Source of the DNA: Escherichia phage CMSTMSU
Direction: 5' to 3' (one strand)
Length of the DNA stretch: 64,000 nucleotides
Sequence record: MH494197.1
Part shown: in pieces, positions 1-64,000 of the stretch
How the letters are laid out: each line of letters begins with the position of its first letter
Numbering within the stretch: the stretch's first letter is position 1
Program-made: the position numbers and the translations under genes
The notes under the pieces: model-generated
The model's input: the letters and a program-made list of their open reading frames with translations, nothing else
What the model was told of the DNA's origin: nothing
The model's database searches: none

Positions 1-1371
1 AAAACAAGTCGCTGATAACACTGATTTATCATATGGCGGTGATTATTATGGATCAGATAGTACCGTTGTGTCAAGCATTGGTGATTTAATTTTGGTGACA
101 CTCCAAGTCGTAACTATAATCTCGAAGCTATCACCTTAAGTTGCGTCTACCAAGTCCAAGAAGCAACTCCTGACTTGAAAATCCCGATTGTTCTTCAACT
201 TTAACACTATGGACATCACAATTCATTATAACACAATGATTCAGCGTTTGGGAAGAAAAATTATGCCGTGACGTAATCGAACTTCCTAACTTACGTGATT
301 TTGATGTACTTGGTAAAGATTCTGGTTTAAACCGCTTCTATGTAGTACAAGATGGGTTTAGAACGTCAGAAGGTTACTCAGTTACATGGCAACATCACAT
401 TTACAAACTCCGTGTTAAACCTCTTACTGATTCACCAGAGTACTCTGACCTTCTAGGTAACAATAACTACCCTGATGACCCAGATGATCCAAACAACGGC
501 AATGGTAATACTGATGATGGCTCTTCAGAGAACAGCAGCTATGGTAATGAAATGGATATTATGAACCGTATCATTATGCAAGCTGATGATGAAGTACCAT
601 ACATTCATTTTACTAACGAACACTTGTTCGATGACAGACCAGATACTGTTGATTTGTCTAAGTATATGCTAAATGGATACGAATTACCAGAGGAACCAGC
701 AAATAAAATGTATTTCCTCAAGAAAACTTACCCAGTACTGAAAGAACTATCTAATGATACATGGATTTCTGTAGAAGTCAAGCGTGGAACAATCTTTCCT
801 CGCAAACCGATGGATGGTGACTTCTTCTTTAAAGAAAACGAGGCTGATGTCACTGGCTTCTCATTGTATCAATACGATAAATCTGCCAAAAGTGGCTAAA
901 TTGTGATGTTGAGTATACTACAGAAAGCACACCACCACAAGGGGTTGATGATTTTTATATTGAATACAAAGAACCACACATTTATCAGTACTTAAATGGT
1001 AAATGGGGAGAACCAGAAGTAACTTACGTTAATGACCCATTCACTTCTAATAGTGTTTATGGAAATATCGATTCACAACAAGATTATCGTCCTAAGATTC
1101 CTCCAGCACGAGGTACAGTTCCTGAAGGTAACATGTTCCCAAGTGATGCAGTTGATGGTGATTACTACTATCGTACCGATTATACACCAGTAACCCTATG
1201 GGAATACAGTGCGTCCAAGAATTCTTGGGTGATTTTCGATTACGGTGGTAGAAAACCGTGGAAGGTGCAGATCTTGCTCTAACAGAATTTGTTAATAGCC
1301 CGAACCGTGTGCCATTACATGATGCAGTTAAACCTAATACAGTGTATCGTATACATAAGGATTCAGAATGA
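1..1371 (+). CDS. Virion structural protein, C-terminal part entering from upstream (possibly a neck protein by position before the gp15-like gene); reading frame broken several times
   Basis: Open frame runs about 267-899 (track ORF 552..899) and continues in other frames to a TGA at 1369-1371 that overlaps the next ATG (ATGA). Gly/Asn/Asp-rich linker. No motif recognised. Confidence 0.35.
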
Positions 1372-2690
1372 AAATAGATTATTATTATGATGGTCAATTT
1401 CGTCGAGTACTGAAACATCTTATCAGAGTGTTTGGTGAATTTCAAGTACAAAATGGTGTTGATGCTGACGGAAAACCAAAATATAAGAAAGTTCCTTGCC
1501 GCTATGCAGATATTTCACGTATGGCAGCAGCAATTATTAATGGTAACAGTGAGAACGTGCTTCCAACAGCACCAATCATGACCATTAGTGTAAACCAACT
1601 TAAACTAGATCGCAAGTCAGTTCGTTCAAACGCAAATGAAACATTGGTTATGGGGACTAACAAGTCCCGAATTAACGAATATACTAAAGACTTAGATAAA
1701 CAGTATAAAGTAACTCGTCATAACCCAGTACCTTGGACATTTACTTTTGATGTTAATATTTGGGTTACACAAACACAAACCAAAATGGAACTATTTGAGC
1801 AAATTTCAACATTGTTTGCTCCTAGTATTCAATTACAACTCTCCGAGAACCCATTGGATTGGACATCATTGAGTGATGTGGAGTTAATTGACTGTCAATT
1901 TACTACTCGTGGTTTCCCACAAGGAACCGATAGTGATTTGGATATAATGATTTTGACATTTGAAACAACAATTTGGTTCTCTTTGCCAGCTATTGTTGAG
2001 AAACCAAAACTTATTCAACAAATTACCACCAATATTAAAGGTGCTCGTGATGAACTTGATTTTGAAATTGGTAATTACTCGGATATCATTACTGATGTAT
2101 TCACACCAAAGAACTTATGTATTAAAGTTGATGAAATAACAAACTCTGAACTTAATATTCCAGATACTTACCAACTCACTCTTGTTAGTCAATCACTATC
2201 AGAAACATCACCAAATGGTGGAATTTATTCATGGGAAAAATACCTTAAGTACTTGGACCCAGAATATGAAGACAAGACGGTTGGTATCAAATTCCAACAA
2301 GCTATAGAAGAGGACAACCCACTAAAAGGACACATCTCTTCATTTGGTGAAGGTGCTGAATCTAACAAGATTGTAGTTCAGCTTGATAATAGTAATTATA
2401 CTGTTGATTATACAATACATGGATTCATTAGTAAAAGCTCTTTGTTATATAACGCACTGCCTGAACAATATTATGTAAATAATAGCATACATAACATCAT
2501 TTACAAAGAGACTGAAATCCCAGCGAACTATTTGTTTAAAATTACCAATGATGGAGCAGAACTTATTGAGCCATCACTAGTACACAACTATGTTTATAAT
2601 ATGGAAGATAGTGGATATTATAGATATAATGACAAATTCAAATGGCATAAGAGTATTATGTCAGTATATCGTCAGGGTATTGGAAAATAA
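1368..2690 (+). CDS. Tail sheath stabiliser / tail completion protein (T4 gp15-like), 440 aa
   Basis: N-terminus MKIDYYYDGQFRRVLKHLIRVFGEF and the later PWTFTFDVNIWV resemble the T4 gp15 pattern (Y.Y...FRR and W.LTFEVNGW) as recalled from memory. Intact ORF. Confidence 0.45.
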   Translation: MKIDYYYDGQFRRVLKHLIRVFGEFQVQNGVDADGKPKYKKVPCRYADISRMAAAIINGNSENVLPTAPIMTISVNQLKLDRKSVRSNANETLVMGTNKSRINEYTKDLDKQYKVTRHNPVPWTFTFDVNIWVTQTQTKMELFEQISTLFAPSIQLQLSENPLDWTSLSDVELIDCQFTTRGFPQGTDSDLDIMILTFETTIWFSLPAIVEKPKLIQQITTNIKGARDELDFEIGNYSDIITDVFTPKNLCIKVDEITNSELNIPDTYQLTLVSQSLSETSPNGGIYSWEKYLKYLDPEYEDKTVGIKFQQAIEEDNPLKGHISSFGEGAESNKIVVQLDNSNYTVDYTIHGFISKSSLLYNALPEQYYVNNSIHNIIYKETEIPANYLFKITNDGAELIEPSLVHNYVYNMEDSGYYRYNDKFKWHKSIMSVYRQGIGK

Positions 2691-2719
2691 CTTTCACTGA
2701 CAAATAAGGAGGTGTTGTT

Positions 2720-3181
2720 ATGAATGAAGCAGTAGGTGCTATATTTTTATCTAAAAGTACTGGACATATGATGTTAAACTTGAGATCAGAAAGAAGTACG
2801 TATTCTAACAACTGGGCATTTGTTGGTGGGAAGCTTGAGTATAATGAAACTCCGTTACAGGGTCTTATGCGTGAGATTAAAGAAGAGCTAGGTGATTCTA
2901 TTCCAACGATAATAGATATTATACCATTTGATGTATTCTGTACGAAGAATGGTAAATTTAAATATTATTCATTTGTCATTGTAGTTGAAAATGAATTCGT
3001 ACCTACTTTAAATCATGAGAGTTCGGGTTATGCATGGGTTAAGATTGGCTCATGGCCCAAACCATTACATCCGTGCAAAAACACATTACTTAACACAAAT
3101 TTAATGAAGGATTTCTATTCATTGTGGGAAAGTATACGACAAGGTACACAGTTTGTCAACAGCTTACCATATCGATATTAA
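2720..3181 (+). CDS. NUDIX hydrolase
   Basis: Canonical Nudix box GGKLEYNETPLQGLMREIKEELG (GX5EX7REUXEEXGU). RBS AAGGAGG 7 nt upstream of the ATG. Confidence 0.85.
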   Translation: MNEAVGAIFLSKSTGHMMLNLRSERSTYSNNWAFVGGKLEYNETPLQGLMREIKEELGDSIPTIIDIIPFDVFCTKNGKFKYYSFVIVVENEFVPTLNHESSGYAWVKIGSWPKPLHPCKNTLLNTNLMKDFYSLWESIRQGTQFVNSLPYRY

Positions 3182-3186
3182 TAAAA

Positions 3187-3210
3187 AGGAGCCAATGGCT
3201 CCTTTTTCTT
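3187..3210. terminator. Rho-independent terminator between convergent genes (bidirectional)
   Basis: Hairpin AGGAGCC-AAT-GGCTCCT followed by TTTTTC; A-run on the other side. Confidence 0.6.
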
Positions 3211-4302
3211 TATACCCCAATTAGTGGGATACCTGTTATGTTAAGTAGAACAGATGCTTGAAGCTTAACTGACTCACCTGCCGAAAGGTTGTTTACTATA
3301 CCATCGACGCGGAACCCTAAGTTTTTATTAGAGTTGAGAGAGTTAATCACCCAGTTTTCGTAATCCGCTTTTGTAATACCATTCGGATTTGGGAGAGTTG
3401 GATCAACATCATTAATTACCATAGAAACATCCCAATTCGGGCGACTACTTGTAATTACATCCTTGATTGATTCTAGTTGTGTAATGCGACGTGGATCTGG
3501 AATCTGACTTGCACCAATTGAACCGAAAAATGTACCTTGGTTATCAACATAGAACTGACCTTTAATGAAAAATGTTTTGAATTATACGGAAGAGAAACAA
3601 TTTCACCTGATGAATCACTAACTTCACGAATCATAATTTTCAATTCATAAAAATAGTTACTACCAAATTCAAACACACCAGTACCATTTGTGAATGTTGT
3701 CCAGTTATTTGAATCAACCTGTGAAGTACCACCCATATTGAAGTACGCTAATGGCTTAGTACTGTTACTTTGTGTAAATTCAATATATTTCTTACCTGTA
3801 TCATAGTTGATATCAAGTAGTGTTGAGTACTCTTTATTTTCTGGACGAGATGTTTGAATTTCACGCCATTCTTTATTTTTCATTAGGACACGAAGGAATC
3901 ACCATTACTGGTAAGAACCATACGACCCATAATACTATTTTCACCATCTGGTACTGTGTTGAAAATTGAAATCATTGGGATAGATGCCCAGTCAGCTTCA
4001 GATGCAGTATCTACTGGCTGACGAGCATTATCAACTAATGCAAGAAGTAGTTCGCCAGTGTTGCCAGTATTTCTGTACCAAATCTGACCATTAACGTTAC
4101 CACGAGGTGCAGTAGCTCCACTGAAGTTCTCAACCAAGTGGAGGAAGTTTTCGTTCCATGCTTGACCGTAACCAACTTTATTTCGACCTGCAAAGTTTAA
4201 CGGTACTGGGTTACTACCGTTGGTTTGGTCCTAATATTACGTTATTTGGAATGGTAGCATAAACGCTACCATTACTTCTATAAATTGTATAACTTACACT
4301 CA
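3210..4302 (-). CDS. Structural protein (tail/baseplate-associated?), frame broken into at least 4 pieces
   Basis: Track ORFs 3210..3422, 3473..3883 and 3883..4137 plus N-terminus MSVSYTIYRSNGSVYATIPNN with RBS AAGGTGA at 4302 join across single-base frame changes. Confidence 0.35.
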
Positions 4303-4311
4303 TATCATCAC

Positions 4312-4923
4312 CTTATTATTGTAGTTGGACACGAACTGTGTATTTGATTTGCAAAACACGGTTAGCACTTTTCTCAACTGGGTGAAAAATAATATGGGTA
4401 AGTGGAATACCGCTATCACCATTTGTATATAAACCCAATTCGTCAAATACATATGTCCCATCCATGCTAGTACCAGAGCTAACACCTTGGTCAGATGGCT
4501 CACCTAAACCTAATGTGCAAATACAGACGATATCAGTGTAAGCTTGGCACGGAATGTGAACAGTTGTAATGTTGTTATATTGTGAATCAATACCAGCAGA
4601 GATACGTGGGTTGATTTTTTCAGATAAGTCTGAGAATATAGACCACCGAAAGAAGTAACGCGTGGTTTCTTGTATGTGATACGACCAGTACTCAAAACTA
4701 CTGTTCCACCATTACCAAAACGCATCTCACTAATAGATCCAATAGGAATACCAGTACTATCTTGATTATAAGCCAACGCATTAGCAATAGCAGTACTCAT
4801 ATTTTCAGGGTGAATTGCGTTTGATTTATCCAAAACGATTTTTGGTTAGATGGATCAGTAACGTCAGTAATTAGTACATGACCCTTAACAAATAGTTTTG
4901 GTTGTTCTGTTTCTAATTTCATT
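4312..4923 (-). CDS. Hypothetical structural protein (~200 aa), frameshifted
   Basis: ATG at 4923 (MKLETEQPKLFVKGHV) with RBS AGGA; continues through ORF 4510..4833 and a further frame to a stop near 4312. Confidence 0.35.
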
Positions 4924-4966
4924 TCTAATCCTTAGTAGTTAATTAAAATTTGTTCTAACTTACCAG

Positions 4967-5428
4967 CTAAACTTTTTGTACATCAGATGGATACTTGCTA
5001 ATGTAATCACGGTCAATACCGACTTTCAGATAGGTAAAGTTTCCGGTTAAGGTTTCAGCGAATGTACCAGTTGTACCTTGTTCTCTAATAAGGTCACCGC
5101 CATTTGGGTTAAGAATGACATTATCAGTAAATTCAAGATAGAAGTTGCAGCTTTCGGTAAATTTAATTGGGAACCAATCATCGTCAGATGGATTACTTGC
5201 CAGTGTAGCGAGTACGTAAATTCTACCAATGAAGTTACGTAGGGTAAAGGATATTGTATGTAATCCTGTAGTACTACCATAATAGCCGCCACTAGCTAAT
5301 GGTAATGTTTGTTCGTTCCAATGATAATCTAAGTTAGCAGGATACCAGCTATCTGATTCAGGAAATTCTTGCCATGAACCATCTTTAGTTTTTCTTTTGA
5401 AGAGGAAGTCTTTTGATCTTAATGCCAT
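4967..5428 (-). CDS. Hypothetical protein (153 aa), likely virion-associated
   Basis: Intact ORF in the structural block; no motif recognised. Confidence 0.4.
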   Translation of the reverse strand: MALRSKDFLFKRKTKDGSWQEFPESDSWYPANLDYHWNEQTLPLASGGYYGSTTGLHTISFTLRNFIGRIYVLATLASNPSDDDWFPIKFTESCNFYLEFTDNVILNPNGGDLIREQGTTGTFAETLTGNFTYLKVGIDRDYISKYPSDVQKV

Positions 5429-5537
5429 TGTTAAGCCCTTTTAGTAGTGAACTTTCATTTATTTATTAATGGCAACGAAATGTATTTTGTACTGATAAAT
5501 ATTGGTATATGACATTAACTCATACAAGGGAAATATT

Positions 5538-6663
5538 ATGACAATTTCATTCAACAATGGGTCAGGTGGTTCATGTAATAATTCTGGCATCAAAAGTTTA
5601 GTTATTAACGCTGCTGGACATTTAATTGTAACCTATTCCGACAATACAATCCAAGACCTAGGTCTAGTGGTTGGACAAAATGGTGCTAACGGTAGAAACT
5701 TTTATCCAAATGAGATAGGTTTTGAAGTTCCTAATGAACTCTTCCGTGTTGGTGAAGAACTAGGGTGGTGTTATCTTAGTCTTGCAAACGGCACTAGTAC
5801 TTTATATTTTAAATCAAACGATGCCCAAGAAACAATTAGTACTTGGAACCGTGTAGAGTTTGGTAAAGGTGATACTGGTGAAGCTGGTAAACCATTCCAC
5901 ATTGACAGTTCTGGTACGGCGTTTCCAACAACTGGTCTTTTCGATAATTACACATTCTATAATACTGAAGATGGTAAATTATATTTCTATCAAAGCGTAA
6001 CTGCAACATGGAGTGATGGTATTCCTTTCCGTGGTGAACAAGGTCTACGTGGTCGTTTCCATATTGATAGTACTGGTAGTCAATTCCCAAGCATTGATAA
6101 TCTACCACAAGATTATTGCTTCTATAACACGACAGATGGTAATTTGTATTATGTCGATATCGTAACTACATCATCAACCCCAACTAAAGAGTGGAGTGCT
6201 GGTATCTTATTCCGTGGAAAAGACGGTGAAGAAGGTAAGCAAGGTGAACAAGGTATTCAGGGTGAACGGTAAAGATACAGTTGTTATCATCAACACTATT
6301 GATCATTCATGGACTAACGCATTGTTAGTTATTGGTACATGCCCTGCTGGATACCTAGTAACTAATATCGAAGTTGATATTAACCAAGCATATGATGAAC
6401 CAGTAAATGAAATGTTTGTACGTTTCGGTGGTGAAGCACAAGAAGATATTGGTGGTACTGTAATTGCACCTGTTGATTATTTCGATATCAACCGCAAAAT
6501 GCGTTACATTGTTAACGAAACCAACCACGAAGTATCAAGTAAAGATGAAATCATTTCTTGTGTATTCAATGATTCCGTAAACAACAGTTCATTTGGTGAA
6601 ATGAAGATCGTTTGTACTTTATCATGGCAAGCACCTATTCAGCCTATTCAAGATAACATTTAA
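5538..6663 (+). CDS. Fibre-like protein with three tandem ~55-aa modules each ending in a short collagen-like Gly-X-Y run; one frameshift near 6270
   Basis: Repeats FHIDSxGxxFP...FYNTxDGxLY...WSxGIxFRG followed by GKGDTGEAGKP, RGEQGLRGR and RGKDGEEGKQGEQGIQGE. C-terminal domain continues in ORF 6196..6663. Confidence 0.5.
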
Positions 6664-6705
6664 AGAGGGTTGATAAATGGCAGTTTTTCCAATTTAGAAG
6701 GGACC

Positions 6706-8770
6706 ATGATGCCAACATTCAAGTTGGGTAAACGTGGTGCTTCTATTAATTTTGTAAACGATTCTGTCGCAATCAAAGACTTTTAGGCGAAACGTTCCTA
6801 CCTGTTAAGGTGGGAACTCCTAATGACGATGATTCCGCAGTAAACGTTAGGTATCTTGAAGATAACCCAAATGCTTTATTTGGCGTACTTCCACCAACAA
6901 ATGACATTGGTAAAAATAACAACACTTATTTTCAAGTTGATTCTGAGGGTATTGTTGATATCTTTGCAAAACAAATGATGTTTGGGTAAAATCATTATAC
7001 ATTAATAAAAATGTCCTTTCCAGTGTTAACGGTGCTGATTATATCGGACTTATTACTGGAGGAACACTTCAACAGGCACAGTTTTACATAACACCAGAAG
7101 AGTTTGGTGCAAAGGTGATGGCATCACTGATGACACGGCGGCGTTAACGCATGTGCAGTTTATGCTAAAGAACACAAAATCCAAATTCAAGCTGGTGGTA
7201 ATTATCGTATCAGAACTGCTGTTTATTTGAATGATATTCAATGGTTTGGTGGTACAATCACTGGTAACGGTGGCACAATGGTATCGGTACTGAATAGTAC
7301 AATCCAACAAGCAACATTAACAGGATGTTATTTAAAATTCTTTGGTGGTAATGGTAAATTTTATTTTAATAAATTTATTAATATTACAAGTACTGCTGCA
7401 TTTCTAATGCAAGGTATGACTGAATCAGGTACTATCGACTTCTGCTTTAATGAAATGACACAATGTAAGTACGGTGTTCTTCAGCAAGGCACTGGTGAAA
7501 AATGACAGTTGGGCGTTATTCATACAACCACATCCATGATATATATGGTGATGCAATTGAATTGAACGTAGTCAACTCACATTACCCAGACGGATTTGTA
7601 ATAGAAGGCAACTTGATTGAAAACGTAGATGGTACAAATGCACCAATTCCTCTTTCAAACTGGGGTATTGGTATCGGTGTTGCAGGTTCTGGTCCTTATG
7701 ATGTGAATGCTGATGATTCACAATATGTAAAAAATTCGTTATAAAAATAACCGCTTGTACAATGTCCGTCAATGTATTCACGTTGAGTTGGGTAAAGACT
7801 TTAAAATTCTCAATAATGAAGTTTATCCATCAACGTTGGTATCAATTGGTACTGGTTTGACAACCGCTGGTGTAATTACTTATGGTTCTGTTGATTTTAT
7901 TATTGATGGCCTATCTGGGCATCTATTAAATGATCCATCAGTAACTAACCGTATGGTTTCTATTAACTGGGGCGTAACATCTGGTAAATTTGCTGGTCCT
8001 CCACGAAACTTTAAATTATGTAATCTCCACATTCCTGAGTCGTCTATTATTGTGTATACTTCAGGCTCTGATAATTGGCTAAATACTACTGAACTTTCTA
8101 ATATTACATGTAGTAGAATTCAATGGCGTGGATTGCCGTCATCTTCCAAGTTTAATAATATCAGTACTAAAGAACTTGATGTTATTGGACAACACCTTGC
8201 AACTGAAGGTGAAGGAGGGGCTTATATACTCGCTCTAAATATACATATACCAACTGGACTAATTGTGTTGTTCAAGATGATTGTAACATATCAAAATATA
8301 GTTTCTCAAGAATGTATGTTGACCGTATTGACCAATCATCTAATAACTTTAAAGTAACCACTGCAATTGATGGAACGGGTCATCGTGGACCTGTAGTAAT
8401 ACCTGTAGTTGAACAGTATTACGTGCCTTATGATGTTTTTCCGGTGGGAGATATTTCCCAACAGGAACAATTATCCATAAACAATCAGGTGGAAAATTTA
8501 TTGTTACAGTAGGTGGTTCTTTCTTTGGTCGATATGACACAATTAGACAAACAGTTGCAGGACAAACTTATATCGAAGCATTGGGTGTATCATGGGGTGA
8601 TAATCAATATGCTAAAGCTGCTGGAACCGAAATCCTAATCACAGGAGCAGGGGAAAATGGCGAAGATTTAAAACATATATCACTAGAGCAGTTTATGTTG
8701 TTAATAATGCGTATCGTATCGATATTGCCGATCCGATTGTTACTGCTACCGCAGCAGGGCATTATTGAAA
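6706..8770 (+). CDS. Tailspike / tail fibre with pectate-lyase-3-type beta-helix (putative polysaccharide depolymerase), frameshifted
   Basis: Translation around 7090-7150 gives ITPEEFGAKGDGITDDTAAL, the signature start of pectate_lyase_3 tailspikes. N-terminal module MMPTFKLGKRGAS is shared with the gene at 8850. Track pieces 7227..7505, 7502..7744, 7755..8357, 8312..8512. Confidence 0.55.
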
Positions 8771-8849
8771 GCTGCTCAACCAATAACATATATCACCCTA
8801 TCTTAAAGGAGATTATAAAAATGGCAGTTTTTCTAATTTAGAAGGAACC

Positions 8850-9715
8850 ATGAAGAAGACCTTCATACTTGGTAAAAATGGTGCACAAATTGCCACTAAT
8901 GGTAATGTTGTTCAAATCCAGAACTACACGGGTACACAACTTCTTCCTGTTTCAGCAGGTGACCCAACCGCAAATACACACTTGGTTACATTGGGTTATT
9001 TGAATACACATAGCGGTGGTGGTGGCGGTTCCGGTATTTTACGTGGAACTATTGCACCATCTGAATCAATCGGTGTAGATGGTGACGCTTACTTCTTAGT
9101 TGACAGTACTAATATTATTCAGATCTATATTAAAGACCTTGGTGTTTGGAAGCCTCTCCAAAGCACAACTCCGTACTGATAGTTCTTACGTTACTACTGA
9201 AATCGTTCCTGTATCGGCATTTACATTAGTTCACGGAACAACAGATCAATATACTTATTCTTTACCTGAATCAGTACATGGTCGTGGTCCAGATATTATG
9301 GTTCAGCTACAGGGTGATCCCGGTAACATCCCACTTGACACTGTATTCCAAACTAACGTCACTGTGAGTGGTATTGGTGACATTACGATTGATGTTATTG
9401 GTCAAATTACTGAATACACAAGTGTCAAAGTCAACATCATAGGAGCAACAACAATGACAGTACCTTATAGTAAATTAATTAATATAGCAGATTGGGTAGC
9501 ATCTGGTGATGATTACACCATTACTGTTCCAGCGTCAGAACATAACCAAACACCTGACAATTTGTATATTTCTATATATTCAAATAAAACACCGCAGTAC
9601 AGCAGCATCACCATTTGAACTGGTAATAACCGAAACTCAAATTGATGCAAGTGGTAATGTTACATTCACTTCTGATGAAGCGTTTAGTGGTAAAATAGTA
9701 ATTTCCGGTAAATAA
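8850..9715 (+). CDS. Short tail fibre-like protein with shared N-terminal module and poly-Gly linker, two frameshifts
   Basis: MKKTFILGKNGAQ parallels the 6706 gene start; GGGGGSG linker; continues in ORFs 9100..9618 and 9506..9715. Confidence 0.45.
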
Positions 9716-9721
9716 AAAATA

Positions 9722-9756
9722 ATCCAGACTGCGTTCCATCGAGTCTGGATTTTTAT
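9722..9756 (+). terminator. Rho-independent terminator
   Basis: Hairpin TCCAGACT...AGTCTGGA followed by TTTTT. Confidence 0.6.
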
Positions 9757-9765
9757 ATTAATAAC

Positions 9766-9786
9766 TAAATATATGTATATTAACAA
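9766..9786 (+). promoter_or_regulatory. Conserved 21-nt promoter-like motif TAAATATATGTATATTAACAA, 46 nt upstream of the fibre A start
   Basis: Near-identical copy at 14840..14860 with identical spacing to the fibre B ATG. Confidence 0.4.
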
Positions 9787-9829
9787 GGTCAAATGTATTT
9801 TATGCTTTTGCCTATTTGGAGGGAACTAA

Positions 9830-12800
9830 ATGTACTCGATTAAAACAGATCTAGATATAACTGGTGGTGCAACGGTTGGTAAAGATCTTCTTGTGAAAGG
9901 CGATGCAGTATTCAATAAAAATCTAACAGTTAATGGAACTGTAACTTTTGCTGACGCTGTATTCACTGCAATTGAAGCAGGAACTGTAGACATTTCATCT
10001 ACACTAGATGTTGCTGGTAAAGCATCATTGAATGGTGGAATTGAAGTTCATGGTAATTCCGTAATTGGTAATTTGCCTGTTGGCTCTGATACTGCAACGA
10101 TTAATTCTAATGCACAATTCCAAAGCCCAGTATCAATGGCAGGTAACCTAACACAAACCGCTGGCACTGCTGTACTAAAAGATACCCAAGTGGCATCAAT
10201 GGATGTTCTTGGAACTTCTTCATTTAAAGGTAATATTACTGCTGAAACTGGCACTACCGCAGCATTTGACAAAATAACTGCAACTGATGCAACATTCACA
10301 AACACTGCAACTACTGATATCACATCAACTGGAACTGCAAACTTTAAAGATGTGAATATTTCCGGTACACTAGGTGGAACATTTAGTCTATCTGATGTTA
10401 ATGCAACAACTCTAACTGTTTCTGGTTTAACCAGTCTACAAGGTGGTGTTACATTAGGTTCCAACATTACTGGTGTGAATAGTAGTGCAAACTTCCGTGA
10501 TATTAAAATTGGTTCCAATGCTGCAAACACTAACTACCGTTTGAGCTTTAACTATTCTGCTCCAAGTCTTCGCCCAACTGTAATTCTACAGAACGAAATC
10601 CAATCAGAATTGATGTCTCCAGCTACCCTAAGTGTATTGAAAACTGCATCTTTTGGTGATTCGTCATTATCCACTTTTGGTATTACTGGTAATGGTCTAA
10701 ACAAACTAGATTACCTAACAGTATCTGGTAACTCTGTTCAAGATCCAGCAACTCCACTATTACAAGTAACTTCAGGTAAAACTAAAGTTCATGATTTCGA
10801 AGTAACAGGAACTGCAACTATTCCTAACATTGAAAGTACTGGTACTGCTAATTTTAATAACATCAACGTATCTGGTACACTCGGCGGTACTTTCAGTCTT
10901 GATGATATTGAAGCAAACACTCTAACTGTTTCTGGATTAACTAGCCTTGTTGGTGGTGTAACTTTAGGTGCTGATATTTCCGGTGCTAATAGTACTGCTA
11001 ATTTTAAAGCAGTAAGTTTAGGACAAAACGCAGCCGATGCTAACGTTAAGTATGGTTTTGCTTATTCTGCCCGGTGCTCGTCCAACTGTAATTCTACAAA
11101 ATGAAATTCAGTCTGAACTAGTATCTCCAGCAGTACTAAATGTACAAAAACTGCTACCTTTGGTGATGCATCTCTTGCAACCTATGGTATCACAGGTAAC
11201 GGTCTAAACAAACTAGATTATCTATCTATTACTGGTAATGGTACACAAAGTCCAGCTACCCCACAACTACAAGTAGCTGGTAAATCAGTACTAAATGATG
11301 TTGAATTCACTGGTACTGTAACTGGTCTAACTGTTGATGTGAGTGGACAAGATCTAACTCCTAAATCAGTAGTTGCTGCTGAAGCAATCAAAGGTCAAAC
11401 CCTTGAATCAGTTGGTCAAACCACCGTAGGAACTAACCTACAAGTTGGTGGAACTGCTAATGTTGTTGGTGCACTAACTGGTACTGCTGCTACCTTCACT
11501 GGTGATGTAAGTGCTGCTAAAGGTACTTTCAGTGGTGATGTTAGCGTTACTGGTCAAACTGTAACTGTACGTGATTTAGTAGTAACTGGTACAACTACTG
11601 GTGTAACTGCCCAAGCTGATGTTGATGGTCTTGATATCGCCCCAAATAAAGTTGATGTTACAACAACACTATCTGTTGCTGGGGACACTACTTTAGCTGG
11701 CCTAACTGCTAGTTCAGTAACCAGTACTGGTGATGTTACTGGTGCGTCTGTATCTGGTAATACAGTAACTGCGGCTGGTGCACTATCTGGTGGTTCTCTT
11801 GCAGTAACTGGTGCTGGTTCTATGGCTTCACTAACTGTTCCAAGTATTACTGGTGACACTACTTTTGCTAATAACGTAACTATTACTGGAACACTAACTC
11901 CGAGTAGTATAGATTTAAGCACTACTGATGTAAGTGCTGCTTCTTTAACAACTACTGGTAACGTAACTGTTGGTGGTTCTCTTGCAGTAACTGGTGCTAT
12001 TGATTTGTCTGCTGCTGATGTAGTAACAAAATCAGTTAGTGCAACTAACCCAAGTACATTTGGTGTAATTAATGCATCTTCTGTTGTCGCAACTGGTGAC
12101 GTTTCAGGTGGCACTCTAACTACTACTGGTGCAGCGAAAGTAGGAACACTAACTAGTACTGGTGTAGTATCTGGTTCGCGTTTGTCTTCTGGTACTGCAA
12201 CAATCTCAACTTCTGTAACAGTTCCAACTTTACAAGCTGAAGCTGCTGGTGCTGGTACACTAAATCTAGCAAGTAATGTTGTCGCGGCAAAGATCTAACT
12301 GTCACTGGTGTATTCAAACCTGAAGGTGGTCTTGACCTAACAACTGTTGATATTACTGCAAACTCACTAACTACTACTGCTGATGTTAATGTTGGTGGAA
12401 ACTTAGTAGTTGATGGTACTTTTGACCTAAGTGCTGCTGATGTGTCTGTGAAATCTCTTGCAAGTGCAGAGACAATTACAAGTGCTGGTGTTATTACCGT
12501 TACCGATTCAACCAATACTAGTTCGTTACCTAAAATTACTTCAACTGATGCAACACTCTTTACAGTAAATGCAGGTACTATTAATGCAACTGGCAACAGT
12601 GTACTACAAAGTGTATCAGCTACTCAAGTAACTGCAACTAGTGCTGAATTGACTGGTGTTGGTCTTGGTCTTCAAGTCGATAATGATGCAAACGTTGGTG
12701 GTGCATTATCTGTTGGTGGAATCGCAACTGTTGGTTCTTTAACAACAACTGCTGCTTCTCTTAATATTGCAAAAATACTGCAATCACTGGTGATTTAGCT

Positions 12801-14759
12801 GTATCTGGCACACTAACTGCTGGTTCAATCGACCTAAGCAATACTGATGTAACCGTTAAATCTCTTGATTCACTAGGTAACGCACACATTGCTGGTGACC
12901 TAACTGTAGATGGTGCATTCGACTTAAGTGCAACTAACCTTGTAGCTGCAAGTCTAGCAAGTACTGGTTCTACTACTGTTGGAACTGATCTAGTACTAAC
13001 AACTGGTGTTGTGACTGGTAGCCCAGCTATCTCTGGTAATACAACAATCGGTGGAACTCTTGGTGTAACTGGTGCTGTTAACCTAACTGATATTGTTAAT
13101 ATCGGTAAGAAAGTAACAGTGAGTACTGGTGGTATTCAGGTAGTTGATGGTGGTATCAATACTAACACAATTAACGTTTCTGGTGCTTCTACTCTAGCAG
13201 GAACTTCCATTACTGGAACTTTAGGTGTAACTGGTGCTTCTACTCTAGCAGGTGTATCTGCGACATCACTAACAGTTTCTGGTGACAGTACTGTTCAGAA
13301 ACTAACTGTCCAAGGTGAATTGATCCCACAAGGTGGTCTTGACCTAAGCGGTGCAGACATTACTGCTAATAGTCTAACTACTGCAACAACTATCAATGCA
13401 ACTGGCCTAAGTACTCTAAGTGGTGGTGTTAGTACTTCTACTGTGACTGCATCTGGTCTAGCAACTGTTGGAAGTTTAACTTCTACTGCAAACGCATCAG
13501 TTGGTGGCAATTTGGGTGTAACTGGAACTCTAGATGTTACTGGTGCTACTACTGTATCTTCACTAACAGCTACTGGTGCAGTGAAAACTGGCACAACCCT
13601 AACTGTTGGTACTCCAGTTGGTGAACAACCTGAAACTGTACAGATCATTCCAGATACTTATATTGCTGGTAAATTGCGTGTAATCGGCGGTATTAACGCT
13701 GAAATCGACGTAAGTGGTCAAACACTAGAACCATATGCAATTGAAGCTGCTGCAACACTATCTGCTGTTGGTAACATTACTTCTGGTGCAACCATCGTTT
13801 CTAAAGCTGCAACAATTGGTGATGTTGGTTCACAAAACAACAACCTAACTGTTAATGGTAACGTAGTAACTAATGGTGACTTCACCGTTACTGGTGTACT
13901 AAATGCACAATTGAACCAAGCAGATTCCGATGTAGCTGTTAAATCTTTAACTGCAACTAATAACGTTGCGGCTGGTACTTCAATCACTGCTGGAACATCC
14001 ATCACTGCATCAGGCTTACTAAAAGGTAATTCGTTAGAAGTCACCACTACTGGTTCATTTGGTGGTGCAGTAACTATGTCAAGTGGTGCAAACATCACTG
14101 GTACTGTTGGTATCACTGCTGGTGACCTAACAGTAGGTGGTAATATCTCTGCAACTGGGACTGCTGGATTCGGTGCAACAACCGTTTCTACCATTACAAC
14201 ATCAGGTTTAGCTACACTTGCAAGTGCATCTGTAACTGGTGCTCTAACTGTAGGTGGTACATTAACTGCAAATGGTAACACTGTGATTGGTGATGCTGCT
14301 GCTGATACTTTAACTGTAAATGCAACATCGACATTTAAAGAGAACGCAACATTTGATAAGAACCTAACAGTGACTGGTTCTATTAACACCACCACTGCAA
14401 ACTTCACCACAAACAACATGGTAACTAAGAAATATTCTGTTATCCCTGCTAGTGTTACTGCTTCTACTGCTGCTGTAGGTGGTACTTGGACACCAGATGG
14501 TACTACTAACGTATATCGCTTAACTCTTGACCAAAGTGTTACAATGGATTCCATCGCGGGTCTAATTGGTAGTGGTCAAGCATGTTCAGTGTATATCTAT
14601 GTAACTCCATCTGTTGCTGATACTACTTTCACCTTCGGTGGTGCATACTCTGTAGTTTCTGGTACAGTAAGTGCTGTAGTTGGTCAAACAAGTATTATCC
14701 AAGTAATCTATGATGGTTTCAGTACTGTGTTTGATACCTTCGTTGCACAACGTGTATAA
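9830..14759 (+). CDS. Giant repeat-rich fibre protein A (~1640 aa), reading frame broken at about 11100, 12300 and 12800
   Basis: Track ORFs 9830..11104, 11339..12298, 12442..12798 and 13011..14759 all carry V/T/G/S/A-rich short repeats (xTVxGxxTLxG). RBS GGAGGGA. N- and C-termini are paralogous to fibre B. Confidence 0.6.
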
Positions 14760-14778
14760 CATTTTAAATTAATAATTA

Positions 14779-14806
14779 AAGCCAACTAAAATAGTTGGCT
14801 TTTTCT
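14779..14806 (+). terminator. Rho-independent terminator
   Basis: AAGCCAACT-AAAAT-AGTTGGCTT followed by TTTTCTTT. Confidence 0.6.
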
Positions 14807-14839
14807 TTGTATTAGATAATAGTGTTTTGTGAATTAAAC

Positions 14840-14860
14840 TAAATATAAGTATATTAACAA
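14840..14860 (+). promoter_or_regulatory. Second copy of the conserved promoter-like motif (TAAATATAAGTATATTAACAA)
   Basis: One mismatch to 9766..9786; 46 nt upstream of the ATG at 14906. Confidence 0.4.
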
Positions 14861-14905
14861 AAGATGGGTTATGAATATATAGTTCATCGTTATAGGAGGG
14901 ACTCT

Positions 14906-17900
14906 ATGTACTCGATTAAAACGGATCTTGATGTATCTGGTAATTCCACGGTAGGTAAGGATCTTTTGGTCAAAGGTAATGCAGTATTCAGTAATGACCT
15001 AACGGTTAATGGGGAAGTGTCTTTTGCTAACGCAGTATTCACTGCAATTACCGCTGGTTCTGTGAATGTCACAGGTGCATTGGATGTTGCTGGTAAGGCA
15101 ACCTTATCCGGTGGTGCTGATGTTTCAGGTGCTGCGACATTTGCAGGAAACATTACTGCTGCTGACGGCACAACTGCAAAATTTGATAACTTAGAAGCTA
15201 ATTCAGGATCATTTAATTCTGTTGAATCAACTGATATTACTTCAACTGGCACAGCAACTTTTAAAGATGTAAACATTTCTGGTACACTTGGTGGTACTTT
15301 TAATCTTTCTGATATTAATGCTACAACACTTAATGTGTCTGGTGCTTCAGCACTAACTGGTTCAGTCACATTGGGTGCAAATATCACTGGTCTTGCAAGT
15401 ACTGCAAACTTCCGTGATATTCGTATCGGGCCTAATGAAGAAGGTCAAGCATATAGACTAAACTTTGGTTACACCGTTCGGACAACGACCAACCGTTCTT
15501 CTACAGAACGAAGTTCAATCCGAACTAATGTCTCCTGCTAAGTTGAATGTTCTACAAACTGCAACATTTGGTGATTCTTCACTTTCAACTTACGGTATTA
15601 CAGGTAATGGTTTAAACAAATTAGATTATGTAACTATTTCTGGTAACGCAATTCAATCACCAACCACTCCTTTACTTGAAGTAACTAAAGGTAAAACTAA
15701 AGTTGTTGATTTAGAAGTGACTGGCGTAGCAACTATTCCTAATATCGAAAGTTCTGGTACTGCAAACTTTAACAACATCAACGTATCTGGTACTATTGGT
15801 GGTAGTTTTGATTTAGATGATATCCAAGCAACAACATTATCAGTATCCGGTGCTTCAGCACTAACTGGTGCAGTTACATTGGGTGCAAACATCACTGGTC
15901 TAGCAAGTACTGCAACATTCAAAGCAATCAATTTGGGTCAAAATACCGCTGATGCTAACGTTAAGCTAGGTTTTGCATATACTGCACCTAGTGCACGTCC
16001 AACAGTCTTGTTAGCAAACGAAGTTCAATCTGAACTAATGTCTCCTGCTAAGTTGAACGTTCTACAAACTGCAACCTTCGGTTCTGCTGCACTATCTACC
16101 TATGGTATTACTGGTAATGGTCTAAACAAATTAGATTATCTAACAATTACTGGTAACGCAACACAAAACCCTGCTACTCCACAACTTCAAGTTGGTGGTA
16201 AAGCAATTCTTAATGATGTTGAATTTACAGGTACTGTAACTGGCCTAACTGTTGATGTGAGTGGACAAGATCTAACTCCTAAATCAGTAGTTGCTGCTGA
16301 AGCAATCAAAGGTCAAACTCTTGAATCAGTTGGTCAAACAACTGTAGGTTCATCTCTACAAGTTGGTGGTACTGCAACTGTTACTGGTGCATTATCTGCT
16401 GCCGCTGGTACTTTCAGTGGTGATGTTAGTGGTTCTAAAGGTATCTTCAGTGATAGCGTATCCGGTACAAGTGCAACCTTTACTGGGGATGTTAGCGGTG
16501 ATAACGCAACCTTTAGTGGCGATTTATCTGCTGTAGCTGGCACTTTCAGTGGTGATGTAACCGTAACTGGTCAAACAATCACTGTTAAAGACTTGGTAGT
16601 AACTGGAACTTCAACTGGTGTAACTGCAATCGCTGACGTTGACGGTCTTGATATTGCTCCAAACAAAGTTGATGTTACAACAACTCTATCTGTTGCTGGT
16701 GAATCAACTCTTGCTGGTGTTACAGCAACTTCAATCAATAGTACTGGTGCAATTGCAGGTACTGCAATTTCTGGCTCTACTATTACAGCAACTGGTGAAA
16801 TTTCTGGTGCATCATCTGTAGTAACTGGTCTTTCTAAATCTGGTAGCGTTGAAACTGGTGCTCTAAAGGCATCTTCTGTTGAAACTGCAATCATTAGCAA
16901 CACTGCTGGTGTGTCAATAACAAACAACACTTCAATTGCAGGTAATCTATCTGTAACTGGAACTGTTACCCCGTGCAATTGACCTAAGTACTACTGATAT
17001 TGATGCTAAGTCTCTAACAACTACTGAAGGTGCTAACATTGGTGGTGACCTAGTTGTTGCAGGTACAGTTGATCTAAGTGCTGCTGACGTTGCTGTTAAA
17101 TCTCTAACCAGTACTGGTGCAGTTATTAGTTCTGAAGGTACAGTAAGTAGTGTTCTACCTAAACTTTCCAGTACTGAAGCTAATATTACCACAGTAACTG
17201 CAACCACTGCAAATGCTACCACACTAAATGTAACTGGTACATCAACTCTAGCTGGTGTTAACGCTTCTGGTGCTATTACTTCTGCAACTAACATTACCGC
17301 TACTGGTGTATTAAAGGTGCATCTGTTGAAACTGCGTCAATCAGCAATGCTGATGGTGTAGCAATTAACAATAACACTACAATCACTGGTAATTTGGACG
17401 TATCTGGGACATTGACCCGTGCAATTGACCTAAGTACTACTGATATTAGTTCTAAGTCTCTAACCACAACTGAAGGTGCTACAATTGGTGGCGATCTTGT
17501 GGTAGCAGGTACTGTTGATCTAAGTGCTGCTGATGTGTCGGTGAAATCTCTTGCAAGTGCAGAGACAATTACAAGTGCTGGTGTTATTACAGTTTCGGAT
17601 ACAGTGAATTCTAGCACTCTACCAAAACTAATTACTACTGATGCAACTATTGGTGCTGTCCATGCAGCTACTATTGAAACAACTGGTTCAAGTACACTAA
17701 AACAAGTATCTGCTACTGAAGTAACAGCTACAAGTATTGTACTAAATTCAGTTGGTGAAGGTTTACGTGTTGACAATAATGCAAACATTAATGGTATATT
17801 AAGTGTTAATAATATTACTTCTACCAATGATACTATTGCAATTGCGAAAAGTGCTGCTATTACTGGTGATCTGACCGTATCTGGAACTGTTACCCCGGTG

Positions 17901-20608
17901 CAATTGACCTAAGTACTACCGATATTAGTTCTAAATCCTAAGTACTACTGAAGGTGCTACAATTGGTGGTGACCTAGTTGTTAATGGTTCAATTGATTTA
18001 AGTTCTTCCAATGTTTCAGCAATTACCCTTGCTAGTTCTGGTAATACTACCGTTGGTGGTAACCTAGTACTAACAACTGGTGTTGTGACTGGCAGCCCAT
18101 CTGTATCTGGTAACCTTTCAGTTGCAGGTACTGCGGCAGTAACTGGTGCAACTACCTAACTGATATCGTAAATATCGGTAAGAAAGTAACTGTAAGCACT
18201 GGTGGTATTCAAGTAGTTGCAGGTGGTATTAATACCGACGCTATATTAGTATCCGGTGATACAACTTTAAACAACACTACTGTAAACACTACCTTAAATG
18301 TAACTGGTCAAAGTACAGTTGCTGCACTAAGTGCTGCATCTTTGAATGTATCTGGTGATAGTACTGTTCAAAACTAACAGTTGAAGGTGAATTGGTTCCA
18401 CAAGGTGGTATCGACCTAACTGGTGCAGATATTTCTGCTAATAGTCTTGCAACTGCTTCAACAATCACTGCAACTGGACTAAGCACACTAAGTGGTGGTG
18501 TAAGTACTACTAATGTTACTGCATCTGGTACAGTGAATGCTGGTAGTTTGGATGTTACTAACAACGCAACCGTTGGTGGTAATTTGGGTGTAACTGGTTC
18601 ATTAACTTCTGGACCATTGAGTGTAACAGGCATTGCGAATATTACTGGTGTAACAACTGTTGGTTCATTGGTTTCCGGTGCTGTATCTGGTAGTACTGGT
18701 ACATTTAGTTCAACATTAGGTGTAACTGGTGCAGCTACATTTGACAATGACGTAACTGTTGAAGGTGTATTCACCCCAGCAGGTGGTTTAGACCTAACAA
18801 CTTCTGATATTACAGCTAAGAGTTTGTCAGTATCTGAAACTATTCACTCTGATGGTGCAGCTTCCTTTGGTGGTAACACAACAGTAGGTGGTACATTGGG
18901 TGTAACTGGTGCAGTAACTGCTCCATCGGCAACCCTAAGCGGTACTGGTACTGCACTAGCAGTAACTAATAATGCAACTATTGGTGGTACATTGGGTGTA
19001 ACTGGTCAAGCAACACTTGGTTCTATAGTAACTTCTGGTGTATCTGCAACAAGTGGCTCTTTCAGTACTACTCTTGGCGTTACTGGTGCTGCGACATTTG
19101 GAAACGATGTAACTGTAGTTGGAACACTAACTCCGGTAGCTTAGATCTAACTGGTGCAGATATCTCTGCTAAAACACTAACTCTATCTGAAACATTAAAT
19201 GCGACAGGTAATACTACCCTTGGTGGAACATTAGGTGTAACTGGTTTAGCAACAATTGGTGGAACACTAACGTCTGGTGCAGTAACTGCTCCATCTGCAA
19301 CCTTGAATGGTTCAGGAACTGGTCTAGCAGTAACTAACAACGCAACCGTTGGTGGTACATTAGGTGTAGTTGGTCAAACAACACTAGGTTCTGTTAAAAC
19401 TGGTGCAACTCTAACAGTTGGTACACCATTAGGTGAGCAGCCTGAAACTGTACAGATTATGCCAGACACTTATATTGCTGGTAAACTACGTGTTGAGGGT
19501 GGTATTAACGCAGATATCGATGTTGGTGGACAAACACTAGAACCGTTTGCAGTAATAGCATCTGATTCTTTATCTTCTGCTGGTAATATTACTGCTGGTG
19601 CGGCAATTATTTCAAGTTCTGCAACAATTGGTGAAGTCGGTTCACAAAACAACAACCTAATCGTTAATGGTAACGTTGTAAACAACGGTAACTTCACTGT
19701 TACTGGTGTACTAAATGCACAATTGAACCAAGCAGATTCCGATGTAGCTGTTAAGTCTTTGACTGCAACTAACAACGTAGCTGCTGGAACCACATTAAGT
19801 GCAGGTACTGCAATTACTGCTGGTACTTCCATCACTGCAACTGGATTACTTAAAGGTAATACTTTATTACTACTACTGGTTCATTTGGTGGTGCAGTAAC
19901 TATGTCAAGTGGTGCAAACATCACTGGTACAGTGGGTATTACTGCTGGTAACCTAACAGTGGGTGGTGATATCTCTGCAACTGGCACTGCTGGATTCGGT
20001 GCAACAACCGTTTCTACAATTACAACATCAGGTTTGGCTACACTTGCAAGTACATCCGTTACTGGTAACGCAACAGTAGGTGGAACACTAGCAGTAACAG
20101 GAGCACTAACTGCGAATGGTAACGTAACATTAGGTGACGCAGCGGCTGACGTTCTAACCGTTAATGCAACTTCATCATTTAAAGAAAATGCTGTGTTTGA
20201 TAAGGCAGTAACAGTAACTGGTGAACTAACCACTACTAATGCTAACTTAACTACTACAACAGTAACTACCAAAAGTATGATGTAATCCCAACTCAAGTTA
20301 CATCATCAGTAATTGCTCCAACCGGAACATGGACTCCAGATGGTACAAGTAACGTGTACTTCATCACTCTAGACCAAGATACCACGTTGGCTCCAATTAC
20401 TGGCCTAATTGGTGGCGGTAAAGCTGCATCAGTATACATCTATGTTAAACAAGATACAACTGGTAACAGAAACTTTACAACTGATGGTACTTATGCTGTT
20501 GTTGATGGTGAACTAAACAAAACTGCTGGTAGCGTGACCATTTACCAAGTAATTTATGATGGTGTAAGTCCAGTTACTGATTTGTTCATTGCACAACGTA
20601 CTGCTTAA
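14906..20608 (+). CDS. Giant repeat-rich fibre protein B (~1900 aa), several frame breaks
   Basis: Starts MYSIKTDLDVSG with RBS TAGGAGGGA. Pieces 15465..16982, 17394..17912, 18392..19144, 19303..19899, 19902..20285 and 20354..20608. Shares long near-identical nucleotide blocks with fibre A. Confidence 0.6.
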
Positions 20609-20625
20609 TAATTATAATAAAAAAC

Positions 20626-20649
20626 GGTGTCATCAATTATGGTGACACC
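20626..20649 (+). terminator. Hairpin after fibre B (terminator-like, weak T-tract)
   Basis: GGTGTCA...TGACACC inverted repeat; A-run before it, poor U-run after on the plus strand. Confidence 0.3.
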
Positions 20650-20672
20650 ATCTTAACAAGTGAGGTAGTTAT

Positions 20673-21449
20673 ATGTTTACATATGTAAAAGGTAGTTCTA
20701 AAGAAAATTATGAATTGGGTAACATCATCTCCAACCCAGTTGGTGTTAAGGGTTTAAAAGAACGCCGGGCAACTCCAGATGATGAACAAACATATCGTTA
20801 TTTGTACAGTGATATTCGTGCACTTTATGGTATTTCAAGTAAAGATGGTTCTGAAATTGAACCTAATAACGCTGTTCGCAAAGAAGAGGGTTTCTGGTGG
20901 TTGGAATATAAGAATGTTGGTAATGTGAACGCAATTAATGAGAATTTGGAATATATTAAACTACAAGATAGTAATCAACCAGTCATCACATTCTTAGAAG
21001 AAGCAGAAGGTGAATATAAAGAGTTAACAGTACTGAAAACTTATAATTATGTTGATATGGACATTGCAGCAGTTAAATCTGATCTGAAAGCACGCACAGT
21101 ATCATCTCGTAGTGATCGTATTAATGCTGGTTATATGTTTAACGGTCATCGTTATAGTACTGATCTAGCTGGTCGTCAAATGCTTCTTAATTATTATACA
21201 CAAGTAACTTCCGGTTCAGATAGCGTTTCGATTTTCCTTGATGACGCAATTGTAAAACTATCTGCTGCTGAAATGACTCAACTATACACTGAAGCATTTG
21301 CTATGGTTGAATCCCTATTTGCAGAGTGTAATAAGCAATGTGCTGACATTGATGCAGTTCCTGATGCTGATGAAGATGCAATTTATAAAGCACAACAGGC
21401 GGCTGTATGGGTATATGAAGGTATTGATATTCCTGAGCGTACTCGTTAA
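20673..21449 (+). CDS. Hypothetical protein (258 aa); possible tail-fibre assembly/chaperone by position
   Basis: Intact ORF immediately after the giant fibres, RBS GAGG. Function inferred only from position. Confidence 0.4.
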   Translation: MFTYVKGSSKENYELGNIISNPVGVKGLKERRATPDDEQTYRYLYSDIRALYGISSKDGSEIEPNNAVRKEEGFWWLEYKNVGNVNAINENLEYIKLQDSNQPVITFLEEAEGEYKELTVLKTYNYVDMDIAAVKSDLKARTVSSRSDRINAGYMFNGHRYSTDLAGRQMLLNYYTQVTSGSDSVSIFLDDAIVKLSAAEMTQLYTEAFAMVESLFAECNKQCADIDAVPDADEDAIYKAQQAAVWVYEGIDIPERTR

Positions 21450-21463
21450 TTTATATTTTTTTA

Positions 21464-21491
21464 AAGGTCAACTATGGTTGGCCTTTTCTTT
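21464..21491 (+). terminator. Rho-independent terminator
   Basis: AAGGTCAAC-TAT-GGTTGGCCTT (one G-U pair) followed by TTCTTTT. Confidence 0.55.
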
Positions 21492-21540
21492 TATCTAAAA
21501 TAAATACTTAATATATAATCTATTCTGAGGAAATATTTAA

Positions 21541-23501
21541 ATGAGTATAAATCGAATTAGAGGTGATGGTGGTGTAATTATAGATAGTCAGGCATTTCTA
21601 GAATTACCTAAAGCACCGACTAAAGAAACCGCTGATGTGGTTAGATCAGGGATGATTAGATACAATAAAGGATGGAAAGCATTTGAAGGTGTACTAGACT
21701 TTGAAGATGGTTCAATGGCATATCGACGTTTTGCAAACCTAGATGCAAACGGTAAACTTCTTACTTCCCAATTACCAGATTCAGTAACTAGTGGTTTACA
21801 ATTTGTTGGTACATATAATCCCATCCCAGATGATATCGATCCACCTTTAGCACAAACTCCACTACCAGCACCATCACCATCGCTTAATGGTGATTATTAT
21901 GTCGTTCGTGGTATAATGGATGCCGCACAAGCACATTATGAAGCAAATAATCCACAAACAAGTCCTGTTACATTTACACCTACAAATCCAACTGGACAAG
22001 GTAATTGGATTGAAATTTTATATTATGTTGACTCTAATCCAAATATATCTGGTGCTAAACTAGTAACATACGCTTTTGCTAGAATTATTACTGCATCTAT
22101 TCCCAGTACTGGACATGATGGCCTTGAAAATTTAGCAACAGATACTGACTTGACCAAACCATTTGCATCTGGTGTTCCAATGAACCAAACTGCACTTTCA
22201 GATGGCGATTGGATTATTATAACTGAAGATAAGAATATACGTCTTCGTCAGTCAAGAACAAGCATTTCCGCTGCTTCAGTATTATATGACAATACTGTAA
22301 TGATTGCAAATCATCGTCAATTTAGAACAAACGCAGGGACCGTTCAAACATCCATAGATAACGTTGTGATTGAGTGTTTACGTAGAACTGGCGATTCCAT
22401 GTATAATGATGGAACAGACGGCTCTGGGCGTTTTGGGGTGGTGTATGGCAGTGCAGCAGCACCAGCATTGACATTTAATAATAATCCGTTTGACCCAACG
22501 AACAACCCGTAATGACCCAACTAAGTGGTCCGATGCTAATACTGGTATATTCCATCCAGCAGATGATGCAATTGGTTTTACAACAGCCGGAACTGAGCGT
22601 GTTCGAATTAATAATGGAACACTAACATTATTCCAAACTACCGCTACACCAGCAGCTACGCCAGTAATACGTTTTGATAATGCATCAAACACAAACGTAG
22701 GGATAAGTGCAAGTAGTAATATTATTTCTTTAAGTTCAATGAATAAAATTCAAGTTGAATTTAAAAATGGTGAATCACATTTTCATGGAAATATTATTGT
22801 AGATGGATCAACATCACTAACAGGTGATTTAAACGCAGGTAACATCACTGCCAGCGGAATTTAGTTGTTAAAGGTAATACAACACTAGGCGACACTACTG
22901 GCGACACTATTACAGTTAATGGTGTTAGTACTTATAATGCAAATACTAATTTCAATGGAACTAATAACAAATTCAAAACATAAACTTACTAGAGAATGGT
23001 GTATTCACATTAGAAAGTACTACAAACCAAAGTGATATAAAACTACTTGGTGCAGACTTACGTTTCACTATGGGAAGTTATGCTGATGTAAGTATATATG
23101 ATAACGGTGTTATTCGTACTCGTTTCAACCGATATGGTATTCAATTACCAGTACTGGCTACAATTGATAACTCAGTTGGTGTTGATGGTATGATTGCATA
23201 CTCAAATACCGAACGTACATCGATGCAGAAGGTCCAAGGACAATGGGTTCCAATTGGTTCTGGTTCTGTACGTACTGACCCGTTTACTGCGTCAGCGTGG
23301 GTTTTAAACGGCTCATATTACACATTAACAGTAACTGCTAGTAACATAGTAACTGCTGAAATTCAAGAACTCGTAAGTACTGGTGTTTACACTCGTGTTG
23401 AAGTTGATAGTGTCACATTCAATGGAACAAGCGTAGTGTTCAGTATTCCTGCAACTCCTGATGTGAGATTTGCCGGACGTACACTGGTTACATTAAGATA
23501 A
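21541..23501 (+). CDS. Tail fibre protein (~650 aa), frame broken at about 22500, 22865 and 22985
   Basis: Track ORFs 21541..22512, 22490..22864 and 23070..23501 are collinear with short bridging frames. Recurring G(M)I(R/A)Y(N/S) fibre-like motifs; N-terminal RGD. Confidence 0.5.
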
Positions 23502-23502
23502 T

Positions 23503-23530
23503 AAAAAGGAGACTTATGTCTCCTTTTCTT
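23503..23530. terminator. Bidirectional rho-independent terminator between the fibre gene (+) and thyA (-)
   Basis: GGAGAC-TTAT-GTCTCC flanked by an A-run upstream and a T-run downstream. Confidence 0.6.
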
Positions 23531-24460
23531 TATACAGCCATTGGTGCTTTGATCGTTGGCATTGGATCGTAATTAACTAATTTGAAAGAATCCATAGTGA
23601 AATCTTCAATATCAGTAATAGTAGGATCTAACCATAATTCTGGTAATGTACGTGGTTCACGTTGGAGTTGCTCTTTTACTTGTTCAATATGGTTTTGATA
23701 GATATGGCAGTCGCCACCATTCCAAATAAATTCACCAACATCTAACCCTGTAATTTGTGCAATCATATGAGTTAGTAGTGAGTAACTACTAATATTAAAT
23801 GGCACACCAAGGAATAGATCAGCACTACGTTGATGAAGAATACAACTTAGTTTACCCTGTACAACACAAAACTGCACAAAGCTATGACAGGGTGGCAAAG
23901 TCATAGCATCAAGCTCACCAACGTTCCATGCACTTAGAATGTGACGACGACCATATGGATCAGTATTGATACCTTCAATAACTTGTTTTAGCTGGTCAGT
24001 TACGACGCATAATAACACCATGTGAACCAGTATAATCAATAACTTTATACCCTTTATCTTTTAGTTCTTGAATTTCTTCAGTACTGGAACTGAATTTATA
24101 ATCTTCCCATTCACGCCATTGTTTACCATAAACTGGGCCAAGCTCACCATCAGAATACCCAAGGCTTACACCTTGATTAAGGTAGTTGTCTGTCCAAATT
24201 GTTTTCTTTTCTACATCACGTGTCCCGTGTAAAATTTCACACAGACGACGCTCATCGTGAGAACCTTCAATAAACCATAACAATTCTGAAGTCATTGCTT
24301 TCCAAGCTAAACGTTTAGTAGTTACTGCTGGGAAACCTTCTTTTAGGTCAAAACGCATTTGTTGTCCGATTAGCTTGATAGTGCCAACACCAGTACGATC
24401 AACGCTTTCGACACCTTGATCCAGAATTCTTTGATATAGTTCTTGTAGTTGTTTCATTTT
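23530..24460 (-). CDS. thyA: Thymidylate synthase, split into two overlapping frames near 24000-24040
   Basis: N-terminal piece contains [16 protein letters not shown] and GPVYGKQWR; C-terminal piece contains [29 protein letters not shown] and APMAV. These are the universal ThyA motifs and are collinear with E. coli ThyA. Confidence 0.85.
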
Positions 24461-24461
24461 A

Positions 24462-24820
24462 CGTCCTTGAAAAATGTAATAAAGTGTTCCATGTGTTTTG
24501 TGTAGCATTACGTGAACCAATCCCAGTCCAGTTACCGTGTGGTGCTGGTATTGAGAATGTTTCAGTAAACTCTTTCAGTACTGTATCATAATAAAATACA
24601 GAGCGAGTGTTCATATCATAACAATATATTTCTGGATTGTCAACTGAATCCATATACATCTGTACGGCCCATGCAGTTCCACCTGAAACTTGCGTAGGTG
24701 ATGTAATATTTGCAATACAATATACTCTTTTGTATTAAGTATCTGGTAACTATTCCTTGCAAGTAAGTTATATACATACGAACCGCTTAGGAACTTTACG
24801 GCGTAAAGAGTAACATGCAA
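24462..24820 (-). CDS. Hypothetical small protein(s); two overlapping ORF fragments
   Basis: Track ORFs 24459..24659 and 24611..24820; stop overlaps the thyA start. Confidence 0.25.
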
Positions 24821-24954
24821 TGTTTAATTGTTTTAATATTGAACTATCACAAAGGATATTGGGTGGAATTTCTAATATAGTATTTTCATCTACGCTGCTT
24901 TGGTGACCCTTGAATGAAAAATTTATTACTTCAAATCCATTGTCTTTTGCATAG

Positions 24955-24988
24955 ATAGAAAAAGGCGGTCAGCACCTGCTGCCCGCCA
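24955..24988 (-). terminator. GC-rich hairpin terminator (minus strand)
   Basis: GGCGG-CAGCA-CC-TGCTG-CCGCC with an A-run on the plus side, giving a U-run after the hairpin on the minus transcript. Confidence 0.45.
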
Positions 24989-25040
24989 CTGAAACATACA
25001 TTAGATAAACCATTGATTGCTTCATCTAATTCTATTTTAT

Positions 25041-25700
25041 TCATTTATATTATTTTGCTTTACGTTCTGCAAATGCCTGTTTAACTTTCTCAATTGCTTT
25101 GGTTTGTGAAATTCCTTCTGGGATTTCAATATAGAAAGTTTTGCTATCAGGTGCTACAGGTGTTGCTTGAACTTGTGGACGTAGAGATGGTTCTAAGTTG
25201 TAAGCACGTTCAAAGTGCTCTTTAGCCAACTGCTCATAACGTTGTGCATCTTTAAGTAGTTGCTCAACAATGGTAGCTTCTTCAACAGAAGTATCAACTT
25301 CTTGTGGCTTGAATGGGTTGTATTCTTTAACTTTACCATCTTCATGTTTTTAGCATCATTATCATTGATTGCGTTGTTTAGAACATCAAGAGAAATCTTA
25401 CTGTTTCCACCAACATGCATATCAATATCACAAGTACGTGCACGACGCAAATGTTGTAGATTATGAAGAACATCTAGCATTTTGCGACCGTCTAGATGAC
25501 CAATCTTATGCATAACTTCCCACAAATCTACATTCGATTGACCTTGATTCATTACTAAATCTGCAACAGATTGAGCATATGCTTCAGGAAGTGAGTCGCG
25601 ATAAACAATGAGACAATGTTCTGGATCATCAGGAGTGAACGCCATACCACAAATACTCGTGAACCCGTATTACGTACTACACCAACGTGACGAATAGCCA
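25041..25700 (-). CDS. Hypothetical protein (~220 aa), one frameshift
   Basis: Starts MAIRHVGVVRNTG with RBS AAAGGAGAA; continues through ORF 25193..25645 and a C-terminal frame ending ...AFAERKAK. Confidence 0.35.
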
Positions 25701-25706
25701 TTATTA

Positions 25707-25881
25707 TTCTCCTTTATTTTGTTCAGCAGCAGCTTGTGCAGCATCAGCTTCTTCTTGTGCTTTGATATCTTCGAGTGCAGAGTTAGCAAACTCAACAAAC
25801 TTAGATACGACTGGAGCAACATCAACAAGTTCTTCGACTTTAAATGAATTACGAGCCACAGCAGCTTCCATGATTTTAGCA
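25707..25881 (-). CDS. Small acidic Ala-rich protein (~58 aa)
   Basis: MEAAVARNSFKVEELVDVAPVVSKFVEFANSALEDIKAQEEADAAQAAAEQNKGE; below the track's size cut-off. Confidence 0.25.
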
Positions 25882-25999
25882 GCGTTGATTAGGTCGATTA
25901 GTGTTAGTTGAATTTTTCTGGTTCTTGTTCCATTTTAATACTCTCCATGTATGTTGTTACAAATATAATTATATCACCTTTTTCCAAGCTGTCCCGCTG

Positions 26000-26029
26000 A
26001 AAAAGTAGAAACGGAATTTTCCGTTCTCA
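26000..26029 (-). terminator. Rho-independent terminator after the VWA gene
   Basis: GAAACGGAA-TTT-TCCGTTCTC with a T-run on the minus transcript. Confidence 0.45.
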
Positions 26030-26033
26030 TTAT

Positions 26034-27447
26034 TTAGTACTTAGCTACGTTGACGCTTTTGTCAGCTTCATATTCGTAGTGTACAGTTTCGCCAAATGGT
26101 GCTTGTTTGTTAGGATTGCTGTGGATAACAAACAGTGTCTTACAGTAATCAGGATCACCCCATGACTGCCACGGCTCACCATCGGTAAACATAATAAGCT
26201 GTTTAGGCTTATAGTTGTCATGCTTCATATGAACCCATACTGCTTCAAAGTCAGTACCACCACCACCTTTCACTGGATATTCGAGAATCTTACTCTCTTC
26301 ACCAGTTTTGTAATCTTTCACAGTATAAACTTCAGTATCGAACGTCATGATACGGATTTTAAATTGTTTAAACTGCTTAGTGATACCCAGTACTTCACTG
26401 ATGAAATCACGGAGCATATCTTCAGAGATAGAACCGGATGCATCTAGTGCAATTGCAATATCAATATCATCATCTGGTTTCATACCGGGAAGATTGGATT
26501 CCCGTAGAATGAACCAGAACTACCAAAACCAGCACCCCATGAACGACGATTAGGATTTTGATAAGTTGCATCAGACTTCAACCAGCTACGCAGTGTGCGG
26601 TGAAGTTTAGAACGCCAGTCAATCTTAGGTTCTTTGAAGTTGTTAATCATACGTGCGATTTCAGCAGGAGTACCACCTGCACGAGCAGCATTCATCATTG
26701 CTGTTTTGAAATCATCCATATAATCACGTTTTTGTTTCTCACTTGAACCACCCTCTTGACCTTCTTGTGGAACGTCATGCTGGTCGATTGTTGTACCTTT
26801 GCCTTTACCATCTTTGATATCACCAAAAGTACCGCGTGATTTACCTTCACCCTCACCACTACCAGCCTGTGGATTTCCTTCACCTTCTCCGTCTTGATCC
26901 TGCTTATCTTCTTCTTCGAGAATATTATAAATCTCTTCAGCAGTCATACCATCGTACTTTTTATCGTACAGCCATTGGCTTTGGATTTTACCAATTTTAT
27001 CACGAACAAGAATCTGGTTAATTGCATAGTCAGCAGCACGGTTATAACGCTGCGGGTCACGCATACCACGACGCAAGAAGTGGTCATATGCACAGTGAAG
27101 AATTTCATGACAAATAACTGCAATCAGGTTTTCATCAGTCAAACCTTCTGTCATTTCTTTAAGTTGTTCTTCAGTTACTTCAGGATGTTTCTCACGAATT
27201 GCTTCTTCGTATGCTGACTTTTGGATTGGTCCTGAATACCCATGATGAATTCTACGTTGTAGAATAAATGCTTACCATCTACAGCCAAAGTACGACACCA
27301 TGTGTTGTTTGCAACTGGACGCAGACGAGAAGCCAGTACACCAAAGAATGGGAATGTTAGCATTAAAGATGTGCGAGCTAAGATCAGACGATCTTGACAT
27401 TCTTTCTGGAGAGCCGGAGTAACATCACTGAAACGTTTATCTGACAT
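26034..27447 (-). CDS. Two-domain protein: N-terminal HExxH zinc-metallopeptidase-like domain plus C-terminal von Willebrand factor A domain (DUF2201-like VWA partner of MoxR ATPases); frame broken twice
   Basis: CHEILHCAYDH (HExxH) in ORF 26480..27154; DIAIALDASGSIS (MIDAS DxSxS) and GGGTDF in ORF 26034..26483; N-terminus in ORF 27175..27447. Confidence 0.7.
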
Positions 27448-27520
27448 TTGTATTTCCTCGTTTAGTTAAGATAAAGAAGGATACCATGTGGTATCCTCCT
27501 TGTCAACACTCTTTTAATTA

Positions 27521-28846
27521 TTAACCAAGAGAGCGTGCTTTACGTACTAGGTCAGAGTACTTCATAACGAAGTCTTTAAACGCTGGTACATCTTTAATCG
27601 TAATCGCTACTTTATGAAGCGTGATGGTACGAATCGCCAGTACTGCCAGTTCTGCTTGAGTTGCAGAGAAGTTATGGTCTAGGAAGGTGATGAAGTTGTT
27701 GCACAGCTTACCCCAATCTTCCACTGGTAGACGTTGTTCTTGCTTCTCATTGTAGAGGTCGATAATTTTGTAAACCAGATTCAGAGTGATGAAGTAGTTC
27801 GCGGAAATATCGAGCGAAGCATCAATCTCTTTAATCTCACCCTGTAGGATGGACATGGTATCTGGTAGTTTAGCTACGTTATCAACATACTCGATGTATT
27901 CAGTTGCTACGCCTTCACCAACACGACCTGCAATCATCGCACGGAACACTTCTTTATCAATGTTCTTAACTTTCTTCAGATCTTCGTAGCGTGCTACTGC
28001 TTCCCATGAACGTGGAGAAGTACCACCACAGTGAGAAGGATCTTGTGGGCTAAGGGTGTTGAAGTGTTTAGCACCAGTGTTGTTGATGAACGCTACAGTT
28101 GCTGGGTTCAAACGCTTGCCAATCGCATAATCGTTAATCCAATCTTGATGATAAGGAATCATTTCGATGTGGGTCATACGGTCACGCAGTGGTGTAGCTA
28201 GAGAGAACGTTACACCGCCATCAGTTTCACGGTTACCTGCTGCGAGAATCAGTGCAGTCTTAGGTAGCTTCATCTCACCAACACAACGGTCGAGGATTAG
28301 CTGATAAGACGCTGCCTGTACAATCGGCATTGCAGAGTTGATTTCGTCAAACAGAATAACACCTTTCCAATCTGGAGACAGTTTCAGTACTTTAGGTGCT
28401 GCCCACACAACTGCTGTTTCAGCGATGTAATCTTGTGCACTAGCCAGTTCAGATTCAATCAGTTGCTTACCATCCATATCAAGGAACACTTTCTCTGGAA
28501 CTGGGATACCACGAAGGTCACTTGGTTCAATCTGAGACAAACGGAAATCGATAAAGTTAGTGTCTTGGTCGATTAGTTTGGCTTCAAACGCTGCCAGTTC
28601 ACGGCGAAGTTGATCAGCATTTTCAGTATCAGCTTCGATTTGTTGTTTCATGAACTCAATTTTGCCACGTTATCTTTACGCAGTGGGTAGTTCTCATCAG
28701 CGTATTGACGTGCGATAGCAGATTTACCGATACGGGCTACCCCAAATCATCAGGCTATCTTGAATCATGTCAGCCAGTGCCATTGCTTCTTTAGCTTTCT
28801 TAGGAGTCAGTTTTACGTTCAGGATATCGTTGTTTTGAGTAGACAT
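27521..28846 (-). CDS. MoxR-family AAA+ ATPase (CobS-like); N-terminus with two frame breaks
   Basis: Walker A GSP-IGKSAIARQYA reconstructed at 28700-28750, PSDLRG, Walker B ILFDEINSAMP and sensor AAGNR in track ORF 27521..28651. ATG at 28846 with RBS AAAGGAAA. Confidence 0.75.
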
Positions 28847-29013
28847 GTATATTTTCCTTTTGTTGGATAAAATCGTTTAGGTTTCTATTATAGCCAATCC
28901 GTGGGCAAAGTAAAGGAACTGTGTTAAAAGAATTTTAACTTATCAGTTCCTTTGTTACTTCATGAATCATCCGTGTATTTAAAAGGCATTTCTCTTTGCC
29001 GTCTTGATGTGTC

Positions 29014-29041
29014 ATTATATCACATCGTTCAGGCTTGTCAA
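29014..29041 (-). promoter_or_regulatory. Consensus sigma70-type promoter (TTGACA-16 nt-TATAAT) reading toward the ATPase gene
   Basis: Reverse complement of 29036..29041 is TTGACA and of 29014..29019 is TATAAT; spacer 16 nt. Confidence 0.55.
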
Positions 29042-29104
29042 CAACTTTTTTATTTCTTTTCAATCTCACATCTTGTGATTTTGAAAACTTGCTTCGTGGT
29101 GGTC

Positions 29105-29132
29105 ATTATAACACATCATTCGGCGTTGTCAA
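29105..29132 (-). promoter_or_regulatory. Second consensus sigma70-type promoter, inside a ~75-bp direct repeat of the first
   Basis: Reverse complement gives TTGACA (29127..29132), a 16-nt spacer and TATAAT (29105..29110). Confidence 0.55.
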
Positions 29133-29535
29133 CATCTTTTTCTTTATTTTCGAAGCTACATGTGCATCGAAAATAACATTCTAAAATCATCACCACACAA
29201 TGTTAACTCTGTAACTATCATTTGCGTCGAGAGGTATATGTACTGCCCTTCTACATAGTAGGGTGAAGTACATATCCTATCAAGCGATGTAAAGATTATA
29301 GAACTTTTGAACTCTCTTTGCAAGGGGATTTTTGTAAATTCGTAAAGAATGTTTTCTTTACAAATTGTATATCCAAACTTGCTAAGTCTTAAACCACCGC
29401 CAGTTCTGAAATTTTCAAAATTGACATCAGAAGCATACGGTCTGTTAATTCAGCGTCTGATCCATGTACTTCTCTAACTTTTAAAAGTACATCGTTTTGA
29501 AATTCAGTACTGTTGTGTGGTTCAGGAATCATAAA

Positions 29536-30912
29536 TTACATCCCCACGAAACCCTGTCTTGCTGCATATGAAGGAGCATCTTTAACTTTATAGTCTTGGA
29601 CACCATCTTTACCAATTTTCGGACCCATATCTTTGGTTCCGAAGCAGCAATCAGTGGATTCATCAACTTCTTCAGTACTTTCATCATTATATCGAACATC
29701 CGATAAAATGTCACACGCTTTTGAAGCTTTTCTACGATTTCTTTTGATCTTCACCTGATTTAACCTTATCCACAATGTGGATAAGGCATTCGGTGATATC
29801 TTTAAGTAAATCGGTGGCAACAGCATCAGAAGGAGTCTCAACTGCAAAACTTTCTTCTTCAGTAGATTCTTCACTAGAAGTGATTTCATCTAATGCTTCA
29901 ACCAATTCACGATAATTATATCCCATCTTATTTGTCCCTAGAAATTGTTGATATTTCTTCTGGAGACTTTCGAAAATGTCTTCGACTTCTTCATCGCTTT
30001 CATCTTCTAGTTCTTCGTTACCTTCCACGGACTCATCACTCTCATTAACATTGAGTGGGTTGTCACCTAGAGCAGTACACGGAAACTTAGGTTCAAATTT
30101 GTGAACACGGTTCTCGTTACCGTCATTGTCATAGTACTCTGGTTCAGGACGATTGTCAACATCTTCATCAACGACACGTCTCCAGTAGAACTTGTTACCC
30201 TTGGTAATAACAACAAAGTGGTCACCTTCTACACCATTAGTTTTAGCTTGACCGTCACGAACAGCATCAGCTTCAGTGTTGTAAGGGCCAAAATCAGTAC
30301 TGTCACCTTGTTCTTCATCTTCAGAGATGGTTAGGTCTGGTAGGAAAGTGTTTTCTTCAACTTTAACTTCAGTATCTGGGTTACCTTCTACAGAATATTC
30401 ATCTTCTGGTTCGTCTTGAAGACCAGCTAGAGATAGCATACGACTGAAATCGAATTCTTCTTCGATGATTTCTTCTTCTTCCTCTTCTTCAACTGATTCT
30501 AGTTGAGGTTGACCGGAAAGATCTAAAGAAAACTCTTCTTCATCTGCAACACGGCTCTTCGAACTCTGCATCCATACTTACTTCTTCAGAATCACCACCA
30601 AAATCACCAGCTTCAGCAGATAGTGAGTCAGCAGCAACTTCTAATGGGTCTTCAACAGGTGCATCAATTGCACCATCCATTGAACCACCAACTTCTTCTT
30701 CTGCACCAGCACCAATTGAATCCATATCGAGTGGTGCGATTGGTGTAGAAAGGGTCATTGACCCATAGAAGGAACTGGAGCAGCAACAGGAGAAGCTTGA
30801 CGCTCGGCTTGACCAGCTAGTGCAAGCATACGAGATAGTGTTTCTAGATCTTCAGATTCTAGTCCTGCGATATCGATTTTAACTTGTGCTTCATTAATTT
30901 TTTAGCCATTTT
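29536..30912 (-). CDS. Highly acidic protein (~400 aa, Glu/Asp-rich) with a basic Cys-containing C-terminal tail; frame breaks
   Basis: Track ORFs 30540..30758, 29732..30571 and 29536..29889. Repeated SRML(A/S)LAG motif; runs of EEEEEE. Confidence 0.4.
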
Positions 30913-30946
30913 AAATAAATCCTTTTAGTTATCAATCATTCTTATT

Positions 30947-31380
30947 TAATGATTTTAAAATTTGCACTGTTTCATCCTTTTTACCAGATAGTAAAATGTC
31001 AGCAGCAATTAGAGAAACCTCATCACCACGCGTTAAGAGTACTGTAATTTTCTTAGCGTAAGGTGATTCTTTAATTCGTGAAGCCAATGATTGAACTTCA
31101 TCACCGGAGCAGGAACTTCAGGTTCTGGCTCTGATACAGGTTCTGGTTCTTTAGTAGGTTCAGCTTTTGGTTCAACTACATCAGTACTTGATACTTCAGC
31201 ATCTACTTTATCTTCAGGTTCTTCTTCTTTCTTATCAGCACGTTCTGCATCATAACGAGCAAGAATGTCATCAGCAGTTGATTTTGGAATCAATTTACCA
31301 TCAGCACTAATAAAGCGGTTACCACCGATATAAGAATACTCTGTGCCTTTCTTAGATTTTACTTTAGTTCCGATTTTCAT
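30947..31380 (-). CDS. Hypothetical protein with acidic/Pro-rich low-complexity linker
   Basis: ORF 31033..31380 (MKIGTKVKSKKGTEYSYIGGNRF...) plus a shifted C-terminal frame. Confidence 0.3.
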
Positions 31381-31399
31381 TGCACCAGAACTATTATGG

Positions 31400-32690
31400 C
31401 GAATTATATCACGTTGAGCAGCACGTTCAACACTTTTGCAGCACTAGAATTTAGTTGTTTTTAGTTTCTACATCAAACCATGCATTTTTTGTTTAATGTA
31501 TGTTTTACCTTTATTTGAAGTAATGCGGTAACCATGTGGAACCACAACAGATTCAGTTTCTTCAATCTCTTCATCTGCTTCATTAATGGATTCTTTTGTT
31601 GCGAATACTGGCTGTTTTACTGGTTGTTTAGGTTGTTCTGGCTTTTCACCTGAACCAAAACGTTGTTCACCTGATTCATGATCACCAGTTAGTGAAGGAA
31701 AATCACCGGGTTAGCCTTAACAAATTGTTGATATGCATTAAAGATTACATGTGCATTTTGTTCTGGAATTACAACATTACCATCATTATCACAAAATTCT
31801 TTACCATTCCATTCTGAACGAGTATTACCTTGTACTAATGTAGATTTAATTGGAATTAGTTTGTTTTTGGTGCTAATTGGCGAGCAATACGCATACCTTC
31901 ATCGGAAAGTTTACGTGTCATTGCTGGGTCAACTGGACGTCCAGATTTTGCATCAACAAAACGGTGATTTTAGGGATGAATTTAAATCCACTAACTTCCA
32001 TACCTGCTGGAATAGAAATATCATCAGCATATGGTGGAAGGATATAGAATTTTAGGGAGTTCCATTCTTTTGTAGAGTTTCTTTTGAAACATTATATACA
32101 CGGTGGTCATCTGCCATTAGTTCAGTGATAATTTCACTTTCAGTTAGTAGAATTCCATCTTTAGAATTGAAACGATTTTCACCAAGAAATGTACACTCTT
32201 TACCTTCAAGAATATATTTTTACCAATTTTATATTCACTAGAAGATAGATTGTGCTCAACAATCTGTTGTCGAGCACTTGCGTACATGGATGGGTATTTT
32301 TAGGGTCTACCATTAACATATTATTGTCGTTAAACCAGAAACCTTCTAGAAATACATATTTGCCACCAGTGTGAGAAGTATATACATATCCATTAGGTAC
32401 TGTGGTAGTTTCAGTACTGAAAAAATTATCCATGTGTTGATTCTCCTTAAGAAAGCATACGCAAAAGTTGTTCACGCTGCTCTGGACTTAATTTTTGTAG
32501 AGCATCAGGATACTAGAACCTTGTGCTTTTGGCTGTTCCTGTGGTGCTGGTTGTGGAGCATTGTCAGGTTGAGCTTGTGGTGCAGGACGTTGTTGTTCTT
32601 CACCTTTATCATCATCACGATAATCATTCATCAAGTCACGTGCTGCTGCCAATAGAGCAGAACCAACATCTTTAGGAGTAAAAGTACGAC
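31400..32690 (-). CDS. Fragmented coding region, product unknown (one or two genes with multiple frame breaks)
   Basis: Only short minus-strand ORF pieces (for example 32206..32475) that are collinear across frames; includes a Pro/Gln-rich low-complexity stretch. Confidence 0.2.
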
Positions 32691-32695
32691 GACTG

Positions 32696-32989
32696 TTATT
32701 TCCCGTGTTTTATATCAAGGTTATTTCCTTTGAAGAATTGTGCAACATCAGCATATGGTACTGATGGCTGTGCTTTACCGTATTTGCGACCAACATAGCG
32801 TTTAAATTCAGCCCAAAGACGGTTTGCTTCTGCACCAACTTCTTGTGCACCTTGTTCTACTTGACCACTACCGAAAAAGCCTTTTACTTTTCCTTTTGCA
32901 CTATCTACTGCACTTTGTGAACGACTATATGGACGAGCTTCATTTAGCTCTTCATCATTATAGTCTAACATTTCATTAAGTATACTCAT
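32696..32989 (-). CDS. Hypothetical protein (97 aa)
   Basis: Intact ORF; ATGA overlap with the upstream gene. Confidence 0.4.
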   Translation of the reverse strand: MSILNEMLDYNDEELNEARPYSRSQSAVDSAKGKVKGFFGSGQVEQGAQEVGAEANRLWAEFKRYVGRKYGKAQPSVPYADVAQFFKGNNLDIKHGK

Positions 32990-33527
32990 GTCTCAATCCT
33001 TTTACCAAAACCAGCACTCATATATTGAGAGTATTTATTGTCACTTTTAACTGCTTCAATCGCATCTTTAACTGCGGTTACAGCACGTTCTTCACCAGCT
33101 AAATCATGGCTGTCTTCTGGTTTGCCAAAATCAACACCAATTACTGGTTCGTAATCGTCAAAGTCAATATCATCTTCGAGTTCGGTCATTTCTTGTTGAC
33201 GTGGTTCATCTTTACTACGTACACGGATTAGAGCTTCAGTCATACTTAGTAGGTTGCCAATTTCATACATTAGTACGTTTGATTGAACACCACGGTGGCA
33301 TTTGAAATCAAACATCCAAATTTCACCACAATCTAATTCATAAAAATCTAGTGGTCTTTCCATGAAAATAGTTTTCTTTAGTGCACCAATATCAAATGCA
33401 TCATAACGATCCATTAGGCGTTGTGATACTTTACTTAGTTGCTCATTGGTAGGTTCAACTGCAAACTTGACTCGGTATTCAAAACTGGTTTTTATCCGTT
33501 AGGATTTGTTGTAATCTATTCATTTTA
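32986..33527 (-). CDS. Hypothetical acidic protein (~180 aa), one frameshift near the N-terminus
   Basis: ORF 32986..33414 extended upstream to MNRLQQILTDK in a neighbouring frame. Confidence 0.35.
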
Positions 33528-33544
33528 ATAACTCCATAAGGTCG

Positions 33545-34562
<1,018 letters not shown>

Positions 34563-35015
34563 TTAAAAATCTCCTAATATGTTGCCTAATCCGAATTTTG
34601 AGCTTGCAGAAGAAACGATGCTTCCTAAACCAATAGCATTTGCACCTCTTGTCACTGCGGAACCTATGTTTCGGATGGTATCAGGAGTAATGTCACCACG
34701 AAGGATATCACCAGCACTACTGATTATATCACTAACTGATGTTCCTGCTCGGATAATTTTACCAACTGTCGAAATTCCTTTAGTTTTGTCATCAAGTTCA
34801 CCAAAGTACTTAAAGAATCCACTCACACCAAGACCTTCAGTATCGGTGATGAGTTGTGCAATTTCCATTGTAGGGACACCAATACTCAAGTACCCTTCAG
34901 GACCAAAGTTGTTACACGCTTCATAACGCATAGTCAAAGATAATAGTGCTGGGTCACCTTCACTTTCCATAGATTTAGTTTCTAATTGTATATCTTCGAT
35001 GAATACATTTATCAT
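34563..35015 (-). CDS. Hypothetical protein (150 aa), Gly/Ser-rich C-terminus
   Basis: Intact ORF; no motif recognised. Confidence 0.4.
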   Translation of the reverse strand: MINVFIEDIQLETKSMESEGDPALLSLTMRYEACNNFGPEGYLSIGVPTMEIAQLITDTEGLGVSGFFKYFGELDDKTKGISTVGKIIRAGTSVSDIISSAGDILRGDITPDTIRNIGSAVTRGANAIGLGSIVSSASSKFGLGNILGDF

Positions 35016-35640
35016 GTTATGAACTGTATAGGTTTCATTATCAATTTCATAGATATTAATTGATTTGAAAAGTACTGGTTGTCGTAGTTACCATTGTTCA
35101 TTACAGAACGACCCCAGTTTCCACCTAAACCATTGAAATTTTCTGGTGTACTGAGTACGTCATTTCGGTAAGATTGTGGGTTCTTGTCAAAGAAGTCACC
35201 ATAGTAGAACTTACGATATGCGTCCATTAAAAGATATCCAGCACCATCGACGGTATCATAGAAAACAACATTACTGGGTTTATAAACAATATCACCAGTA
35301 ACTAAACGTTTTTGTTGTATTGGTTTACGGTTTCAACACTGAAAGAAAAGCTAGGAAGTGTTACGTCTTTTACAAAGCACGATACATTATTAACATCAAA
35401 ATCAGTATGTGTATCTGGGAGTTGAGTTTTAATAAAGTTCTTTGCGAACGGGTTAGTACAAATTCGATAATAAAACTGTTCTTAAATTTTGGTAAATTAT
35501 AGAATGAAAAACCCATTTCACCTGCTGTACCAAACACTCGTTGTGCAGCGTTATAATTTTCAAAAGCTGGATCTCTAATGATGTTGATATTGTCAATAAC
35601 ACCATTAACTATACTAGTTCCAGTACTGACAAATGAATCA
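35012..35640 (-). CDS. Hypothetical protein, fragmented
   Basis: ORF 35012..35227 plus upstream frame pieces. Confidence 0.2.
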
Positions 35641-35664
35641 AAAAATCACTCATGGGTTATCTCC

Positions 35665-36441
35665 TTATAATCCAATGCTACCGAAAACACGGTCAATGAT
35701 ATCTAATCCTTGGTTTACGTTTTCAGGTAAAAGTGAATTTATTCTAGTACTGTACATTTCTTCGATATTATCGAATTGGATACAATTATCAGGTTTTATT
35801 GTAATAACCATTTCAACAGGAGAACTTGAACTATAGTCAAGTGAATCATATGATATATTTTGTATAACACATCCTGTTAGTACAAAGTACTCCATAACGC
35901 CAGCACTATTGTATGATGATCCACCAATGAACTGATCAACAGCGTTGACTAATCCAGTATTGTTGGTAGCGGCAGTTGTTGCATTAACTAATGTGTTTCT
36001 TCCCAAGTCTTCTAGTGTATCATCAGAGTTGCGACCATTCAACATCTGAATGACAATTCCGAACTTATATGAACCATAATCATGGTCAGTTCTGGAAGTA
36101 ATTCTTCGTTGAAAATCTAATTGTTTCTGTAATTGTCTTGACAAGGCTTTTGCTGATGCATTACCAACTGAATCACGGATAGTTAAAGTAATTGGGTCCC
36201 AATCGTGACTACCAATGTAAGATGTATTTGTTGTAAATTGATATAGTTTATGAGTACTGAAAGTAACAGTAGGTCTATCAACTTTATCAACATCTAATGC
36301 AATGTGATCACGCTCATCTATATCAGTACCGAAATTATATACAATAACACGAAATTTGTATTTTGCTTTCGGTTGTAACATTGAACGGTTACGTCCTGAT
36401 GGTAGAGGAACGCCATATTTATTAATCATGTTATTTGCCAT
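35665..36441 (-). CDS. Tail tube-like protein, paralog 1 (258 aa)
   Basis: Lies directly downstream of the sheath gene, as tube follows sheath in T4. KYKFRVIVYNFG / DWDPITLTIRD pattern; N-terminus paralogous to 36529..37214. Confidence 0.45.
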   Translation of the reverse strand: MANNMINKYGVPLPSGRNRSMLQPKAKYKFRVIVYNFGTDIDERDHIALDVDKVDRPTVTFSTHKLYQFTTNTSYIGSHDWDPITLTIRDSVGNASAKALSRQLQKQLDFQRRITSRTDHDYGSYKFGIVIQMLNGRNSDDTLEDLGRNTLVNATTAATNNTGLVNAVDQFIGGSSYNSAGVMEYFVLTGCVIQNISYDSLDYSSSSPVEMVITIKPDNCIQFDNIEEMYSTRINSLLPENVNQGLDIIDRVFGSIGL

Positions 36442-36484
36442 AGCAACCTCTTTTATTTTATAAGGTATTATACTTTATTTAGCA

Positions 36485-36511
36485 TAAAAAGCCCCGAACT
36501 AGTTCGAGGCT
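36485..36511 (-). terminator. Rho-independent terminator
   Basis: GCCCCGAAC-TA-GTTCGAGGC hairpin with a U-run on the minus transcript. Confidence 0.45.
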
Positions 36512-36528
36512 TACGTTTAAAAGAAAAA

Positions 36529-37214
36529 TTAATTTTCGTAGAAGTTACTATCTGGTAGAGTAGTACTACTAATGTTGGTTTGTGCACCACTAATAGAGGT
36601 AGCAGTGGATGGGTTACCGAAACCAGTAATTTCATCACCGAACGCTTCACCATTAGGACCGAGTTTTGCACAGCCGTCTGGTTGAATTGTCATAGAAATA
36701 ACTTGTGCTTCACTTGAGGAATAATCCCAGTCACCAAAGTTACTAGATTCGATAAAGCAGCCTTGACATACCCAAGTACTCAAAGTACCTTCAAAAGGTT
36801 AGAAGTGTTTTCACTATTGGAGCCATCTAGCTCTTGAATCCACATTTCAAATTTGAACTGGGAATCAGTCATACGAGATTCTTGACTGTAATAGTTAAAT
36901 TCTTTACGCATTTGGTTATAAAGAGCTTTAGCAGAAGCATTACCAACTGAATCACGGAAAGCCACATCAATAGTATCCCAAGTATACTTACCTTTATAGT
37001 GAGCAGAACTGTTATAACTATGCACAGTGACGTTTTCATGTGATACAGATACAGCACCAACGGTGTTGGTATCTAGGTAATCATATTGCCATCGTCGTTA
37101 GCACCGAAGCCAAAGAAAACAACACGGAATTTATATTTTGCTTTAGGTTGTTTCATAGAGATACGACCACCGCCAGCGAGCGGAACGCCATATCGATCAA
37201 GCATTGTAGCCATT
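36529..37214 (-). CDS. Tail tube-like protein, paralog 2, frameshifted
   Basis: Start MATMLDRYGVPLAGGGRISMKQPKAKYKFRVVFFGFG parallels paralog 1 (MANNMINKYGVPLPSGRNRSMLQPKAKYKFRVIVYNFG). Track pieces 36529..36783 and 36780..37025. Confidence 0.4.
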
Positions 37215-37286
37215 TATATTCTCCTGTTATGGAATGACATCTTTATATTATTTATCTATTACTTACACTTTTATTGAAGTATCTCA

Positions 37287-37562
37287 TCAACAGGAAACCA
37301 ATCTATATTCACACAATACAAGTACTTTTTCTTGTTTATGATCTGTATAGTTTACACCAACCGACCATTTACCATTTGTGTAAACATTGTATTCTCGAAT
37401 TATACCGACAATGTTCCAAATTTTGTATAAAAGCTTTAAGGATTTTACGGCATCGTCCTGTGTCGCTACAGTTTTACTTACATCTTGTAATGTTTTTAAG
37501 TATTTCTTCCATATTATTCCTGATCGTTGAATTAATAACATAACGTATTTAATTTTAAACAA
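37287..37562 (-). CDS. Hypothetical protein (91 aa)
   Basis: ORF between the sheath and tube genes. Confidence 0.3.
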   Translation of the reverse strand: MFKIKYVMLLIQRSGIIWKKYLKTLQDVSKTVATQDDAVKSLKLLYKIWNIVGIIREYNVYTNGKWSVGVNYTDHKQEKVLVLCEYRLVSC

Positions 37563-37585
37563 TAAAAGGAACCAAAAGGTTCCTT
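37561..37585 (-). terminator. Rho-independent terminator after the sheath gene
   Basis: AGGAACC-AAAA-GGTTCCT hairpin with flanking A/T runs. Confidence 0.5.
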
Positions 37586-37593
37586 AGTGTTTT

Positions 37594-40244
37594 ATTGAGT
37601 CTTTTCAATACGAATAGGTACGTAAATGAAGTTGATAGACTTAGTAGGTTGGATTGCAATATCCATCCAAAGTTCGTTACGGTCAATACGTTCAGAAGTG
37701 TTGTTACTTTCGTCACAAACTACTGCGAAGTTGTATAGACCTTGTTGTTGAACGATTTCAGCTAGAAGCTATTCACTACACCACTGAATTCCTGACGAGT
37801 ACTTGGAGTATTCAAACGGAATAGGAATGGTTCAGAGATGATTTCTAGTTGACGACGAATGTAAACAACCAAACGAGCAACGTTAACACGGCTTAGTGCA
37901 GAGGTTTGGTTAGCAGATAGTGTTTTATCACCATATACTAGCAAGCCACGGTTAGGACGCATTGCAATTGGGTTAATGTTGTTGGTATACATCACGTCAC
38001 GTTGACCTTGGTTGTATACTACTGGTTGATATTCACCTTCACTGTTAATGAAACCAGTACTTGCAGCGTTGGTTACAACACCACGAGTAGTACCAGCAGG
38101 TGGATACCATACAAAACTAACACTATCACTGTACGCATAGGTACGCATTGCAACAGTACTGCCGGAACCGCTACTTCTTCACCATCAACGTTAGTACTTA
38201 GACACCAGCCCATGTACTGAGCAGCATAATCATATGCAGAAGTACGGCCTACTGAACCATTACTTGGTGCGTTATTCGCGTTAGTAGCCCATTCTTGAAC
38301 TGCACTACCGTTTCCGGTTGGGTTCAAACGAGCAGGTACATCAGTTACAATGAACGCTGTTTCTTTACGATCAGTGTTTAGGGTAATACATTCATCTAGA
38401 GTTTCTACATAACCGGAACACAGATTAGGTTGAAGTCGATGAATTCAGAACGGATATCATCATTACCGACGATTACAGCAGCTAGTGCTTCAACGATTAG
38501 TTTGCGTTGTGCTGCACGACCGAATAGACCTGCACCATCAAGACTAACACCACTAACAACTTGCCATTGACCATTAACCATTTTCTTAACAACACCTTCG
38601 GTATTACCGAGGTCAATTGCAAGCATACCATTCTGATAAAGAGCAGCAGAAGCAACTTGTTCAGGGAAGTTAAAGTCAGCGAAAATCATACCGTTTAGAG
38701 TACTTTGGTCAGTATTGTCTAGTTTAACCCACTCACCATCAACGTTACGATAGAAATCATAACCATCAATGCCTTGAGATAGAGGGCGTACCCAAATTAG
38801 GCGGTCAGCCGATGGCTCATCAACTTGAACGTATTTGTTATCTTCTTGTACTAGATCCCATTCGTCATTTGCAACATCTGCAATGTACATGGTAACAGTT
38901 AGGTTATCTGAATTACCGAAATCATACCAAATAGTACCGTCTTTAGCAATACTACGTGGAACAGAAGAGCTAACACGCAAGTTATTAACGTTAACTAGAG
39001 AATAGTTGTTACTATCTACAGTTAGTTTAGCTAGTTCATTCGCTGCAAAAATATCATCACCGCTTTGGGTAACTTTAAAGCTATAACCTTTGGTGTTTGT
39101 AACTACCAAACCGCCATTAGATTCACGTTTGAATTTGAATCCATCATTGATAAGATCAGCACTAACATTTAGATTATCGATGATAGTTTGAGTATTAATT
39201 ACGCCACCTTGTGGTACTGCAAGTACTTTAACAGATTTGTTTAGGTAAGCGAAAGTCAAATAACTATTTTCACCAGCTTGCTCAATAACAGTTTCACCTA
39301 GTGGTACTGCTGGAGCACTAATTGCTGATAGTTTTGCACTTTGAATATAGAAAGAGAAACTCTTACTATCGTCATCAAAACGGCAAGCAATATAACTGTT
39401 GTTTAGTACACCACTCTTAGCTTCAACTTCTTGGAAAGAATTACCAGTATATGCTGGAACGATATTCCAAACTTGAGTTAGAGATGCATAACGTTTTAGA
39501 ACAAAGCGAGTGCCAAAATAGTTTGAACCATTTTGAGTATAACCATCACGAATCCATACGTTACCTTGTTCAACAGTTGAACCAACTGGAACTTTGTTGA
39601 TTGGTGATAGATAAGTTTCAACCTGTACTAGACCAGATGCTGCACGTTTGTACATAAGCATTTGACCATTACTTGGCTTATAACGTAGAACTAGATCATC
39701 AACGTTTAGACCAACTAGGCTAACATCGTCAACTTCTTCAGAACTTACGATGGTAACAGGCTTCAATTGCCAGTCATAGAAGCTGCTTGGGCTGTCTTTC
39801 TTAGCAACATAAGCTTCAATTTGTGATTGAGCAGCATCAAACCATAGAGTACCATTTGGTACTGGGCCAGTTGGTGCAGTTGCACTTGGTGATAGTTGAG
39901 CCAAATCGATATCAGCACGAATAACATATGCACGGTTGGTGATACCTAGATAAGAATATACAGCATGTAGACCATATTCGTTTAGTTCGTCACCTTGAAC
40001 AACTGAACCATTGTTCATTTGGAAAATTGGTGAGCCAAATGTATCTAGTGAGCTTTTCTGTGATGTTAGTAGCTGTAGTTTACCAGCGTTTGCTTTAGTG
40101 GTTCCGCAGCGATTGCACTGCTACCGGAACAAGTTTGTCTTCAGCAGTAGCGATTACAAATAGTGGTACTGTGCGAGCAGCAGCAGTACTCATACTTTCA
40201 TCAGTTACTGAAATGGAAACGCCGGTGAGAGTAGATCTCCTGCC
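37594..40244 (-). CDS. Tail sheath protein (~880 aa), frame broken at least 3 times
   Basis: N-terminus MAGDLLSP resembles T4 gp18 MTLLSPG; C-terminus YNFAVVCDESNNTSERIDRNELWMDIAIQPTKSINFIYVPIRIEKTQ matches the T4 gp18 C-terminus (YRVVCDTTNNTPSVIDRNEFVATFYIQPARSINYITLNF). Track ORFs 38405..40018 and 37762..38148. Confidence 0.85.
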
Positions 40245-40340
40245 ATATTAAATCCTCCAAAAATAATTGGTTATTCGAATTATATTCGTATAGTCTTATT
40301 TATTGAAGGATTTGAATGTCAAGTCCTAATTGTTTTAATT

Positions 40341-40580
40341 TCACTTATTGGCATAAATAACGCTCAATGCTTGTTGGTGCAACGCTTCAATTGTGCTATT
40401 ATTTTGTACAATGATATCAGGATTATTGATACCAATCCACGCCCATTCAGATTCATGAACTGATTCTAACTCAATTGGTTTCATGCTAATATCACCTTTA
40501 TTAAAAGATGCTGCTAAACCATACCAGTGTGGGAGGGTACGCTGAACTTCAATCACAATACCATTTAATGAACGAATCAT
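40341..40580 (-). CDS. Hypothetical protein (79 aa)
   Basis: Intact ORF. Confidence 0.3.
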   Translation of the reverse strand: MIRSLNGIVIEVQRTLPHWYGLAASFNKGDISMKPIELESVHESEWAWIGINNPDIIVQNNSTIEALHQQALSVIYANK

Positions 40581-40589
40581 TTTTAGTTC

Positions 40590-40962
40590 ATTTGGGAATC
40601 GACAGTCAGTAATGATAATATTCCTTCAACAGATTGCATTGACTTCTAAACTATGGACCCAAATATCATTATGAAAGTACTTACGCAAAATATTAGTACC
40701 GTAATTCTGTAATACCCATCGAGGGAAACATCATCACGCCCCAACTTCTCGCACCAGTACTGGTCTGGCTCTTCACGGAGTTTACGACTTTCCTTAGTCG
40801 AACCCTCAAGCATTTCACGATCCATCCAAAGATAGCAGCAACTGAATCTTTAAGATTAGTTGCAAATGACATTCTTGTGTAACCATTATTGATAAAAGTT
40901 TCACCAAAAGTATCTTTGCCACTACCGATAGTACCGTTAATTGCAATTATTTGTCTTTCCAT
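40590..40962 (-). CDS. Deoxynucleoside monophosphate kinase (T4 gp1-like), frameshifted
   Basis: P-loop INGTIGSGKDTFGETF and ATNLKDSVAAIFGW parallel T4 gp1 (SGVKRSGKDTTADF, AGPIKDALAYAWG). Confidence 0.5.
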
Positions 40963-40980
40963 AATACTTCTCCATGTATA

Positions 40981-41259
40981 TTATATAAGTACTACTAAAT
41001 CCTTTCCTACTAAACATTCAAGTAATCCAACTATAAACTCACTCCCATAATATATAGTAACATAAGTGATGTAGAATGTTTCACCATTATCATCACGACA
41101 TATACTCGCCCACGCGTTTATTCGATCTCTACCGAAAACATCTACGATTGATTCTTTTATAAATTTCCAGTTCTTTTCGGTTGATTCATAATCCAATGTA
41201 GGTGCTCCACAAGTATATTTGTTATACATTGCATACACTGCATCTATGTTGTTATTCAT
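40981..41259 (-). CDS. Hypothetical protein (92 aa)
   Basis: Intact ORF. Confidence 0.35.
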   Translation of the reverse strand: MNNNIDAVYAMYNKYTCGAPTLDYESTEKNWKFIKESIVDVFGRDRINAWASICRDDNGETFYITYVTIYYGSEFIVGLLECLVGKDLVVLI

Positions 41260-41339
41260 GTCAGGTTCCTTTAGATTAATATTATCATTATATCACAACA
41301 TATAAAAAGACCCCATATAGAGTCTTTTTTGTTTTATCC

Positions 41340-42121
41340 GATAATCATTCCAAGTGGATCACCACCATCTTTGTATCTCTTCAACTGTTCTTTAAGCTGT
41401 TCTTGAAGTTGTGCACCTTCATTACGTAATGTATCACCATCCATAGAGAATGTACCCTGTGGTCCGCAATGTAGCAAATTTAGCACGGTTGCGACCCAAC
41501 ATAATCATAGCTTCAGACAATGCCCAGTCACGTAGCCAAGGATAGCTTTGTTGACGTTGGAATAGCAATGGTTCAGGTATATTATGATATACATGTAATA
41601 GCACTTCTTCAGTACCACGAATATCACGGTCAATTATTAGTTTTTGGTCATTGGGTTGAACTGGAAGATGATTTCTCTACCAAACATACGCCCAACTAAT
41701 TCTTGGAACTGAAAACTAAAATCATAAGTAGTTAAGTCATAACCACCAGCGTTACGTGCAGACGTTAAAAGGTAAGTGTTGGTAAATGCGAGTGAAAAAG
41801 GGTCTACTGAGTTACCACTTCCAGAACTTAGATAACCGTTACCATAACGATAAATCTGTTTGACAATTTCAACTTCAGTAGGGAGCATGTATACAGATTG
41901 TGAATCATAGAATTTCATGTTCAAGAATGCTTCTTCTTTGAAGCAGAACTCCATGCTCGGTAGTTTGATACCGCATTATCAATTGCAATTTCCAATTGAC
42001 CATCAGTAATTTCAACTTCAACTGCACCAGCACCTAACATTTGAGTGATAACATCTTTCAGTTTTTCACGATGATCAAAGTTTGGAGCATCTGGGTTTCC
42101 ACCCATATAATCGTAAGACAT
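41340..42121 (-). CDS. Hypothetical protein (~260 aa, possibly structural), frameshifted
   Basis: Starts MSYDYMGGNPDAPNF; track ORFs 41921..42151 and 41637..41954 plus a C-terminal frame. Confidence 0.3.
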
Positions 42122-42328
42122 AAAAAGCACCTCATTAATGTTTATATACATTATTTAGAGGTGCTAATAGTTATTTGGAATTATACAAGCAATACAAGTA
42201 TACCATAGGAGCAAAATGTTCGGTATCAACTAAGTATATTAACTGGGTGTCATATATACCGTACAAATCTCGAAATTTATCTCTGTACAGCAACAATGAC
42301 TTATTGTTGTGTGGGTCAACCCAGTACT

Positions 42329-42757
42329 TTAAGTCATTGTAGTGCAACGTGTTATTACGGTAACCTGATAATATTTGTTTTTAGCCAACTTTTTACAATT
42401 ACTTAGTAAATGCATGATGGCATCAGCGGTAAATGGTCCCAGTACTAAAACTTCTTCTCCATTACCGAAGATACTCAATGGTACAGATTGTTGTCCTGCT
42501 AGATATTCGATTTGTTCTAATTCGAAAATGTCATCAGCAGCATAAACAACCTGTTCCATTTCATTATCTTTAATCCATGACTGCCAATGTTCTTTAAACT
42601 GCTTCGCTTCGTATTCCAGTACATAGTTAGGTGATTCTGGATTGTACTGATGTAGCATTGTCATACCAGCCATAACCAGTTCTTTTGGTGATGGAGTAGA
42701 ATCTTTCAGTACTACGATAGCTTGGATAGTTTTAACTTTAACGTTTTGAGCAGCCAT
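42329..42757 (-). CDS. Hypothetical protein (142 aa)
   Basis: Intact ORF. Confidence 0.4.
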   Translation of the reverse strand: MAAQNVKVKTIQAIVVLKDSTPSPKELVMAGMTMLHQYNPESPNYVLEYEAKQFKEHWQSWIKDNEMEQVVYAADDIFELEQIEYLAGQQSVPLSIFGNGEEVLVLGPFTADAIMHLLSNCKKLAKNKYYQVTVITRCTTMT

Positions 42758-42779
42758 TAGATACCTCTATTATAGAATG

Positions 42780-43075
42780 ATTTTGTTATCAGGAACAATC
42801 AGTGCTGGTTTTTCTTCGATAGCCTTGATTGCTTCAACATAAGCTTCAACTAGTGCAGGGTTTGCATCGCTGATGCTAATGATGTTGGATTTATAAAAAT
42901 AACGCCTTTTTCAGAACTAATGAATTCTAGGTAATCACGTAGAATGATTTCACCTTGTTCGTCAGTACCTAGCTGTGCTGGGTAGTTAACTACTACTGCT
43001 TCTGGTGCATCATTTTGTAGAATTGCTAGTACTGCCAACGCTGTTGATGTTTAGTAGTTTAACGGTCATAGTCAT
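42780..43075 (-). CDS. Hypothetical protein, frameshifted
   Basis: ORF 42850..43038 with flanking frames. Confidence 0.2.
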
Positions 43076-43093
43076 TTTGTCAAGTCCTTTTGT

Positions 43094-43570
43094 TTATTTT
43101 AGAAAGTATAAGTGTTTTTCTGCATTAACCAGTCTGTGGTCAATGATTTCTTTGATAACGTTCCAGTTACCACCGCCTAAATCGGCTCCAATTTTCGGGA
43201 AGTGTACATGAACAGTGCGTTCAACGTTACATAAGTAATTGAGTTGTTTGAAAACATCATCGATTGCATCATAACTCACATACTTAGAACCGTCATTACC
43301 ATAGTACTTTTGGGTAATGCAGTTTGCGATAAGCAAATCATCACTTATAGAAGAATATGAAATTTGTCCTGTTCTTAGAAATCCCATTTCCTTTTCATAT
43401 GCTTTATAATCATCATATGCCATCGGATAACGATTTCTTAGTTCTTTTGCAAAACCCGAACCCATCTTACCCTGTGCATTACAACCATGAGCGATTATAT
43501 GCAACGCGGTTTGATCATCAGTAACAGTGTTGAACAATTCAAACAAATTACCTAGGTGTTCATGTATCAT
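43094..43570 (-). CDS. Macro-domain protein (ADP-ribose binding/processing family)
   Basis: HIIAHGCNAQGKMGSGFA matches the macro-domain glycine-rich ADP-ribose-binding motif (HGCN..G.MG.G.A). Confidence 0.5.
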   Translation of the reverse strand: MIHEHLGNLFELFNTVTDDQTALHIIAHGCNAQGKMGSGFAKELRNRYPMAYDDYKAYEKEMGFLRTGQISYSSISDDLLIANCITQKYYGNDGSKYVSYDAIDDVFKQLNYLCNVERTVHVHFPKIGADLGGGNWNVIKEIIDHRLVNAEKHLYFLK

Positions 43571-43613
43571 TATATTCTCCGAAAGAAAGGACTCTGTAAT
43601 CAGAGTCCTTAAT

Positions 43614-43877
43614 TTATATTTTATTCTTCTTCACCGAATCGAATTTTTTCAATTCTTTTCGTTGTTTGCGAGCAATGGTACTTTTGTGAAGTCTATTACC
43701 ACGTTTTGTGTCTTTCGTAATGTACCATGAATCTTCTGGTGCATCATAATCACAATAACCATCTTCTGTAATCGTCCCTAAGAAAGCAGACTTTTTAGGA
43801 ATGGATGTTTGAGCTTTAGCAGCGAATTGGCCTTTTGCTAATTGTTCACGAAAACTGAGCATAATAGTATCTCCCAA
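43614..43877 (-). CDS. Hypothetical basic protein (87 aa)
   Basis: Intact ORF. Confidence 0.35.
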   Translation of the reverse strand: MGDTIMLSFREQLAKGQFAAKAQTSIPKKSAFLGTITEDGYCDYDAPEDSWYITKDTKRGNRLHKSTIARKQRKELKKFDSVKKNKI

Positions 43878-43907
43878 ATTGTTACGAAGAACTTGTGTTC
43901 TTCATTA

Positions 43908-44150
43908 TTATTTAGGGTTGCTCGAAACCTCTACTGAAGCGATGAATGCCAAAATATCATCTTTACTGAAAGCTTCAATAATATAAGCAACCGCTTTATC
44001 GTACTGTTCTTTCTTAGTAGTGTATTCTTTCATTTTGTGAATTTTACGTTGTGCTTTAACTTTTGCAGCTTCCATATCAGGCATTTTAAATTCAACACCC
44101 AATGTGTCAGCTAAATGTTTTGCACGAGATGATACTTTATCAATATTCAT
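43908..44150 (-). CDS. Hypothetical protein (80 aa)
   Basis: Intact ORF; its start overlaps the glutaredoxin stop (TAATG). Confidence 0.35.
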   Translation of the reverse strand: MNIDKVSSRAKHLADTLGVEFKMPDMEAAKVKAQRKIHKMKEYTTKKEQYDKAVAYIIEAFSKDDILAFIASVEVSSNPK

Positions 44151-44397
44151 TAATTCCAGCGACCTTCTTTAAGACCTTCAACGAAACCAGTACAGCCACG
44201 GAACGTAAACATCGTTTACGAAAATTTGTGGAACCTGTCGTACTGGCTCACCACATAGTTCAGATAGTTTAGCACCATCAATACCAGCGGTAACATATCG
44301 ATAAACTCCATATCAAATTTGTTATTTTCACATACTGCTTTAGCAGTGTCGCAGAATTTACAACCAGTAGTGCGACCATAAATTTTAACTTTCATTT
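44149..44397 (-). CDS. Glutaredoxin/thioredoxin-like protein (T4 NrdC-like), frameshifted
   Basis: MKVKIYGRTTGCKFCDTAKAV parallels T4 NrdC MFKVYGYDSNIHKCVYCDNAKRL (CxxC); downstream frames give VPQIFVNDVYV and GGCTGFVEGLKEG. Confidence 0.5.
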
Positions 44398-44579
44398 CTT
44401 TTCCTTTATTTCGTTGAAACATCGTAACAGCCTTTATTATACTGTTACACATTCGTTCAGTCAAATACTTTTGACAATCTAGTACATCAATGTACATGAA
44501 CTTATCCAATTCTGGGTGACTTCTACCATATCTGTTTGTGTAAGTACTTTTACACTCCAACTCTTCTGGTATAGGCTTA

Positions 44580-44830
44580 TCTTTGGCTGTATAGAAAAAT
44601 AAAACTAAACGTTTCCCTTTCTATACGATACATCACCAAGAAACAGAAGATCATCTTCATCGATTTCATATCCTGTCTCTTCGTAGCATTCACGTACAGC
44701 AGCCTCTTTAAATGTTTCTGTACCTTCAGTTTTACCTTTAGGTAAGTCCCAGTGATTCTGTCCGTGTTGTATGCCCGATAAGTATCTGACCATCACGATA
44801 AAATATTATACCACAGCTATAACGCATAAT
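44580..44830 (-). CDS. Second NUDIX hydrolase (fragmented)
   Basis: Nudix box GKTEGTETFKEAAVRECYEETGY in ORF 44605..44796. Confidence 0.45.
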
Positions 44831-44902
44831 CTTATCTCTTTATCATCAAGTGATGTTCAGATACTAGTAATTATATCAGAAGATGTTAACTTGTCCCAGC
44901 TT

Positions 44903-46136
44903 TTAGAACATTTGCTTGATTGCTTCAATACGCAATTCAGCAACAAAATCACGAATCTCCGATGTTTGGAGTTCACCATCTTTCACTAACTGCTGAATAT
45001 CAGGTAATTCAACATCAGTATAACGATCATAAACTTTAATAATCAAATCTTCAAGTTCAGAATCAATTTCTTTGTTCAAAATGAAGTTTTCCAGTACTTT
45101 GTAAAGGAAATCTTCACCACCATTGTTTTTGATATTCATATCCAGTAAGATTTGTCCCATTTCAACTGGGGTCTTCTTACGGAAGGTTTTAATATCTTCA
45201 CGGAAACGCTTGATGTAATTATAAACTTCACGTACTTAACTGGAACCTTAATGGAACCGTTAAGTACTGAATCATTATTTACTTCTTCATTTTCAAGAAG
45301 TACTGTCCATAAGAAATATGGTTTATATTCTTCTGTACAATTTACAGAGATAGAATCAATTAATTCCAGACGTTTCTTGGTAACTGGAACTGTAGTAAAT
45401 GCCTTTTCGTAATAACCAAATTGTACCAGAGTTTTGATAAACTTGGAAGGGTTTTCTTCAGAAAGTGCTTTTCGAATTCAACAAAACACGATCTGGAACT
45501 AGATGGTCTAGTTCACCAGTACTAACCATATCTTTACACATTGTCATAGTATCATCATGGATTGTAAAGTCGGAGTAACGCGTAGCGAAACGGGCCAAAC
45601 GTAGAACACGCAATGGATCTTCTTTAAAGTGTTCTGATACATGACGAAGTACTTTGTTCTTGATATCAGCTTTCCCGCCATAAGGGTCGATGTGAATCTG
45701 GAGTACTGGATCATATGCAATACTATTGATTGTGAGATCACGACGATATAGATCTTGTTCTAGTGTCACACCTTTGTATTCACTTCGAAACCACCATATC
45801 CAGTACCAGTTTTACGCTCAGTACGGGCTAATGCGTGTTCATTACCTTCTGGACTTAGATATACAGGAAATCCTTACCTACTTGCTTGTATCCAATACTT
45901 TGCAAGTATTTAATATCGGATTCGGTAGCACCGACAATAACATAATCTTTGTCTTTTGCACGGATGCCCATTAAACGGTCACGAACGTAGCCACCAACCA
46001 AATACTTTTTCATATCATTCCCCATCAACCAATCACGTAGACGTTCCCAGAAGCCTTTTGGCTGATATTCTGGATATTCATATTCATCTGTTCCTTGCTC
46101 GGAAACACCCCAATCTTCTTCTAATACTGTAATCAC
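44903..46136 (-). CDS. cca: tRNA nucleotidyltransferase (CCA-adding enzyme), frameshifted; likely true start MKKYLVGG near 46013, preceded by an in-frame ~40-aa module
   Basis: [29 protein letters not shown] and [13 protein letters not shown] are the head-domain signatures of class II CCA enzymes (E. coli: YLVGGAVRD, RRDLTINALA). Confidence 0.7.
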
Positions 46137-46149
46137 AATGCCTCCAATT

Positions 46150-46569
46150 AAATTAATCTATCACGTAGACGGTCGTAATATTTTGCATGTATATCTAGTA
46201 TACACTGAAATGACGGATAGTCAATACTAAATGTATCATCAATGAACATGTACTGATCAAGTGTTTCAGGACCATTATCATAAACTGGCAATGAACCTTC
46301 TTTTTTAACAGTGTGTTCCACATCAAATCACATGTAGTATCGAAAATTGCGTATGCTAATTCTATCTTACTTTTTCTAAGTGTAATTAATAATTCATCAT
46401 TCTCTACTAACGCGTTTCGTATTTTTACACGTACTGTACCCTGAAATTTATTAGTGGTTAGTACTCTATATTGATTATACGAAATCATGCCTCGTATTTC
46501 AGTACTGATTTCTTGTTCAGAAAAGTACCTTAATGTACTGTGGAAATTTGGTATTTTACGAATGTCCAT
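46150..46569 (-). CDS. Hypothetical protein, tandem paralog (frameshifted C-terminus)
   Basis: C-terminal [27 protein letters not shown] parallels SGSLPIDASYEEYLQYQFIDDTFGFDF of the 46556..46966 gene. Confidence 0.35.
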
Positions 46570-46966
46570 TCAAATTCCTTTCGTATATATGGTATACGTT
46601 CATTATACTATTATATAGTTCAAAGTCAAATCCAAATGTGTCATCAATGAACTGATATTGTAGATACTCTTCATATGAAGCATCAATTGGTAATGAGCCA
46701 GAACGAATATCATCTGATTTAAAATCGTCAATATATCTTAATGTTATTTCTTCATCAACAGTGATATCTATCATCAACGTATCGTCACTGTACCAAAGGT
46801 TATGTATACGGATGTAAAGTTTCTTAGCACGATTAAAACTAGATACATTGGTATTGCGATGGAGTTTATCTAAGTTGAAGTAAAACCGGCTCGTTTTACT
46901 TATGTTTTTCATATGTTCTGCAATCGAATCAATTATATAATCAATGTTGAATGTTCTCATAAACAA
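46556..46966 (-). CDS. Hypothetical protein, tandem paralog (136 aa)
   Basis: Intact ORF. Confidence 0.4.
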   Translation of the reverse strand: MFMRTFNIDYIIDSIAEHMKNISKTSRFYFNLDKLHRNTNVSSFNRAKKLYIRIHNLWYSDDTLMIDITVDEEITLRYIDDFKSDDIRSGSLPIDASYEEYLQYQFIDDTFGFDFELYNSIMNVYHIYERNLNGHS

Positions 46967-46989
46967 ATCTCATAGCGGTTTGTGTTTGG

Positions 46990-47264
46990 ATTGTAGCAAT
47001 AGGTATCATTAATTTTAACACGGTTTAAGTGTTATTGTTGTTCCTACTTCAGTACTGGGTTCTGCATCACAATAAATCATCACACCAACGCCACAGATTA
47101 AAGCTAAGATACAAATAATAGCACATATTATATATTCCATCACTCCCCATCAGCCAATCAAAGAGACGTTCCAAGAAGCCATTAGGCTTGTATTCTGGTT
47201 CTTTGTTCACGTCGGTTTCTTGTTCATAAACACCCAAATCTTCTTCAAGTATAATTGTATTCAT
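46990..47264 (-). CDS. Small protein: conserved N-terminal module plus C-terminal transmembrane segment (frame break between them)
   Basis: MNTIILEEDLGVYEQETDVNKEPEYKPNGFLERLFDWLMG followed, in a neighbouring frame, by MEYIICAIICILALICGVGVMIYCDAEPS. Confidence 0.3.
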
Positions 47265-47647
47265 TATATATTATACTCTATTATACCATCATCACTTTCA
47301 CCAGACAACCACTTAATGTAATTTACTTTGTAGAAATTAATCAATGCATAAGTGCTGTACTCAATCAACAAGTGATCTCTCAAGAATTCGTCTTGAGCAT
47401 ATCCATCTTCATCCAAATCTGTTGGAATATCAGTTTCTTTGTCTTGAATGTGTAAAGTTATTGTGTCTTTTGTTATACAAATTTTTATATGATTACAAAT
47501 AGTAATGATGATTATGCTATATGTTCTATTGAAATATATTGTGAAATCTTCATTAATATTATATCTTCGACTTTCTTCATATTTCTGATATGGGTCGAAA
47601 TGTGATAAATTAACTTTAATTAATGTATTTCTCAACTTACACCTCAA
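47264..47647 (-). CDS. Hypothetical protein (127 aa)
   Basis: Intact ORF. Confidence 0.4.
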   Translation of the reverse strand: MRCKLRNTLIKVNLSHFDPYQKYEESRRYNINEDFTIYFNRTYSIIIITICNHIKICITKDTITLHIQDKETDIPTDLDEDGYAQDEFLRDHLLIEYSTYALINFYKVNYIKWLSGESDDGIIEYNI

Positions 47648-48039
47648 TCATATAAAGTAATTATACATTTTATTGTACAATATAAAAGGTCTTTCACATT
47701 ATCATAAGTAATATCAGATATATCATGAATTAATGATAACTGAAAAATGAAGCTTCGTCTATCTCTACTGGGATTATAACATCATAGTCTTCGTCAATTT
47801 TATGGGTGTAGTATTTTATGTGATCAGCATTCAACACAAGGTTGTATTTTGTATCATCTTCAATTAATCCGACAAATTGAGATTTTTGATTAATAAAAAT
47901 CCAATCCCAACACAACGGTTATCTGGATATGGATAGTACCATCTATTAATAACTAGGTGTTCAGGTAAGTCCATATCATGTGTTGATATTAAAGATTTTA
48001 CAATTCCCATCCGGAATAATTCATAATTAAAACTCCATA

Positions 48040-48070
48040 AGAAAAGGGACAGAATAATCTCTGTCCCTTT
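48040..48070 (-). terminator. Rho-independent terminator
   Basis: AGGGACAG-AATAATCT-CTGTCCCT with flanking A/T runs. Confidence 0.5.
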
Positions 48071-48077
48071 ATTATAT

Positions 48078-48409
48078 CTTACTCTTCGTCTTCAGTCAAG
48101 TCTTCTTGAACTGGATGTTCGGGTGGTTACGGCGATGCAATTTGATGCTTTTGTCTTTACCTAAGACAGTTTCCATTTTTCAAATGAATCACCAATTGCT
48201 TTGTATAAATCTGCATCATCGGCGGTGACAATCTTACCACCTGATGTTAAAGTTACGGAATATTGATTCTTATGCTCTTTCTTCACATGAACACCGATAT
48301 AAAGTACTGAAGAATCACTAAATTTCGTTAGTACATTTGCTTCTGCATGAATCGCGTCATTGATTGCTGGAGTAATATCAACATTACCTTGGATAACTAA
48401 ATCTAGCAT
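48078..48409 (-). CDS. Hypothetical protein
   Basis: ORF 48161..48409 plus a shifted C-terminus. Confidence 0.3.
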
Positions 48410-48423
48410 AATTTACCTACCTT

Positions 48424-49017
48424 TTAGAGTGAGCTTAACAGCAAATCCGCTCTGTTTGTAACTTGGCGATACCACAAGGAATTCATGATTTCTTTCTTGA
48501 ACTTCTTAGGGTTATCCATTTTAACACTTTTCCAAAGTTTGTCAAATGTTGCCAACTTATCAACGCCCATTGTGTATGACATTTCAAACAGGATACGCTG
48601 CTGTTCTTTTGTCAGATTAACTGCATCTTTCTTCTGCATCAATAGTGTAAAGTCCTCGTAAGTCCTTTTCATATCTTGCATTAAAAGTTTGTTGGCCTGT
48701 GCTTTGGTAATCCCGTTTCTGTACTTCATTGCATCAGAATCTTTCTTACCCAAATAATGCCCATAACCAATTGTATAATTACCTTTCATGTCCTTATAGG
48801 GATGAAATTTAGAATTGTGGAAAGGAACTCCAACTTTCCCACCAAGTAATTTACGTTTGTTCTTGGACTGAAATTCAATAGAACCTTCAGCTTCTTTGAT
48901 GTGATCGACAATTTCTGGATCTTTATAATCAAACAGTACAGTCACATCTGGTAACAATACGTTCTTCAAATCCTCTTTGTTGGGATAAAGATACCTGAGA
49001 AGTATGAAGAGTTGCAT
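48424..49017 (-). CDS. T4-type lysozyme (GH24 family), probable endolysin
   Basis: IKEAEGS...KDMKGNYTIGYGHYL and LWYRQVTNRADLL parallel T4 lysozyme ([38 protein letters not shown]). Confidence 0.8.
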   Translation of the reverse strand: MQLFILLRYLYPNKEDLKNVLLPDVTVLFDYKDPEIVDHIKEAEGSIEFQSKNKRKLLGGKVGVPFHNSKFHPYKDMKGNYTIGYGHYLGKKDSDAMKYRNGITKAQANKLLMQDMKRTYEDFTLLMQKKDAVNLTKEQQRILFEMSYTMGVDKLATFDKLWKSVKMDNPKKFKKEIMNSLWYRQVTNRADLLLSSL

Positions 49018-49032
49018 TTAAGTTGATATTCT

Positions 49033-49299
49033 TCAACAAAATGACATAATCTTCAATCTGTACATTTTAGGTTTAAATTTCTGTGCAATAGAATAATAAC
49101 TATCTCCGGTTGAACCGTATAATGTTTCTCGCTGCTTGGAACTGCCTTTGGTACTGATACCTTTAGTAGTTCCTGCTTTTGAATTTACAACTTGTGGTTT
49201 TAAATTATGCACCTGACTTTCGTCTAATGATGATGCACGATCACTTTGAGAAAAACCATAAAATCCAATCGCAGCGAATAGGGCTGATGAAACTAACAC
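49033..49299 (-). CDS. Small protein with N-terminal hydrophobic segment (signal/TM)
   Basis: VLVSSALFAAIGFYGF hydrophobic N-terminus; sits immediately upstream of the lysozyme on the same strand. Confidence 0.3.
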   Translation of the reverse strand: MLVSSALFAAIGFYGFSQSDRASSLDESQVHNLKPQVVNSKAGTTKGISTKGSSKQRETLYGSTGDSYYSIAQKFKPKMYRLKIMSFC

Positions 49300-49923
49300 G
49301 CCTATGGCAATTTTAGTTTTCAGTGCTTTTTCGCTTTTTCAAAACGCCTCCTTTGTTGGTTGTTAACAATGAGCAATCACAAAGAGGGCAAAGAGGCCAT
49401 TTGCAAAAGCCTCATTGGACTTTCTACAGTACTCATTTGTTCTTTGGAACATTTAAGTAGTATAGCATACTTTTTAGTTATATCAAGACCTATTTACCAA
49501 ATAACCACATTAATCGTAGTATGTTCTACCAATGGTGATGTGATATTTGAAATATTTAGATGCCAAACCCAGTTCATTACGAATATGTGCAATGAAATCA
49601 TCTTCAAACTCTATGATAAAGAATGACCGGTTTCTTATTGTCTTTTACTTCTTCGATGAAAGGATCGAACTTAATCTTAACTTTCATACCATCGTACTTT
49701 TCCAGTACTCTGGATTTGGTGGCACTTCACCACGAACGATACTGACATGTGCTCCCCATTGTGGGTCTTTAATATCAATATGTAAGTCAGTTCTGATGAA
49801 GTACTGGTAGTATCGAACCAACTGTAATGGAAGTTGCAGTACTAACCAGAAGTCCTTCTTCTTTTCATAGTGCCACGATCTGGATCATACACCAGAGTTC
49901 CTTCCATTTCAATCATATTTTAC

Positions 49924-50127
49924 CTATAAATTTACATATATATTTTTATTTTCAATACGAACATAAGTTTCTAAAACATCTTTCGGAATTTTATTACTTG
50001 TTTTGTACCATGTAGTATTATCTACTAAAACAAAAGTTTCACCTTCAGTTTCACCAAATGTACTTAGTGCATAAATGAAGTAGTTTGGTGATGCACTACA
50101 ATAAACATCAGCATTAATTTCAATCAT
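49924..50127 (-). CDS. Hypothetical protein (67 aa)
   Basis: Intact ORF. Confidence 0.3.
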   Translation of the reverse strand: MIEINADVYCSASPNYFIYALSTFGETEGETFVLVDNTTWYKTSNKIPKDVLETYVRIENKNIYVNL

Positions 50128-50273
50128 ATTTTACACCACAATAAAGCTTAATACAACGAGTGTAATAAACACACCCACAATGGCGGTCATTTCAGGGTTA
50201 GCATCGTATGTATAACGGATGCACTTTAGAAAATCTTTACCAAACTTTTTTAGTCCATTCATATATTTTCCTT

Positions 50274-50625
50274 TCATTTCTTGTGTAAAGGGTCGGCACT
50301 TTCATAATAGATTGTATCATTGTTTCGCTCAATAGTAAAACTCTTTTGACACAACTCTTCAGCTAAACCCTTAGCATAGTTTAATACATCTCGGTTGAGA
50401 TATACTTCTTCTTTTGGGAAGCGTGGGTACTGAATAATACGAGCACACATTCCACTTTCAAGACCACCCGTGTAGATGTATTCACACGGAATCAATTGTA
50501 CACAAAATCCAAGCTTGAATGCAAACTTTCGTGTGTACTCTCTTGCTGTTTGATATCACCAGCAATATGAATATTCCAGTACTGTGTTTCAACTGTACCT
50601 TTGTCGATGTATTTCATACTCATCT
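50274..50625 (-). CDS. Hypothetical protein, one frameshift
   Basis: ORF 50274..50495 extended upstream to MSMKYIDKGT. Confidence 0.3.
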
Positions 50626-51014
50626 CCAATTATAGCATAAAAATCCTACTTGCCCAAATCTTCTATAATTCTTTTATGATATCATTGTTTTCCAGACATA
50701 AAGTACTGAAATTTCTACCTGTTTTTCATTGAGTTCATTAATCTCAAGCATAAGATAACCATAAGTGATATCTTGAACCCTACTTCGTTTTACCCTTGAG
50801 TACAGTCTGATGGGTACAGATACGCGAGTATTCAAAAGAATTCTGATAAATCATAACGATATACGGTATTCATTCTTGTAACGTTTACGACTGTACGATT
50901 CTAAACACTGTGGAAACGTCTATCAAACATACTACTTCTTAGTTGAAGTATGATTGGATCTAACTTATGCGAGAAATACTTTTGATTATTTTATTAAATC
51001 TTGTTACATGTCGT

Positions 51015-51506
51015 TTACGCCATCTCATAATCAAACCTTAAAAATATAATAGGAAAGTATTTTGTTTCCGAATCTGAAATACTGTTACAGTAATCTTTCA
51101 ATTCATCATGGATAACATTCAAATGAATAGTAGGATAGTTCATAGGTTTCTGTACTGGGCCAGTGGCATATACGCAATCTGTTCTATCCCAACTTACATA
51201 TTGGGTTGGGTAATTATCTTTAGTACGTTCTTCAATAATAATATTATATTCTGGTGTATTGAATACATACATATCACATTGTGAAATGTACTGAACATTA
51301 AAATCACCATCAGTTAGATGGATCATGTTCCCATCGCAATATAAGCATGATGGTTCAGTGTATCCTAAAATTGAAGATAAAGTTCTGAAGTTTGCTCGGA
51401 CCCAAATATACCAAATTCGTGTGTAAACAAATATCAATGAAACGTTTGAAGACTTCAGTTTCGTTATGCATATAGATACCTTAAAAGACCCACATAGTGA
51501 GGTCAA
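51015..51506 (-). CDS. Hypothetical protein (163 aa)
   Basis: Intact ORF. Confidence 0.35.
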   Translation of the reverse strand: MTSLCGSFKVSICITKLKSSNVSLIFVYTRIWYIWVRANFRTLSSILGYTEPSCLYCDGNMIHLTDGDFNVQYISQCDMYVFNTPEYNIIIEERTKDNYPTQYVSWDRTDCVYATGPVQKPMNYPTIHLNVIHDELKDYCNSISDSETKYFPIIFLRFDYEMA

Positions 51507-51652
51507 ACACTTTTAAACGTTATCATCATCCAAAGCTTCACGGTAAACATAATAAACATGCGTACCTAGAAGAACAATGAGTACAATGAATACTAACCAG
51601 AATGGTACAAAATGCAGTACAAGTGCAAATGCCATTACGGTAATAACCATCA

Positions 51653-52308
51653 CTACTGAACTAAAAATAAGACTAGTCGCTTTTTAAATCCAGATAGTAC
51701 ATCATTCAAAACGCGTTTCATAAATGAATCAACCATTTTATTCCTCATATAATCCATATAGCAAGTTCTGCATAGACTCTTGTATGATTCATCACCACCA
51801 ATAAAGACTTTATCAGTACTTTCAACTATACGGGCATTCATAGTGGCTTCTTTGCCACACTTCTGATTCTCACACACGTTCTTAAGTTCATGTATGTCAT
51901 CAGCTATTTCGAACAGTCTTTGTGAACCTTCAAAAGATTGATTCAAAATCTGTTCGTATTCCATAACAGGAAACATCAACACCATAATTATCTGCTATAT
52001 CAGCTAAATGGTCAATTTGTTCTCTGTTTAAAATTGACATTCATCAACATAGATACTGTTAATGTCAACGTCATTTTTGAGTGTTTCTTTAACTTTAAGA
52101 AGAACACTAATGTCATTTTTGGAATTACTTCAGCCACAGCTTCGATGCCAATTCTTGAAGTAATCTTTCCTGTTCCATAACGATCATCAAGTGCACTGGT
52201 TAAGTAAATTACCTTCATTCCATTTTTCTTATGGTTATATGCTTTTTGTAAAAGATGAGTACTTTTACCACTAGACATACTACCATAGTAATATACTAAT
52301 TTACCCAT
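51653..52308 (-). CDS. tdk: Thymidine kinase, at least 3 frame breaks
   Basis: MGKLVYYYGSMSSGKSTHLLQ (P-loop) and DDRYGTGKITSRIGIEA; shifted frames give VDECQF, CYGIRTDF and the zinc-ribbon region CGKEATMNARI...VFIGGDESYKSLCRTCY. All collinear with E. coli Tdk. Confidence 0.8.
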
Positions 52309-52747
52309 TTTAATCCTTAAGTACGTGTGCTTACATTTTAATCTATTACCATAGGATGAAATTGGGATATTGAACATTTCTATTTTACCCTCTTTTAAAA
52401 GACGTAAAATATCTGGATCGTTTTGGTTTGTACACAATGAAGACCATTGACTTGAATTTCTAAACCATTCTTCAGAAATTCATAAATCTTCTGTCTACGC
52501 TTCCCACCGAAACTTTCATTTCGGATAACATCTCTTAGGTCTTTATATTCTTGTTTTAATTTCCTGTCAAAAGTGTTCCATCTTTCTTTCTGATTTCTTC
52601 AATACACTTATATTGAGTTTGTCCTCTAAGAGCCATATTTGACCTCGTTGGGATATTTCTTCATTAACTCATGTAAACGTTGAATTTCCTGATTTTTCTT
52701 ATGTTCTTCATCATACTTCTTAGAAAGATTCTTTCTTGTATTTGTTT

Positions 52748-53104
52748 CTAATAATCTAAAATTAGTACAGAATCTATCATTTTTAGCAACGTTCTTACGT
52801 AACGCATCAAAACAGTACTGAAATAGTTATCCAATGGAAAAGAAGTATCAGTGTAATTATAAAAATCCATTACATTTGTCATGTTCACATGTTCAATTAC
52901 CGCACCATTGTGCGTTACAATAAACATTATATCACCATAATTACAATTTGCATCAGTACGGTACAGATATAAATGATCACGTAAATAATCTTTTAATTTA
53001 TGTTCAATACCACTTTGTTCAGTACTTTGAAATACCAAAACTTCACCATAGATTGTATTACCTTCATAATCATTTGGTTCGCGGATAATTGTAAGGTTAT
53101 ACAT
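52748..53104 (-). CDS. Hypothetical protein (118 aa)
   Basis: Intact ORF. Confidence 0.4.
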   Translation of the reverse strand: MYNLTIIREPNDYEGNTIYGEVLVFQSTEQSGIEHKLKDYLRDHLYLYRTDANCNYGDIMFIVTHNGAVIEHVNMTNVMDFYNYTDTSFPLDNYFSTVLMRYVRTLLKMIDSVLILDY

Positions 53105-53112
53105 ATAACTCC

Positions 53113-53403
53113 TTATACCGGAGATACGGTACTCAGCATTAGTAGAGCAGTGTTTTCATCAATTTCATGTTGATTGTCGCACACTAGTGTTTCCAATAGG
53201 TCTGGATTGTAATAATAATGTTCATAATCTGTATCATTTGGAATATGGTGATAGGTGAATACAATGTCAAATACATCATCATCATTTTCACTTTTGAAAC
53301 GCTTTAATTCTTCTACACTTTCAACAAAACCATACTCTTCAAAAGCAGTAGTACCATCAGTAAGTTTCATCCATGCACTTGCGACAATTTTCATAAATTT
53401 CAA
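53113..53403 (-). CDS. Hypothetical acidic protein (96 aa)
   Basis: Intact ORF. Confidence 0.4.
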   Translation of the reverse strand: MKFMKIVASAWMKLTDGTTAFEEYGFVESVEELKRFKSENDDDVFDIVFTYHHIPNDTDYEHYYYNPDLLETLVCDNQHEIDENTALLMLSTVSPV

Positions 53404-53462
53404 ATCCTTATTCTTTTGTAATGTTTAGTTTAGAAACGAAATGGTTTTTGCTTCTTCAAATG

Positions 53463-54680
53463 TCATTGAAGTATATACTGGTTCCAATTATCGTCAAGAT
53501 CTGTAAGTACTTTAACTTCCATTACATCTTCAGGTGTGTAGAATTGCCATGTGTTATGATCTGGTTCATAATTAGGGTCTAGTGTGAAAACTGTTCCATT
53601 CTGACCATAAACTTGTCCATCCTCTAATAGCTCACGAAATAAGTCTTCCCCAGTTGTTGGGTCTTCGTATGCATTATAAAAGGAAAACAACATTCTCAAC
53701 ATCAGTTCGGTAGTACCATCGTCTTCATCATATTCAACCAAACGGTCCTGATGAAATACTAGGTCAATAGCACCAATGCGAGGTTTATTATGTGGAGTTT
53801 TGATTTCTTGCTGGGAATTGTAATCCATACGTTCAGTACTGATGAATACACCACTTGGTGTGATTTCAATACCAGATACATTTTCTGGTGAATAATAAGA
53901 GTCACACATATCATCAATATGCATGTGCTCATGATACACTTCCATTTCAGGGTTCTGCATCAACAGTGCTGCTAGGTCTTTTGCTTTCAATCTTCAATCT
54001 CCATAGAGTCATCACTTTCGTAATCATCACTAGTGTACTTAGTTTTACCTCAATACCATTCTCATGAAGGTATGTGATAAAGCCATTACCATGAACGAAT
54101 TGATTATAATATGTATTTTCTTCTACATGTGAGTCATAATCATCTTCGTAATATGTGGGCATTGTAACATCATGACCAGCACTTTGCAAGTACTGGAACA
54201 ATTCTTTCAGAACTACTTCGATATCACCTTCTTCTGTGCCATAACAATATGCAGGTTCACCGTGAGTGAATTTGAATCCTTTACAGGAAACTGTATAAAT
54301 GTCACTCATGTTCATACCACAATCATCACATTCATGTATAGAACAATGCTGGTGGAATTTAATCTTTTGATTTGCATTTAGAAAATCCTGTAAAGATGTA
54401 GTAGACATTGGACTATCAGCACCATCATACCACAGTGATGTATATGGCTGAACTGAACTAATATCAATACAGAATCCTTCACGCTCACATTTTCGAGCGA
54501 ATTCTTCAGTAGTTAGTTTGTTACCAAAAGAAATCTCAAATTCATAACTAGACATATCAATATCAGTACTGTAAATCAATGTACCATCATATGTAATATG
54601 GAGTTTAGAATCTGCGTCAAAAGACGATCTGAAATAGCTTCATAATCATCTTCAGGAACTGCTTCAATAAGACGGGCCAT
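53463..54680 (-). CDS. Hypothetical protein with Cys/His cluster; C-terminal module paralogous to 54762..55340; frameshifts
   Basis: Track ORFs 53947..54579 (HQHCSIHECDDCGMNM) and 53463..53990 (MKAKDLAALLMQNPEMEVYH...TPSGVF); the latter has no ATG in frame, consistent with a shifted continuation. Confidence 0.35.
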
Positions 54681-54761
54681 TAGTCCAGATGTTACGCGTA
54701 ATCACTCATTTTTAATCCTTTTTTTATTTTTCAAGTTTATCAATAATAGAAGGTGATACTT

Positions 54762-55340
54762 TTACATTGAATTCAGAATCAGGAAAATCTTTAGAAAATG
54801 AATCAATTTGTTCTTGTGAAAGTTCTTCTTTTGTGGAAATAACATTTTAACTAAATTTTTACCACATTCAATTGCTTCATCATACGACATAGTTTCCCAT
54901 GTTCCATGCCAAGTACTAGGTTCATATTCTGTCAGTACAGAAATGAAATCAATATCATCGGGTGTATACCAAACAGCATTTTGATTCCCTGATGGTGCTG
55001 ATTGATTTTTACCTAATAAAACAATTGGCTTTTCATAAGGAATGTTAAATATCAACCCAGATTCTAAGTTAAGAACAGTTTGAATAGATGAACCCTCCAA
55101 TTTTGGAGTAATAGTACCATCCTTAAAGAAAATTTGTACATGACCCAAGAGTGGGGTTTCATATGGTGTAAGTACATTTTCAGAAACTGATGTGGGTTTT
55201 GCCGTTGTGAAAATACCAGATGGGGTGACCATTAATTTATTATCAAAATTCTGATAATGCAATTCACTATCCACATCATAATGATAAATGTCTAGATTTG
55301 GTTGAGATAGTAGTAATTTTGCTAAATCATGAGATTTCAT
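54762..55340 (-). CDS. Hypothetical protein, paralog of the 53463 module
   Basis: MKSHDLAKLLLSQPNLDIYH...TPSGIF; ATG at 55340 with RBS GGAGAAA. Confidence 0.4.
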   Translation of the reverse strand: MKSHDLAKLLLSQPNLDIYHYDVDSELHYQNFDNKLMVTPSGIFTTAKPTSVSENVLTPYETPLLGHVQIFFKDGTITPKLEGSSIQTVLNLESGLIFNIPYEKPIVLLGKNQSAPSGNQNAVWYTPDDIDFISVLTEYEPSTWHGTWETMSYDEAIECGKNLVKMLFPQKKNFHKNKLIHFLKIFLILNSM

Positions 55341-55351
55341 TTTATTTCTCC

Positions 55352-55381
55352 AAAGAAAAGGAGAGTCACAATGACTCTCCA
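55352..55381 (-). terminator. Rho-independent terminator
   Basis: GGAGAGTCA-CAA-TGACTCTCC with a U-run on the minus transcript. Confidence 0.5.
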
Positions 55382-55574
55382 TATATTTTATTGTAAAACT
55401 TTGAGTTTGTAAAGCATTCCTTCACAAAAACTCATAATGTCTTCTAGCGTGTTAGTACTACCATAGTCTTCAGCCTCTTCTAGCATAGCATGAATGGCTT
55501 TACATTGACTAACATATTCTTCAAGAATTGGTACACAATCCTCGATAGGGTAAAACGATAACTGTTACCAGTAC

Positions 55575-55826
55575 CTACCTGCAATGCCCGCGAGTGTTCA
55601 TAATACCCTCTACAAATGCATCAACGTACTCAGGTAACTCTTTGTATAGTTCATCCAATTGTAGGTGCTTCGTGTAGAAATGGCTCTGTAAATGCCAGTT
55701 GTGAGCAGCAGCACTTAAAAATAAACTATTCTCAATAAATGTAAGTAGTACTTCATCATAAGAACTATCTTCTTCAGTATCTCCGATAAAGTCCATTACA
55801 TGTCGTAAATCATTAATATTTTCCAT
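55575..55826 (-). CDS. Hypothetical protein (possible shifted C-terminal extension)
   Basis: ORF 55575..55826. Confidence 0.35.
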   Translation of the reverse strand: MENINDLRHVMDFIGDTEEDSSYDEVLLTFIENSLFLSAAAHNWHLQSHFYTKHLQLDELYKELPEYVDAFVEGIMNTRGHCR

Positions 55827-56002
55827 AAATCTCTCCTTAGAGTTATTCTATGGTATTTAGTTAATAATAAAGGTAACTTCAGGATTCATTTCTGAAACTG
55901 CATTTCTCTTACTTCTATTCCATAGTACTCTATTGTTATATAATGAAGAATCACAAATTATAAGTAAGCAATTCCTTAATCTACTTACAGTACTTTGATT
56001 AC

Positions 56003-56284
56003 TTAAATCAGTTTCTGTAACAAAAATACATTATCAGGAACTTCTACAGGAATTGATTTATCAAAGAAGAAAACTACAATAGGTCTGTTTGTATGAACTA
56101 AATTAATAAAGTCTAAAATACTGTTATAAAATTCAGTTCCTTTGTTTAAACTTAATGGATCTTTGATTCTCTTCAAATAGGTCTGAACCAAATTATGATC
56201 GCTTTTGATTTGATACTCAAAATATTCTTTGAATAACATTTGTGTTAATTCAGATGTATTGGATATTTTCGTTGTGTTACTCAT
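56003..56284 (-). CDS. Hypothetical protein (93 aa)
   Basis: Intact ORF. Confidence 0.4.
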   Translation of the reverse strand: MSNTTKISNTSELTQMLFKEYFEYQIKSDHNLVQTYLKRIKDPLSLNKGTEFYNSILDFINLVHTNRPIVVFFFDKSIPVEVPDNVFLLQKLI

Positions 56285-57123
56285 TCACTTCGTTCTCTCG
56301 TAACTCAAGAAGTCACTACGTTTACTTCGTAAACTAGTTCCTTCTGAAAATGATAATGTACTTTAAAAGCTTGACGGATTTGTTGAGGACTATTTCATCC
56401 CCGAGGAAGAAGGTAATAAAAAGAGACAATTAAGTCTCTCTGACGATGATGGCATCGGATATTATCGAATTGCGAATTTCTCAAATTTTGGACGGATCTT
56501 TCCTGTACCAAAATTTAGAGAAAAGCGGGTTGCTCGGTTTCTCTCTATCGCAGTCATATGCAACGGTCGCTGGTCTTTTCATCAACAGCACTCAGTACTA
56601 AACTCTATTCGATCAAAGTAGTACCTGTTCTCAAATTTTGGACGCAACTTTCTTGTAAAATCGCGTCCACAATCCTGAACTCCTTAGCAAATTCGTAAGG
56701 TGCGAACCTTATACATCTATCTAGGAACTCTCTGTGTGCTTGGAGTTCTTTATACAGCCGTGTCGCCGTGATTCGTGGTCTTATCTCGTGTTTGTTTGAT
56801 TGCCAGTACTCTAACAGGTTTCTTTTGCTGTTCGCTACAACGGTAAAGCTCATCTATCCTTTACATTTTCAAGAGAAGTAGGTTCTCATTATCCATTTTT
56901 CAATGTCCGTTGTCATTTTACAATATACATTATATCACTAGGATGTATTATGTCCCGTTACATGTATACCTTTTTCAAATCCTTGGAACAACGGTCAAAA
57001 TTGTGTTGATGAATTCGACATCCTCTTTGATATTGGAGTCTATAGCATCATTCTCGTTTCTTGTTGTGTTCCTGTATTTGTGTTCAGGGTGATTGTATAC
57101 CACCTTGACTACATTATTTAGGT
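56285..57123. other. ORF-poor segment, GC-richer than its surroundings, with a ~35-bp imperfect direct repeat and hairpins; nature unknown
   Basis: Only one 82-aa ORF (56605..56853, no motif). TTCTCAAATTTTGGACG occurs at 56479..56494 and 56629..56644; hairpin GGACGC...GCGTCC at 56641-56664. Confidence 0.3.
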
Positions 57124-57369
57124 CTACAAAAATGACGATTTTTGCGTATAGGAAGCCTGAAGCTTGATGAGTTTACCATCGTTTTGTAGATTAGTCTTGT
57201 GAATTAGTTCTTCAATACCATCTAAATGGCTATAGCTATCCTGTTCTTTGACGAATGTAACAGTTACCAGTACTGACTTCTCATCTCCAAAGTCAGAGAT
57301 ATTTTTAACAGCACTGATGATTTCTAAGTTTGAAAAATCTAATTCTTTTAGCATTACAAATATTTCCAC
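57124..57369 (-). CDS. Hypothetical protein (81 aa)
   Basis: Intact ORF. Confidence 0.35.
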   Translation of the reverse strand: MEIFVMLKELDFSNLEIISAVKNISDFGDEKSVLVTVTFVKEQDSYSHLDGIEELIHKTNLQNDGKLIKLQASYTQKSSFL

Positions 57370-57710
57370 AAAGTTCGATAAGTGATAATTTCTTCTCTGG
57401 TAACAGAAACTTCATAGCACTTAACACCATCAGTTTCATTTCTGAATGGTTCTGCTGGTCTATCTTCTGTTAAACCTCGTTCATACGTACAATGATAATA
57501 TTTGTTCGTGTTCATGTCAAGAAAAACTAGATCAAATTCTTCTGTCCATCGTCTATGCCCTTTACTTTCATTACTAATGATTTTGTACTTAACATCGGGA
57601 TTGAATGATTCAGTACTGTCATCCCATGTACCATAGTCAGTATATTCATCATCTTCATCTAACTCTGCCAGATGCCACATTAACTGTGGTAAAAAGATTT
57701 TAGATTTCAT
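57354..57710 (-). CDS. Hypothetical acidic protein (118 aa)
   Basis: Intact ORF, RBS GGAGAAAA. Confidence 0.4.
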   Translation of the reverse strand: MKSKIFLPQLMWHLAELDEDDEYTDYGTWDDSTESFNPDVKYKIISNESKGHRRWTEEFDLVFLDMNTNKYYHCTYERGLTEDRPAEPFRNETDGVKCYEVSVTREEIITYRTLWKYL

Positions 57711-57720
57711 TTATTTTCTC

Positions 57721-57752
57721 CAAAAATAGGGACTCGATTTCTCAAGTCCCTA
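57721..57752 (-). terminator. Rho-independent terminator
   Basis: AGGGACT-CGATTTCTCA-AGTCCCT with a U-run on the minus transcript. Confidence 0.5.
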
Positions 57753-57776
57753 TCATAACATATTAATTGTGATTAT

Positions 57777-57980
57777 TCAATTTCTTTTGTTCTTTTTAGA
57801 GCTTTCATATGTCAAAATCACGAACATGCCATATATGGTCGGTTTCCCATAGTTCTGTACGTAAACGGCGTTCTTCCAATTCTTCTGGAGTAGGAATTTT
57901 AGATTTCTTCTTATCTTTATTGAAAAATCATTCATATGTTCTTCCAGTAGATTTCTACCCTTAACTTTTTCGGAATTCAT
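57777..57980 (-). CDS. Hypothetical protein (67 aa)
   Basis: ORF overlapping the HNH gene stop region. Confidence 0.3.
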   Translation of the reverse strand: MNSEKVKGRNLLEEHMNDFSIKIRRNLKFLLQKNWKNAVYVQNYGKPTIYGMFVILTYESSKKNKRN

Positions 57981-58365
57981 CTACTGATTCAGTTTTATTA
58001 GAACGAAGACTGTTACAACGTGAACACATGGTGTTGTAATTTGACTCTAAATCAGGTCCACCCTTAGATGCTAGTTGGTTATGATCTACTGTCATCAGTA
58101 CTTCATATAGACCACAAACTGCATAGACATTTAAGTGAGGTTTACCATATACCGGATCAGTGCTATGTGAACGCTCAATGCGAACTTCAGTGGCTTCAAT
58201 ACCACACGCAACGCATTTACAATTCTTAACGAATGTAAGTACTTTTTGTGGGAAGTATCGGAAAGTAACACCGTTATATGTATAGCGTTTCATCTGTGTA
58301 CTTCTTTGATTTAACTCATCAAGAAGTGATAGTTTGGCAACATAGTAGACCTGATATTTTGACAT
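57961..58365 (-). CDS. HNH endonuclease (free-standing homing-endonuclease-like)
   Basis: CKCVACG...HLNVYAV...TVDHNQLASKGG...NYNTMCSRCNSLRSN: Cys pairs flanking the DH-N..SKGG-N core of HNH nucleases. Confidence 0.8.
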   Translation of the reverse strand: MSKYQVYYVAKLSLLDELNQRSTQMKRYTYNGVTFRYFPQKVLTFVKNCKCVACGIEATEVRIERSHSTDPVYGKPHLNVYAVCGLYEVLMTVDHNQLASKGGPDLESNYNTMCSRCNSLRSNKTESVDEFRKS

Positions 58366-58477
58366 TTTTAATCCTCGGATTTAATTTTAACCTTAACATC
58401 TTGATTTTGTAAATCACGAATAGTTTTAATTAATGCATCATGTTTTAGTGCACAGTCATTGTACATTGCATCCCATT

Positions 58478-58681
58478 TTACGAGTACTGCAAGAATTTCA
58501 GCACCATCATATCCTCTGAACCCGTTTTATCGACCATGATTTTACTTGGTAGTGGTGTATTTTCGTCACAACGTTCAAGTAAGATTTCTTGTTCTACAAT
58601 TGGTTTAGGTTGATACTTAATTTCTTCAGCACAACCACTAATTAATAGAAAAGAAATTGCAAATACTAAAGCGTATTTCAT
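58478..58681 (-). CDS. Outer-membrane spanin subunit (o-spanin), lipoprotein
   Basis: MKYALVFAISFLLISGC: signal peptide with lipobox L-I-S-G-C; Pro-rich 67-aa product; ATGA overlap with the upstream i-spanin. Confidence 0.65.
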   Translation of the reverse strand: MKYALVFAISFLLISGCAEEIKYQPKPIVEQEILLERCDENTPLPSKIMVDKTGSEDMMVLKFLQYS

Positions 58682-59050
58682 TTGAATTTATTCCTCGCTG
58701 CAAGGGAATTCTGTTTAAGTTCATTCAGAAGTTTAACGCCATCTTCATCTAGACATACGTTTTTGTAAACTTCTCTTTCTACTATAATAGGCACTTGTGT
58801 CTCGATAACTTTAGCATTATCTTGCATTATCTTTTTGGTTTCTATATAGTTTTTGCATTTTCTTGCTGCATCTTAGCGAGTGCAGAATCAACTTTCTTTT
58901 CTATTTTTGGTCAATACTTTCTTTATAACCAGTATAATAAGTATTTGCTGACCATCCACCGTAAACACAACCTGCCATTACTCCTACTACCAAAATTGGT
59001 TTCCAATATGGTATTAAAACTTTTGAAACAATAATTTCTAGTACACTCAT
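58678..59050 (-). CDS. Inner-membrane spanin subunit (i-spanin), one frameshift
   Basis: MSVLEIIVSKVLIPYWKPILVVGVMAGCVYGGW (N-terminal TM helix) followed by a Lys/Glu-rich coiled-coil region; below the track cut-off because of the frame break. Confidence 0.5.
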
Positions 59051-59090
59051 AATAACATCTCCTATAGTTGGTAATATTATTTAGAGTGTA

Positions 59091-59279
59091 CTATATTATA
59101 TGTTTACAACATTTTTGAATATGATCTACGAGTTTATACAGTTTAGTGTTTTCATTCTCGTATTCCAAATCAACTTCAACTTTGAATTCTTCTTCAAGTT
59201 CCATGATCATTTCAATCCAGTCAAGCCAATCGAATTTAAATTTTTCCACGACTTCACATTTAGTAAGATGGAAGTTCAT
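59091..59279 (-). CDS. Hypothetical small acidic protein
   Basis: ORF 59091..59279. Confidence 0.3.
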   Translation of the reverse strand: MNFHLTKCEVVEKFKFDWLDWIEMIMELEEEFKVEVDLEYENENTKLYKLVDHIQKCCKHII

Positions 59280-59520
59280 TGATACATCTTTTTCGGATGC
59301 ATTTTGTCGCGACTTGTAATGAATTTGACAATTGCTTTTTCAACGTCAGTTAGTTCACGTGTGCGATATTCTGGTTCAAGATACCATTCGCCATTATTGA
59401 TAGCTTCCAACGAAAGTCTAAGTTCATGCATTAGTTTATAACGATCAGTACTTTTATGGATGCGGTTAACTTCGCGATTCAGTACACGTAGTGCGTCTTT
59501 GATTTGTTCGTTTAGCATAA
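59276..59520 (-). CDS. Hypothetical protein (~80 aa; internal start MLNEQIKDAL likely)
   Basis: The upstream part of ORF 59276..59683 overlaps the next gene; RBS before the internal ATG. Confidence 0.3.
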
Positions 59521-59586
59521 CAATCCTCTTATTTTTTCTGTACCATTGCATTTCACGGATATCTAATAGTACCTTCGTAGCCAACT

Positions 59587-60717
59587 TTATGTTTGGTCGC
59601 TTCGGTAGATGGGTCTTATGATACGCCACATTTCGGATGTAGCCTTTTCGTTGAAATAATCCATAACTTCTTGATACAACCACTTCCCGTTACGAATGTC
59701 CATCAACATAGCAGCATCCGGTCGGTGAACTTGGATGATGCCAGTTTCAAGTGCTTCCTGTGCTGTATTCAGCAGCCTGATTATGCATAGCATGTTTGCA
59801 GTCATAACCGTGGTGTGATTCAAGAATAGCACGTTTGGCATTACGATTCTGCTTCCATTTGTGATAACTCTTACGGTTCTCACTATTTTCTTTGTATTCC
59901 TTTTCATTGAATTTTACAATGAGTTCAGGACGAACTTTCAATTCTTCTGTAGTACGTTCTTTGTTGAAGTAACGTAGTGAACCATCAGCATTCACTGTAC
60001 TTTCATTCGGGTTGATAATTACCCCAAAGATGTTTTCACCGTAATGGATTAGTTCATATCCAGAATTGTAATTCAATAAATTGAAATCACGATCTAATAC
60101 TTTATCAGTACTATAATTATGTACTAAACGTACAAAATGATATTGTTTCAATGCTTGTGTTGAAACTTAATAAGTATCACGCATGTATTTTTCAAAATCA
60201 ATTTTTGTAGCATTGAATGGGTGAAGATTGGATTTATTCAAACGTCAGAATATCATTCGTCAACTGGATGTTCTTCTAAAATTTCATTTAGTTTACGTTC
60301 AGCAATTCGTTCCTTATCGAGCCAGCCGTGGTGATTAGACATACGCTTAACCTGATTGTATGCATATCCACTGTATGAGTGTGCAATCTTTGAACTCAAT
60401 AATTGCTGATTGAATGAGCGTAGATAGTCATAGATTTCAGTACTTTCTACGATGTGTTCCGGTTTAACCCATAGTGATTCAAGAATGTTTGGGTTAGCTT
60501 CAGTATGAACTTAAGTACTGATTGATTTCATAAAATTTAGTATCTTCTTCAGAAGTATCTGAAACTTCCTTAACATTAAAAAAGGAGTTAGGATATATTC
60601 TTTGTTTGCAAGGAAGATACCACGATAATCTGTATCACTTTCTGGTGTGCTTGTGCCATACGCCTGTGAACCAGCTAAGTGTTTCACAATAGTTTGTTCT
60701 AGAAAATTGTTTTTCAT
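59587..60717 (-). CDS. Pol-beta-superfamily nucleotidyltransferase-like protein (~375 aa), frame broken several times
   Basis: N-terminal HLAGSQAYGTSTPESDTDYRGIF fits the minimal nucleotidyltransferase signature hG[GS]x(9-13)[DE]h[DE]h. Track pieces 60511..60717, 59747..60151 and 59587..59907. Confidence 0.4.
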
Positions 60718-61144
60718 AAGTAAATCGTTAACTCCTTTAGAAAACCATTATAGTATCGTTTAAAATCATGATCCAGTACTTGATAGTCATTGTAACTAAA
60801 TCCAAGATTGATGATGGTATCTTCTTGGAAGAATTTCTCTTCATTCATTACTTCGATGGGTTCGTATTCTTTCCCACCTTTATATACTTTGTAAAGAACA
60901 TACCATCATTGTTAATTTCAACGTACATGAAATTATTTTCTGGATCTCGTGGACACACAATGTTTAGTGAACTTGTCCCATTGTTATTATATTCGTATGA
61001 AATAATATCAAAAGAATCGATACCATAACATTTGGACTTTTCTTTGTCACCAAGACTTTTCTATCTGTACTCATATTGCGTATAGTACTGTAGATATCAT
61101 CGATTGTAGTCATAATTAACCACCGTACTTTGACTTATATGTTT

Positions 61145-61537
61145 CTAAAGATAAAGAAATGCGATTTTGCTTTTAATTCTTTCATCAATATCCTTTGAAT
61201 TCTTAACACTTCTGTATACATCAGCTAATAAATTATAATCTTCTTTATTTGAGCTATGTAATGCCCAACCTATATCTGTTTTGATTCGAACATATGCTTT
61301 ATTTGATGTGAAATAAAAATTGAATCCGTTAGACCCATCAAAAATATCATAAGTATTTACCCAATCTCCATAAGGAAAACTCATTGGTACTGACTCATAA
61401 TCAATGGTGATATCCGATAAATTTTTAGAACAGTACTTTACAAAGTGGTAAACAATCGGATCACATTTTGATAATTCGTATTTGTATTCAATGATAGTTT
61501 TTCTATTAGTATCATTGATGGCATATTCTTTTATCAA
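61145..61537 (-). CDS. Hypothetical protein (130 aa)
   Basis: Intact ORF. Confidence 0.4.
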   Translation of the reverse strand: MIKEYAINDTNRKTIIEYKYELSKCDPIVYHFVKYCSKNLSDITIDYESVPMSFPYGDWVNTYDIFDGSNGFNFYFTSNKAYVRIKTDIGWALHSSNKEDYNLLADVYRSVKNSKDIDERIKSKIAFLYL

Positions 61538-61616
61538 TGGACTTTTTGATGATAAGAGTCCATAGAAACGATTCTAATCCAGTTTCATCAACTTTTCTTT
61601 CTTTTGAAAAATGAAA

Positions 61617-62140
61617 TCATTTATATAAACCCTTAATTTTTTGTCTATTATGTATATCATTTTGCTGAATTTTCAAATTAGTAAGATTGTGTCTTACACC
61701 TTCAACGCCACGCATTATTTGTAACATAATTAGTGATTCGTCATATGTTAGAACATTGCTATTATTATCGATATATACTTTCACTCCACTTTCAAGATAA
61801 TCATTTTCTTTGGAGTTAAAGTTTCTAATAAAACTTAACGCCATTTGTTGCATCACTGAATACATATCGTTCCGCACCGTAGAATGTTTTCCACGAAATA
61901 AACCGCCTTCTTCAAACTTCCAACGACTGGATTCATAATCATTAACGTAATCAATGATTAATGGTAGCAAAGGTGTTTGCTCAATTTATATTTTGCTTCT
62001 AAAGAACAGACGATCTTGATCTGTATTGATGATATCTTTAAGTGTGAAACTTTTTGATATAATTTTAAAGATAATTTCATGCCAAATTAAAGTACTGTTT
62101 TGTTTTCCAACTGGGCCAAAAACATATTCATTCCTCATTA
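61617..62140 (-). CDS. Hypothetical protein, one frameshift
   Basis: ORF 61617..61970 extended upstream to MRNEYVFGP. Confidence 0.35.
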
Positions 62141-62344
62141 GTATAAATCAGTAATGTCTTTGTATGCATTAATCTGTTTTTGTTGTAATGAAAGTTCATT
62201 GAGTTTAGTTACCATTTTATCTACACCAACACGTATATAGAAAATAATAAATGAATCTAACTTGCCTAGAGTAATTCTTGAACTGTAAGTTGAAAGTTTT
62301 CTTGCATAAACATAAATTTCTTCTTCACGGTAAACGTTTCTCAA
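62138..62344 (-). CDS. Hypothetical protein (68 aa)
   Basis: Intact ORF. Confidence 0.3.
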   Translation of the reverse strand: MRNVYREEEIYVYARKLSTYSSRITLGKLDSFIIFYIRVGVDKMVTKLNELSLQQKQINAYKDITDLY

Positions 62345-62724
62345 TCAGCAAGTTTTCCACACCATTCGGCTCATAATCAATTTCGAACTCTACGCCTATC
62401 ACAGTATCTTGAATGATATCAGTATATGAACCACCGAAAAATACTCTCTTGGTTTGGCTCTCCAACGAGGACTAAATGGGTCAGATGCGTATTCTTTAAA
62501 AATTTGTAAAAGGACATTTTACTGAGCATATATTTCATCTCAATTAGTGCTTTGCGGTCATCATCAGTTTTAAACTCTGCTTTGAGCGATGGACTTTTAC
62601 ACGCTTAACTAAATTGTTGTACATCTTTAATGTACGTTGGTCTTTCATTTCTTGGATTTTGTGACGCTTTGGTGGTAGTAAAGATTTGACCATAATTTCC
62701 TCCTGTATTTTCTAGCATTATACA

Positions 62725-62754
62725 CATAAAGAAAAGCCCGTCAATAGACGAGCT
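62725..62754 (-). terminator. Rho-independent terminator
   Basis: AAGCCCGTC-AATA-GACGAGCTT overlapping the stop codon, with a U-run on the minus transcript. Confidence 0.45.
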
Positions 62755-64000
62755 TAAAATTTTAATGCCAACGTGTACCAGAGCTTGAAGGAACACCAGA
62801 ACTTGCAGGGATAAGAACCACGCTTGGTTGTACTAGGTCTGTATGTCAAGAATCGTGTTACCTTTTCCGTATCAATTGACGTGATACTCGTACTTCCAGT
62901 AACAATATCACCAACGTATACGTTTGTCAATGTCTCATCAAGAAGAGTTGTACTGATAACGTATGCCGCTTTTCTTGTGTTACGGTTCATTTGAATGTAA
63001 AGATAAAAAAGTACTGTTAGCTGGGTTAGTTTTAATAGACTTAATTCTATGGTTTGAATCGCTAATCTATCAAACATACCACCAAGGAATACCGGAACTT
63101 CACGGGTGAAGTACACCGTGAAACCTTCAGCAACATCTTGTGAAACTACTACGATTTTATCTTGTACAGTTCCTGAACCATCAATCAACCCATCCATCTG
63201 TGCTGATGTTGTCCCAAAGAGACTAAACACTGCTTTAGTTTGATAATCTGAATCTTGAAGATGATAGTATCCAAATCCAACACGGTATAACTCCGTGCTG
63301 GAATGCATTGCCATTATCTATGTAGCTGGATGACATAAATCGGTTAGATGTAATCAAACCATTCACTGTTTTAGCAATCATCAATTTGAATTGAGCATTA
63401 CCAGTTGTGAAAACTGATGAACTGCATCAACCCCAATATAACCAAATCCAGAATACTTTGCAACAGTTAGACCAGTACAGCGTTTCATATAGGCTTCAGT
63501 TACAATACCTGTTACAGAATTAAGTGTTTCGTATCTAGAACTCACCATAGTCGCAGAACTAATATTGGTTCCTGAAATGGTAACATCAACTTCAGAATAT
63601 ATTGCATAACCTTGGTTATTGCCTAAGTTATGCAGAAACCACCGCAATAGATTTTGAGAAAGAACTATCTGGTACATAATATAAAGCAATTTTACCAGTA
63701 AATGCTCCTACTATTCCAATATTAGCAAGTATTTCTTGTTTTAATGTTTCCAGAACATTATCACCAATTATAAGAACCATCAAATTCTAAAGTATCTGGG
63801 TTAAACAAACCACCACTTGTTTGTATACACCTTCAATGAATGATGTCCCATAGCATTTAACTGAACCGTCGTGTCAATTAATGAAATCATACCTGTATAT
63901 TTGTAGTTGTCGAGGCGAATTCGGTTGGCTTGTGGTGCAAAACCATTAAGTGTTGTATTGTTTTGTACTGAATTGAACTGGAAGGTTGGTTCAGTACCAA
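62754..64000 (-). CDS. Structural-type protein(s), frameshifted, continuing beyond the window end
   Basis: Track ORFs 62754..63314 and 63381..63689 plus bridging frames; Ser/Thr/Gly-rich composition. Confidence 0.3.

What the first reader, a model, noticed from the sequence alone, without database searches (positions are those of the whole stretch)
46020..47264. A ~38-aa coding module duplicated at the 5' ends of two unrelated genes, including the CCA enzyme
[39 protein letters not shown] (46020-46136, in frame with and immediately upstream of the CCA start MKKYLVGG) and MNTIILEEDLGVYEQETDVNKEPEYKPNGFLERLFDWLMG (47148-47264, followed by a transmembrane peptide) share roughly 70% nucleotide identity. 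It could be a portable N-terminal tag or interaction domain, an upstream ORF family, or the footprint of a small mobile cassette.
Basis: seen in the sequence. Interest (0 to 1): 0.5.

Follow-up and report, generated by a model that had tools for sequence, protein, structure and literature searches.

The report
Duplicated small phage gene, not a tag
The repeated ~40-codon stretch is real, but it is a separate small phage gene of unknown function present twice; its apparent fusion to the CCA enzyme comes from a missing base in an error-prone nanopore assembly.

Summary
Two ~120-nt stretches on the minus strand (46015-46136 and 47140-47264) encode peptides 66% identical (tblastn E 6e-13).

The interpretation mostly fails. 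The window is an Asteriusvirus-type jumbo coliphage, 99.4% identical to fEgEco12 and probably the unpolished MinION assembly of phage CMSTMSU. It is riddled with homopolymer and CCWGG deletions. All 12 related loci examined have ATGGGGGAR followed by a stop codon. Only the window has G4, and that erases the stop of both copies and fuses copy A to CCA.

The module is therefore a stand-alone 38-49 aa gene (phrog_34272, unknown function). It is under purifying selection (dN/dS 0.03-0.15). It keeps its place in a lysozyme–HPF–…–CCA–Nudix–glutaredoxin block of related jumbo phages, at a varying distance from CCA, and was not detected within 4 kb upstream of CCA in RaK2 or CBB.

Copy B is not a local duplication. 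It lies in a ~550-bp tract (g278 + module + the first ~50 nt of the membrane-peptide gene) imported by recombination from a JNE01-like relative (dS 0.2 against a 1.5 background). Copy B is decaying: an invariant Trp is lost, dN/dS is 0.42, and phage ph0011 carries it as a pseudogene.

Function remains unknown. The peptide is predicted to be a disordered acidic chain with a C-terminal helix. Ordinary; low interest.

The parts
46015..46136 (-). Module copy A: a stand-alone 40-codon gene (GTG start at 46136; true stop TGA at 46017-46015 once the missing G is restored). It corresponds to fEgEco12 g283 and 121Q gp538, and belongs to phrog_34272.
   Evidence: dN/dS 0.03-0.15 among orthologs.
46020..46023 (.). 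C4 run (G4 on the coding strand) that is C5 in all relatives. This under-call removes copy A's stop codon from the frame and creates the apparent fusion to CCA.
44903..46013 (-). CCA tRNA nucleotidyltransferase gene. Its ATG (46013-46011) lies 1 nt after copy A's stop. In the window it is broken by five further homopolymer deletions (45221, 45468, 45482, 45772, 45865).
47140..47264 (-). Module copy B: a stand-alone 41-codon gene (ATG at 47264, overlapping the g278 stop as TAATG; true stop TGA at 47142-47140, overlapping the next ATG as TGATG). It corresponds to fEgEco12 g279. It is a degenerating extra copy: the invariant Trp9 is replaced by Leu.
47145..47148 (.). C4 run that is C5 in relatives. 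This under-call extends copy B into a spurious 65-aa ORF (47067-47264, identical to protein P0005).
46957..47140 (-). 61-aa membrane-peptide gene (phrog_4189, fEgEco12 g280). In the window it is frameshifted by a 2-nt deletion at a CCAGG site (47021). Its first ~50 nt belong to the imported tract.
47264..47635 (-). g278, a 123-aa hypothetical gene present only in locus types II and III. It was imported together with copy B.
47088..47636 (-). Recombination tract of about 550 bp (g278 + copy B + 5' end of the membrane-peptide gene). It is about 92% identical to JNE01-type phages and sits in a backbone that is otherwise 90-100% PBECO4-like. Breakpoints are resolved to about 50 nt.
   Evidence: sliding identity; dS 0.20 against a 1.5 background.
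46148..46960 (-). g282 (46148-46569) and g281 (46556-46960), paralogs in phrog_20693. They separate the membrane-peptide gene from copy A. Both are frameshifted in the window.

Best explanation
The 'module' is a complete small gene, not a piece of larger genes. It encodes a 38-49 aa acidic protein. The N-terminal core (M-I[10 protein letters not shown]/T) is nearly invariant, the middle is acidic and predicted disordered, and the last ~10 residues form a short amphipathic Trp/Leu-rich helix.

The gene belongs to one polycistronic block of Asteriusvirus-type and related jumbo phages: lysozyme, ribosome hibernation factor (HPF), a variable array of paralogous genes of roughly 120-160 aa, this small gene, CCA-adding enzyme, Nudix hydrolase, glutaredoxin. 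Its last codons (AUG-GGG-GAR) double as the ribosome-binding site of whatever cistron follows. Its stop codon abuts or overlaps that cistron's AUG, so the two are probably translationally coupled.

The window carries two copies because a relative of the JNE01 type keeps the same gene on the other side of the 61-aa membrane-peptide gene. That relative donated a ~550-bp tract (g278 + its copy of the small gene + the first ~50 nt of the membrane-peptide gene) by homologous recombination into a PBECO4-like backbone. The extra copy (B) is redundant and decaying.

The apparent fusion of copy A to the CCA enzyme comes from one missing G in a G5 run, one of hundreds of homopolymer under-calls in this unpolished nanopore assembly.

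Shown: separate ORFs, purifying selection, conserved gene neighbourhood, recombinant origin, decay of copy B, the sequencing artefact.
Inferred: translational coupling, and that the product acts in trans as a small partner-binding protein of the phage's tRNA/translation module. Its partner and biochemical function are unknown.
For: Identity and artefact: 99.4% identity to fEgEco12, where the copies are annotated as g283 (123 nt) and g279 (126 nt). The window differs by 5->4 homopolymer deletions at 46019/20 and 47144/5. All 12 related loci have G5 plus a stop; only the window has G4. Window-wide, 44%, 86% and 93% of 5-, 6- and 7-mers are shortened, with further deletions at CCWGG. The window's 65-aa ORF is identical to P0005, a protein of phage CMSTMSU on a 386,442-bp contig. 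That genome was sequenced by MinION, base-called with Albacore and assembled with Canu; no polishing step is described (PMC6256653).

Real gene: matches to phrog_34272 at E 3e-31 and 3.5e-16. dN/dS is 0.03-0.15 among orthologs, with dS up to 1.6. There are 27 protein clusters of 38-49 aa, all stand-alone apart from the window's own 65-aa frameshifted ORF.

Conserved neighbourhood: XaC1, Hallingskeid, EJP2 and five metagenomic loci (from three protein look-ups) show 0-4 variable genes between the small gene and CCA.

Recombinant origin: g278 and copy B against JNE01 have dS 0.20-0.21. CCA across the same lineages has dS 1.5-1.8, and copy A against the JNE01 module has dS 1.5. The sliding-identity mosaic has breakpoints at the g277/g278 boundary and ~50 nt into the membrane-peptide gene.

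Decay of copy B: dN/dS 0.42. Trp9, invariant in the 27-sequence family alignment, is Leu. The profile score is 40.9 bits against 70-79 for the Asteriusvirus orthologs. Copy B in ph0011 has two in-frame stops.

Structure: AF2 mean pLDDT 62, residues 1-28 unstructured, helix 29-38.
Against: No expression, proteomic or genetic data exist for any member; the papers checked contain none. The function is therefore pure inference. I did not see the raw reads, so G5 in this particular phage is inferred from relatives and from the window-wide error pattern. Synonymous sites between copy A and the JNE01 module are near saturation, so their orthology (as opposed to an old paralogy) is consistent with the data but not proven. 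How the small gene and the membrane-peptide gene came to lie in opposite order in the two lineages is unexplained.
Confidence: 0.85

Rival explanations
1. The small ORF is only a cis-acting leader (upstream ORF). Its translation delivers ribosomes to the downstream start, and the peptide itself has no function.
For: The stop codon abuts or overlaps the next AUG in every locus (TGA-T-ATG, TGATG, TAA-AG-ATG, TAATG), and the last codons form a GGGGGA/GGGAG Shine-Dalgarno sequence. The copy A-CCA junction is less structured than shuffled controls (z = +1.7).
Against: The amino-acid sequence is strongly conserved (dN/dS 0.03-0.15). The most conserved part is the N-terminal EEDWGV core, far from the junction. 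The downstream gene differs between phages: CCA, the membrane peptide, a Zn-finger/endonuclease-like gene in A4, or members of the variable paralog array. RaK2 and CBB have the CCA ortholog, and no such ORF was detected within 4 kb upstream of it.
Confidence: 0.1
2. The two copies arose by duplication within the genome. The two-copy (type II) arrangement is ancestral, and the other locus types lost one copy each.
For: Type I lacks exactly [g278 + copy B] and type III lacks exactly [g281-g282-copy A], with gene-precise boundaries. Phages with two copies are scattered across the CCA identity matrix.
Against: Copy B and g278 are far closer to JNE01 (dS 0.2) than the flanking backbone is (dS 1.5-1.8). 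The membrane-peptide gene is itself a mosaic with a breakpoint ~50 nt in. The divergence of copy A from the JNE01 module equals the lineage divergence measured on CCA, as expected for orthologs.
Confidence: 0.08
3. The G-run is a programmed slippage site (ribosomal frameshift or transcriptional slippage) that makes some module-CCA fusion protein, and the window's G4 hints at this.
For: A G5 run sits just before the stop in both copies and in most Asteriusvirus orthologs. Losing one G puts copy A in frame with CCA.
Against: The run is absent in A4 (GGGAGAA), XaC1 (GGGAG) and Hallingskeid. Copy B would need a shift in the opposite direction to reach the membrane peptide. No RNA structure follows the site. 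The G-run is fully explained by the Met-Gly-Glu codons plus the Shine-Dalgarno sequence. The window under-% of all 5-mers.
Confidence: 0.03
4. The fusion is genuine in this particular phage: a natural 1-bp deletion made a CCA enzyme with a 41-aa N-terminal extension.
For: The window as given reads through.
Against: The same CCA gene carries five more frameshifts in the window, and the neighbouring genes g281, g282 and the membrane-peptide gene are also broken, all at homopolymers or CCWGG sites. The probable source genome is an unpolished MinION assembly that NCBI marks UNVERIFIED.
Confidence: 0.02

Closest known systems
PHROG family phrog_34272 (for example 121Q gp538 YP_009102125.1, fEgEco12 g283 and g279, PBECO4 AGC34714.1), all annotated 'hypothetical protein'
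   Same: Both window copies match the 40-position profile end to end (E 3e-31 and 3.5e-16). Length, position and stand-alone status are the same as in the annotated relatives.
   Different: Nothing in kind. The window's copies merely appear longer because of a lost stop codon. The family has no assigned function, no Pfam or PADLOC model and no solved structure.
Gene-by-gene shuffling in hyperplastic regions of T4-type and other large myoviruses (own knowledge: Comeau, Arbiol, Krisch and colleagues; not checked in the paper library)
   Same: Insertions and deletions fall precisely at gene boundaries. Small ORFs of unknown function come and go between conserved genes, and relatives exchange short tracts.
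   Different: No promoter/stem-loop repeats flank the exchanged units here. Promoter-like sites are no more frequent than in shuffled sequence (35 found against 29.5 expected). The exchange used ordinary flanking homology (g277 and the membrane-peptide gene).
Translationally coupled cistrons with overlapping stop and start codons (ATGA/TGATG/TAATG), as common in phage operons (textbook knowledge)
   Same: The junctions are TAATG (g278 to copy B), TGATG (copy B to membrane peptide) and TGA-N-ATG (copy A to CCA). The Shine-Dalgarno sequence lies inside the upstream coding sequence.
   Different: Coupling here is inferred from sequence only.
Small acidic phage proteins that bind host targets (for example T7 Ocr, T4 Arn) — a resemblance in composition only, recalled from memory
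   Same: Very acidic, small, and encoded among other small genes of unknown function.
   Different: No sequence or predicted-fold similarity. The model is mostly disordered and there is no hit in PDB sequences. Not a member.

Membership tests
phrog_34272 small-protein family | Significant full-length match to the family profile | tested here: met
   Copy A: E 3.2e-31, positions 1-40 of 40. Copy B: E 3.5e-16, positions 4-40 of 40.
phrog_34272 small-protein family | Stand-alone ORF of about 40 codons with its own start and stop | tested here: met
   Relatives have 123-141-nt ORFs ending in TGA or TAA. In the window the stop is out of frame only because of a G5->G4 under-call.
N-terminal domain or tag of the CCA-adding enzyme | Continuous reading frame with CCA in accurate sequences | tested here: not met
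   A stop codon separates them in every related locus examined (12 in the first comparison, plus XaC1, Hallingskeid, EJP2 and the metagenomic loci).
N-terminal domain or tag of the CCA-adding enzyme | Module found as part of larger proteins elsewhere | tested here: not met
   The 27 family clusters are 38-49 aa. The only longer entry is the window's own 65-aa frameshifted ORF. Two 700-aa hits are repeat-protein false positives.
Cis-regulatory upstream ORF / leader peptide of one gene | Fixed linkage to the regulated downstream gene | tested here: not met
   The downstream gene is CCA, the membrane peptide, a Zn-finger/endonuclease-like gene (A4), or 1-4 variable paralogs, depending on the phage.
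Cis-regulatory upstream ORF / leader peptide of one gene | Effect of its translation on downstream expression | not testable with these tools
   Needs reporter fusions or ribosome profiling.
Small mobile cassette | Defined ends, flanking repeats or its own mobility gene | tested here: not met
   Similarity between the copies runs only from the Shine-Dalgarno sequence to the stop codon. Copy B lies inside a tract whose ends are ordinary homologous flanks. The neighbouring gene g278 has no PHROG match and only a sub-threshold Pfam hit.
Programmed frameshift or slippage site | Slippery run conserved across the family and giving a consistent fusion product | tested here: not met
   The G5 run is absent in A4, XaC1 and Hallingskeid. 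The two copies would need shifts in opposite directions. No downstream structure is present.

The most novel reading that the evidence does not exclude
The conserved 4-5 kDa acidic protein, with its near-invariant LEEDWGV core, could be a dedicated trans-acting partner of the jumbo-phage tRNA/translation maintenance module (HPF, CCA-adding enzyme, Nudix, glutaredoxin, RNA ligase). It might regulate the CCA enzyme, or bind and neutralise a host tRNA-targeting or ribosome-targeting factor. The imported second copy could be evolving a new specificity rather than decaying.
Probability: 0.1. Interest if true: 0.5.

Novelty: already known. Interest (0 to 1): 0.12.

Why it matters
It matters mainly as a caution. 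One under-called G in an unpolished nanopore genome turned a separate 40-codon gene into an apparent N-terminal extension of the CCA enzyme. In the public record of the probable source phage, the frameshifted 65-aa copy-B ORF (P0005) already carries the name 'tRNA nucleotidyltransferase'.

Biologically, the case is a clean small example of how a phage gets two copies of a gene without duplicating it. Two relatives hold the gene on opposite sides of a shared neighbour, and one recombination event puts both copies in one genome. The surplus copy then decays.

The small protein itself is a conserved, uncharacterised member of a jumbo-phage tRNA/translation gene block. It could be worth a knockout, but nothing here singles it out as unusual.

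Tried and rejected
- Paralogy of the upstream genes. I tested whether the copies belong to a larger duplication [g282 + A] versus [g278 + B]. BLASTP of g278 against g282 gives E 0.83, so no direct similarity. An iterated profile later placed both in one very divergent family, but the copy A/copy B similarity itself stops at the Shine-Dalgarno sequence.
- Origin from a neighbouring gene. I tested whether the module derives from the C-terminal ~35 residues of g282-type proteins (IDDTFSI...[10 protein letters not shown] resembles LEEDWGV...[10 protein letters not shown] by eye). hhalign of the module profile against the paralog-family profile gives probability 0.2%. The module HMM finds no such ORF at E <= 10. 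Rejected.
- More copies. There are none in the window and none beyond two per genome in 35 phage records.
- Known families. No Pfam, PADLOC or PDB-sequence match, and no Rfam family in 43000-49500 on either strand.
- RNA structure at the two junctions: none beyond shuffled controls.
- Promoters. Sigma-70-like sites are near both copies (47308-47280 and 46224-46197), but the region has no excess over shuffles (35 against 29.5 ± 4.8), so they are not used as evidence.
- Fold search. Not run, because the model is mostly disordered (pLDDT 62) and matches would be meaningless.
- False positives. Two 700-aa hits in the exhaustive HMM search (P0006, P0008) are tandem-repeat proteins matched through many weak stretches.
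- Source contig. An exact look-up of the window's 65-aa ORF in the contig index found nothing.
- Literature. Papers on Asteriusvirus phages hold no expression or proteomic data for this gene.
Full report
**1. What the window is**

The region 44900-47700 is 99.4% identical to Escherichia phage fEgEco12. It is 80-96% identical to other jumbo coliphages of the Asteriusvirus type, such as PBECO4 and 121Q. All genes here lie on the minus strand.

The window's 65-aa ORF at 47067-47264 is letter-for-letter protein P0005. NCBI holds P0005 as a product of 'UNVERIFIED_ORG ... Escherichia phage CMSTMSU' on a 386,442-bp contig. That genome was sequenced on a MinION R9.4 flow cell, base-called with Albacore 2.1.3 and assembled with Canu. 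No polishing step is described (PMC6256653). An exact look-up of P0005 in the contig index found nothing, so the identification rests on this protein match and the contig size.

**2. Checking the observation**

The two stretches exist. The peptides are 66% identical and the DNA is 74% identical on the codon alignment. A tblastn search of either peptide against the window finds the other at E 6e-13 and nothing else below E 0.3.

As written, the window reads copy A straight into MKKYLVGG of the CCA gene. Copy B, as written, runs on into a 65-aa ORF that is not in frame with the membrane peptide.

**3. The fusion is an artefact**

Aligning 2.8 kb of the window to fEgEco12 gives 13 deletion sites (15 bases). 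Eleven are homopolymers shortened by one base, and two are 2-nt losses at CCAGG sites. Two of the homopolymer sites are the C5 runs at 46019/20 and 47144/5, which lie just before the end of each module copy.

Over about 50 kb, the window has shortened 44% of the 5-nt runs, 86% of the 6-nt runs and 93% of the 7-nt runs relative to fEgEco12. It also has many deletions at CCWGG, the Dcm methylation motif. This is the classic error pattern of early nanopore base-calling. The CCA gene alone carries five further frameshifts.

In every one of the 12 related loci examined first, the sequence is ATGGGGGAR followed by TGA or TAA. Only the window has G4. With the G restored:
- Copy A ends ...DWLMGE-stop, and the CCA ATG begins one base later.
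- Copy B ends ...DWLMGE-stop as TGATG, which overlaps the ATG of the 61-aa membrane-peptide gene.

Relatives annotate both as separate hypothetical proteins of 40-41 aa.

**4. It is a real gene**

Both copies match phrog_34272, a 40-position family of unknown function.

Among orthologs, synonymous divergence reaches 0.3-1.6 while dN/dS stays at 0.03-0.15. That is about as constrained as the neighbouring CCA gene, whose dN/dS is 0.05-0.11.

A word-indexed search of 5.8 billion proteins and an exhaustive HMM search of 1.84 billion representatives together find 27 clusters. All are 38-49 aa, apart from the window's own frameshifted ORF. Two long hits are repeat proteins and are spurious.

The alignment shows a near-invariant start M-I-x-x-L-E-E-D-W-G-V. 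E6, E7 and W9 are invariant. An acidic middle follows, then a C-terminal W/Y-D/E-K/R-L-x-D/E-W/L helix motif. AlphaFold2 with this alignment gives a low-confidence model (mean pLDDT 62). Residues 1-28 have no regular structure, and residues 29-38 form a helix with pLDDT near 80. There is no Pfam, PADLOC or PDB-sequence match.

**5. Genomic setting across relatives**

The gene always sits in the same block: (RNA ligase) ... lysozyme, HPF, variable genes, the small gene, variable genes, CCA, Nudix, glutaredoxin. The table shows how many genes separate it from CCA.

| Phage or locus | Genes between the small gene and CCA |
|---|---|
| Most Asteriusvirus genomes, Xanthomonas phage XaC1, one metagenomic lineage (L020) | 0 (directly upstream) |
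| Metagenomic lineage L018/L019 | 1 |
| Phage A4 | 1, a Zn-finger/endonuclease-like gene |
| JNE01 and Turkey5 | 1, the membrane-peptide gene |
| Erwinia phage Hallingskeid and its metagenomic relatives | 3 |
| EJP2 | 4 |

Klebsiella phage RaK2 and Pectobacterium phage CBB have the orthologous CCA-Nudix-glutaredoxin block, but no such gene was detected within 4 kb upstream. The association with CCA is therefore one of neighbourhood, not of obligatory pairing. CCA homologs occur in 373 phage records, against roughly 40 records that hold the small gene.

**6. Why there are two copies**

Three locus types exist.

| Type | Phages | Gene order |
|---|---|---|
| I | 121Q, PBECO4 and most others | g277 – TM – g281 – g282 – module – CCA |
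| III | JNE01, Turkey5 | g277 – g278 – module – TM – CCA |
| II | the window, fEgEco12, ph0011 and a few others | g277 – g278 – moduleB – TM – g281 – g282 – moduleA – CCA |

(TM is the 61-aa membrane-peptide gene. Sources.)

The differences between types are gene-precise. Four results point to an imported tract rather than a local duplication:
- Copy B is 90.5% identical in DNA to the type III module but only 74% identical to copy A.
- Synonymous divergence between type II and JNE01 is 0.20 for g278 and 0.21 for copy B. It is 1.5-1.8 for CCA across the same lineages.
- Copy A against the JNE01 module gives dS 1.5, the same as the lineage divergence on CCA. Those two therefore behave as orthologs.
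- A 50-nt sliding comparison shows that the type II locus is 84-98% PBECO4-like through g277. It then becomes 86-100% JNE01-like from the start of g278 to about 50 nt into the membrane-peptide gene, and 90-100% PBECO4-like again after that.

The simplest reading is one double crossover, with the left junction at the g277/g278 boundary and the right one inside the membrane-peptide gene. It moved g278 and the JNE01-type copy of the small gene into a type I backbone. Because the two lineages keep the small gene on opposite sides of the membrane-peptide gene, the recombinant holds both.

**7. The second copy is decaying**

Against the JNE01 module, copy B has 8 non-synonymous and 4 synonymous changes (dN/dS 0.42). 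Trp9, invariant across the family, has become Leu. Copy B scores 40.9 bits against the family profile, against 70-79 for the Asteriusvirus orthologs. In ph0011, copy B carries two in-frame stop codons and is not annotated.

**8. How it probably works**

Shown: the gene is a separate cistron whose last three codons, AUG-GGG-GAR, form the Shine-Dalgarno sequence of the next gene, and whose stop abuts or overlaps the next AUG.

Inferred: ribosomes finishing the small ORF reinitiate on the next cistron. The copy A-CCA junction is, if anything, less structured than shuffled sequence, which fits an open initiation region.

Also inferred: the peptide acts in trans. Its sequence is constrained most strongly at the N-terminus, far from the junction, and its downstream neighbour varies. 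A short, acidic, mostly disordered chain with one conserved motif and one amphipathic helix suggests binding to a partner protein. Its neighbours suggest a role around tRNA or ribosome maintenance. No data identify the partner.

**9. Alternatives considered**

A programmed shift at the G-run fails for four reasons. The run is missing in A4, XaC1 and Hallingskeid. The two copies would need opposite shifts. No stimulatory structure is present. The run is explained by its codons plus the Shine-Dalgarno sequence.

A mobile cassette is not supported. I saw no repeats or element ends flanking either copy, and the similarity stops at the Shine-Dalgarno sequence and the stop codon.

An origin from the C-terminus of the neighbouring paralog family looked plausible by eye but has no profile support: hhalign probability is 0.2%.

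**10. Verdict**

The repeat is real. The striking part, a shared coding module fused to the CCA enzyme, is a sequencing artefact. What remains is a catalogued small phage gene of unknown function, present twice because of recombination between relatives, with the second copy degenerating. This is ordinary phage genome dynamics. It is already visible in the annotation of related genomes and is of low interest beyond its cautionary value.

Noticed in passing
whole window (compared over about 13900-63450): The window has systematic one-base shortening of homopolymers (44% of 5-mers, 86% of 6-mers, 93% of 7-mers) and deletions at CCWGG (Dcm) sites relative to fEgEco12. Many genes in the window are therefore artificially frameshifted, and ORF-based readings anywhere in it need this correction.
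   Followed up: yes
window 46148-48027, and the equivalent positions in loci L003-L023: The variable genes of roughly 120-160 aa between HPF and CCA (g277, g278, g281, g282 and their counterparts in Erwinia, Xanthomonas and Klebsiella phages and metagenomic relatives) form one large, very divergent tandem paralog family. They share a C-terminal motif resembling T-E-E-E-F-F-Q-x-S-L-L-x-D. An iterated HMM collects 58 members in 20 loci. The function is unknown and copy number varies from 1 to 6 per locus.
   Followed up: partly
L008 2627-3694 (Escherichia phage A4, gene A4_535): A 355-aa gene is inserted exactly between the small gene and CCA. It has a treble-clef zinc finger (DUF4379, E 2e-7) and a weak DUF2726 (endonuclease-like) C-terminal match. 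It looks like a free-standing homing-endonuclease-type insertion.
   Followed up: partly
L005 3001-3126 (Escherichia phage ph0011): Copy B of the small gene is a pseudogene with two in-frame stops (TAG at the Trp9 position, TAA four codons later). The record does not annotate it.
   Followed up: yes
L010 2382-2483 (Salmonella phage SD-15_S21): Only the last 33 codons of g282 survive ([14 protein letters not shown]...RLRDRLI), annotated as a 33-aa protein. g281 and most of g282 are deleted, which is another gene-scale indel in this hotspot.
   Followed up: no
window 48043-48099: An 11-bp-stem hairpin with T-rich tails on both strands lies between the HPF gene and g277. UE-S1 annotates a terminator at the equivalent position. 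A near-consensus sigma-70-like site on the minus strand (TTGACT-17-TATAAT, 48099-48071) sits immediately before it. This may be a terminator and promoter boundary of the operon that contains both module copies.
   Followed up: no
protein P0005 (window 47067-47264, minus strand): In the public record of phage CMSTMSU, this 65-aa frameshifted copy-B ORF is named 'tRNA nucleotidyltransferase'. The name may have spread by similarity from the artefactual module-CCA fusion ORF; I did not check this. It looks like an annotation error.
   Followed up: partly
proteins P0006 and P0008: Two ~720-aa tandem-repeat proteins scored E 1e-14 and 6e-7 against the 40-position profile by summing 6-9 weak stretches. 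They are false positives typical of short profiles matched against repeat proteins.
   Followed up: yes

What the first reader, a model, noticed from the sequence alone, without database searches (positions are those of the whole stretch)
56285..57123. ORF-poor, GC-richer ~840-bp segment with 35-bp direct repeats beside an HNH endonuclease gene
In an otherwise densely coding minus-strand block this segment has only one motif-less 82-aa ORF. It contains TTCTCAAATTTTGGACG-CTTTC-TGTA twice, 150 bp apart (56479, 56629), several hairpins (for example GGACGC...GCGTCC), and visibly higher GC than its flanks. An HNH homing-type endonuclease gene lies just downstream on the same strand (57961-58365). 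Possibilities are a decayed mobile element or intron remnant, a structured non-coding RNA, or an iteron-type replication/regulatory site.
Basis: seen in the sequence. Interest (0 to 1): 0.5.

Follow-up and report, generated by a model that had tools for sequence, protein, structure and literature searches.

The report
Undescribed large structured phage RNA gene
The "empty" stretch is a gene for a roughly 550-base, intricately folded non-coding RNA that is absent from the RNA family catalogue; it occurs 3-5 times in every related giant phage and once in small mobile islands of enterobacterial chromosomes, and its function is unknown.

Summary
The real intergenic gap is window 56285-56957. The stretch up to 57123 is the end of a DUF7325 gene, broken by deletion-type sequence errors that are specific to this window. 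The gap holds one minus-strand gene for a large structured RNA. It has an extended -10 promoter (TGATATAAT, 56929-56937), an inferred start near 56922, and two domains with at least 14 helices including two pseudoknots. A terminator-like hairpin lies at 56418-56440 and a conserved 3' hairpin and tail run to about 56368. On a structure-blind 30-sequence alignment, 95% of cells pair (35-45% in slid controls) and 56 of 80 pairs show changes on both sides. Phage 121Q has exactly four paralogues. Homologues occur in all RaK2-like jumbo phages, in 91 metagenome loci and in integrase-linked islands of Serratia, Enterobacter and E. coli. There is no Rfam match, no conserved ORF, no constant protein neighbour, and I found no paper on it. 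The function is unknown. I judge a trans-acting folded RNA, comparable to ROOL or GOLLD, most likely. The HNH gene is not a partner.

The parts
56929..56956 (-). Sigma-70-type promoter: -35 GGGACA, 16-nt spacer, extended -10 TGATATAAT. The inferred transcription start is near 56922.
   Evidence: It is the best promoter match in the region: 10 of 12 positions plus the TG. TGnTATAAT is invariant or nearly so in all 30 aligned family members. The start site is inferred, not measured.
56368..56922 (-). The whole large structured RNA gene. It is about 555 nt in the window and about 572 nt in the error-free EC.P1 copy.
   Evidence: nhmmer and alignments A2 and A3; covariation; coordinates. G.U cells outnumber A.C cells 113 to 33, which fixes the strand.
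56679..56913 (-). 5' domain. P1 (56906-56913 with 56837-56844) closes a junction that holds P1a (GAAA loop) and the P2 hairpin, whose loop GAAAAUGUA is conserved. P3, P3b, the P4 hairpin, the P5 hairpin and the invariant UAAGGGAG follow.
   Evidence: P1 has 7 of 8 pairs changed on both sides, P2 6 of 8, P3 4 of 5 (100% paired) and P4 6 of 6. P3b shows CCGU/ACGG changing to CCGA/UCGG.
56628..56668 (-).
   Evidence: The module UACA-N4-AG-N-U-N3-UC lies in the linker in 18 of 30 members (14 linker only, 4 at both sites).
56459..56631 (-). 3' domain, the most conserved part. It holds P6a, P6, P7, PK1, P8, P9 and P10.
   Evidence: Covariance model R1 gives 109.6 bits, E = 1.3e-22, and this is the only match in the window. 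On alignment A4, 96.8% of cells pair and 29 of 35 pairs change on both sides.
56529..56564 (-). Pseudoknot PK1: GUUGC (56560-56564) pairs with GCAAC (56529-56533), which lies in the loop of P9 (GAGAG 56541-56545 with CUUUC 56521-56525).
   Evidence: PK1 is 100% paired, with variants GUCAU/AUGAC, GUUAC/GUAAC and GUUGU/AUAAC. P9 is 100% paired, with variants GGAAG/CUUCC, AGAAG/CUUCU and GCUGG/CCAGC.
56464..56625 (-). Second pseudoknot. Hairpin P6a (56619-56625 with 56594-56600) encloses AUCGAAU (56607-56613). That segment pairs with the distant AUUCGAU (56464-56470), which is contiguous with the P8 3' strand (56471-56475).
   Evidence: In one search, P6a has 7 of 7 pairs and P6 has 6 of 7 pairs changed on both sides. 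In one search both have 7 of 7.
56479..56521 (-).
   Evidence: The base of P10 covaries at 4 of 4 pairs.
56418..56457 (-). Hairpin ending in the first CGUCA motif (56441-56457), then a terminator-like hairpin GAGAC-UUAAUU-GUCUC with a U tract (56418-56440).
   Evidence: Read from the sequence and the alignment. The terminator-like hairpin is present in about half of the members. The consensus terminator scan did not call it.
56368..56411 (-). Conserved 3' hairpin P12 (UUCAUUCCCC/GGGGGGAUGAA; 6 nt are deleted in the window copy) and the tail CCUCAACAAAUCCGUCAAG, which carries the second CGUCA motif.
   Evidence: P12 is 91.6% paired, with U.G/C-G exchanges. The hairpin and tail are about 92% identical between the jumbo-phage consensus and the E. 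coli island copy.
56961..57354 (-). Flanking gene, not part of the RNA: the DUF7325 protein (121Q g515, annotated 'structural protein'), split over three frames in the window.
   Evidence: tblastn; Pfam; 121Q annotation.
57766..58365 (-). Nearby free-standing HNH endonuclease gene (203 aa in relatives, frameshifted in the window). It is not a component of the element.

Best explanation
The segment is an autonomous gene, on the window's minus strand, for a large structured non-coding RNA. The RNA is about 505 nt to the terminator-like hairpin and about 555 nt to the end of the conserved tail. It belongs to a family that Rfam does not hold.

Shown:
- An invariant extended -10 promoter lies upstream.
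- The RNA folds into two domains with at least 14 helices.
- Two long-range pseudoknots are supported by compensatory changes.
- Many unpaired nucleotides are invariant.
- A hairpin module sits at either of two sites in different members.
- The phage carries 3-5 diverged paralogues, and enterobacterial integrative islands carry single copies.

Inferred:
- Host RNA polymerase transcribes the gene (early in infection, by inference from the host-type promoter; constitutively in island carriers).
- The RNA acts in trans through its three-dimensional fold, either alone or with a host component. I infer this because no phage or island protein is a constant neighbour.
- It serves the mobile element in host takeover or in conflicts between elements, much as the phage-borne ornate RNAs ROOL and GOLLD are thought to.

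The biochemical activity is not known.
For: - Family and copy number: four paralogous copies in 121Q, all in annotation gaps and all on one strand. RaK2-like phage records hold 2-5, mostly 3-5, matching places.
- Whole-RNA covariation (structure-blind MAFFT alignment A3, 30 sequences, 80 pairs): 95.2% of cells pair against 35-45% when partners are slid. 56 pairs change on both sides against 12-23. The covariation score is 0.441 against 0.05-0.10. None of 500 shuffles reaches the observed values.
- 3'-domain covariation (26 non-redundant sequences including bacterial copies): 96.8% paired and 29 of 35 pairs changed on both sides.
- Strand: promoter, G.U 113 against A.C 33, and MFE z-score -3.8 for the sense strand.
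- Not coding: no conserved ORF, and only 13 of 191 indels between close relatives are multiples of three.
- Module swapping between two sites.
- Breadth: 8 true homologues in Enterobacterales genomes beside integrases, and 91 of 94 metagenome loci are true homologues.
- No universal neighbouring protein.
Against: - There is no expression data for any member.
- The RNA-seq-defined ncRNAs of the related phage PA5oct are not detectable homologues.
- The 3' end is uncertain. A terminator-like hairpin lies upstream of a conserved, apparently RNA-structured hairpin and tail, and half of the members lack that terminator.
- The four 121Q copies are fairly evenly spaced (55-112 kb apart). A purely trans-acting RNA does not predict this.
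- The shuffle control can be exceeded by related sequences without structure. The slid-partner control and the number of pair types answer this, but R-scape was not run.
Confidence: 0.85

Rival explanations
1. RNA-primed replication origin. A roughly 550-nt structured transcript from a host promoter would form a persistent hybrid near its conserved G/C-rich 3' hairpin and prime DNA synthesis, as ColE1 RNA II or the T4 oriF/oriG R-loops do. Several origins would be spread round the jumbo genome, and each island would have one.
For: - The length and the host sigma-70 promoter need no element-encoded protein, which fits the lack of a constant neighbour.
- The four 121Q copies are co-oriented and 55-112 kb apart.
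- The CCCC...GGGGGG hairpin and tail beyond the terminator-like hairpin are extremely conserved.
- One island places the RNA beside two ParB/RepB-like genes.
- The features of ColE1 RNA II and the T4 origins are from my own knowledge.
Against: - The fold is far more constrained than a primer needs: two pseudoknots and many invariant unpaired bases.
- None of 72,556 plasmids holds a homologue.
- No RNA I-type antisense match was found.
- GC skew does not change sign at the copies.
- P12 keeps U.G/C-G exchanges that make sense only in RNA.
Confidence: 0.08
2. Cis-acting leader or riboswitch that controls the gene downstream, using the terminator-like hairpin and the alternative pairings AAGG/CCUU and CCUUA/UAAGG.
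For: - A terminator-like hairpin lies inside the conserved element.
- Mutually exclusive P5 and P5-alt pairings are both possible in nearly all members.
- In the window, the g517 homologue follows on the same strand.
Against: - Downstream genes differ at each paralogue.
- The 121Q 326-kb copy and the island copies face convergent genes.
- Half of the members lack the terminator hairpin.
- No neighbouring gene family is shared.
Confidence: 0.03
3. Decayed mobile element or intron remnant linked to the HNH homing endonuclease.
For: - Both HNH genes annotated in 121Q (g170, g513) lie within about 1 kb of a copy.
- An HNH-like ORF lies within 4 kb in 22 of 127 loci.
Against: - No group I or II intron, HEARO or any other Rfam model matches at E<=10.
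- The element has its own promoter, interrupts no gene and is intact across genera under purifying selection on structure.
- 105 of 127 loci have no HNH nearby.
- The HNH protein has the HNH domain only.
- The proximity is better read as homing endonucleases settling next to a highly conserved target; this is inference.
Confidence: 0.02
4. DNA-level repeat (iteron or operator) site bound by a replication or regulatory protein.
For: Two direct repeats matching at 27 of 30 positions, 150 nt apart.
Against: - There are only two copies. 21 of 30 members have one copy and 5 have none or a diverged one.
- Each copy lies within or caps a hairpin of the RNA; the base of P10 covaries, though the module stems themselves were not tested.
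- Conservation extends over 550 nt with RNA-type compensatory changes.
Confidence: 0.01
5. An ordinary protein-coding gene hidden by sequencing errors.
For: The window does carry deletion-type errors that split neighbouring genes.
Against: - Error-free relatives (121Q, EC.P1, GAP32, CBB and others) have no conserved ORF here.
- The longest ORFs are 45-82 aa and vary in strand and position.
- Only 13 of 191 indels are multiples of three.
Confidence: 0.01

Closest known systems
ROOL RNA (rumen-originating, ornate, large; Rfam family; cryo-EM in PMC12286853)
   Same: - About 500-600 nt.
- Encoded by phages and prophages.
- Complex secondary structure with several pseudoknots.
- No identified protein partner and unknown function (PMC12286853).
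   Different: - No sequence or structure match to the Rfam model.
- Not next to tRNA genes (121Q tRNAs lie at 72-78 kb).
- Found in Enterobacterales phages and islands.
- Multi-copy per genome, with diverged paralogues.
- Oligomerisation is untested.
[quoted passage not shown]
   Same: - Phage- or prophage-borne large RNA.
[quoted passage not shown] Here too, divergent members match only the 3' domain.
   Different: - Shorter (about 550 nt against more than 800).
- No Rfam match.
- No tRNA association.
- Different hosts.
ColE1 RNA II / T4 origin R-loop primers
   Same: A transcript of about 550 nt from a host-type promoter, with no dedicated protein, a G/C-rich element near the 3' end, and several dispersed co-oriented copies. 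The comparison is from my own knowledge.
   Different: - Far stronger tertiary-structure constraint.
- Absent from plasmids.
- No antisense RNA I match.
- No skew change.
HEARO / omega RNA of IscB (HNH-endonuclease-associated RNA)
   Same: A structured RNA lying near an HNH-domain gene.
   Different: - No Rfam HEARO match.
- The HNH protein is 203 aa with the HNH domain only.
- It is separated from the RNA by two genes.
- An HNH gene is absent from most loci.

Membership tests
ROOL (Rfam) | Match to the family covariance model | tested here: not met
   No match at gathering score in the 64-kb window. None at E<=10 in 56100-57300. None in six other members at E<=5 or in 145 kb of bacterial and metagenome loci.
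ROOL (Rfam) | Encoded by phages or prophages; large; several pseudoknots | tested here: met
ROOL (Rfam) | Frequent location near tRNA islands | tested here: not met
   No tRNA in the window. The 121Q tRNA cluster at 72.6-78 kb is at least 12 kb from the nearest copy.
ROOL / GOLLD | Homo-oligomeric RNA nanocage | not testable with these tools
   Needs native gels or cryo-EM.
GOLLD (Rfam) | Match to the family covariance model | tested here: not met
Group I / group II introns | Match to the intron covariance models, and interruption of a host gene | tested here: not met
   No Rfam match. The element lies between complete genes in 121Q and EC.P1 and has its own promoter.
HEARO / IscB omega RNA | Rfam HEARO match and an adjacent IscB-type (RuvC plus HNH) ORF | tested here: not met
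   No Rfam match. The neighbouring HNH protein is 203 aa and HNH-only.
tRNA / tmRNA / RNase P / 6S and other stable RNAs | Detection by ARAGORN or by the Rfam models | tested here: not met
Iteron arrays | Three or more tandem or clustered direct repeats of about 17-22 bp, conserved as DNA sites | tested here: not met
   Two copies only. The number varies from 0 to 2 among members.
ColE1-type RNA II primer | Plasmid or origin context with an antisense RNA I | tested here: not met
   No plasmid homologue and no RNA I match. Origin activity itself cannot be tested here.
PA5oct ncRNA001/002/004 (RNA-seq-defined jumbo-phage ncRNAs, PMC7318152) | Homology to those transcripts | tested here: not met
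   nhmmer gives E>=0.49. Model R1 finds nothing above noise even with filters off. ncRNA003 was not fetched.

The most novel reading that the evidence does not exclude
This would be a new class of ornate RNA machine shared by lytic jumbo phages and integrative islands of Enterobacterales. It could be a ribozyme, an RNA-only assembly, or an RNA that captures a universal host component. In that case the diverged paralogues in each jumbo genome would form a hetero-oligomer or divide tasks, and the islands would carry a copy to exploit or to interfere with the phage function.
Probability: 0.35. Interest if true: 0.9.

Novelty: new variant of a known kind. Interest (0 to 1): 0.75.

Why it matters
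Large, intricately folded bacterial and phage RNAs of unknown function are rare. OLE, GOLLD, ROOL, raiA and HEARO are the main examples, and each has repaid study; HEARO turned out to be the guide RNA of IscB, and ROOL and GOLLD form RNA cages.

This family has several practical advantages:
- It occurs in cultivable E. coli, Salmonella, Klebsiella, Erwinia and Serratia phages, and in E. coli and Serratia chromosomes, so it can be studied genetically at once.
- It accounts for about 0.7 kb gaps, left unannotated or filled with doubtful small ORFs, in dozens of published jumbo-phage genomes.
- It gives annotators a model that would replace spurious small ORFs.
- Its presence both in lytic jumbo phages and in integrase-linked islands points to a role in conflicts between mobile elements.

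Tried and rejected
- Rfam at gathering and at permissive thresholds, on the window, six other members and 145 kb of bacterial and metagenome loci: nothing relevant. The three weak hits (a snoRNA, mir-653, HPnc0580; E 1.2-6) are chance.
- ARAGORN: no tRNA or tmRNA.
- PA5oct RNA-seq ncRNAs as expression evidence: not homologous by nhmmer or by the covariance model with filters off. Only the 3' hairpin of ncRNA004 looks like P12.
- RNAalifold on the full MAFFT alignment gave a poor global structure. I therefore built the helices from a covariation scan and by hand, then tested them.
- A conserved hairpin just before the first CGUCA (P11): each paralogue can form one, but in different registers, so I left it out of the tested structure.
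- A search for a constant neighbouring protein by ORF clustering round 127 loci: none found.
- HNH as a partner: rejected.
- Plasmids: no homologue.
- A host sequence mimicked by the 3' tail: none in 5,426 E. coli genomes apart from the two island copies.
- GC-skew test for origins: uninformative.
- By eye, I considered a CsrA-site resemblance in P5 and an SD/anti-SD resemblance in CCUUA/UAAGGGAG. The GGA is not conserved, and no consistent start codon follows.
- Literature: six searches found no description of this RNA. Two of them were badly specified and returned unrelated papers.

Full report
**What the window is.** The region matches RaK2-like jumbo coliphages of the genus Asteriusvirus. 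It is 98.5% identical to phages EC.P1, Ecwhy_1 and fEgEco12 and 93.5% identical to 121Q. In 121Q the matching stretch is a 690-nt gap between g515 and g517. The only annotation there is a 156-nt ORF on the opposite strand.

**The window carries sequence errors.** Over 4.4 kb the window lacks 41 bases that EC.P1 has, and it has no extra base. These one-sided deletions split the neighbouring genes. The DUF7325 gene (g515 homologue) runs over three frames at 57354-56961. The g517 homologue is also split, and the HNH gene appears in the window as two ORFs (57961-58365 and 57777-57980) although its homologues are single 203-aa genes. The true non-coding gap is therefore 56285-56957. Seventeen of the missing bases lie inside the RNA described below, so I used the EC.P1 copy as the corrected reference.

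**Checking the observation.**
- The direct repeat is real: 56478-56507 and 56628-56657 match at 27 of 30 positions and lie 150 nt apart. BLAST gives E = 2.5e-5 within the window.
- The GGACGC/GCGTCC hairpin is real.
- GC is 0.405, against 0.264 and 0.341 in the flanks. That is only about one standard deviation above the window mean of 0.367.
- The 82-aa ORF is not conserved, even in EC.P1.

**A multi-copy family.**
- RaK2-like phage records hold 2-5, mostly 3-5, matching places each.
- I fetched the whole 121Q genome. It has four paralogous copies, at 90.2, 192.7, 247.4 and 326.5 kb. All lie in annotation gaps and all are on the same strand.
- nhmmer and a covariance model both find exactly four copies in 121Q. 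The model finds exactly one in the window.
- Distant genera keep the element at 67-74% identity in DNA that carries no annotated feature in most of those records. These are Mimasvirus (GAP32, CBB, XbC2), Eneladusvirus (Serratia BF, the Erwinia pEa phages, Yersinia Yen9-03/04) and the Salmonella 7t3/Munch group.
- An IMG/VR motif scan added more copies, giving 29 distinct full-length sequences.

**It is an RNA gene on the minus strand.**
- All copies begin with an invariant extended -10 element, TGnTATAAT. In the window this is the best promoter match: GGGACA, 16 nt, TATAAT with TG, at 56956-56929 on the minus strand.
- The alignments show blocks of invariant sequence separated by helices whose two strands change together. 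An example is GAACUC/GAGUUC, GGAAUGC/GCAUUCC, GAAGUAC/GUACUUC and CAAGCGU/ACGCUUG.
- I derived 14 helices (80 base pairs) from a covariation scan and by inspection. I then tested them on a structure-blind MAFFT alignment of 30 sequences (A3).

| Measure | Proposed structure | Partners slid by 1-3 columns |
|---|---|---|
| Cells forming a standard pair | 95.2% | 35-45% |
| Pairs changed on both sides | 56 of 80 | 12-23 |
| Covariation score | 0.441 | 0.05-0.10 |

- None of 500 shuffles reached any observed value.
- A second alignment (A4) holds 26 non-redundant 3' domains, including bacterial and divergent metagenomic copies. It gave 96.8% pairing and 29 of 35 pairs changed on both sides.
- G.U cells outnumber A.C cells 113 to 33, so the structure belongs to the promoter strand.
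- The sense strand folds with z = -3.8.
- There is no conserved ORF. Only 13 of 191 indels between close relatives are multiples of three.

**Anatomy (window coordinates).**
- 5' domain (56913-56679):
  - P1 closes a junction that holds a small GAAA-capped hairpin and P2, whose loop GAAAAYGUA is conserved.
  - P3 and P3b enclose a variable insert that comes in a short and a long form.
  - P4 is a hairpin with every pair covarying.
  - The invariant strand GAUAGAYRUAU leads to P5.
  - The invariant UAAGGGAG follows. It can pair instead with the 3' strand of P5.
- 3' domain (56631-56459) has two pseudoknots:
  - The loop of hairpin P6a pairs with a segment 140 nt downstream (P6) that is contiguous with P8.
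  - GUUGC pairs with GCAAC inside the loop of P9 (PK1).
- After the 3' domain come a hairpin ending in CGUCA and a terminator-like hairpin with a U tract (56440-56418), which about half of the members have. Then come the almost invariant hairpin P12 and the tail CCUCAACAAAUCYCGUCAG, ending near 56368.
- P12 keeps U.G/C-G exchanges, so it is probably transcribed. The true 3' end is therefore uncertain.

**What the "direct repeats" are.** They are two copies of one hairpin module with the consensus UACA-N4-AG-N-U-N3-UC. One copy lies in the inter-domain linker and the other caps P10. Among 30 members the module is in the linker only in 14, in P10 only in 7, in both in 4, and absent or diverged in 5. 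Peripheral elements of large folded RNAs often swap between alternative positions in this way while reaching the same partner. That last point is inference.

**Distribution beyond jumbo phages.**
- I scanned one genome per species with a 20-base degenerate motif from the PK1/P9 core. It gave 11 loci, 8 of which are true full-length homologues (nhmmer E <= 5.1e-86). They come from Serratia fonticola (a complete chromosome), another Serratia, Silvania, Enterobacter chinensis, Buttiauxella, two unnamed Enterobacteriaceae and one short MAG contig labelled Clostridium.
- In these genomes the RNA again fills an ORF-free gap of about 1 kb in small integrative islands. The usual order is an integrase, then the RNA on the same strand. 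A convergent cI-like S24 repressor follows, then a Ner-like protein, a membrane protein, a DUF1311-like protein and a resolvase. One Serratia island instead has two ParB/RepB-like genes between the integrase and the RNA. The integrase is either a large serine recombinase or a tyrosine recombinase.
- Two of 5,426 complete E. coli genomes have a copy. In strain LR-29-1 it lies in an island next to ffs, in a 1.4-kb stretch that RefSeq leaves unannotated. The covariance model scores that copy at 125 bits.
- The same motif found 94 metagenome loci, 91 of which are true homologues. Some divergent ones match only the 3' domain.
- No plasmid has it. In the GenBank phage collection every carrier is a jumbo phage.
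- Clustering the ORFs round 127 loci found no protein family that is always present.

**The HNH gene.** It is a 203-aa free-standing HNH-only protein. It lies upstream of the RNA, with two genes between them. HNH-like ORFs lie within 4 kb in 22 of 127 loci. Both HNH genes annotated in 121Q sit within about 1 kb of a copy. I read this as homing endonucleases settling beside a highly conserved sequence. This is inference, and it does not make the HNH protein a functional partner.

**Comparison with known RNAs.**
- No Rfam 15 family matches the window copy, six other members, or 145 kb of bacterial and metagenome loci. This excludes membership of ROOL, GOLLD, OLE, HEARO, the introns, RNase P, tmRNA and 6S as currently modelled.
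- In kind, the nearest are ROOL and GOLLD. They are phage- or prophage-borne, 0.6-0.8 kb, pseudoknotted, without a known partner and of unknown function. GOLLD also has a conserved 3' half and a variable 5' half (PMC12286853).
- This family differs in having no tRNA association, enterobacterial hosts, several paralogues per genome and integrase-linked island copies.
- The related phage PA5oct has four RNA-seq-defined ncRNAs (PMC7318152). The three I fetched are not detectable homologues, so there is still no expression evidence for this family.
- Six literature searches found no description of it, though two of them were badly specified.

**How it most likely works.**
- Shown: it is an independently promoted, structurally constrained RNA gene.
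- Inferred: host RNA polymerase transcribes it, the RNA folds into a compact two-domain particle, and it acts in trans. It would act either alone or with a host factor common to Enterobacterales and to the Xanthomonas hosts of XbC2 and XaC1, since no element-encoded partner travels with it. Its presence in lytic jumbo phages and in integrative islands suggests a role in host takeover or in competition between mobile elements.
- Main rival: an RNA-II-like replication primer or origin. The even spacing and co-orientation of the four copies, the conserved G/C-rich 3' hairpin and the lack of any protein requirement favour it. Against it stand the degree of tertiary constraint, the absence from plasmids and the unchanged sign of the GC skew. 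I give it about 0.08.
- The leader, intron-remnant, iteron and hidden-ORF readings each fail specific tests, set out under the rival explanations.

**Verdict.** The segment is a member of an apparently undescribed family of large structured RNAs. I score interest at 0.75. Novelty is "new variant of a known kind", the kind being ornate RNAs borne by mobile elements. The function remains open.

Noticed in passing
window 54600-58850: Compared with the 98.5%-identical phage EC.P1, the window has 41 missing bases and no extra base in 4.4 kb. This splits several genes (homologues of 121Q g513 HNH, g515 and g517, and probably g518). It looks like deletion-biased sequencing or assembly error, so other 'short ORF' regions of this window may be artefacts too.
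   Followed up: partly
L003:41320-42108 and L006:46019-46630 (121Q g170 and g513); window 57766-58365: The only two HNH endonuclease genes annotated in 121Q both lie within about 1 kb of a copy of the RNA gene. HNH-like ORFs lie within 4 kb of 22 of 127 family loci. They may be homing endonucleases that target or shelter beside this conserved gene.
   Followed up: partly
L004:35195-37160 (121Q record 135195-137160): A 2-kb stretch of 121Q has no annotated feature. It is not one of the four RNA copies and lies outside this window.
   Followed up: no
L061:1174-1215 (PA5oct ncRNA004, 3' end): The RNA-seq-defined ncRNA004 of Pseudomonas phage PA5oct ends in a hairpin, UUUCCUUCCC-AAAC-GGGGAGGAAAU, that resembles P12 of this family. 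The rest shows no detectable homology.
   Followed up: partly
window 56679-56686 and 56696-56700: The invariant UAAGGGAG looks like a Shine-Dalgarno sequence and can pair with CCUUA, the 3' strand of P5. This gives two mutually exclusive pairings in nearly all members. Short ORFs follow it in some members, but not consistently.
   Followed up: partly
L168:4753-16000 (E. coli LR-29-1 chromosome): The E. coli copy sits in an island of about 10 kb inserted next to ffs (4.5S RNA). The island carries a disrupted tyrosine integrase, IS3, and genes for DUF4326, DUF488 and dual-OB proteins, and a resolvase. The nature of the island (satellite, defence island) was not examined.
   Followed up: no
L069:4270-4326: There is a full-length match to the enterobacterial sRNA STnc450 (66.5 bits) just upstream of the tyrosine integrase gene of one island.
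   Followed up: no
121Q genome (L002-L008), 15 kb on either side of each copy: Mean GC skew is higher in the 15 kb after each of the four copies than in the 15 kb before: 0.10 to 0.15, 0.10 to 0.16, 0.10 to 0.13, and -0.02 to 0.06. The sign changes only at the fourth copy (-0.02 to 0.06), near where gene orientation changes. The significance was not assessed.
   Followed up: no

What the first reader, a model, noticed from the sequence alone, without database searches (positions are those of the whole stretch)
59587..60717. Pol-beta-type nucleotidyltransferase-like gene of unknown substrate
The N-terminus GSQAYGTSTPESDTDYRGIF matches the minimal nucleotidyltransferase signature (GS...D.D), but the ~300 residues that follow match nothing I recognise. 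Minimal nucleotidyltransferases in phages may be nucleic-acid end modifiers, signalling-nucleotide synthases or antitoxin-like proteins. The gene is broken by several frame changes, so the true domain architecture is uncertain.
Basis: inference. Interest (0 to 1): 0.45.

Follow-up and report, generated by a model that had tools for sequence, protein, structure and literature searches.

The report
Known phage RlaP RNA-repair nucleotidyltransferase gene
This is the ordinary, already annotated RlaP-family RNA-repair nucleotidyltransferase of an Asteriusvirus-type E. coli jumbo phage, and its "broken" reading frame is a sequencing or assembly artefact that affects the whole window.

Summary
The motif is real. 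On the minus strand, starting at 60717, the gene begins MKNNFLEQTIVKHLAGSQAYGTSTPESDTDYRGIF. The window is about 98.5% identical to Asteriusvirus jumbo coliphages (WPEC5, Ecwhy_1, vB_Ec-M-J). In those genomes the orthologue is an intact 412-aa ORF annotated "nucleotidyltransferase, RlaP superfamily".

The intact protein matches Pfam RlaP (PF10127) at 63 bits against a cutoff of 23, and phrog_388 over its full length (E 2.7e-75). [quoted passage not shown] A subfamily-specific insertion of about 180 aa lies between them. G16, S17, D28, D30 and D59 are invariant in 61 homologues.

The frame breaks are seven window-specific deletions totalling 50 nt. Across the window there are 303 deletions against 7 insertions relative to WPEC5, mostly in homopolymers. 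They also disrupt the tail sheath and tail tube genes, so they are technical errors, not pseudogenisation.

The true gene span is 60717-59529. The closest complete relative also encodes T4-type Pnkp and Rnl1 about 36 kb away.

Most likely function, inferred from published RlaP biochemistry: adding 1-2 nucleotides to damaged tRNA 3' ends before ligation. This is already known and of low interest.

The parts
59529..60717 (-). RlaP-family nucleotidyltransferase gene. It occupies 1189 nt in the window against 1239 nt (412 codons plus stop) in intact orthologues. The window copy carries seven deletions totalling 50 nt.
   Evidence: megablast to WPEC5 and others at 98.5% identity, annotated 'nucleotidyltransferase, RlaP superfamily'; tblastn map; base-level map; Pfam PF10127 63.3 bits; phrog_388 E 2.7e-75
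60331..60717 (-). N-terminal Pol-beta NTase domain (aa 1-130). It contains G16-S17 (60672-60667), D28 (60636-60634), D30 (60630-60628) and the third catalytic Asp D59 (GAT, 60544-60542). As written in the window, D59 lies in a shifted frame.
   Evidence: Pfam RlaP match at aa 14-131; invariant columns; hhalign to a compact RlaP and to T4-type NrdC.11 aligns D59 with their Asp; coordinates
60507..60584 (-). Segment between a 1-nt deletion (T-run, 60584/60583) and a 2-nt deletion (60508/60507). As written, aa 47-71 are out of frame and contain a stop codon.
59834..60330 (-). Subfamily-specific insertion of about 180 aa (aa 131-309): a helical extension followed by a beta-rich subdomain. The segment aa 139-199 is mostly absent from the 22 shorter (<380 aa) homologues in the alignment. 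In the window the insertion carries the 34-nt deletion (60248/60247, aa 158-169) and the 6-nt deletion (60172/60171).
   Evidence: hhalign gap against the 262-aa RlaP; occupancy analysis; secondary structure of the AF2 model; no Pfam or PDB sequence match; the insertion profile found 92 representative clusters in 1.84 billion proteins
59532..59833 (-). C-terminal helical domain of RlaP (aa 310-412) with invariant R310, E314, D320, K322, H326, R329, R347, D349 and R357. In the window it carries 2-nt (59783/59782), 4-nt (59643/59642) and 1-nt (59538/59537) deletions.
60714..60848 (-). 3' part of the upstream gene (133 aa in WPEC5, phrog_22376, function unknown). Its stop overlaps the NTase start codon (ATGA), which suggests translational coupling.
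59091..59518 (-). Downstream gene with a degenerate acyl-carrier-protein-like C-terminal domain (138 aa in WPEC5). Its start lies 10 nt after the NTase stop, behind a GAGGA ribosome-binding site. It is also frameshifted in the window.

Best explanation
The locus is the RlaP-family (PF10127, 'RNA ligase-associating Pol-beta') nucleotidyltransferase gene of an Asteriusvirus-type E. coli jumbo phage.

Shown here:
- Family membership.
- The conserved catalytic motif G16-S17 / D28-x-D30 / D59.
- A two-domain RlaP core (NTase domain plus C-terminal helical domain) split by a subfamily-specific insertion of about 180 aa.
- Strong purifying selection.
- The apparent frameshifts are window-wide deletion errors, not pseudogenisation.

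Inferred from published biochemistry of bacterial RlaPs and from the phage's gene content: the enzyme uses Mn2+/Mg2+ bound by the three aspartates to add one or two untemplated NMPs to the 3'-OH of broken RNA. The likely substrates are tRNA 5' halves that have lost a nucleotide after attack by host anticodon nucleases of the RloC type. The order of events would be that the phage's T4-type Pnkp first heals the ends, RlaP then adds the nucleotide(s), and the phage's Rnl1 ligase seals the break. The result would be to keep translation running during infection.
For: Identity and annotation:
- 98.5% nucleotide identity to WPEC5, Ecwhy_1 and vB_Ec-M-J, where the orthologue is an intact 412-aa 'nucleotidyltransferase (RlaP superfamily)'.

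Family membership:
- Pfam PF10127 at 63.3 bits against a cutoff of 23.
- phrog_388 over the full length, E 2.7e-75.
- 574 homologues found; all but one of the 120 listed carry PF10127.
- hhalign to a 262-aa full-length RlaP gives probability 99.2%, E 8.6e-20, and covers both halves.
- hhalign to T4-type NrdC.11 gives probability 97.5%. PMC12776372 lists T4 NrdC.11 as an RlaP.

Catalytic residues and selection:
- G16, S17, D28, D30 and D59 are invariant in 61 sequences with 39-92% identity to the first sequence.
- dN/dS is 0.05 between the WPEC5 and PBECO4 orthologues.

Structure:
- The AF2 model has pLDDT 91.7, and its best PDB matches are NTases: ANT(4'), HalB and 3c18.

Frame breaks are errors:
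- 303 deletions against 7 insertions across the window, with most 1-nt deletions in homopolymers of 4 or more.
- Frame-disrupting indels also occur in the tail sheath (6), tail tube (4) and a virion structural gene (10).
- All seven deletions in the gene are absent from the two relatives aligned.

Repair context:
- WPEC5 encodes Pnkp (AAA_33 + HAD_PNKP) and Rnl1 (RNA_lig_T4_1 + T4_Rnl1_C) on the same strand, about 36-38 kb away.
- A related jumbo-phage contig has Thg1 1.6 kb upstream of its RlaP.
- Some relatives are fused to an RNase T-type 3'-5' exonuclease, which points to a polynucleotide 3' end as the substrate.

Literature:
- PMC12776372: PfRlaP and PaRlaP add 1-2 NMPs to RNA 3'-OH, prefer Mn2+, do not act on DNA or protein, and their products suit 5'-phosphate ligases.
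- PMC7824862: RlaP is the most prevalent NTase in jumbo phages and its distribution mirrors that of RNA ligases.
Against: - No member of this insertion-bearing phage subfamily has been assayed. The characterised enzymes are compact Pseudomonas RlaPs from another sequence cluster.
- The Pfam model aligns only to the N-terminal half (profile positions 25-144 of 249). The C-terminal half was recovered only by profile-profile comparison.
- The gene is not next to an RNA ligase. Pnkp and Rnl1 are about 36 kb away and outside the window, and no tRNA genes occur in the window.
- The 34-nt and 6-nt deletions are not homopolymer errors. Taken alone, they could be real.
Confidence: 0.85

Rival explanations
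1. The gene is a real pseudogene in this particular phage. The seven deletions are true mutations that inactivated a dispensable accessory gene.
For: As written, the window sequence gives a 68-aa product that lacks D59. The local indel density of 8.1 per kb is at the high end for the window. Two deletions (34 nt and 6 nt) are not in homopolymers.
Against: The same deletion-biased pattern (303 deletions, 7 insertions) runs through the whole 64 kb. It frameshifts the tail sheath, tail tube and other virion genes, which no viable phage could tolerate. Neighbouring genes have equal or higher indel density, 5-11.6 per kb. Every close relative listed has an intact 412-aa ORF, and dN/dS is 0.05.
Confidence: 0.04
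2. The protein is an RlaP homologue, but the ~180-aa insertion has redirected it to another task. Possibilities are tailing or marking of phage or host RNAs other than tRNA, addition of nucleotides to DNA ends, or synthesis or destruction of nucleotide signals in counter-defence.
For: The insertion (aa 131-309) has no detectable homologue outside this subfamily. The gene sits among nucleotide-metabolism and unknown genes, not next to a ligase. Among solved structures, a top match is Hailong HalB, an oligodeoxyadenylate-making NTase. PfRlaP accepts dATP (PMC12776372).
Against: Both RlaP core domains and the cleft residues are conserved. There are no PADLOC matches. The structural matches to HalB and ANT are weak and reflect the shared fold (E about 0.02, 11-17% identity). 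The genome carries the full T4-type heal-and-seal pair, and T4 itself has the same dispersed arrangement, with NrdC.11 apart from pseT and rnlA. The fusions seen in relatives are to an RNase T-type 3' exonuclease and not to signalling domains.
Confidence: 0.1
3. It is a minimal-nucleotidyltransferase (MNT) antitoxin-like protein or a CD-NTase/cGAS-type signalling synthase.
Against: The protein has 412 aa, whereas MNTs are much smaller (the MNT chains matched have about 100-150 aa). The HEPN-like match is to its own C-terminal helical domain, as in kanamycin-NTase-type enzymes. No HEPN toxin gene was found in the six neighbours scanned. There is no PADLOC or CD-NTase family hit.
Confidence: 0.01

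Closest known systems
Orthologous 'nucleotidyltransferase (RlaP superfamily)' genes of Asteriusvirus jumbo coliphages (WPEC5 XUI95592.1, vB_Ec-M-J WGM49483.1, PBECO4 YP_009150380.1)
   Same: Same gene at the same genomic position, with the same flanking genes. Nucleotide identity to WPEC5 and vB_Ec-M-J is 98-99%. The translated segments that remain in frame are essentially identical to the 412-aa protein.
   Different: The window copy lacks 50 nt in seven places, because of sequence errors.
RlaP, Pfam PF10127: Pseudomonas fluorescens and P. aeruginosa RlaP (PMC12776372). Family named by Burroughs & Aravind 2016.
   Same: Pol-beta NTase domain with three catalytic aspartates, plus a C-terminal helical domain. 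The Pfam score is above the gathering threshold. Association with RNA repair enzymes holds at genome level.
   Different: The phage protein carries an insertion of about 180 aa between the two domains and belongs to a different sequence cluster. It is not in an RtcB/RtcA operon. The partner ligase is a 5'-phosphate Rnl1 and not RtcB. The activity of this subfamily is untested.
Bacteriophage T4 NrdC.11 (T4-type orthologue from phage AR1, 337 aa)
   Same: A phage RlaP with an insertion at the same position. The same trio is encoded, dispersed in the genome: RlaP, Pnkp (PseT) and Rnl1. hhalign probability is 97.5%.
   Different: Only about 26-28% identity. T4's insertion is shorter and aligns poorly. 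The function of NrdC.11 is also unproven.
Kanamycin nucleotidyltransferase ANT(4') and Hailong HalB (nearest solved structures)
   Different: Only 11-17% identity and no family-level sequence match. They have different substrates (aminoglycosides; dATP oligomerisation). The resemblance is at fold level only.

Membership tests
RlaP (Pfam PF10127) | Sequence match to the PF10127 profile above its gathering score | tested here: met
   63.3 bits against a cutoff of 23, E 3.8e-17, aa 14-131, on the intact orthologue. That orthologue is identical to the window translation wherever the window is in frame. All but one of the 120 listed homologues carry PF10127.
RlaP (Pfam PF10127) | Pol-beta NTase signature: hG[GS], DxD and a third catalytic Asp | tested here: met
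   G16, S17, D28, D30 and D59 are invariant in 61 homologues. D59 aligns with the Asp of a compact RlaP and of T4-type NrdC.11. The codons are present in the window at 60672-60667, 60636-60628 and 60544-60542.
RlaP (Pfam PF10127) | C-terminal helical domain that forms the substrate cleft with the NTase domain | tested here: met
   hhalign aligns aa 310-405 to residues 158-254 of a 262-aa RlaP that itself matches the whole Pfam profile. The model is all-helical over aa 308-409.
RlaP (Pfam PF10127) | Genomic association with RNA ligase or other RNA repair genes | tested here: inconclusive
   There is co-occurrence in the genome: the closest complete relative has Pnkp and Rnl1. They lie about 36-38 kb away and outside the window, so the association is not operonic. 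A related phage has Thg1 1.6 kb upstream of its RlaP.
RlaP (Pfam PF10127) | Adds 1-2 NMPs to RNA 3'-OH, Mn2+-preferring (PMC12776372) | not testable with these tools
   This needs biochemistry on the purified 412-aa protein.
MNT antitoxin (HEPN-MNT minimal nucleotidyltransferase) | Small single-domain NTase encoded next to a HEPN toxin | tested here: not met
   The protein has 412 aa in several domains. The six neighbours scanned (five upstream, one downstream) have no HEPN or other Pfam match, and there is no PADLOC hit.
CD-NTase / cGAS-like signalling synthases | Match to CD-NTase family profiles, with a CBASS-like context | tested here: not met
   No Pfam or PADLOC match apart from RlaP. 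The only Foldseek hit to a CdnE has E 0.67.
CCA-adding enzyme / poly(A) polymerase class II | Match to the PolyA_pol head domain with tRNA-binding body and tail domains | tested here: not met
   No such Pfam match at E <= 0.1.

The most novel reading that the evidence does not exclude
The ~180-aa insertion (aa 131-309) was detected in only 92 representative clusters among 1.84 billion proteins, in all checked cases within RlaP-type proteins. It could be a dedicated substrate-recognition module. For example, it might dock the anticodon stem of a cleaved tRNA, or bias which nucleotide is added. That would make the phage subfamily (phrog_388 and the T4 NrdC.11-like proteins) a specific antidote to wobble-excising anticodon nucleases such as RloC, as opposed to a generic RNA 3'-end tailer.
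Probability: 0.25. Interest if true: 0.5.

Novelty: already known. Interest (0 to 1): 0.1.

Why it matters
For the scan, the main value is negative. The gene already has a family name and a plausible, partly tested biochemical role, and its "several frame changes" are a data-quality problem. That problem affects the whole window, so other "frameshifted" or "pseudogene" findings from this window should be discounted.

Biologically, the gene adds one more example to a known picture. Jumbo coliphages carry the trio of RlaP, Pnkp and Rnl1 that T4 also has, presumably to undo host tRNA-cleaving defences.

The only open point is the uncharacterised insertion module of the phage subfamily. It would be worth a biochemical look, but it is not a surprise.

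Tried and rejected
- Sequence search of the intact protein and of the family profile against PDB chains found nothing meaningful. The PfRlaP structure described in PMC12776372 is not in the copies searched.
- Pfam on the isolated insertion and on the isolated C-terminal segment gave no significant family. The insertion-only profile against PDB sequences found nothing.
- NCBIfam gave no useful hit for the NTase. PADLOC gave none.
- ARAGORN found no tRNA genes in the window or in 122 kb of the WPEC5 genome around it.
- I looked for a conserved operon partner. The upstream 133-aa gene (phrog_22376) and the downstream ACP-like gene are not conserved next to more distant RlaP homologues, so I dropped the idea of a dedicated partner.
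- The long relatives (660-760 aa) at first looked like informative domain fusions. At least one carries a LAGLIDADG domain, and five more match what looks like an intein-like stretch of the long phrog_85 profile, so most appear to be intein-bearing. Three are RNase T exonuclease fusions.
- The Burroughs & Aravind 2016 paper could not be retrieved. What I say about it is taken from PMC12776372 and PMC7824862.

Full report
**What is in the sequence.** On the minus strand, an ORF starts at 60717 and reads MKNNFLEQTIVKHLAGSQAYGTSTPESDTDYRGIFLANKEYILTPF. It then leaves the frame. Further pieces of one protein appear in the other two minus-strand frames, down to about 59530. The stated end, 59587, is only the stop codon of a frameshifted fragment.

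**Where the window comes from.** A 2-kb piece around the gene matches eight Escherichia jumbo phages at 96-98.5% identity over its full length: WPEC5, Ecwhy_1, fEgEco12, EC.P1, WPEC3, Turkey3, vB_Ec-M-J and TH47. It matches other phages, including PBECO4, at about 80-82%. vB_Ec-M-J and PBECO4 are classified in the genus Asteriusvirus. PBECO4 has a 410-aa version.

**The frame changes are errors.** Base-level alignment to WPEC5 and vB_Ec-M-J shows seven deletions in the window copy:
- 1 nt at 60584/60583, in a T-run
- 2 nt at 60508/60507
- 34 nt at 60248/60247
- 6 nt at 60172/60171
- 2 nt at 59783/59782
- 4 nt at 59643/59642
- 1 nt at 59538/59537

They total 50 nt. There are no insertions, and both relatives agree with each other at every one of these sites.

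The pattern is not local. Across the whole window aligned to WPEC5 there are 303 deletions against 7 insertions, about 4.8 indels per kb. About 63% of the 1-nt events lie in homopolymers of four or more bases.

Frame-disrupting indels also hit genes no phage can lose: six in the tail sheath gene, four in a tail tube gene, and ten in a virion structural gene. Neighbouring small genes have indel densities of 5-11.6 per kb, against 8.1 per kb in this gene.

Intact orthologues are abundant. There are 31 protein clusters of exactly 412 aa at 98% identity or more. The gene is also under strong purifying selection, with dN/dS of 0.05 between WPEC5 and PBECO4. I conclude that the breaks are a deletion-biased consensus artefact typical of uncorrected long-read assemblies. 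The corrected gene spans 60717-59529.

**What the protein is.**
- The intact orthologue matches Pfam PF10127 (RlaP, "RNA repair pathway DNA polymerase beta family") at 63.3 bits against a gathering score of 23, over aa 14-131.
- It matches phrog_388 "nucleotidyltransferase" over its full length, E 2.7e-75.
- A database search found 574 homologues. All but one of the 120 listed carry PF10127.
- tblastn finds relatives in 1078 phage records, including the nrdC.11 gene of T4-like phages.
- In an alignment of 61 homologues with 39-92% identity to the first sequence, G16, S17, D28, D30 and D59 are invariant. So is a set of basic, acidic and histidine residues in the C-terminal third: R306, N307, R310, E314, D320, K322, H326, R329, R347, D349 and R357.
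- A profile comparison with a compact 262-aa phage RlaP aligns aa 6-130 to its N-terminal half and aa 310-405 to its C-terminal half, with probability 99.2% and E 8.6e-20. That compact protein itself covers the whole Pfam profile.

The "~300 residues that follow" are therefore an insertion of about 180 aa (aa 131-309) plus the canonical RlaP C-terminal helical domain. D59 aligns with the third catalytic Asp of both the compact RlaP and T4-type NrdC.11. E64 is conserved in all 61 aligned homologues but not in those two more distant RlaPs.

**Structure.** An AlphaFold2 model built on the 61-sequence alignment is confident (pLDDT 91.7, pTM 0.81). It shows four parts: an alpha/beta N-terminal domain, a long helix with a helical extension, a beta-rich middle part, and a helical C-terminus.

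Against predicted viral structures, many "nucleotidyltransferase" proteins of large phages and giant viruses match.

**The insertion.** It has no Pfam match and no PDB sequence match. An insertion-only profile found just 92 representative clusters among 1.84 billion proteins. Most full-length hits have 320-430 aa and carry the match in the middle of the protein. The 13 hits checked against Pfam or PHROGs are all RlaP-type.

I scanned 11 of the 660-760-aa relatives. One carries a LAGLIDADG domain. Five more contain an extra stretch of about 330 aa that matches part of the 866-position phrog_85 'thymidylate synthase' profile; I read that stretch as intein-like, which is an inference. Three others (P0168, P0174, P0188) are fused to an RNase T-type 3'-5' exonuclease. 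Pairing with a 3' exonuclease fits a substrate that is a polynucleotide 3' end.

**Context.** All genes in this part of the window are on the minus strand. The upstream 133-aa gene (phrog_22376, function unknown) overlaps the NTase start codon by ATGA. Ten nucleotides downstream lies a 138-aa gene with a weak acyl-carrier-protein-like C-terminus.

No RNA ligase, kinase or tRNA gene lies in the window. The closest complete relative does encode, 36-38 kb further on the same strand, two relevant enzymes. One is a T4-type polynucleotide kinase-phosphatase (AAA_33 + HAD_PNKP). The other is an Rnl1 ligase that includes the T4 Rnl1 C-terminal domain.

A more distant jumbo-phage contig has Thg1 1.6 kb upstream of its RlaP. 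A paper on another Asteriusvirus reports an RNA ligase and eight tRNAs (PMC12805682).

**Mechanism.** Family membership and conservation of the catalytic residues are shown here. The activity is inferred.

PMC12776372 shows that two Pseudomonas RlaPs add one or two NMPs to RNA 3'-OH ends. They prefer Mn2+ and cleaved-tRNA mimics, and they do not act on DNA or protein. They can restore aminoacylation of a tRNA that had lost a nucleotide. The authors note that the 3'-OH product suits 5'-phosphate ligases. PMC7824862 states that RlaP is the most prevalent NTase of jumbo phages and that its distribution tracks that of RNA ligases.

The most likely role here is therefore as follows. After a host anticodon nuclease cuts a tRNA, and in RloC-type attacks removes a nucleotide, Pnkp heals the ends. 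RlaP then refills the 3' end, and Rnl1 seals the break. I put family membership at about 0.95, and the combined statement (membership, artefactual frame breaks, RNA 3'-end addition in repair) at 0.85. The tRNA-repair role specifically is nearer 0.6, because no insertion-bearing phage member has been assayed.

**Rivals.**
- A true pseudogene is very unlikely, given the window-wide error pattern.
- A diverged function conferred by the insertion cannot be excluded (about 0.1).
- An MNT antitoxin or a CD-NTase signalling synthase is not supported. The protein is too large, no HEPN partner was found in the six neighbours scanned, and there are no PADLOC or CD-NTase hits.

**Verdict.** The motif and the frame breaks are real features of the string, but the end coordinate and the reading of the breaks are wrong. 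It is an already annotated member of a named family that has been partly characterised biochemically. Novelty is "already known", and interest is low at 0.1. The only residual open question is what the subfamily-specific insertion does.

Noticed in passing
window 1-64000: The whole window carries deletion-biased indels relative to its closest relative: 303 deletions against 7 insertions, about 4.8 per kb, mostly in homopolymers. They frameshift even the tail sheath, tail tube and virion structural genes. Any other 'frameshift' or 'pseudogene' finding from this window is probably the same artefact.
   Followed up: yes
window 59091-59518 (-); L001 5736-6152: The gene just downstream has a weak acyl-carrier-protein-like C-terminal domain (TIGR00517 at 25 bits, below its cutoff; phrog_5934). 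The motif that normally holds the phosphopantetheine-attachment serine, DSL in E. coli ACP (from my own knowledge), reads DWL here. It may therefore be a degenerate ACP fold that cannot be modified.
   Followed up: partly
proteins P0121, P0124, P0125, P0132, P0136, P0149, P0161 (homologues): Several RlaP homologues of about 680-760 aa contain an extra stretch of about 330 aa, starting near the invariant W-K-x-N-R-N motif at the end of the insertion. One matches LAGLIDADG_3. Five (P0136 was not scanned) match part of the 866-position phrog_85 'thymidylate synthase' profile, which I take to be an intein-like stretch. These look like intein-bearing RlaPs, which would suggest that this motif is functionally critical.
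   Followed up: partly
proteins P0168, P0174, P0188: RlaP homologues carrying the same insertion are fused at the C-terminus to an RNase T-type DEDD 3'-5' exonuclease. This pairs a 3'-end trimming activity with a 3'-end adding activity.
   Followed up: partly
L009 5641-6384: In a related jumbo-phage contig, a Thg1-family gene (a 3'-5' nucleotide-adding enzyme for tRNA 5' ends) lies 1.6 kb upstream of the RlaP homologue. This three-gene block is absent from the window and from WPEC5.
   Followed up: no
window ~60850-62400 (-); L001 2486-4086: Three tandem paralogous genes of 169-188 aa (phrog_18641 and phrog_7868, which cross-match each other) lie a short way upstream of the NTase gene, separated from it by the 133-aa gene. 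Their function is unknown.
   Followed up: no
window 54710-55342 (ORF 54762-55382, -): A segment of about 630 nt encoding a 206-aa hypothetical protein is absent from WPEC5. It is present at 99% identity or more in Ecwhy_1, fEgEco12 and EC.P1. It appears to be a variable accessory gene within the genus.
   Followed up: partly
window ~9760-20450: Two adjacent very large genes match each other at 73-88% nucleotide identity over several kilobases. Their WPEC5 equivalents are CDS0403 ('colanic acid-degrading protein') and CDS0404. They are paralogous tail-fibre or depolymerase-like duplicates.
   Followed up: no
BFVD entries A0A2Z5HFQ2 (432 aa) and A0A2Z5HJ75 (134 aa): In at least one deposited phage proteome, the 99-100% identical orthologue seems to be represented by two separate entries. 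This suggests a similar split or mis-call of the gene in another genome record.
   Followed up: no
window ~43100-43600 (-); L004 7385-7861: A Macro-domain-like protein (Pfam Macro at 20.2 bits, just below the cutoff of 22) and several Nudix hydrolases lie in the same window. PMC7824862 links such enzymes in jumbo phages to ADP-ribose processing and to NAD-dependent RNA repair.
   Followed up: no
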